Below, piece by piece: positions 1-64,000 of a stretch of 64,000 nt of DNA. The position numbers were made by a program, and so were the translations under genes. The stretch comes from Eledone cirrhosa (Eukaryota): assembly GCA_964016885.1 (NCBI GenBank), contig OZ024751.1:22010001-22074000 (forward strand), written 5' to 3'. The notes below the pieces were generated by a model. That model was not told where the DNA came from, searched no databases, and saw nothing but the letters and a program-made list of their open reading frames with translations. Every line of letters starts with the position of its first letter. The first letter of the stretch is position 1.

Positions 1-345
1 TGTTTATATAGATCTTCCCACATACACACACATAAATATACACAGCTACGCAGCTACATGTATGTGGTAAATAGTTTTCAGTGCATGTTTATATAAGCTC
101 CACAGACACAGACATATACTCACGTAAATATACACACATATACTTACTTACATATAGGCATGCACACACATGCACACGCACATACATGTAAACGTTTATA
201 CACACACGTCTATATATATGTGAGTGCATGTATGTATATATGTGTGTGTGTGTGTGTGTGTTTATATATATATATATATATATATGCACATGCATATATG
301 CATGCACATATTCTTATGTGCATATCATATATGAGAGTTTCGTAC

Positions 346-384
<39 letters not shown>

Positions 385-385
<1 letters not shown>

Positions 386-568
386 GTTATTCCGGGTTGA
401 ATCGGAGGTAACCACAGTAAGTAAGGTACTCAATACATAGCAGAGTATAAAAGTTTTAATATAGATGAGATTCTACAGGACTAGAACTGTTTCATTCTTT
501 TCATTCCTGATGATTTCTAAAGAATGAAACAGTTCTAGTCCTGTAGAATCTCATCTATATTAAAACTT
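385..568. mobile_element. Fold-back PLE-like terminal fragment in (TA)n with HHR-like core
   Basis: 50-bp arms 451-500 and 519-568 are reverse complements. CTGATGA at 507-513, GAAAC at 526-530. Unpaired tail 385-450 reads ATTGAGTAC on the minus strand. (TA)n on both sides. A related sequence lies on the minus strand at ~62135-62180. Confidence 0.65.
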
Positions 569-612
569 ATATATATATATATATATACATACACACACAC
601 ACACACATAATC

Positions 613-718
<106 letters not shown>

Positions 719-1284
719 ACACACACACATGTATGTGTAAGGTGGACTATAGGCATAGATATCATGTCGGTGCAATACCTTCCTTCTTTCTATGCTTTGA
801 TTTCAAATCCCGCCTGGTTAACGTAACCCTTAATCAATCTGAAATCAATAAATATATACCAAAACACTATTGTGATCAATTCTTCTCATCTGTCTCTTTG
901 TCATTCTTTGCCTCTTCGGAAGAAACCGGTTGTGAACAGATTGGGAGGTGAATGTTCACAACAGGCTGTGTATCATACTGGTAACCCTTCGGTTCCATTG
1001 AGAATTAAGGGCTCAACGATGGAATATAAATCTACTACTACTACTATTACTACTACTACACGCGCACACACACACACACACACACGTGTGTGTGTGTGAG
1101 CCTGTCCATCTGTGTGTTTGTATGTATGTATTGAAAGAATATCGCATTAGAAACAACGTGGTTTAATCGGACTAAGATATACACACGCACACACATATAC
1201 ACACACATACACGCACGCACGCGCACACACACACACACACCACACATACACACACATATATATATATACGCACACGCACACGCA

Positions 1285-1339
<55 letters not shown>

Positions 1340-1793
1340 TTCGTACAACCTCTTCGTTTATCATTTTCGTTCTTTTCGAAACAAGATTTTCACCATAGAT
1401 GCCAGAATTAATAAAATAATAATGTCTGCCAGTATTTACTGAACAGCCTGGAGGAATCTTAGAAATGAGATTTCTGTGTTGGGAGGATTCCTCATAAACT
1501 TATTCAACCGTCTACTTATCGAGTTTTATTTAGTCAACGGATATTCACTGTTTCTCTTATGTAATAAATTAATAAAAAAAACTGTTTTACTATTACCTGA
1601 ATCGTTATTTCATTTTTCCGGATATTCACTGTTCAACGAGTTGTCGAATTTACAAATAATCAGTTCTGTACATTGGATATATATTCCGATGAAAAAAAAA
1701 AAAAATCTCTAACGTAAAATAAAAAAAAAACGAGAAAATAAAAATAAAATAGGAATAAAAATAACAACTCTACAAATGGCCCCTACTTCGAAT

Positions 1794-1858
<65 letters not shown>

Positions 1859-2138
1859 CACACCTTCCATATATATTCCCTTATATAAAAATATAATACA
1901 AAGTAATGTTTTTCTTACCCAGTATATTTCAACATAATATTTCGGGGTTAACATCCACTTTTCAAATGCAAAAAAAAAAGATGCAAAATAGATGTGAAAC
2001 ATACTGTGTAAGAAAGACGTTATTTTGTTTTGTTATATTTGTCATCCTTTGTCGTTTATATATTTCTACTGCATTATACCGGCTTTCAGAAATACTTGAT
2101 CTTTTATTATATATCTTACAATGCTCCATATTAACTAC

Positions 2139-2381
2139 AGAGTACAATGCACTAAGAAGGACTAATATTTTTTGTAGCTTTTGTCTTTCTAAATTGAAGG
2201 GTATGTTTTTTTTTGTTTTTTTTTAAAATGAAAAAACGAGTCAGTTACCGGTTGCTCTCCGACAGGCTTGCGGCCATGTCCTTGGCATTGGAGACTTCTG
2301 GTATCTTTGGCCCTTGGGCTACCTCCCTACTCACCACCACCACCATAGGTGCTGAGCTGGCCAGCCGCAGGTGTGAGCCTC
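2139..2381 (+). repeat. Dispersed repeat, inverted partner of 4557-4806
   Basis: agagtacaatgcactaagaaggactaata...gagtcagttaccggttgctctccgacagg...gctgagctggccagccgcaggtgtgagcctc is the diverged reverse complement of 4557-4806. Confidence 0.75.
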
Positions 2382-3239
2382 GCGAGATTGAATGGCTCCC
2401 CCCCCCCCAATATATACACACTTTTATTAGAATACTGTTGAAGTCTGTATACAATTTTGGGGTCACTCTATATTAAGTTATTTATTTCATAATCAAGATG
2501 ATATTTGTAATACCACATAATAAAAAAGGTTCTTATATCAGTTTATCTCGGAAGATTTTAATATAAATAGGAACCCTTTAAAATGGGTAGTTTTATATAA
2601 TAAAAGCAGAAGCAGTTTTAGGCAGGGTTCTAAGAACAAAAACATTGTGGCTAAGGGGGCTGAAATTCTTTCCTTTGTTAAGTTATTTATAAATTTGTTG
2701 TTGATATTTTTGTTCAATCAGTTAAATTTATAGACGGTAGAAGTTTATTTGGCTGTTATTTCTAGTATATTGAGAAATCATGTAGAGGTTACTTGATATA
2801 ATAAGAGGAATAACAGATTGTGGGCAGCAATTATTTAATGTACACGAACAAAGTCTGGTTGGACTATCACGATTTATTTACTGTTTTATCTAATTATATA
2901 TATTTTTATTGGTTGCAGTCATTAGACTGCGGCCATGCTACGGCTTTAACTTGATTTATTCGATCATATTGAATCCAGTAAATATTTTTCAAACCAGGCC
3001 CTTGATTTTTTGTTTTTTTTCTACCGAACAGCTAATGTGTTACATTTGTTTACATTTTATAATATATCTTAATTTGTTTATTTATTTATTTATTATTTTC
3101 CTTTACTTCAGTAATGCCTTTCCTAAATTGATTAATTAATTTATTTATTCTATATTGTGAGTTCCAATAAAATAAAGAAATTAAAACTGTATGAGCAAGA
3201 TCCGATTGAGTGCGCATACTACAGTCTAATGACTAAATC

Positions 3240-3418
3240 CAGTTAAAGAATGCGAGAGACCCGCCTCTTTATGTTCTGATTTCGAATCCTGCTGAGGTTA
3301 GCTTCGTTTTTTATCATTTTGGGTTCGATAAAAGAAAGCCCCAGTAAAACACTGAGGTCGATTAAATCGACTTCCCTCCCCCAAAATTGTTGGCCTTGTG
3401 CCTAAATCAGAAACCATT
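3240..3418 (+). mobile_element. Nin/Deu-domain tRNA-derived SINE (diverged)
   Basis: B-box-like ttcgaatcc, then ttttatcattttgggttcgataaaa core and gtcgattaaatcgac...ggccttgtgcctaaa tail. Confidence 0.7.
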
Positions 3419-3451
3419 GCACACACACACGCGCACGCACACACACGCACG

Positions 3452-3483
<32 letters not shown>

Positions 3484-3555
3484 TATATAACAAATAGTTT
3501 TATCGCTCTACAATGGCTGAATACAAGAAATGTAAATCTGAGTTTTTCTAATAAT

Positions 3556-3743
3556 TGTTTCTACCTTTTTGGCACAAGGCCACCAAATTACCCAGTGCAT
3601 TACTGGTACTTTATTTTATCGACCCCGTAAGGATGAAAGGCCAAGTTAACCCCGGCGGTATTTGAACTCAGAATGGCAAGGGCCGTAACTCTATGCGTCA
3701 AAGCATGGTGTCCGACCCTCTACCGATACTGCCAATCCACCGC
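3556..3743 (-). mobile_element. Full-length tRNA-derived SINE with 16-bp TSD
   Basis: Minus strand shows A-box tggcagtatcgg, B-box gagttcaaatac and core cctttcatccttacggggtcgataaaataaagtaccag. Flanked by direct repeat gagtttttctaataat at 3540-3555 and 3744-3759. Confidence 0.9.
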
Positions 3744-3839
3744 GAGTTTTTCTAATAATAATATTTGATTCGTTTGAAATTATGCAAACAGCCCCTTAAG
3801 CCATGTCAGTAGAATGACCCCGCCATTCTTGCTCCGGTG

Positions 3840-3945
3840 TTGGCAACTTTTGTTTTACTGTTTACAGGGTACCTCCAAGCAATGCTACAATTGAAAGAAT
3901 GTTTTCAAGAGTACTCCCCACCAAAATTAAACTAAGACGAGGTTG
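3840..3945 (+). pseudogene. Possible hAT transposase C-terminal dimerisation-domain relic
   Basis: 3869 onward reads VPPSNATIERMFSRVLPTKIKLR, preceded by frameshifted LATFVL. This resembles the hAT motif LA..VL..P.SNA..ER.FS....K...R. Confidence 0.45.
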
Positions 3946-4466
3946 GATTTACGGTCGTTAATTTGAAGAACAAAACATTTAATGCCATGATTTTACTCCA
4001 AGTGAAGCCATGTTGAAATACGACTCAAACAAACGAAGAAACAAAACAAAACAAGGAAATTAATGGAGAGGAGAATGAAATTTTTGAAGCATTAAAATTC
4101 CTTAATTCTTAAAGGTAAGAATCCTATTGAATATCATTTTAAATTATCAACTAAGTAAATTGAAACTAACCTACAGGCAAACCTTAGATATATTATTTTC
4201 GGGTGGTGGGAAGAGATTGAAAACATTGGAATTGTGAATATTTTATTTCAGAATTGTAATATGGTAATCACTGATGCTGAAATCATAAAGACTTTTCTTT
4301 AAGAAGAAATGAAAAACAGATTTTAAAAAAAGAAGAAATTACGAGGGTGGGATACTTATTTTTTCTTCAATATTTTAATTTATTTTTGAATCCATTCTTA
4401 CACAATCCACTATTTCTAGAAATTGTTGTGCTACGTTTTGTCAAAATGATCCTGTAATCTTGATTG

Positions 4467-4545
4467 TACGAGGGTCGGCTGAAACGTTCATAAGCTGACT
4501 ATGAAGGAGTAATGCTAAGGCTCTGAAATCTTGCATATGCATTAA
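4467..4545 (-). mobile_element. Half copy of mariner-type MITE
   Basis: TA+CGAGGGTCGGCTGAAA terminus; matches the reverse complement of the right end of 11783-11985. Confidence 0.65.
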
Positions 4546-4556
4546 TGCGCTGGAAG

Positions 4557-4806
4557 AGGCTCACACCTGCGGCTGGCCAGCTCAGCGCCAATGGTGACGA
4601 GTAGGGAGGCAGCCCTAGGGCCAAAGACACTAGAAGTCTCCACTGCCAAGGACACGAGCCCAAACCTGTCGGAGAGCAACCGGTAACTGACTCGCTTTTC
4701 TATTTAAAAAAACAACAACAAAACACAGACACTCTTCAGTTTAGAAAGACAAATGCTACAAGAAATATTAGAAGAATTATTAGTCCTTCTTAGTGAATTG
4801 TACTCT
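4557..4806 (-). repeat. Dispersed repeat, inverted partner of 2139-2381
   Basis: gaggctcacacctgcggctggccagctcagc...gtcggagagcaaccggtaactgactcg...cttcttagtgaattgtactct. Confidence 0.75.
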
Positions 4807-6377
4807 TTATTAGTACCAGATTATAAGATTATATATTTCTCATGAATCCTGTTGTGATAATTAAAATGGATAATTTGGGTTTGGAACGACTCGCAATACA
4901 TGTTCAGTATAGGGAGATATCCAATGCCAGAATTTTCACTCTAAGCTGAATTTGAGTTTGAGCAAAAATAGAACGAAATTTTTCTCTTACTTTGTATAGT
5001 TCTTTTATATTAATCCAGAGAGCGCGGCACAAATTTCCTTGTTAATTAATTTGTAAACCATTCAATTTAACATTTCCCTTAAATTTCTGCCTCAGTTTTC
5101 TCAAAAACCAATTTGATTCCGGTACTTTCGTAATTTTTTCCTTGTTTATAATTTCAATTCCGTCTTTTCTTTTTTTTAGAGGACCTATACACACATACAT
5201 ACATATATCCATACACACATCCATCCATACATATATACATACATATATGCATACACATACATATCCATACACACATCCATCCATACATACACACATACAT
5301 CCGTCCATCCATACACGCATACATCCCTTCATCCATCCATACATACATATACACATCCATCCATACATACAAATACATACACTCAGACATCTAAACATAC
5401 ACATACGCACTCATCCCCGTATATACAACACTGTCACAGAAACAGCCCCATAAGAAAATTACACCCAGCACAAACACCCCCAATAGAAATATACCCCCCC
5501 CCAAATTAAAAACAATACAAAGAAACAGTAACCCCCTTTTTTTCTCAAGATTTTCTAAACTTTTATTTTAAATCTGACATTTAAAATTTTTCTTTATTTT
5601 ATTTCATTTTCTTTTTTCTTTTTCTTTTTTACTTTTCTTTTCTTTTTTTTATTTTTCTTTCTTTTTCTTTTCTTTTCTTTTTCTTTCTTTTTCTTTTCTT
5701 TTCTTTTTCTTTCTTTTTCTTTTTTTTTTCTTTTTCTTTCTTTTTCTTTTATTTTCTTTTTCTTTCTTTTTCTTTCATTATATTTAACGTTAACCGGAAA
5801 CCGGAACATTTCTCCTACTTCCGTTCTGCCTATTCAGCTCTTTCTTTCCCGATTTTCCTTTTTATTTTCTCTCCCTCTTTATTGTCTTATTTAACCTCTA
5901 CGTTTTCGTTTACCTGGCTCATCGTTTTCTCGTTACCTTTCACCCATTATTTCATCTTTTTTCATCTATTTTTGCCTTTAACGTCGTTTTTTGTTTAAAA
6001 ATACAAAGAAATAATTTCGTTTAATTCTTCGTTCATTCCTTCCATGTTTCCCCAGACCATCCAAACCATTCCCATTCCGTACACCATCACATCACACTGC
6101 ACCACACCATGCCGCACTCAACTACGCTACACTACACTGCACCACACAGCCCTGCACTATACCATTCCATACCTCATCGTAACCACTCGGCAGCGTACAC
6201 TCCACACCACCACCACCGCCCGCCGCCATTCGTTTTCCTTTTGATATTCTCTTTATTTCACCATTTTACCAAGTCCCCTTTTAAAATTAATCTGTGTTTC
6301 TGTGTCTTTATTTCTATCCGTCACCCCCTCTCCCCACACGATTTAGCTCAATCGGAAGATCGGCTGGAATGAGAGAT

Positions 6378-6470
<93 letters not shown>

Positions 6471-6494
6471 ATATATATATATATATATATATAT

Positions 6495-6656
6495 AAAAAG
6501 AAAGCGTGGTAAGGAACCAGGTGGACCATAACGCACCAGAGTACTCGATACTTAGGGTAGTAGAGTGGGTAATAGGAAAAGAGAACCGACGGCTGAGCTC
6601 CAGCCGTTTCGACAGTTAGTAGTTCGGAACTCAGCCGTCGGGGTCCTGACTATTTT

Positions 6657-6659
<3 letters not shown>
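6495..6659 (-). mobile_element. Diverged family-A PLE 3' end with short inverted arm
   Basis: Reverse complement of the family-A tail (ttatggtccacctggttccttaccac) and the HHR 3' half, plus short fold-back ctcagccgtcggggtc...ttcct. (TA)n on both sides. Confidence 0.75.
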
Positions 6660-6691
<32 letters not shown>

Positions 6692-6692
<1 letters not shown>

Positions 6693-7202
6693 TATCGAAT
6701 AAGTAAAAGCGAAGTAGTTTCAGATGTTCAAGTCCTTTAATAATAATGCTGTGATATATATTTCAATGACGACACTGGCCACACTGTTCTGTGTGCGAGT
6801 GTCGTGACATCATCAGACAGCTTGTTACATAATAAGGTTGTTTCCGAGGCAATCCAAATTGAATCGACATGGGAACGGATGAAGTTCGTGCTTTTGGGTT
6901 TTTCATCCGTTCAAATGGATGAAAAACCCAAAACACGAACTTCATCCGTTCCCATGTCGATTCAATTTGGATTGCCTCGGAAACAACCTTATTATGTAAC
7001 AAGCTGTCTGATGATGTCACGACACTCGCACACAGAACAGTGTGGCCAGTGTCGTCATTGAAATATATATCACAACATTATTATTAAAGGACTTGAACAT
7101 CTGAAACTACTTCGCTTTTACTTATTCGATATTTACTCCGTCACTCCTATGTGGAAAAAGTACGTTGAGTGCTTGAATTGAATTACATCAATGTTTACCC
7201 TA
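6692..7202 (+). mobile_element. Fold-back PLE-like element: ~217-bp arms plus 3' tail
   Basis: 6692-6908 is the near-perfect reverse complement of 6917-7132 (mirrored ORFs 6763-7020 and 6804-7061). Tail 7133-7202 has TTGAGTGC at 7165. (TA)n flanks. Confidence 0.85.
7003..7076 (+). ncRNA. Minimal type I hammerhead ribozyme (mirror copy on minus strand ~6748-6821)
   Basis: Stem I gctgt / acaac (acagc in the mirror copy). CTGATGA at 7008-7014. Stem II acgacact...agtgtcgt. GAAA at 7060-7063. Palindromic stem III tatata. AUC cleavage triplet. Confidence 0.8.
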
Positions 7203-7369
7203 ATATATATATATATATATATATAGATAGATAGATATACACCACACCCCATTTTATATTCTGCCAAGAATTGTGACTGGCAGATAGTATCAGCAATGGA
7301 AACATTGTCTCCTTGGTCCGATCTAACGATCGGTTTCTTTCTCTTTTTCCTTTTATTATAGTAGCTTTA

Positions 7370-7650
7370 GGTGCGCGGCCTTGTGGGTAGTGTTCCGGGC
7401 TTATGATCGTAAGGTCGTGAGTTCAATTTCCGGACTGGGCGAGGCGTTGTGTAATTCAACATGACACTGTATTTTCACGATGCTTCAGGCCACCCTTGTC
7501 TCTCATTGTGTCACGCCGAATTTCTCTGAGAACTACGTTAAGGGTGCACGTCTCTGTGGAATGCTCAGCCACTTACACGTTAATTTCAGGCAGTTCCGTT
7601 GATCTAATCAACTGAGAGCACTTGTGGTCGGGAACGACTGAGGTCTAATA
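7370..7650 (+). mobile_element. Second tRNA-derived SINE family (CORE-like)
   Basis: gatcgtaaggtcgtgagttcaatt head; body shared with 12090-12386 (tacgttaagggtgcacgtctctgtggaatgctcagccac). Confidence 0.65.
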
Positions 7651-8281
7651 ACTGTTTCTACTATTGGCACAAGGCCACCAACTACCCAGTACATTACTGG
7701 TACTTTATTTTATCGACCCCGTAATAATAATAATTGTTTCTACTTTTGGCACAAGGCCAGCAATTACCCAGTACATTACTGGTACTTTATTTTATCGACC
7801 CCGTAAGGATGAAGGGCAAAGTCAACCTCGGCGGGATTTGAACTCAGAATGGCAAGGGCCGTAACTCTCTGCGTCAAAGCATGGCGTCCGACCCTCTACC
7901 GATACTGCCAATCCATCTAATAATGATAATAATAATTGTTTCTACTTTAGGCACAAGGCCAGCAATTTTGGAGGAAGGGAAAATCGATTAAATCGACTCC
8001 AGTGCATTACTGGTCCTTTAATTATCGACCCCGTAAGGTCGAAAGGCAAAGCTAACCTCTCATAATAATGATTTCTAGTATAGGCACAAGGCCAGTAATT
8101 TGGGGGAGGGGAAAGGGATTAAATCGACCCCAGAGCATTACTGGTACTTTATTTTATCGACCTCGTAAGGATGAAAGGCAAAGTTAACCTCGGCGGGATT
8201 TGAACTCAGACCGCAAAGGGCCATAACTCTATGATGCTGCAAAGCATGGCGTCCGACTCTCTACCTATACTGCCAATCCAC
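7651..8281 (-). mobile_element. Cluster of four nested or partial Nin/Deu-type SINEs
   Basis: Repeated ggcacaaggcc...ctggtactttattttatcgacccc units at ~7651, ~7733, ~7935 and ~8070, separated by (TAA)n. Confidence 0.85.
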
Positions 8282-8312
<31 letters not shown>

Positions 8313-9865
8313 GTTTCTTTATTGGCCACAAGGGCTAACACGAAGAAAAACAGACGGCATAGGGCGGTACAGGACCATACAAAGTGGGTTTTGGCTATTT
8401 AAAAAGGTTATAACAAGAAAATAGAAATGTGTAAAAAACAAATTAAAAAATTCAAGCAAAAATTCCCCAATAGGGAGGAAATATCCGAGGATCACTCGTG
8501 GCGAAAACCACACAAAAGACTACGGCCACCCTGACCACCAGGGCAAGCGCCCTATCTCAGTTCTTCCACTCCCCAGTCTACAGGCGCATACTAACAAGAG
8601 CAACAACAGCAACACATCCTAGTCAATTAGAAGGCCTGTCCAATATATCCAATATGGTGGTAAAATCTCAGCCATGATGCAAGTAACCGACTTTACGTAA
8701 CACCGCTACACACAGACGCATTCTTTCTCTCTTTTCCCGTCTCTCTATCAAATTTAATCAGTTTATTCAGTAAGCAGCTAATATTTCTTTGCTTCCTCCA
8801 CATTTCCTTTTATGGAACCTTAAAATACTCAAAGAATGGCTTTGATTTAACAAAACACTTAACTCCTTCTTCTGCTTCTTCAACGGATTACCCTTTACCT
8901 TCCCTTGGTTCTTTCTCTATTTCTCTTTTCCTTATCTTTCTTCATTTTCTATTTCTCTTTTCCTTATCTTTCTTCTTCTTCTTCTTCTTCTTCTTCTTCT
9001 TCTTCTTCTTCTTCTTCTTCTTCTTCTTCTTCTTCTTCTTCTTCTTCCACCGTTGCACACAAAGCAACACAACAGTCGACATCATAACAGTTACGTGTTT
9101 TTTTATACTCTTCGTTTTTAAAAATTTAATTTTTATCTTTGTTTATGATGATGATTATTGTTTTGATTTTTAAAAACACTTTTTTCCCCTTCTGTACACC
9201 GTCACTAAGAACACTTCACCATTAACACCATCGACATTAACCCAACCCAATTCCGAAAATTCTTGAAAGCATGAAGTTCACATATTCCGCTACTCTTCTC
9301 TCCAAAGTGAAAAGGCATTATCGAATGTGTTCTTCATTTTTTTTTAGTTTAAAGACAATACGATGTAATTTTAGGGAAAATTGGCTGCTATTTCTAGCAG
9401 ATTAGAGTGATCACATTAAAGGTTCCTCGTTGGCACATTTTCTCGTGTGAAGTTTCCGCCGGTAACGTAGCTATTCGCGTAATGATTTGATTTTAGTTTG
9501 TATTTCAGATTTAATATATTTATATTTGAAAGATTGATACTTGAAGACGCTATACATTCTAGATAGACACTCCTTAATTTATAGATGGTGCCAAGGAAAA
9601 TTGTCGTTTAATTCACACATAAGGACAGTTTCTAGATTATACGGTTTCTTTTCGTAGGCAATTACACTTAATCTTAATGGAGATATTCGACTTTAACTGC
9701 TTAATAATTCCCGTGTTATTTAGTTCTATGGCTTCACTTAGTTGTCGTTTAATAATCGTTACAATGACTTATAGATAGTAGCACGTAACCTGTTGTTTTA
9801 CGAACGGAATAAGTAATATTCGGTTTATTCACCGAATTGTATTAAAACTATACAAGATCTTACAG

Positions 9866-10570
9866 AAGCACTCTCCTCCTTCCCACAATCTCTCACCACT
9901 CTAAGATAACTTCGGTAAGATAAGTTAATATAACTCTCTTCAGACAAAGGGCGAAAATTCTGCATTATTTAACAGAATATTTACACACAACTAGCGTTAG
10001 AACACCTCAACAACACAACCCTATATAGTAAGGTTAGCAACTAGCCAACTAGAGACCACAATTAACACCAGCTGGATTATCTGCAACAGCTAAGGCCTTT
10101 CTAGTAGAATAAAACTATCACCTGAAACAGTAAGCTCCCCACATTCTTCCATCTCATCAAAACAATAAAACAGGACCCAACTTAAAAATTAGACCCATCG
10201 TTTCTGGCATAAACGGTCCTTTTTATAGAATTTCCTGGCTTCTCTGAAAACTTCTCAAACCTCTACATCACACTTTCCCCGGACACGTAGACAGCTCACA
10301 AGAAGTAGTCAACAGACTAAAAGAACTTGACTCCGAATAAATACCCTTTTAGTTTAGACGAAGTTTCCCTCTACACCTCCGTTCCAGCTTCCCCGGCTAT
10401 TGACTTAATTACGGACAACATCATCGCCTCTACCGACCTCAATTGTTTTGGGCTCACTGTTTGAGGGCTAAGTATACAAACAAATCTCAGTAATTCTGAT
10501 GGGATCGAGTCTCTCAAGTCCGCTTGCCATCACGTACAGGAACCAGCTGCAGCGCACATCACTCACCACA
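9866..10570 (+). pseudogene. Decayed Penelope-like element reverse transcriptase
   Basis: Manual translation across stops and frameshifts: SDKG (DKG from 9943), LPTFFHLIKT..KTGPNLKIRPIVSGINGP (RPIVS at 10191), KLLKPL, FSLDEVSLYTSVP...AI (10351), YKQ....MGSSLSSPLA (10499). This is the PLE/telomerase-like RT motif order. Confidence 0.85.
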
Positions 10571-11782
10571 TGCCGAAGGTACAAGTCCTCGCAGTGGCGA
10601 CCAATTTAATCACTGAGGACAGGGATTGCATATGCTCGACAGAATTAACCATTAGTCTTATGTGTCAACACCACTTGGCCTCTCGGTACCTTTCGCGAAG
10701 CCCGATCAACTGAAATGTTACATGATTAAAAATGTTAATCTTAAACATCTCAGATACATTTTCTCAATTCGAACCGATATATTTTCTCGTAATTCTTTTA
10801 AAAATGTCCACCATCGCAAAAAATTACAACCTAGCTAAGTTTACAATAATATCACACAGTATTGTGGTAAAAGATTGCGTGAAAAAAAAAAAAAGGAAGC
10901 AAAAACAAAAACAGCAAAAACAAAAAAGCACTCACACATATATAAATAAATATTATAAACAAAATAAATGATTATGAATTAGCTTTTCAAACGAATTAAG
11001 ACTCAAAGAAAAGACATGTCTTGTCAACGATCGACTGAACTTTTCATTTTTATAACAACGGATTACTGCCATTGTTTGTCAAGAAGTAACGCCAATATCT
11101 GTTCATAGCAGTTGACGACATCTTTTTTTTCTTTTCTTCTTCTCTAAACTCAGTAAACATTAAACAAACAAACAAACAAGCAAACAACAATAACAAAAAT
11201 CAAAATGTCTGCTAATTCTAGTTTTAATCTACTATCTCTCCATGTGACTCGAATCCTTATTTAAATCAAAAATCGCTTCAAGAACAAATTTCAGAAAATC
11301 TGTCGGATACTTTTATTTCCTGATATGACAGGTTGAAATCAATACAGGTTTTGTAAAACAGTTTTGACAATGTCGTTTTGTTTATGGTTTTATAATGATT
11401 ATCTCCCCCCCCCCAATTTTGTTATATATTTATTTAAAGCTTATTTCTTTTTTTTGTTATAAAAACTTTATATAATTTTGTATTTATGAAAAATCTCGGC
11501 AAATGTGAATTAAATAAATAAATATCTTTCATTTGTAAAATTGAAAAAAAAAAGTGAATAATAGATTTATAACTAAGGTGATATTTATCAACCATCAAAT
11601 ATATTGAAGTTTAATTATGTATTTTAAATGGTTGATAAATATTGGTTTCTTTTGCAATCATTGCATTCAGTTCTGTTAGTTTGTTATTATAGATGTGTAA
11701 ATAATTAGAGTTATCTAAACTTTGTTAACCCATTCACAATTTGGTACAGTTCTAAATAGTTCATCTTCATACAGTGTGTTTA

Positions 11783-11985
11783 TACGAGGGTCGGGTGAGA
11801 AGTTCCTAGGCTTAGCAAGATACTCTCATGGAATGACCAAATGAGGTTTATTTTTCAACACTAAGTCCCTGGAAAGAAACAATGCAGTTATCAATAAGAA
11901 GTGTTGAAATTAATACATGCAATATTTCACAGCTCTAGCATCGATCCTTCATAGTCGTCTATGACCTTTTCAGCCGACCCATGTA
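11783..11985. mobile_element. Mariner-type MITE
   Basis: TA-CGAGGGTCGGGTGAGAAG...CTTTTCAGCCGACCCATG-TA imperfect TIRs; interior shared with 48779-48929. Confidence 0.75.
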
Positions 11986-12089
11986 GAAAAATTTAGACTT
12001 GAAAAATCTGACAAAGTGCAAAATAGCTGAATCGACATCGTTTCAATGACCAAGCTGTGTTGTGTTCTTTTATTTATTATTCAATTGTG

Positions 12090-12386
12090 AAGGCGTGTGA
12101 CTTTGTGGTTATGGTCTTCGGTTCAAGATCGTAAGGTCCTGAGTTAGATTACCGACGATGCATTGTGTCCTTGAGCAAAACACTTTATTTCACATTACTC
12201 CAGTTCACTCAGCTGGCAAACGTGATTTGTACCTGTAATTCAAAGGGCCTGAATCTCCCTGAGGACTACTTTAAGGGTACGTGTGTCTGTGAGATGCTCA
12301 GCCACATGTTCGTTAATTTCATGATCAATCTGTTCCGTTGATCGTATCAACTAGAACGCTCATCGTCGTAACCGACGGAGAGCCAG
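12090..12386 (+). mobile_element. CORE-like tRNA-derived SINE
   Basis: tRNA-like head, gtgtccttgagcaaaacacttta core, body homologous to 7370-7650. Confidence 0.7.
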
Positions 12387-12559
12387 TTTTTTTTATTTAT
12401 TATTATTAAAATACTACATTGCATTTACCTGTCCTGAGTTTCTTCACCCTCTTCAGTTAAAAAGCAAACAAATATACTGGGTATACATTAGCCTACTTCC
12501 GATTGATTTAGCCTACTTCCGATTGATAGACGAGATATCACTCTACATATTAGGGCTAG

Positions 12560-12970
12560 GGCAGTTGATTGTCAGCATCAGTAGAACCTCGGACAACATT
12601 CTTAGCAGCATAGAGTTATATCCTTTTACCTCCTGCTGAAGGTAACTTCGCCTTTCAATCTCACGGGATCGATAAAATAAAGTCCAGTAATGTACATGGA
12701 TCGATTTAATCGACTTCCTCCTCCTCCAAAATTGTTGGCCTTGTGCCTAAAGTAGAAAACAATTATTATATGTACAAGCGGTGGATTGGCAGTATCGGTA
12801 GAGGGTCAGACACCATGCTTTGATGCATAGAGTTACGGCCCTTTCCATTCTGAGTTCAAATCCCGCCGAAGTCAACTTTGCCTTTCATCTTTACGGGGTC
12901 GATAAAATAAAGTACCAGTAATGTACTGGGTAATTGCTGGCCTTGTGCCAAAAGTAGAAACAATTATTAT
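12560..12970 (+). mobile_element. Two tandem Nin/Deu-type SINEs, the second with a TSD
   Basis: Second copy ~12778-12965 is flanked by direct repeat attatatgtacaagc and has A/B boxes plus the ctttcatctttacggggtcgataaaataaagtaccag core. Confidence 0.85.
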
Positions 12971-42994: not shown

Positions 42995-43685
42995 TATGTA
43001 TGTTTTCTCTTTCTCTTAATTTCGAGTATATTTTTTTGACCGGCCACCTTCCTGGTGGCAAGGTTGTAAAAGAAAAGAAATTGTCATCCCTTGAATCGCA
43101 AGAATGTTTTGCATATTTTGAAGGTGCCAGCTATCGCAGCCATTTGTAGACTATGAATTAGGGAGCTGCGCTTTTTGTCCGCAAATCCAAGTTCGGTCAT
43201 ACTTTGGTCCAAGCGGGTTGGTATATAACCCGTAGCACCAATAATTATGGGTATGAAGCTAAAGGTGTATCTTGGATACTGGATTTGTAAGCTCCTCATC
43301 AATGGTCCGTAGATGTCCTCCTTCTCCTGTATTTTTCTGACAACGTTTACATCAAGTGGGCAGCTGATCTCCACAACAGAACACGTTTTCAATGTGTGGT
43401 CCCAAACTACAATATCAGGCCGGTTGTGCTTTAATTTGGTGGCAGTTTTTATTTTCAGGTTCCACCAGTATTCCTTAGTGCCATCTGTCTCAATATATTC
43501 TTCCTCGTTTGTTGTTAATTTTGTTTTCCGAAGTGCGTTCCAGATAGTTCTAGCTATCCCATCGTGTCTCATGGGGAGGTAGTAGCGAGATGACATTCTT
43601 TCGCAGCTGGCAACAATGTGGCTTACATCCTCGATCTTTGTTTTACATAGCCTACATTTATTGTCAGCTGCTGGCCCTCCTCTTG
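42995..43685 (-). mobile_element. 5'-truncated RLE-type non-LTR retrotransposon (R4/Dong-like) inserted in (CATA)n
   Basis: Open frame 43685-43084 encodes a CCHC knuckle (CRLC...SHIVASC), [12 protein letters not shown]...VVEISCP...KEDIY and IIIGATG, i.e. a restriction-like endonuclease. ~90-nt 3' UTR. (TATG)n on both sides. Confidence 0.9.
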
Positions 43686-43860
43686 TGTATGTATGTATGT
43701 ATGTATGTATGTATGTATGTATGTATGTATGTATGTATGTATGTATGTATGTATGTATGTATATATGTATGTATGTATATATGTATATATATATATGTAT
43801 GTATGTATATATATATGTATGTATATATCTATATATGTATGTATATATATATATATGTTG

Positions 43861-43891
<31 letters not shown>

Positions 43892-43944
43892 GTATAAACA
43901 TTTATATTTGTTGAATTACCAACAAATTGAATATCCGTTCTGCT

Positions 43945-43975
<31 letters not shown>

Positions 43976-44099
43976 GTAGATAAATATACCAAAATATTCG
44001 GTAGTGTCCAATCCGTATGAAGAACTCAATGTAATCCAAATATCATGAAAAGAGAAGATGTATTCAAAAATATTTTCGATGAAAATCACAGGAAAACAG

Positions 44100-44276
44100 A
44101 ATGTGCTCAAAAGGGCCACCCCTTATCAAAATAACAGATATGAGTGTAGATTATGTTCCCAGGAACTTTTTGAAATAATGAAATCTAAGGATATCCTATT
44201 AAATAAGCGACAAGAATTAATTATATCGTGCAATCATAGAATTAGAAGAACTTTCAAATATTATAAACCTAATTAA
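44100..44276 (+). pseudogene. C-terminal stub of a PLE GIY-YIG endonuclease ORF
   Basis: NVLKRATPY....ECRLCSQELFEI...LLNKRQELIISCNHR shows CxxC..E..LN.R.E...CxH. It parallels LLNKKDELVTACKHR at 60432. Preceded by an inverted tail (43972-44098) and followed by a long AT-rich UTR. Confidence 0.7.
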
Positions 44277-45181
44277 TATACACTTATATTTTACAAATTA
44301 TTATAATTAGTTTTTTAAAATTTAGTTAAGCTATAATTAGTATTTTACTACTGAGAACTTCATAATTTTATTTCCCTGTTACAGCCATCTTTTCCTAAAA
44401 TTAATACCTATAAGTATACAGATAAACTATTTTAATTTCCTGTTATGAATCTAAATTCCTTGTAGTCTATATAAGTTTGTTATTTCTCACTAATACATTT
44501 ATCCCCCCCAAATTCTTTTTCCTTCGTTTTTAACAACATTCTTTAATAACATCTAACTCTTATTTATCACATCTATATTAATTAATATAAATTTATCCCT
44601 ATAAGTATACCTATCAATTAAATTAATTTAATTTCTTTTTATAGATCTAAATTCCTTATGTTTTAAATAAGATTGGTATTTCTCACTAACACATTTATCC
44701 TAAAATTTTATTCTCCTTCGATTTTAATATTAGCATTATTATTTAATAACATCAAATTTTCGTGTACCTTTCACCGGCTTGACCTCTTTTCATCCCCAAA
44801 GTAATCTTTTCATTCAAAGTATTCTTTCCATTTAAAACTGAAGTCTGCATTCCTCTACCCCTAAATTAAATTTCTACTACTACTATTCTATCAACTTGAC
44901 CACTTACTACTTTTCTATTGGTCAATTCAAAACCTATTCCCAAATAGACCTATTATATTAAATCTTTGTTGTTTTTTTTCAATAAACAAATATCATTATT
45001 TCTGAAGACAGCATATATATGTGTAGGTATGTATATTCCCTCTGATAGTTTGTAAATTTTTTACATAGATCTATATGATATACATACCAACACACACCTA
45101 TATATCCTAGAAACGATCGTAAAATGATGAATTTTTTAATATAAGGAACTGTTTCTTTGTTTTTATTCATTGCTTTTATTA

Positions 45182-45251
<70 letters not shown>

Positions 45252-45255
<4 letters not shown>

Positions 45256-45574
45256 CAGATTAAAGTTTAAGCAAAGAATCGTCGCTGCTTTCACCCTTAA
45301 CGGGATCTTCTGAAACTAAAAAACGTTTCCACGAACCAAAGTATCGTTTTCCTGTCTTCCCTCGGCTGCAACGTTTTTTGAAATATTTACTTCTGCGTTC
45401 ACAGATTGACTTTTTTAGTTTCAGAAGATCCCGTTAAGGGTGAAAGCAGCGATTCTTTGCTTAAACTTTAATCTGTTATTTTAATAAATATTTGCTCTAC
45501 GGTTCTTATATATCTGATATATATTTATCCTTATCGAGCCCTTTTTGTATTTTAGTCTTCAAATTTATTATTAT

Positions 45575-45578
<4 letters not shown>
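45252..45578 (+). mobile_element. Fold-back PLE-like element (family C)
   Basis: Arms 45252-45323 and 45411-45479 with ~87-bp spacer. HHR-like CAGAAGA t ccc-gttaa-ggg t GAAA. Tail shared with 38065-38210 and 15765-15845. (TA)n flanks. Confidence 0.75.
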
Positions 45579-45613
<35 letters not shown>

Positions 45614-45647
45614 TTACAATAATCAAAGTTCAGTTTAAATCATTTAT

Positions 45648-45696
45648 TTGCTTACAATTGTTTCCTCCAAACCGAGGTTTGGATTCTTCGGAGCAA
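45648..45696 (-). ncRNA. Minimal type I hammerhead with CCGAAGA (U4C) core
   Basis: Minus strand: ttgct CCGAAGA a tccaaac-ctcg-gtttgga g GAAA caattg TA agcaa. Perfect stems I and II, palindromic stem III, GUA. Confidence 0.75.
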
Positions 45697-45769
45697 CTAT
45701 TTAGTGATCTATAACATACTTGACCTCCTTTTCAACACAAGAGACATATAAAAACATATATATATATAT

Positions 45770-45959
45770 AGTGGAACCTCGGTTCACGAACAGTGTGTTA
45801 CTATGGTGATATCTATCTGTCTTTCACACAGTCTCTCTCTCTCTCATTGTATTTTTCTCTCAACATTTCGTATGGGAAAAATAGTTTCGGTTTACGAAGA
45901 TTTCGTTGACAAATGGCCTTCAGGAACGAATTAAGTTCATGAACCGAGGTTCCTCTGTA
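45770..45959. mobile_element. pogo/Tigger-like MITE
   Basis: TIRs agtggaacctcggttcacgaac / gttcatgaaccgaggttcctct with TA flanks. Confidence 0.75.
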
Positions 45960-46247
45960 TATTAATGCTCTGTGATACCAATTATTTTCCGATCTTTCCG
46001 CTTTTACCTCCCTTGCTTTACCTCGTACTTATGTATATATATGCATGCACCTATGTCTGCATGTATTCAAAGCTGAAGAATTAATTTCTGCCCCGGATTT
46101 CTCTCGTGCGTGTGTTCATTCAGGTGACAAAAGAAAGCATGCATTCAACAGAATTGCTGTGACAAAGAAATGATTTACTACCAGGGAATAGAATCTACTG
46201 CATGCAGTATTTTTCAATTTTTATATACTAAAACATTCCTGTCAATG

Positions 46248-46341
<94 letters not shown>

Positions 46342-46445
46342 CTGTCTTTATCCCATTGCAGAAACTAATTAGTTGGAGTGAAAATTTAAGTAAGTAAGTA
46401 AAAAATTTTTAAAAAATTTTTTAAAAAATATTTTCTTATTTTACG

Positions 46446-46525
<80 letters not shown>

Positions 46526-46528
<3 letters not shown>

Positions 46529-46646
46529 AACCAGTAAGACCCCGACAGCTGAGCTCAAGCCGTTTCGACGGCTTGAGCTCAGCTGTCGGGGTATTGAGTA
46601 CTTTGGTGCGTTATGGTCCACCTGGTTCCTTACCACATTTCCTTCG

Positions 46647-46649
<3 letters not shown>
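46526..46649 (+). mobile_element. Miniature family-A fold-back
   Basis: accccgacagctgagctcaagccgt-ttcg-acggcttgagctcagctgtcggggt hairpin joined to the family-A tail (TTGAGTAC at 46594). (TA)n flanks. Confidence 0.85.
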
Positions 46650-46687
<38 letters not shown>

Positions 46688-47021
46688 TGAAAATCATTTC
46701 CTATATATATGATTATATATATATATTTGAAAATAATTATATATATATATGTTTTATAATTATATAATTATATATATATATGTTTTTCCAAATTGAAGGA
46801 TGAGTATTTTAAACTTTATTTTATTCTGAGTTAAGGCTCTATTGATTTTTCCATGGATTTCACCAAATTCTGTGGATGAATCTATATCCTGATTCTTTTT
46901 GAATTGAGTTTGAATTATTTTCCGACATCTTACGTTAACTATTTTTCCATTTTGACGCTATAGTCACTTATATATTATGGAATACTGTTGGCTTCTTGCT
47001 ACAATAATTTCTATACTTTTC

Positions 47022-47068
<47 letters not shown>

Positions 47069-47199
47069 CATGAAAAGAAAAGGATCTTTTGAAAATAACT
47101 TCGTCTTTTTTCTCCTAAAATATTGTTAAAACGACATGTAACTTAGGTGGACAAGTTAATTTTGAAATGAAAGAAAGTCAGTTACAGTCGTCAAGGCAA

Positions 47200-47249
<50 letters not shown>

Positions 47250-47490
47250 ATCGCGTGGCCTGGTGTTAAGGGTTCGATTCCTGGGCTGTGTTGTGTTCTT
47301 AAGAAACATTCTTCATTTCACGTTTTTCCAGTACACTCAGGTAAAACTGAGTACCAGCAGAAGCTGAGTGTTTAACATGCGATGGACTGGCGTCATATCC
47401 AGGGGAAGTCTTGTACTCTCAGTCGATACACGTCACAGAAACCGGGATAAGTACCGGCCTGATAACCCTCAGGGCACGAGACAGACTTTA
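47250..47490 (+). mobile_element. tRNA-derived SINE with Meta/V-like central segment
   Basis: ggttcgattcc B-box; gcgatggactggcgtcatatccagggg...gaaaccggga. Confidence 0.6.
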
Positions 47491-48778
47491 ACTAAAACAA
47501 AAATATATTATATATATATAATCATATAAATATCATATATATAAAATCATATATAAAATAACTTATAAAATAGGGTGAAGACACTTAAAGTCGGTCTGGC
47601 TTTATTCATAAAATCAGCAAGTGTCTTCTACAGTTCGAGGGTAGAGTGATTAATATTTTCTTTTGAGTTTATAGAAGTTATAAAAAGAACAGAATACAAT
47701 TGCTGAAACTTAATTGATTGTTATGAGTGTTTAAATAAGTTTTAGTCATTAGAAAAAATTGGTGTAAAATAACAATAACGATAATAATACTAATAATACG
47801 AACATTAAATTTTAAATGTAAGTTACTTAAAAATAAACAAACGCAACAGTGTAAGTATCTTAATAAGTATGAAGAGTCTTTGGAAGCAGTTTCACACTTA
47901 TCTGAATAGTAATACGCGACTGTGAGTAAAACTGATTATATTGTATTTTCTGTTTTGTATTTTGTATTTTGTTTTCCATGTAAGCTCACAAGAACGAGAA
48001 GTATTATATTGTCTCAGCAAACAGGTAAAAAATATATCAACTGCCAAGAAATTGCTGTGAAAACCGAAGATTAGGTCTTCGCTGTGAAACATTACATTAA
48101 GTTAGGAAATCAATTCTCTGGAGCCAAAGAAAGACTTTTAGATCAAAAGTGTTTCAGATCGGTTCAGAAGCTGTTTAATTAAACGCCTTATCTTAACATA
48201 CAAAAGAACTGATAACAGTCAAAATGTTTGAAATAGCATTTTCTCTTTGTTTGAAGGCTCTCTCGTGATATCTCTCCACCTACATATCTTTCTTTCATGA
48301 TCTCTCTTCACTTACATAGCTATATCTCTCTCTCATCTCTCCACCTATATATCTCTATCTCTATCTATCTAATCGTCTATCTATCTAATCGTCTGCTTAT
48401 ATATATCTGTCTATTAAGATGCTTCGCCTCCAGATACCTATTTATGGACAAAGGGATTGAACGAATGAAACTTAACTCTTTTGATAGCAGATCGCCTGTA
48501 ACTAACACTGGTTCTATCATACAACATTGTTTATTTCAAAGTGCTTGTATTTAAAAAGCTTTTAGTTCCAAGCACCAAATTAATAATGGGAAAGTTAGTA
48601 AAATCTTTTCAAATTCCTGATTCTTTTCAAAATGATTTGAAAATTATAGGCATGTCTTTCATTAGAAATATGGCATCAAAAGGGTTAAAATGTTTATATT
48701 TATCTAAATACCATCCATAATAATTCTATGTAGGGATATTTGTTATGCTTCAAACTGAAGTTTAATGATAAAATTAGT

Positions 48779-48929
48779 TACGAGAGTCGGCTGAAATGTT
48801 CATATGCTGACCAAGATACTCTCATGGAATGACAAAATGAGGTTTATTTTTCAACATAGTACCTGGAAAGAAACAATGAATTTACTAATAAGAAGAGTCA
48901 GCGTATTAAATTTTCAGCCGACCCACGAA
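48779..48929. mobile_element. Mariner-type MITE
   Basis: ta-cgagagtcggctgaaa...ttttcagccgacccacg; interior matches 11783-11985. Confidence 0.7.
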
Positions 48930-48947
48930 TATTATTAAATCTGTCCA

Positions 48948-49125
48948 GCTGGTGAATTGGCAGTATCGGTAGAGGATCGGACGCTATTCAGACGCCATGC
49001 TTTGCAACACAGTTACGTTCCTTTACGGACTGAGTTCAAATCCCGCCGAGGTTAACTTTGCCTTTCACCCTTACGGGGTCGATAAAATAAAGTACCAGTA
49101 ATTGTGCCATAAGTAGAAACAATTA
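48948..49125 (+). mobile_element. Nin/Deu-type SINE with TSD
   Basis: Flanked by direct repeat attattaaatctgtc (48931-48945 and 49122-49136). Confidence 0.85.
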
Positions 49126-49731
49126 TTAAATCTGTCTAAATTTCTGACTATTTTTAAATGTAATTGAAAATTATAAGCAGTATCTTTCACTAGAAATATG
49201 GTAACGAAAAGGTGAAAGAGTTTATATTGAAACAAACATCGTGTACGAGTATACGTAGCCGATTTCTCGGAATTTTATGAAGGTTGAGGAGATAAAGTTA
49301 ATAAAATGAATGATGTGCTCATGCGTAGAGATGCTATATAATAGCTTGAAAATATGGCAACTTCTTTTTTTCGTCTTTAAGGGTCATTACCCTATTTTAT
49401 AGCATCATCACGCATGAGCATACCATTCTTTATATCAACTTTATATCTAATTTTATGTAAGAACCTCCAAGATGCAACTAAATAATAATTTCTTTATGTT
49501 AATCATATTACTAAATTCATTGTCCAAAATCTTTTATTATTTTCGAAAATGACTTGAAATGATTACAACGTCTTTCATTAGAAATATGATGGTATGGTAT
49601 GATCCTGTGATTCCTGATGGAGTCTAGAAATGCCGTATTATCATGCAGCGTTACGTAAGGTATTTTAAGCCTGGCGTTGACCAACCCTCTCCATCCAAGT
49701 CTGAGTATAGCAGATTCCTTCCAGAGAAAGA

Positions 49732-49832
<101 letters not shown>

Positions 49833-50361
49833 TGTGTGTGTGAGAGAAGAAGAATCGACCCCTAGTACTTGGTTGGTACTTTTTTTATCGCCCCTGAAAG
49901 GATGAAATCTATCTATCTAGGGCGGGTAAAATTCCCGATATCCATGGACGAGATCTCTCCAGCGGTCTCTGTCACTCATCATCGCTGCCATGTCCTGCGT
50001 CTCCAAGAGACCGGCTGTCTGTCCTTAGGGCATCAACATATGTCAACCAAGGATGAAAAGCAAAGTTAATCTCGGCGGGATTTCAACTCAGGGAGCAGAG
50101 AGCCGGACCAAATACAGCAAAAGATTCTAAGCGACGTTCTAACGACTCTGCCAATTCACGGCCTAGAAATATGATAAGGAAAGGGTTAAATGAGCTTTAC
50201 AACAATCTTTGACATCACTGTGACGTATTTTATGGAACTTAACGGAACAGAATTAATTTGTTTTCTCTTGCTGATATATATTTTTTATTTTGAGTGTGTG
50301 ATAACATTTGTTGATATCGGTGTTATCATAGCTATATCAGGTTTTTATTATAATATACGCG

Positions 50362-50455
<94 letters not shown>

Positions 50456-51268
50456 AACATAAATATATATATATACATATATATAGATATACACACACAC
50501 ATATATATACGCACTTAAATATATACACATACACATATATACATATATATATATGTATATATATATATATACACGCACACACACACATATATATATATAC
50601 AGATATACACATTCATATATGTGTATATATACACTGACATAAATACACATAGATACACACACACATATATATAGTCTCCGATGCTGGTAAGGTTAGATGT
50701 CATATCTTGTATACACACTTCTCATATATTAATGACAAAAGATTTTAAAAACAGAATATATGCTTATATTCGCATGCACATACACACATACACATATACT
50801 CACATCCACATAAATACATGCTCATACATAAGAAAAACGTACAAATATAGGCAGAAAAATATACACACACGAACAATAACAACAAAACAAAGCATCACAT
50901 ACACGCACATGGATATAGAAATAGAAATAAACATACACACTTAAATAGAAATAAACATACACACAGATAAACACACACACAGATAAACACACACACAGAT
51001 AAACACACAGACAAAAATATATCAATAGAATACATGATCACACCTGTACACATACGTACATATACATACATTTATACGAACATATATACATATACGTACA
51101 TAAATGTGTATGTATGTACATACATACGTTCGTACATACATGCGTACACACATACATACATACATACATACCTACACATACATACATGCATACATACATA
51201 TCTACATACATACATATATACATACATATCTACCTACAAATACATACATACATACATACATACATACA

Positions 51269-51299
<31 letters not shown>

Positions 51300-51804
51300 C
51301 TACCTAGTTAATGTTGTGTAAATTCCAATGAAAGAGTCTTGTGTCTATGTTAGAAACCGACTCTCTCTCTCTATTGGGAAAAAATTTGTGAAATTATAAA
51401 ACCAGAAGAACATACATACACACACACATACATACATACACACATACATACATACATACATACATGGATAGATAGATAGATACACACACACACACACCCA
51501 CATACACACACATATATATATATATATATAGATGATAGAGAGAGATAGATGATAGAGAGAGGTAGATGGGGAGAGGTAGATAGATGGGTAGAGAGAGATA
51601 GATGGGTAGATACATAGACAGACAGCTAGATAGATAGAGTGACAGACAAATACCTGAAGAGAACATTCGAGACATGATCGATAGATTAATGATTTTTTAC
51701 CATATTTCATATTTTTTTGTTGTCATCGACGACAAATGTAAAATATATTATCTGACAATCTAAAGCAGTTATTGACTTCCATAAATTATTGTCTGACTGA
51801 TCCA

Positions 51805-52680
51805 ATCTCCCTCTCTCTCTTTCACCTTCTCTATCTCTCTTTCACCTTCTCTATCTCTCTTTCACTCACGCTCTCTATCTTTCACACACTCTCTCTTTCA
51901 CCTTCTTTCTCTTTCACCTTCTCTATCTCTCTTTCACTCACGCTCTCTATCTTTCACACACACTCTCTCTTTCATCTTCTATCTCTTTCACCTTCTCTAT
52001 CTCTCTTTCACCTTCTCTATCTCTCTTTCACTCACGCTCTCTATCTTTCACACACACTCTCTCTTTCACCTTCTTTCTCTTTCACCTTCTCTATCTCTCT
52101 TTCACTCACGCTCTCTCCCTTTCACACACACTCTCTCTTTCATCTTCTCTCTCTCTTTCACCTTCTTTCTCTTTCACCTTCTCTATCTCTTTTTCATCTT
52201 CTCTCTCTCTTTCACCTTCTTTCTCTTTCACCTTCTCTATCTCTCTTTCATCTTCTCTCTCTCTTTCACCTTCTCTATCTCTCTTTCATTCACGCTCTCT
52301 CCCTTTCACACACACTCTCTCTTTCATCTTCTCTCTCTCTTTCACCTTCTTTCTCTTTCATCTTCTCTATCTCTCTTTCACTCACGCTCTCTGCCTTTCA
52401 CACACACTCTCTCTTTCATCTTCTCTCTCTCTTTCATCTTCTTTCTCTTTCACCTTCTCTATCTCTCTTTCACTCACGCTCTCTCCCTTTCACACACACT
52501 CTCTCTTTCACCTTCTCTTTCTATTTCACTCTCTCTCTCTTTCACTCACTCACTCTCTTCCACCTTCTCTCTATTTTTCACCTTCGCTCTCTCTCTCTTT
52601 TATTTACTCTCTTTCCTTCACTCTTTCTCTTTTACTCTTTTCCTTTTACTCTCTTTTTCACCCATTTTCTTTCTTTCTCA
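51805..52680. repeat. Pyrimidine-rich minisatellite (ctctctttcaccttct-type)
   Basis: Directly visible; source of the spurious 415-aa ORF. Confidence 0.9.
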
Positions 52681-52697
52681 CTACCTCTGTTATGCAT

Positions 52698-52804
<107 letters not shown>

Positions 52805-53285
52805 GATACATAGAAACAGAAATACAGAAACAAACACACGTTCATATATGTATATTCAAAATGGCGTTTTTTTCGTTTTCTCCATGGATGATAATGTCTT
52901 TATTTTTTTTTCCCCGGCAGTTTATTTTGTTCTCCTCTTATTGTAAGTTTTTCTTCTTCTGTGTTAAACTGACAGAGAAGATTAATGTGACAGTAAGCTG
53001 GAGATCAGCCAGCGAGTAAAGCAGTCTTTTGTGTAGACAATTCTTTCGTCGAATTAAAGGCGTATAGGTAGATATCGGCTCGAGAAATCGAAAACAATAG
53101 AGGTAAATACATATATATTCAACGCTTCTATGGCTCACCGCCATTGCCAATTCTAGCCAACTGATCGATACCTGATAAACGTAAATAAATAAGTAAATAC
53201 ATAAATAAACCTTCATGCAGATCAGATCGGCTGTTAACGTGTCTGTTACCCACACAACGTTGTATATATACATACACACAAAAAC

Positions 53286-53352
<67 letters not shown>

Positions 53353-53464
53353 ACATTATTTTTCGTCTATTACTTTAATATAAAATACATATGTTGAACT
53401 TTCTTGCTATGAATATTGGCATAAATTATATACATACATAAATTATAAACAGACACGCATGCAC

Positions 53465-53523
<59 letters not shown>

Positions 53524-53685
53524 CAGATTTTATATATCTATATCTATATTTATATATATATATACAGATTTTATATATCTCCCTCTCTCTCTATATATAT
53601 ACACAGATTTTATCTCTCTCTCTCTCTCTGTATATATATATATATACACATGCAGATTATATATATATGTATATATAAACATTCA

Positions 53686-53732
<47 letters not shown>

Positions 53733-54010
53733 AATACACACACAGACATATATATATATATATATATATATATGCAGAATTTTTTCTTGAGTAACTGCTC
53801 ATTGATTTAAATTTCTTATTTACCATGTAATTGTTGATTTTCTGGATATTTTCTGCCAGTCAACCAAACAACTCAATATCAGCTTTTATGAGTTGTAAAC
53901 TTAAAAAAAAGAATGTAGAAATATAAAAATGTAAAAGATTCTTCAAGTGAAGTTCTTGCCAAAACAACATGACGAGAAAATATTTGACGTCAGCAAAAGA
54001 CACATTGTAG

Positions 54011-54081
<71 letters not shown>

Positions 54082-54182
54082 GTAGTAGTAGTAGTAATAG
54101 TAGTAGTAGTAATAATAATAATAATTATTTCAAGTTTATTTTCCCCATCGTTTTTTATGGTCCAATTATCGTAAAACTCTAC

Positions 54183-54251
<69 letters not shown>

Positions 54252-54268
54252 TATTCATATATTATTAA

Positions 54269-54325
<57 letters not shown>

Positions 54326-54352
54326 TATTCATATATTATTAAAAAATATATA

Positions 54353-54403
<51 letters not shown>

Positions 54404-54513
54404 GAAAACAGGGAGAAAGAGACGATTATTAGGTAGAAAAATATATTTTTTTCCTTTTTTGTTTCTCTCTCTCTTTTTTCTGGGTTAGAAAATGATTAAA
54501 ACGAAATGTTTTA

Positions 54514-54545
<32 letters not shown>

Positions 54546-54550
<5 letters not shown>

Positions 54551-54872
54551 AGTTTATGTTGGTTGTATACCAACACCTCAGTATGTAGGCTGGAGCACTC
54601 GACGAAGTGCGCAGGTTGGTTTGGTTACTCCGGAGTAGTGTAAAATGACTCATATGACTCCAGTTCCTCAGTGAATTAACAACCCAACAAGAAACTGGGC
54701 ATATCAGAGTATTGACAATATCATACACCTAAACAACACATGTACTTGTCTATACCATACTAATTCAAACTGCCTGAAGAGGTCACAGCCAAAGATGGCT
54801 GTCACTGAAATATATATAGCAGTAATAAACGAAGCTAAATTTTAATCATTTGACTTTTATTTAACTTTATTT
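54546..54872. mobile_element. Second family-D insertion: inverted tail fused to one full arm with canonical HHR
   Basis: 54546-54645 is the reverse complement of tail 40898-40996. 54650-54872 matches arm 40679-40900. HHR: actgc CTGAAGA(54774) ... GAAA(54807) tatata TA gcagt. Confidence 0.85.
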
Positions 54873-55681
54873 TATATATATATATATATATATATCGTAT
54901 TGTTTTTGGTATATATATATATATACAATATATATATATATATATATATTGTTATCATTATAGTATAATTTTTCCCTTGCCTTTCATCCTTACGGGGTCG
55001 ATAAAATAAAGTACCAGTAATACACTGGGTAATTGCTGGCCTTGTGCCTAAAGTAGAAACAAGTATTCTTTCATAAGAAAACATTTGCCAAGTGTAGACA
55101 TCGGATCTAATGCAACTTTCTTCATAATCACATGAATGTAATATTTAGTATTCTGTAGAATTCTTGTGGCGAACAAACAGCAGAAACAAGAATCTATGAA
55201 TGGAGTTTTGACGTAGATAGCTATGTATTTAGATAGCAAATTAACTAGGATTTGTCTGTGCTATCGATTAAGTTCAATTGTACAACTGATCAGTTCTACG
55301 TTAGTTTCGTTGTTTTTATAGGATTTCAAAGAAAGATGATATATCTTACATATTGTGAACAATAGCGTCGTATAGTTTTTCGGTCTCAAATGGATCAAAC
55401 ACTGGCCCACCTTATTTGCCGTTCCATACGTATGTATGTATGTATGTATGTATGTATGTATGTATGTATGTATGTATGTATGTATGTATGTATGTATGTA
55501 TGTATGTATGTATGTATGTATGTATGTATGTATGTATGTATGTATGCATATGTGTGTGTGTGTGTGTGTAAAACCCGTAACTCCATGATGGAATCATAGT
55601 GACATACAGCGTGTCTTTTGTATTTTTTAAATCTTGGCGGAGCCCATTCTCTCTCCAGATCTGAACACAGACAATTTTCTC

Positions 55682-55720
<39 letters not shown>

Positions 55721-55734
55721 TGTAGAAGAAGAAT

Positions 55735-56620
55735 CAGCACCAGTACTGAGCTGGCACTTTTTTTTATTGCCCTCAGAAGGATGAAAGGCAAAGTTGACCT
55801 CAGTGGGTTTTGAACTGAGATCAGAAAAAGCCGAAACGAATAACACAAAACATTCCATCCGTTCTTCTAACGATTCTGTCAATTCACCTCCTACTTGTAA
55901 TTGTATACAGTCTCCGAATAAATACAAACTTCTTTGTATAGTCTTCGAATACAATCAGTTAATCTAATGATATGTTGGTAATCTTGCTTTTCTTCTGCTT
56001 TTTTAATAGTTCTTACTGTATCACATTCTTTAAAGCTTTGACAAATCTTCCATATGCAGGATTTTGTTTCATATTCTCCCAGGTTTCTGACCCCTTGTTG
56101 AAAGTTGTACCTATTTTTCTTTAAGAATTATGGTTTCTCATTTCTCAGTCGTTCTCCGGTCTTTCCTAACATGTCGAGTCGTGATAACAAATGATAAAAG
56201 CAAGTTAAAATACAAAAGTCACCAGTCTTTGATCTGTTAACAGAAACGATCCGATTGAACTTCAGTGATGTTTGACTGCCAAAAAATAAATGGTGTGATA
56301 TGTGATTCGACGTTTATTGATTGCCCTAAAAATTGGTGTGTTCGTGTTGATTAGCTACAAAAGGGAATCTGATATCTTCTCAATGCTGGTCTGTTATTGA
56401 GTTCAAAACAATAGTTTCTAAAATAGACACAAGACCAGACATTTTGAAGAGAAGTAAAAAAGAAGTCGGTTAACTCGGTCTCGGTCACGGATACTTTATT
56501 TTGTCGGTCCCAGAAGGGTGAAAAACAAAGTTGATCTCAACAGATTTTGAATACAGAATGTAACTAAAAGCCCTAAAGCATTTTGTCCGGCACTTTAACG
56601 ATTCTGCTAAGTCACCTACC
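55735..56620 (-). mobile_element. Two diverged Nin/Deu-type SINEs (55735-55890, 56420-56620)
   Basis: aaggatgaaaggcaaagttgacc and ggatactttattttgtcgg...aagggtgaaaaacaaagttga cores. Confidence 0.7.
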
Positions 56621-56770
56621 TTTTGATTATAAAATAATTTTCTCCGTATGTGGTTGACGGCTGAGTGAAAAGAGTATTCAATACCGAAGTAGAATTTCAA
56701 TATTTATTTTATCAAGGTTAAATAGTGTATCATGTTATTATATAAATATATGTATACATGAATATGTATG

Positions 56771-56837
<67 letters not shown>

Positions 56838-56887
56838 ATATGAATAAAAAAGAAAATTTTTCGGTCTACATGGCTGAATACAATAAG

Positions 56888-57168
56888 TGTAATCTGAGTT
56901 TTTCGAATATTAATAATAACATTCGATTCGTTTGCAACTATGGAAACAAGCCTCAATTTTATAGCCATGTCAGTAGAATGAACTCTTCATTCTTGCTCTT
57001 GTGTTGGCATGTTAACAGAACTGCAGACACTAATGTTCTGTTCACATGCCAACACAAGAGCAAGAATGAAGAGTTCATTCTACTGACATGGCTATAAAAT
57101 TGAGGCTTGTTTGCATAGTTGCAAACGAATCGAATGTTATTATTAATATTCGAAAAACTCAGATTACA
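56888..57168. repeat. ~133-bp-arm fold-back with no recognisable HHR
   Basis: 56888-57020 is the reverse complement of 57036-57168. The arm is homologous to 3505-3555 plus 3760-3846. Confidence 0.85.
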
Positions 57169-57465
57169 TTTATGTGTATATGTATTTGTATGTATACGTA
57201 CGTATGTATGTATATATGTGTGTATATGAGTTAAGTTGCATATTACCGAGCAATTACGTAAATGCATGTGTCCTAAAGTTTATTATCAATAAAATAAGAT
57301 GAATTAAAACATCGATCTGTTATTCTTGATATAAACCTTGTACAACTTTACTCAATAACAAATGGATGGCAGTATTAATCCGAATACCTACTTCAGGTAA
57401 ATGTAGGATTGTTGAGTTTGGTATCACCTATAGTACTTATTGCTGCTCAACAACCTGACAATATG

Positions 57466-57509
<44 letters not shown>

Positions 57510-57575
57510 TATCTATGCAACCTTATAGTTACTTCTTACTTGTGATTTATATATATATAAGTATATATATATAAA

Positions 57576-57612
<37 letters not shown>

Positions 57613-57697
57613 TATATGTATATATATATATAAGTATATATATATATATAAGTATATGTATATATATATATAAGTATATATATATATATATATATAA

Positions 57698-57730
<33 letters not shown>

Positions 57731-57838
57731 TATATATATATATATATATATATATAAGTATATGTATATATATATATATAAGTATATATATATGTATATA
57801 TATATATAAGTATATGTATATATATATATAAGTATATA

Positions 57839-57878
<40 letters not shown>

Positions 57879-58538
57879 TTATATATGTATGTATGTGTGT
57901 GTGTGCATGTTTGTATATATATATATATCTATTTATCTTTAACTGAACTGTATGTATGTATGTATGTATGTATGTATGTATGTATGTATGTATGTATAAC
58001 GTAGAATTTTATAAACACATAGATACACAGAAAGAGAGAAGTAACTAGACAAATGAAAGACTTCTATCAACATGTAATATCAATGGTCTCTTAAGATACC
58101 GAACTAAATGTGTATCACACTTGTTGAGAACGCCTGAGCTTTCCTAATGAAATTCCATCCAACGACAAAAGAACCGTTATATACATGGTATAAACGAAAA
58201 TGCATACCATTGTACATATGTATATGTATGTAATTATATATATATATATATAAACAGTATACAATATATATATATATAAACAGTATACAATAATACCGTG
58301 TTTATCTAATGGTTTCAATTGATGGTTGAATCAGTGACGAGTTCTATCGGCTTTAGAACAGATAAATTTCTGCTGTTAAATTATTTATCTGACGAAATCC
58401 ATTAGACTATATACAAAATATTTTTACACAATTTTCAATCATTTTCTATTTGCTCACCTTTATCTCCCTCTCACACTCTTTCTATCTATCTTTTTCTTTC
58501 TTTCTTTCAAACTTTCTTTCAAACTTTCTTTCTTTCCT

Positions 58539-58750
<212 letters not shown>

Positions 58751-59074
58751 ATACCACGTACTTTTTCTCAAAACCTTTTTTCCGTTTCTTCCTCTTCCCA
58801 TACTCTATCTTTCTCTTTCATCTTTTGTTTCTCATTCTATCTCTTGATGAAGGACTAGTATCCGAACCATAAAGGCTTATTTCCTACTATATAAAGTAAT
58901 ATATTTCCTCATTGTACTGTTTTGTTTGTTTTTTTAATTTCCGTTTACATTTGGGTGTGTGTGTGTGTGTATATATATATATTTAATACATATAGAAGCG
59001 AAAACCAACCAAACAGTGAGTGTGTTCTGTTATTAATTCTGGCAATATTACACAAATATGACCTCCCCAAGTAT

Positions 59075-59109
<35 letters not shown>

Positions 59110-60410
59110 AACCAGTAAGACCCCGACAGCTGAGCTCAAGCCGTTTCGACGGCTAATTCTGGACTAAATGAACATTTATCCTGGTATTTAAATAGCCGAT
59201 CTTCTCAAGGGGTAATTCCATATATGGTCAAAGTGATTGTCAAAAATCAGTAGTAATTCTGTGGTTGCAAATTAGTAGGGGAGATGGTGGCTAAACCTGC
59301 CAGTAGGAGAAAGAGGGGAGGGGGTGGAGTAGACCCAATCAAGCGTTGGTAGTGCCAGCTACAGCTGGGCATGAGGTCAAAGAAGATACAGGGGAGGGGG
59401 AGGGGGAGGAAGTCGGAACGGTAGGTAGAACAATGGGGGGTAAAAATAGGAAAGAAAAAATACTGAGAGTGAAGAAAAGCAAAAAAGTGTAAAGAAAAAA
59501 TTAAATTCTACGACCTAGGTGTCAGGCTATTGTTAGGCGAGAATAAAATAAAGAAAGAAAGAAAGAAGTAAATAAATAAATAAATAAATAAATAAGGAAA
59601 TAAGTAAAAGAACTAGGTGGGACGAATTAAGCAAGGACCCTTTTAAGAGGTATAAGTACGTAAATGATACGGTGACTGGTCAACAAAAGGGGCCAAAATA
59701 CTAAAGAGACTACCACGAAATAAACAATAAAGGTTTCCATCCCGGGCCAGCAACGACCCAGTGCAGCAAAGTGAACTTGTACGACATAATAATTCTGAGT
59801 CCCGGGAAAAATATATACTAATGCTAACTCTAAAAGATCTAAAACAAGCTACATGAAAGTTCGTACGAAATAAAGGTAGAATACGGAGAAATAAGTTCAG
59901 AATCCACCCCGCCCAGAAGAAAAGCGAAGCAAGAAATACTGAAACGAAAAAATAAGGCATAAGTGCCACTAAGAAATAAAGAGGGCACAGAAAATGGTGG
60001 GAGCGGTCGGAAAAGGGGGGCAAGTATCCGGGGTCTAAGCCAACTGCTATAAAGGGCGGAGTCCGCCAAATCTATCAAAGACTAGGGGAGGGGGGAGTGG
60101 GGGTACTAAGGCTACATGGGGCCAAAGGGCAGCCTCGGGTGGGCGAGAAAAGACGCCGACAAAGGAGAAGAGCTGGGGTAGAAGGACAAAGGAGAGAGGG
60201 GGGAAGGAAATAAAGGATGCGATAAAAGAATACAAAGAAGATCTTACGTCTTCCTTGGCAAGCAGGGGTTACCCATTGCAAAATCGGCAACTGGGGTGTT
60301 AAAGCCCTAGTCTACCCCCCCGGGTCATTATGGGGTTTGAGGGCGAGGTAAGTCCTACGCAATCTATGTTTACATGCAGTAACCAGTTCATCTTTCTTGT
60401 TTAGGAGTTG

Positions 60411-60539
60411 GTCCTGTTTTCGACGGACCAACTCCTAAACAAGAAAGATGAACTGGTTACTGCATGTAAACATAGATTGCGTAGGACTTACCTCGCCCTC
60501 AAACCCCATAATGACCCGGGGGGGAGACTAGGGCTTTAA
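60411..60539 (+). pseudogene. Extreme C-terminus of PLE endonuclease ORF at the palindrome centre
   Basis: VLFSTDQLLNKKDELVTACKHRLRRTYLALKPHNDPGGRLGL*, homologous to 44100-44276. Confidence 0.7.
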
Positions 60540-61622
60540 CACCCCAGTTGCCGATTTTGCAATGGGTAACCCCTGCTTGCCAAGGAAGACGTAAGATCTT
60601 CTTTGTATTCTTTTATCGCATCCTTTATTTCCTTCCCCCCTCTCTCCTTTGTCCTTCTACCCCAGCTCTTCTCCTTTGTCGGCGTCTTTTCTCGCCCACC
60701 CGAGGCTGCCCTTTGGCCCCATGTAGCCTTAGTACCCCCACTCCCCCCTCCCCTAGTCTTTGATAGATTTGGCGGACTCCGCCCTTTATAGCAGTTGGCT
60801 TAGACCCCGGATACTTGCCCCCCTTTTCCGACCGCTCCCACCATTTTCTGTGCCCTCTTTATTTCTTAGTGGCACTTATGCCTTATTTTTTCGTTTCAGT
60901 ATTTCTTGCTTCGCTTTTCTTCTGGGCGGGGTGGATTCTGAACTTATTTCTCCGTATTCTACCTTTATTTCGTACGAACTTTCATGTAGCTTGTTTTAGA
61001 TCTTTTAGAGTTAGCATTAGTATATATTTTTCCCGGGACTCAGAATTATTATGTCGTACAAGTTCACTTTGCTGCACTGGGTCGTTGCTGGCCCGGGATG
61101 GAAACCTTTATTGTTTATTTCGTGGTAGTCTCTTTAGTATTTTGGCCCTTTTGTTGACCAGTCACCGTATCATTTACGTACTTATACCTCTTAAAAGGGT
61201 CCTTGCTTAATTCGTCCCACCTAGTTCTTTTACTTATTTCCTTATTTATTTATTTATTTATTTATTTACTTCTTTCTTTCTTTCTTTATTTTATTCTCGC
61301 CTAACAATAGCCTGACACCTAGGTCGTAGAATTTAATTTTTTCTTTACACTTTTTTGCTTTTCTTCACTCTCAGTATTTTTTCTTTCCTATTTTACCCCC
61401 CATTGTTCTACCTACCGTTCCGACTTCCTCCCCCTCCCCCTCCCCTGTATCTTCTTTGACCTCATGCCCAGCTGTAGCTGGCACTACCAACGCTTGATTG
61501 GGTCTACTCCACCCCCTCCCCTCTTTCCTCCTACTGGCAGGTTTAGCCACCATCTCCCTACTAATTTGCAACCACAGAATTACTACTGATTTTTGACAAT
61601 CACTTTGACCATATATGGAATT

Positions 61623-61717
61623 ACCCCCTTGAGAAGATCGGCTATTTAAATACCAGGATAAATGTTCATTTAGTCCAGAATTAGCCGTCGAAACGGCTTG
61701 AGCTCAGCTGTCGGGGT
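61623..61717 (+). ncRNA. Type I hammerhead with UUGAGAA (U3-A8) core (mirror copy 59120-59213 on minus strand)
   Basis: Stem I cccc/gggg (acccc/ggggt in the mirror). TTGAGAA at 61629-61635. Stem II ga.cggcta...tagccg.tc. GAAA at 61690-61693. Stem III cggct...agctg around palindromic tgagctca. GUC at 61710-61712. Confidence 0.75.
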
Positions 61718-61809
61718 CTTACTGGTTCCTATTACCCACTCTACTACCTCAAGTATTGAGTACTTTGGTGCGTTATGGTCCACCTGGTTCCTTACCACAT
61801 TTCCTTCGT

Positions 61810-61843
<34 letters not shown>

Positions 61844-62000
61844 TAGATAAAAGGTGAAATTAGAAACAGCACGGAAAAAAACATTTAAGGATCTGTTTTT
61901 CCCTCTTTCTTCTTTGATTCGTCAAAGTAACATTATTGAATAAATGAGAGGAACAATTCTTAAAAAAAAAAGAGTTCTATAATGTATATAAGGTATATAA

Positions 62001-62048
62001 AATATAACCGGTTTCGATGTATCAATATGGATCATCTTATCAAATGTT
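62001..62048 (-). ncRNA. Minimal hammerhead with UUGAUAA (U3-A8) core
   Basis: Minus strand: aacat TTGATAA gatg...catc GAAA ccgg TT atatt. Confidence 0.65.
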
Positions 62049-62431
62049 GAATGTAATAATTAAAAAGAATAAACAATTTAAAATTAAAATTAAAAGTATT
62101 GAAACGGTCTGTTCATTTTTCTGAGAAACGACTTCTACAGGAATAGAACTGGTTCATTTTTTTGAAATCATCAGGCTACTAATGATTTTGACGTCTTAAT
62201 TACTAATTAATTATGTTAATTAGTATTTTCCCTTGTCAAATGAAACAGTATGGTATAACCAAATATTTGAAGTTAAAATTATACTTTTCTTTTAAAATGT
62301 ATTTTTGCTTGCAATGTTTACTTTTAATATACTAATTGCACCTTAATATAATTTGCATAAATGAAGCTCTACTAATATAGTTTTTAGTCTGTAATTGTAT
62401 TGCGCTATTTTTTAAGATGTAATATGATTGA

Positions 62432-62466
<35 letters not shown>

Positions 62467-62642
62467 TTGTGTTTGTGTCTATATTATATCTGTATTTTTG
62501 ACCGTTGGTCAGTCAATGGTAAACATTGTGGATCGAATAAATTAACTGATATAAAAGATACAGAAGCGAAAACCAACCAAACAGTGAGTGTGTTCTGTTA
62601 TTAATTCTGGCAATATTATTACAACAATATGACCCTCCCCAA

Positions 62643-62695
<53 letters not shown>

Positions 62696-63003
62696 AACTA
62701 CAAAAACAAAGACGGTTGAACTGCCTTACGTTGAGTACTCTCTATATTATTGCATTACGATTGACCATACGGAATAGACCAGCTCTATACAGTGGTAAAC
62801 CTCAAACCTGAATAAATATATATATATATATATATTTCGTTTCTGAATTTGTTTAGCAAGATTCTTTATCTGAAAACGTGTGTTGAAACCGATATTGTTA
62901 TACTTTGGGAGGGTCTTATTGGCAACATGACCCTCCCAAAGTATAAATATATATATATATATATAAACATATAGACATATATCTAGCTATCTATCTGTCT
63001 ATC

Positions 63004-63034
<31 letters not shown>

Positions 63035-63093
63035 ACATATGTAGAAACATATAGACTATATATATATAGTCTATATGTTTCTACATATGTATG

Positions 63094-63129
<36 letters not shown>

Positions 63130-63152
63130 TATATATAGTCTATATGTTTCTA

Positions 63153-63229
<77 letters not shown>

Positions 63230-63298
63230 GTATATATATATAATTTCGTTGACAAGTATATCAATGTGCCCAAACAGGCAGATATATTGCCCATGATA

Positions 63299-63346
<48 letters not shown>

Positions 63347-63348
<2 letters not shown>

Positions 63349-63499
63349 CGAAGGAAATGTGGTAAGGAACCAGGTGGACCATAACGCACCAAAGTACTCA
63401 ATACTTAGGGTAGTAGAGTGGGTAATAGGAACAAGTAAGACCCCGACGGCTGAGCTCAAGCCGTTTCGACGGCTAATTCTGGACCAATTCTTACTTGTT

Positions 63500-63502
<3 letters not shown>
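63347..63502 (-). mobile_element. Short family-A copy with 15-bp inverted arm
   Basis: Reverse complement of 61672-61810 plus tcttacttgttcct fold-back. (TA)n flanks. Confidence 0.85.
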
Positions 63503-63540
<38 letters not shown>

Positions 63541-63542
<2 letters not shown>

Positions 63543-63981
63543 AAAGTTATATTTAAAATTGTTGGGTTACAACTAGTAAATATTTATAACTGATATAAAA
63601 GCACTCGACAAATATTTGGAGTATATTTACAATATTAAATAAATGGAAACTATATTTATAAAACCATATCTATTTCATTATATATATTTCGGGGATATCA
63701 TATTAACAATATGTTATGCCTTCCTCAGACAAAATACAATATAAACAGTTTTATAGATAAATAGATTCGACATACCGTTATAACACCGACTTGCATTTGA
63801 AGAGAACCTCTTCAAATGCAAGTCGGTGTTATAACGGTATGTCGAATCTATTTATCTATAAAACTGTTTATATTGTATTTTGTCTGAGGAAGGCATAACA
63901 TATTGTTAATATGATATCCCCGAAATATATATAATGAAATAGATATGGTTTTATAAATATAGTTTCCATTTATTTAATATT
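63541..63981 (-). mobile_element. Fold-back PLE-like element with ~174-bp perfect arms
   Basis: 63631-63804 is the reverse complement of 63808-63981 (loop aac). HHR: ttttgt CTGAGGA(63884) ...catatt-gtt-aatatg... GAAA(63922) tatata TA atgaaa. Minus-strand tail 63541-63630 has TCGAGTGC. Confidence 0.85.
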
Positions 63982-64000
63982 ATATATATATATATATATA

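Follow-up and report, generated by a model that had tools for sequence, protein, structure and literature searches.

A large palindrome made of two back-to-back 3' ends of a Hydra-clade Penelope-like element, and the two fixed sites at which its copies end

The large palindrome at 59105-61732 of the window (the whole 64-kb stretch of DNA that was analysed) consists of the 3' end of a Hydra-clade Penelope-like element (PLE), present twice in back-to-back order, 5'-truncated and set in (TA)n. It is probably one 5'-truncated insertion for which each of the two nicked target strands served as a primer of reverse transcription, at fixed sites lying 78 nt apart, with a cDNA that likely folded back. 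A wider generalization is held more tentatively, at slightly under an even chance: that PLE inverted copies arise by obligatory twin priming at two fixed RNA sites, that tail and inverted arm are two faces of one phenomenon, and that fold-back or end joining closes the centre, in a host with an abundant Hydra subclade marked by a long UTR and an enlarged hammerhead.

The palindrome proper measures 2,628 bp, with arms at 59105-60414 and 60425-61732 (arm alignment; blastn E=0) separated by a loop of 10 nt, 60415-60424. The arms of ~1.31 kb had been described from the letters as differing by small homopolymer indels, and the alignment agrees: over 1,308 positions there are 0 substitutions and 6 single-base indels, all six in or beside homopolymers. 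The 2.6-kb near-palindrome had been placed at 59107..61810, however, and this holds for the paired part but not for 61733-61811, which is a non-palindromic, unpaired tail of 78 nt present on the right arm only. A (TA)n tract adjoins both outer ends. The 5' truncation, inverted partner and one-sided tail that are traits of EN+ Penelope-like elements are all present at the palindrome, the parts of which are as follows.

59080-59107, no strand: left (TA)n target tract, from the sequence; its last 3 nt overlap the arm end
59105-60414, minus strand: left arm, inverted and tail-less; its outer end is fixed site B (equivalent to 61732)
59120-59213, minus strand: mirror hammerhead in the left arm, helix I of 5 bp (ACCCC/GGGGT)
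60414-60524, plus strand: ORF end, the last 37 codons of a Hydra-type RT-GIY-YIG frame (LNK..E....CxH), with the family stop TAG next
60415-60424, plus strand: loop of 10 nt, native plus-strand coding sequence, 1 nt shared at the junction
60425-61732, plus strand: right arm, sense, from the arm alignment
60528-61622, plus strand: 3' UTR of about 1.1 kb, 68% pyrimidine by composition
61623-61717, plus strand: predicted type I hammerhead, core TTGAGAA at 61629-61635, helix II span 54 nt, GAAA, palindromic helix III
61733-61811, plus strand: tail of 78 nt between site B and site A, on one arm only
61810-61829, no strand: right (TA)n target tract, from the sequence

The frame through the loop covers 37 codons from 60414, and translation confirms that the loop reads in frame into LLNKKDELVTACKHR, as the sequence-only reading had it. 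Upstream and variant data were taken from four runs (X1, X4, X5 and X21) aligned on 60380-61812, with X6-X20 (small word share) unused. Other copies of the family are seen upstream of 60414/60415 in 3,360 + 1,519 RAD reads of X21 and in 1 contig of X4, with letters that differ from those of the inverted arm and end in ATG. Thirty of these letters, from the X21 reads and the X4 contig, were translated by hand as N-L-C-S-E-E-T-L-Q-M, and the two differences between the X4 and X21 versions are both in synonymous third positions. Because other copies continue in frame upstream of 60414, the loop is native in the plus sense and the frame is open upstream. Such an extension had been set beforehand as a refutation test and came out in favour; together with the stub motif, it supports the earlier placement of the palindrome centre inside the end of a GIY-YIG ORF.

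Two details of that earlier account did not survive. The proposed 5-nt microhomology (ggtcc/ggacc) at the junction is rejected, since other copies have different letters upstream of 60414: GGTCC is the end of the inverted arm, and only one nucleotide (C60414/G60425) is shared. The stop codon had been read at 60539, but the left arm reads PGG-stop at the ORF end and TAG stands right behind 60524 in other copies (54 contigs of X1, 1 contig of X4 and 1,373 reads of X21), so that the reading at 60539 follows from a base missing in the right arm. The right arm has lost one base near 60524, and the family stop lies at about 60525. The 37-aa stub by itself gave 0 Pfam families, 0 homologs and no usable Atlas match. 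RT is absent from the palindrome copy, which cannot move by itself.

Judged from its letters, the element is Penelope-like, belongs to the Hydra clade, and is represented here by its 3' end. In the available part of the PMC8557442 supplement, the Hydra clade is recognizable by the ending CxxC..E...LNK[RK]xE....CxH, which the Penelope/Poseidon, Nematis and Neptune rows lack. The CxH motif after the conserved N is present in the window (LNKKDELVTACKH), and the stub is identical at 10 of 14 residues to the most similar row ends (LNKKS, ELVSACRHR) of Fig. S7 as available. As for the CxxC before the conserved E, the second C and the E are in place (N-L-C-S-E-E), while the position of the first C would fall one codon past the 30 letters available; the sister copy at 44049 carries CRLC..E. 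The (TA)n target, also a trait of the Hydra clade, adjoins 10 of 10 outer ends, in a window of which (TA)6+ tracts make up 8%.

Relatives in metagenome contigs extend this picture. The degenerate pattern LLNK..E....CxH gave 121 matches; 84 of the 108 distinct ends have at least 25 open codons upstream, and CxxC..E, which was not part of the search pattern, occurs in 69 of these 84. Eight of the 121 matches belong to ORFs of 662-756 aa with RWK, DKT, YRDDG and a CxC linker; the part of the ORF that would carry the Hydra-clade traits RWK, DKT, a CxCX5C linker and the lack of CCHH lies outside the window. For the metagenome locus L068, a fold search with the predicted structure (mean pLDDT 57.8) returned telomerases as the first match (E 7e-6), and the predicted region 588-695 resembles the I-TevI catalytic domain (Z 9.3, rmsd 2.3, 89 aligned). 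Pfam gave no RT or GIY-YIG match on 7 full-length metagenome relatives, and a PDB sequence search returned only two weak, unrelated rows, so that domain identity rests on the motif match and the fold search. A profile of 46 C-termini matches the stub as a domain end (E 1.6e-6 and 9.1e-6 in a comparison with 2,676 peptides of the window that is partly circular); the three matches below E 1e-5 are the two arms and 44049, and the next, unrelated, has E 2.5. The GIY-YIG core lies outside the palindrome copy, the stub being the end of the domain only.

Several other assignments were rejected. Neptune is ruled out, as its endonuclease end is without CxxC/CxH. Naiad has an N-terminal endonuclease and no canonical hammerhead, whereas here the motif is followed by a stop, the UTR and a hammerhead. 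A non-LTR retrozyme consists of non-coding tandem hammerhead repeats, according to the available part of 10.64898/2026.07.22.740005, whereas the copies here occur singly or as inverted pairs and lead on into an ORF. Of five short family motifs, four were not found in the PMC8557442 supplement, as far as available, and the fifth matched only in non-Hydra consensi. A short element (<3 kb) with a canonical hammerhead, a Hydra trait that is descriptive and does not define the clade, is not what is found here (1.1-kb UTR, U3-A8 core, 54-nt helix II span). The element is a new family within the known Hydra clade, with some unusual dimensions and an ordinary structure.

The unusually long (~1.1 kb), pyrimidine-rich UTR and the hammerhead at 61623 were both correctly recognized from the letters. 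The UTR has 68% pyrimidine over 1,095 nt after the stop, and 61623-61717 folds as a type I hammerhead with its core at 61629 (TTGAGAA, a U3-A8 variant), G10.1-C11.1, GAAA and a predicted cleavage site GTC at 61710-61712. Among common family variants, 61709 T>C changes a G-U to a G-C pair and 61681 T>A adds a pair to helix II. Rfam gave 0 matches at gathering score in the window and one chance match, E 8.6, in 61560-61812, and the fold energy of the hammerhead is ordinary relative to shuffles (z 0.14). A relaxed hammerhead scan of the window found 11 sites, whereas 30 shuffles gave 0.53 on average and 4 at most; seven are in hairpins and one in a copy of a hairpin family, which upholds the suggested link between the other hairpins of the window and hammerhead-bearing elements. 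The matches outside hairpins are at 6816 (-), 23396 (-) and 28029 (+). Hairpins 446-573, 38592-38778 and 63622-63990 each have hammerhead-like cores and are probably other PLE families; those at 45254-45470, 56878-57179 and 15355-15740 had no hammerhead match in the scan, and the hairpin at 15355 consists of a dispersed repeat of about 200 nt that occurs very frequently, in many copies.

The U3-A8 core is a known covariant in PLE hammerheads (PMC4209133, as available) and is absent among the Hydra rows of the available File S2 of PMC8557442, where the core is CTGA in 26 of 26. The distance from stop to core is about 1,100 nt here versus 32-360 nt (median 103) in the 47 of 121 metagenome matches with a C3-G8 hammerhead, and the helix II span is 54 nt versus 10-22 nt in the same 47 rows, in a scan that covered C3-G8 with spans of up to 70 nt, which longer forms may escape, and that left out three rows with a TTGA.AA match. 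Among 58 metagenome rows with at least 400 nt after the stop, 30 had no C3-G8 match. The sister family at 44049-45170 has a stop-to-core distance of 726 nt and a helix II span of 101 nt, which suggests that a long distance and an enlarged helix II are a trend of the host lineage. This plus-strand sister is a Hydra-type family with a hammerhead of C3-G8 core and an endonuclease end of 75 aa, of which 30 aa align with the stub at 53% identity; it ends near (TA)n, and the 75-aa fragment gave 0 homologs.

The window contains six copies of the family, five of them in addition to the palindrome.

6494-6660, minus strand: older short copy, 89% identity; inverted arm ends at site B
40385-40429, plus strand: tail-only copy; ends at site A
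42227-42937, minus strand: diverged copy, about 67% in the UTR; ends at site B
46524-46648, plus strand: short copy of the palindrome's own subfamily; tail-less arm folds back, then a 58-nt tail piece is joined at GT
63347-63503, minus strand: short copy; 138-nt tail-bearing arm plus a 14-16-nt inverted arm to site B

All ten outer ends examined in these six copies lie next to (TA)n at one of two sites 78 nt apart, site A (about 61811) and site B (61732), with five ends at each; counted from the predicted cleavage site in the 3' direction, B comes after about 20 nt and A after about 98 nt. The left arm of the palindrome shares its tail-less end with the copies at 6660, 42227, 46524 and 63503, and elsewhere site B followed by (TA)n was found in 3,181 X21 reads and in 48 X1, 3 X4 and 6 X5 contigs. 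In the anole element, the PLE tail is the stretch between two RT start sites, and both target strands are cut and extended (PMC11167929, in the part available); the 78-nt one-sided stretch is the known PLE "tail". The summed X1 depth at 61676-61812 is about 3 million versus 12,000-154,000 over most of the body, a profile consistent with strong 5' truncation, depth not being equal to copy number. The X5 depth, unlike that of X1, is raised over the distal UTR (61100-61400) and very low at the ORF end.

The inner joints are more varied. In copy 46524 the tail-less arm reaches 61683, and its fold-back stem of 6 bp with a TTCG loop has -6.9 kcal/mol, equalled in 3 of 200 shuffles. In a second family, the copy 54545-54874 combines a tail-only arm with a tail-less one, and the overlap between them is 6 nt. 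Among the 11 listed of 12 opposite-strand joints, five pair 61668-61682 with a point inside the tail (sidedness not given), five have both points before site B, and one joins two outer ends; 61668-61673 is also the point where a diverged subfamily departs from the reference. The long symmetric hairpins of the window have tiny loops of 10, 3 and 13 nt.

Other repeats surround these copies: the window is rich in microsatellites, resembles animal DNA and has several further hairpins. At 40461-40997 the second hammerhead family forms a hairpin of 441 nt whose one-sided tail measures 96 nt, and its copies 40461-40997 and 54545-54874 are truncated at one common self-complementary 8-mer. A palindrome of mixed host repeats and microsatellites (39014-40351) lies directly 5' of the tail-only copy 40385. 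A TA-terminated repeat family (58994-59107, 38900-38998, 39259-39373, 39946-40060, 62549-62681 and 62896-62950) forms the left flank of the palindrome, has a mini-hairpin at 62896 and may represent the tail of yet another PLE family. An open frame at 43084-43650 (-) carries zinc-knuckle and RHD/PD motifs, and we take it to resemble the restriction-enzyme-like endonuclease end of a non-LTR retrotransposon.

The 0 substitutions over 1,308 positions and the short copy 46524, which is 100% identical to the palindrome over 50+25+58 nt, point to a recent insertion, although polishing or conversion can homogenise arms. The same two observations bear out the earlier description of a young, 5'-truncated PLE copy.

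The proposed mechanism leans on an anole PLE for which, in the accessible part of PMC11167929, both strands are cut and extended in vitro and reverse transcription starts at two internal sites bounding the tail; the analogy is limited by the fact that this biochemistry comes from a different PLE clade. By this analogy, both nicked target strands would prime reverse transcription here, at fixed RNA sites A and B. The cDNA primed at site A would run for 1.4 kb, stop at 60414 and jump onto itself with 1 nt of pairing; its plus-strand copy would then anneal to the cDNA primed at site B, fixing the far end at 61732. If a tail-primed cDNA simply folded back, the tail-less arm could only be one contained in the tail-bearing arm, a rule broken by copy 46524. 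From this copy, the barely overlapping arms of 54545-54874 and the joints, we infer that both target strands acted as primers and that fold-back or end joining closed the centre. The tiny loops of 10, 3 and 13 nt in the long hairpins are what fold-back predicts. The two arms share letters absent from nearly all reads of other copies (e.g. 60859, 60943 and 61353) and so come from one source. The sequence-only reading had invoked fold-back of a young, 5'-truncated PLE, of which truncation and youth stand, but fold-back alone is incomplete in view of the fixed end at 61732 and the barely overlapping arms. Three findings at the centre count against this best reading: the cDNA end pairs with only 1 nt, its predicted fold has -1.3 kcal/mol (z 0.47) and would prime a different product, and none of the contigs and joints listed bridges 60414/60425. 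That the stub alone gave no homolog also counts against it.

In an alternative, two long cDNAs, made by a dimeric RT from one or two RNAs, start at both priming sites, stop within 10 nt of each other and are joined end to end with no fold-back. The junction microhomology of just 1 nt suits this model, as do the barely overlapping arms of the short copies, which are end joins, and the anole protein, which is a predicted dimer and extends both strands (PMC11167929, as available). Yet the model needs two independent 1.3-kb cDNAs that stop 10 nt apart, the other long hairpins likewise have loops of 3-13 nt, and copy 46524 shows a real fold-back. For the large palindrome, then, the 10-nt loop and identical arms favour fold-back, which is the probable course, and the single shared base favours end joining, which is unlikely. 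Perfect arms, a small loop and a fixed tail-less end could also be had from a single priming at the tail end, if the cDNA folded back and the endonuclease then cleaved or resolved it at site B (the sequence-only model combined with the "EN-mediated resolution" of the available part of PMC8557442), and the TA/ATA common to both ends and the target would fit. This is nevertheless improbable, since it cannot yield a tail-less arm that is longer than the tail-bearing arm or has sequence missing from it (46524, 54545), nor lone copies that end at site B (42227).

The palindrome might instead be younger than the insertion, or unreal. A later inversion of the inserted copy, through repair of a break or a template switch in replication, gains some plausibility from the non-PLE hairpins that occur here, including the mixed-host-repeat palindrome at 39014-40351, but is very improbable given that the inverted arm stops exactly at fixed site B with no flank included. 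A fold-back chimera from long-read sequencing or assembly is scarcely credible, even though the differences confined to homopolymer indels resemble long-read consensus errors and no piece or joint bridges 60414/60425 among the 24 listed of 17,758 pieces; X21 reads at the centre start at a restriction site, and the palindrome copy is without that site. A chimera would mirror the tail and right flank, but the left arm ends at site B with another flank beyond it, which makes an assembly or read artefact unlikely, and similar structures occur in other assemblies (L020, L034).

The formation of tandem and inverted PLE structures is named as an open question in the accessible part of PMC8557442, and the later insertion steps are left unvalidated in that of PMC11167929. 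A very abundant family whose ends are fixed 78 nt apart offers natural junctions with which to separate twin priming, fold-back and endonuclease resolution, and with six copies of one family in 64 kb, such junctions could test the twin-priming model statistically, if it is true. The family also accounts for hairpins strewn in TA repeats of the genome, and so bears on assembly and palindrome-driven instability. The palindrome by itself is an outcome to be expected of a known class; the family is of use for an unsettled question of mechanism. In the literature searched, which lay outside subscription papers and Repbase, there was no published twin-priming model of PLE inversions, no second Hydra-clade paper and nothing on cephalopod hairpin families (including in the available part of PMC13282606); the family or the model may have been published in subscription papers or recorded in Repbase.

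The closest known system is the Hydra clade, as described in the available part of PMC8557442, with which the family shares LNK[RK]xE....CxH, LC..E 14 residues upstream, a stop soon after, a downstream type I hammerhead, 5' truncation and a (TA)n target (26 of 27 families listed there). Inverted 5'-truncated partners are already described in this source for PLEs generally, and a 966-nt inverted 5'-truncated copy is listed for Penelope-13_HM of Hydra. The family differs in its U3-A8 core, 54-nt helix II span and stop-to-core distance of about 1,100 nt, and its tail has 78 nt versus 30-40 bp in the described Hydra elements (PMC8557442, as available); unusual here are the 1.1-kb UTR, the enlarged ribozyme and the long tail. 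Hydra-1_Obim, as far as its record was available, has a different C-terminus and ribozyme. The Neptune, Nematis and Penelope/Poseidon clades also have a C-terminal GIY-YIG, a hammerhead and inverted partners, but their Fig. S7 rows, as available, are without the CxxC and CxH motifs (PMC8557442). The Poseidon element PAc of Anolis resembles the family in its AT-rich target, its cutting and extension of both strands and its two RT start sites 3' of the hammerhead that bound the tail; it differs in clade, endonuclease end and shorter tail, and the accessible part of PMC11167929 gives no mechanism for inverted copies. The PLE hammerheads of PMC4209133, as available, share the type I fold, short helix I, long helix II, G10.1-C11.1 and palindromic helix III, and those of Schistosoma include the U3-A8 covariant and opposite-strand hammerhead pairs 100-700 bp apart; the helix II insertion and helix III are larger here and the two ribozymes 2.4 kb apart.

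Among metagenome loci of at least 1 kb, some inverted repeat is present in 21 of 79. At L034 (3620-4690) a 1.07-kb hairpin has its midpoint, by eye, within another PLE-like endonuclease end; L020 has a Hydra ORF end with an inverted 188-nt copy (1091-1278 / 3129-3311). L068 carries motif copies at 87-128 and 2468-2509, 2,381 nt apart and flanking a 714-aa ORF, and by this layout is a tandem Hydra element in the pLTR arrangement. In L1 twin priming, both target strands prime cDNA and an inverted part is joined at microhomology, with a second priming site that varies and arms that do not overlap. In the family described here, by comparison, the second priming site is fixed and the arms can overlap fully.
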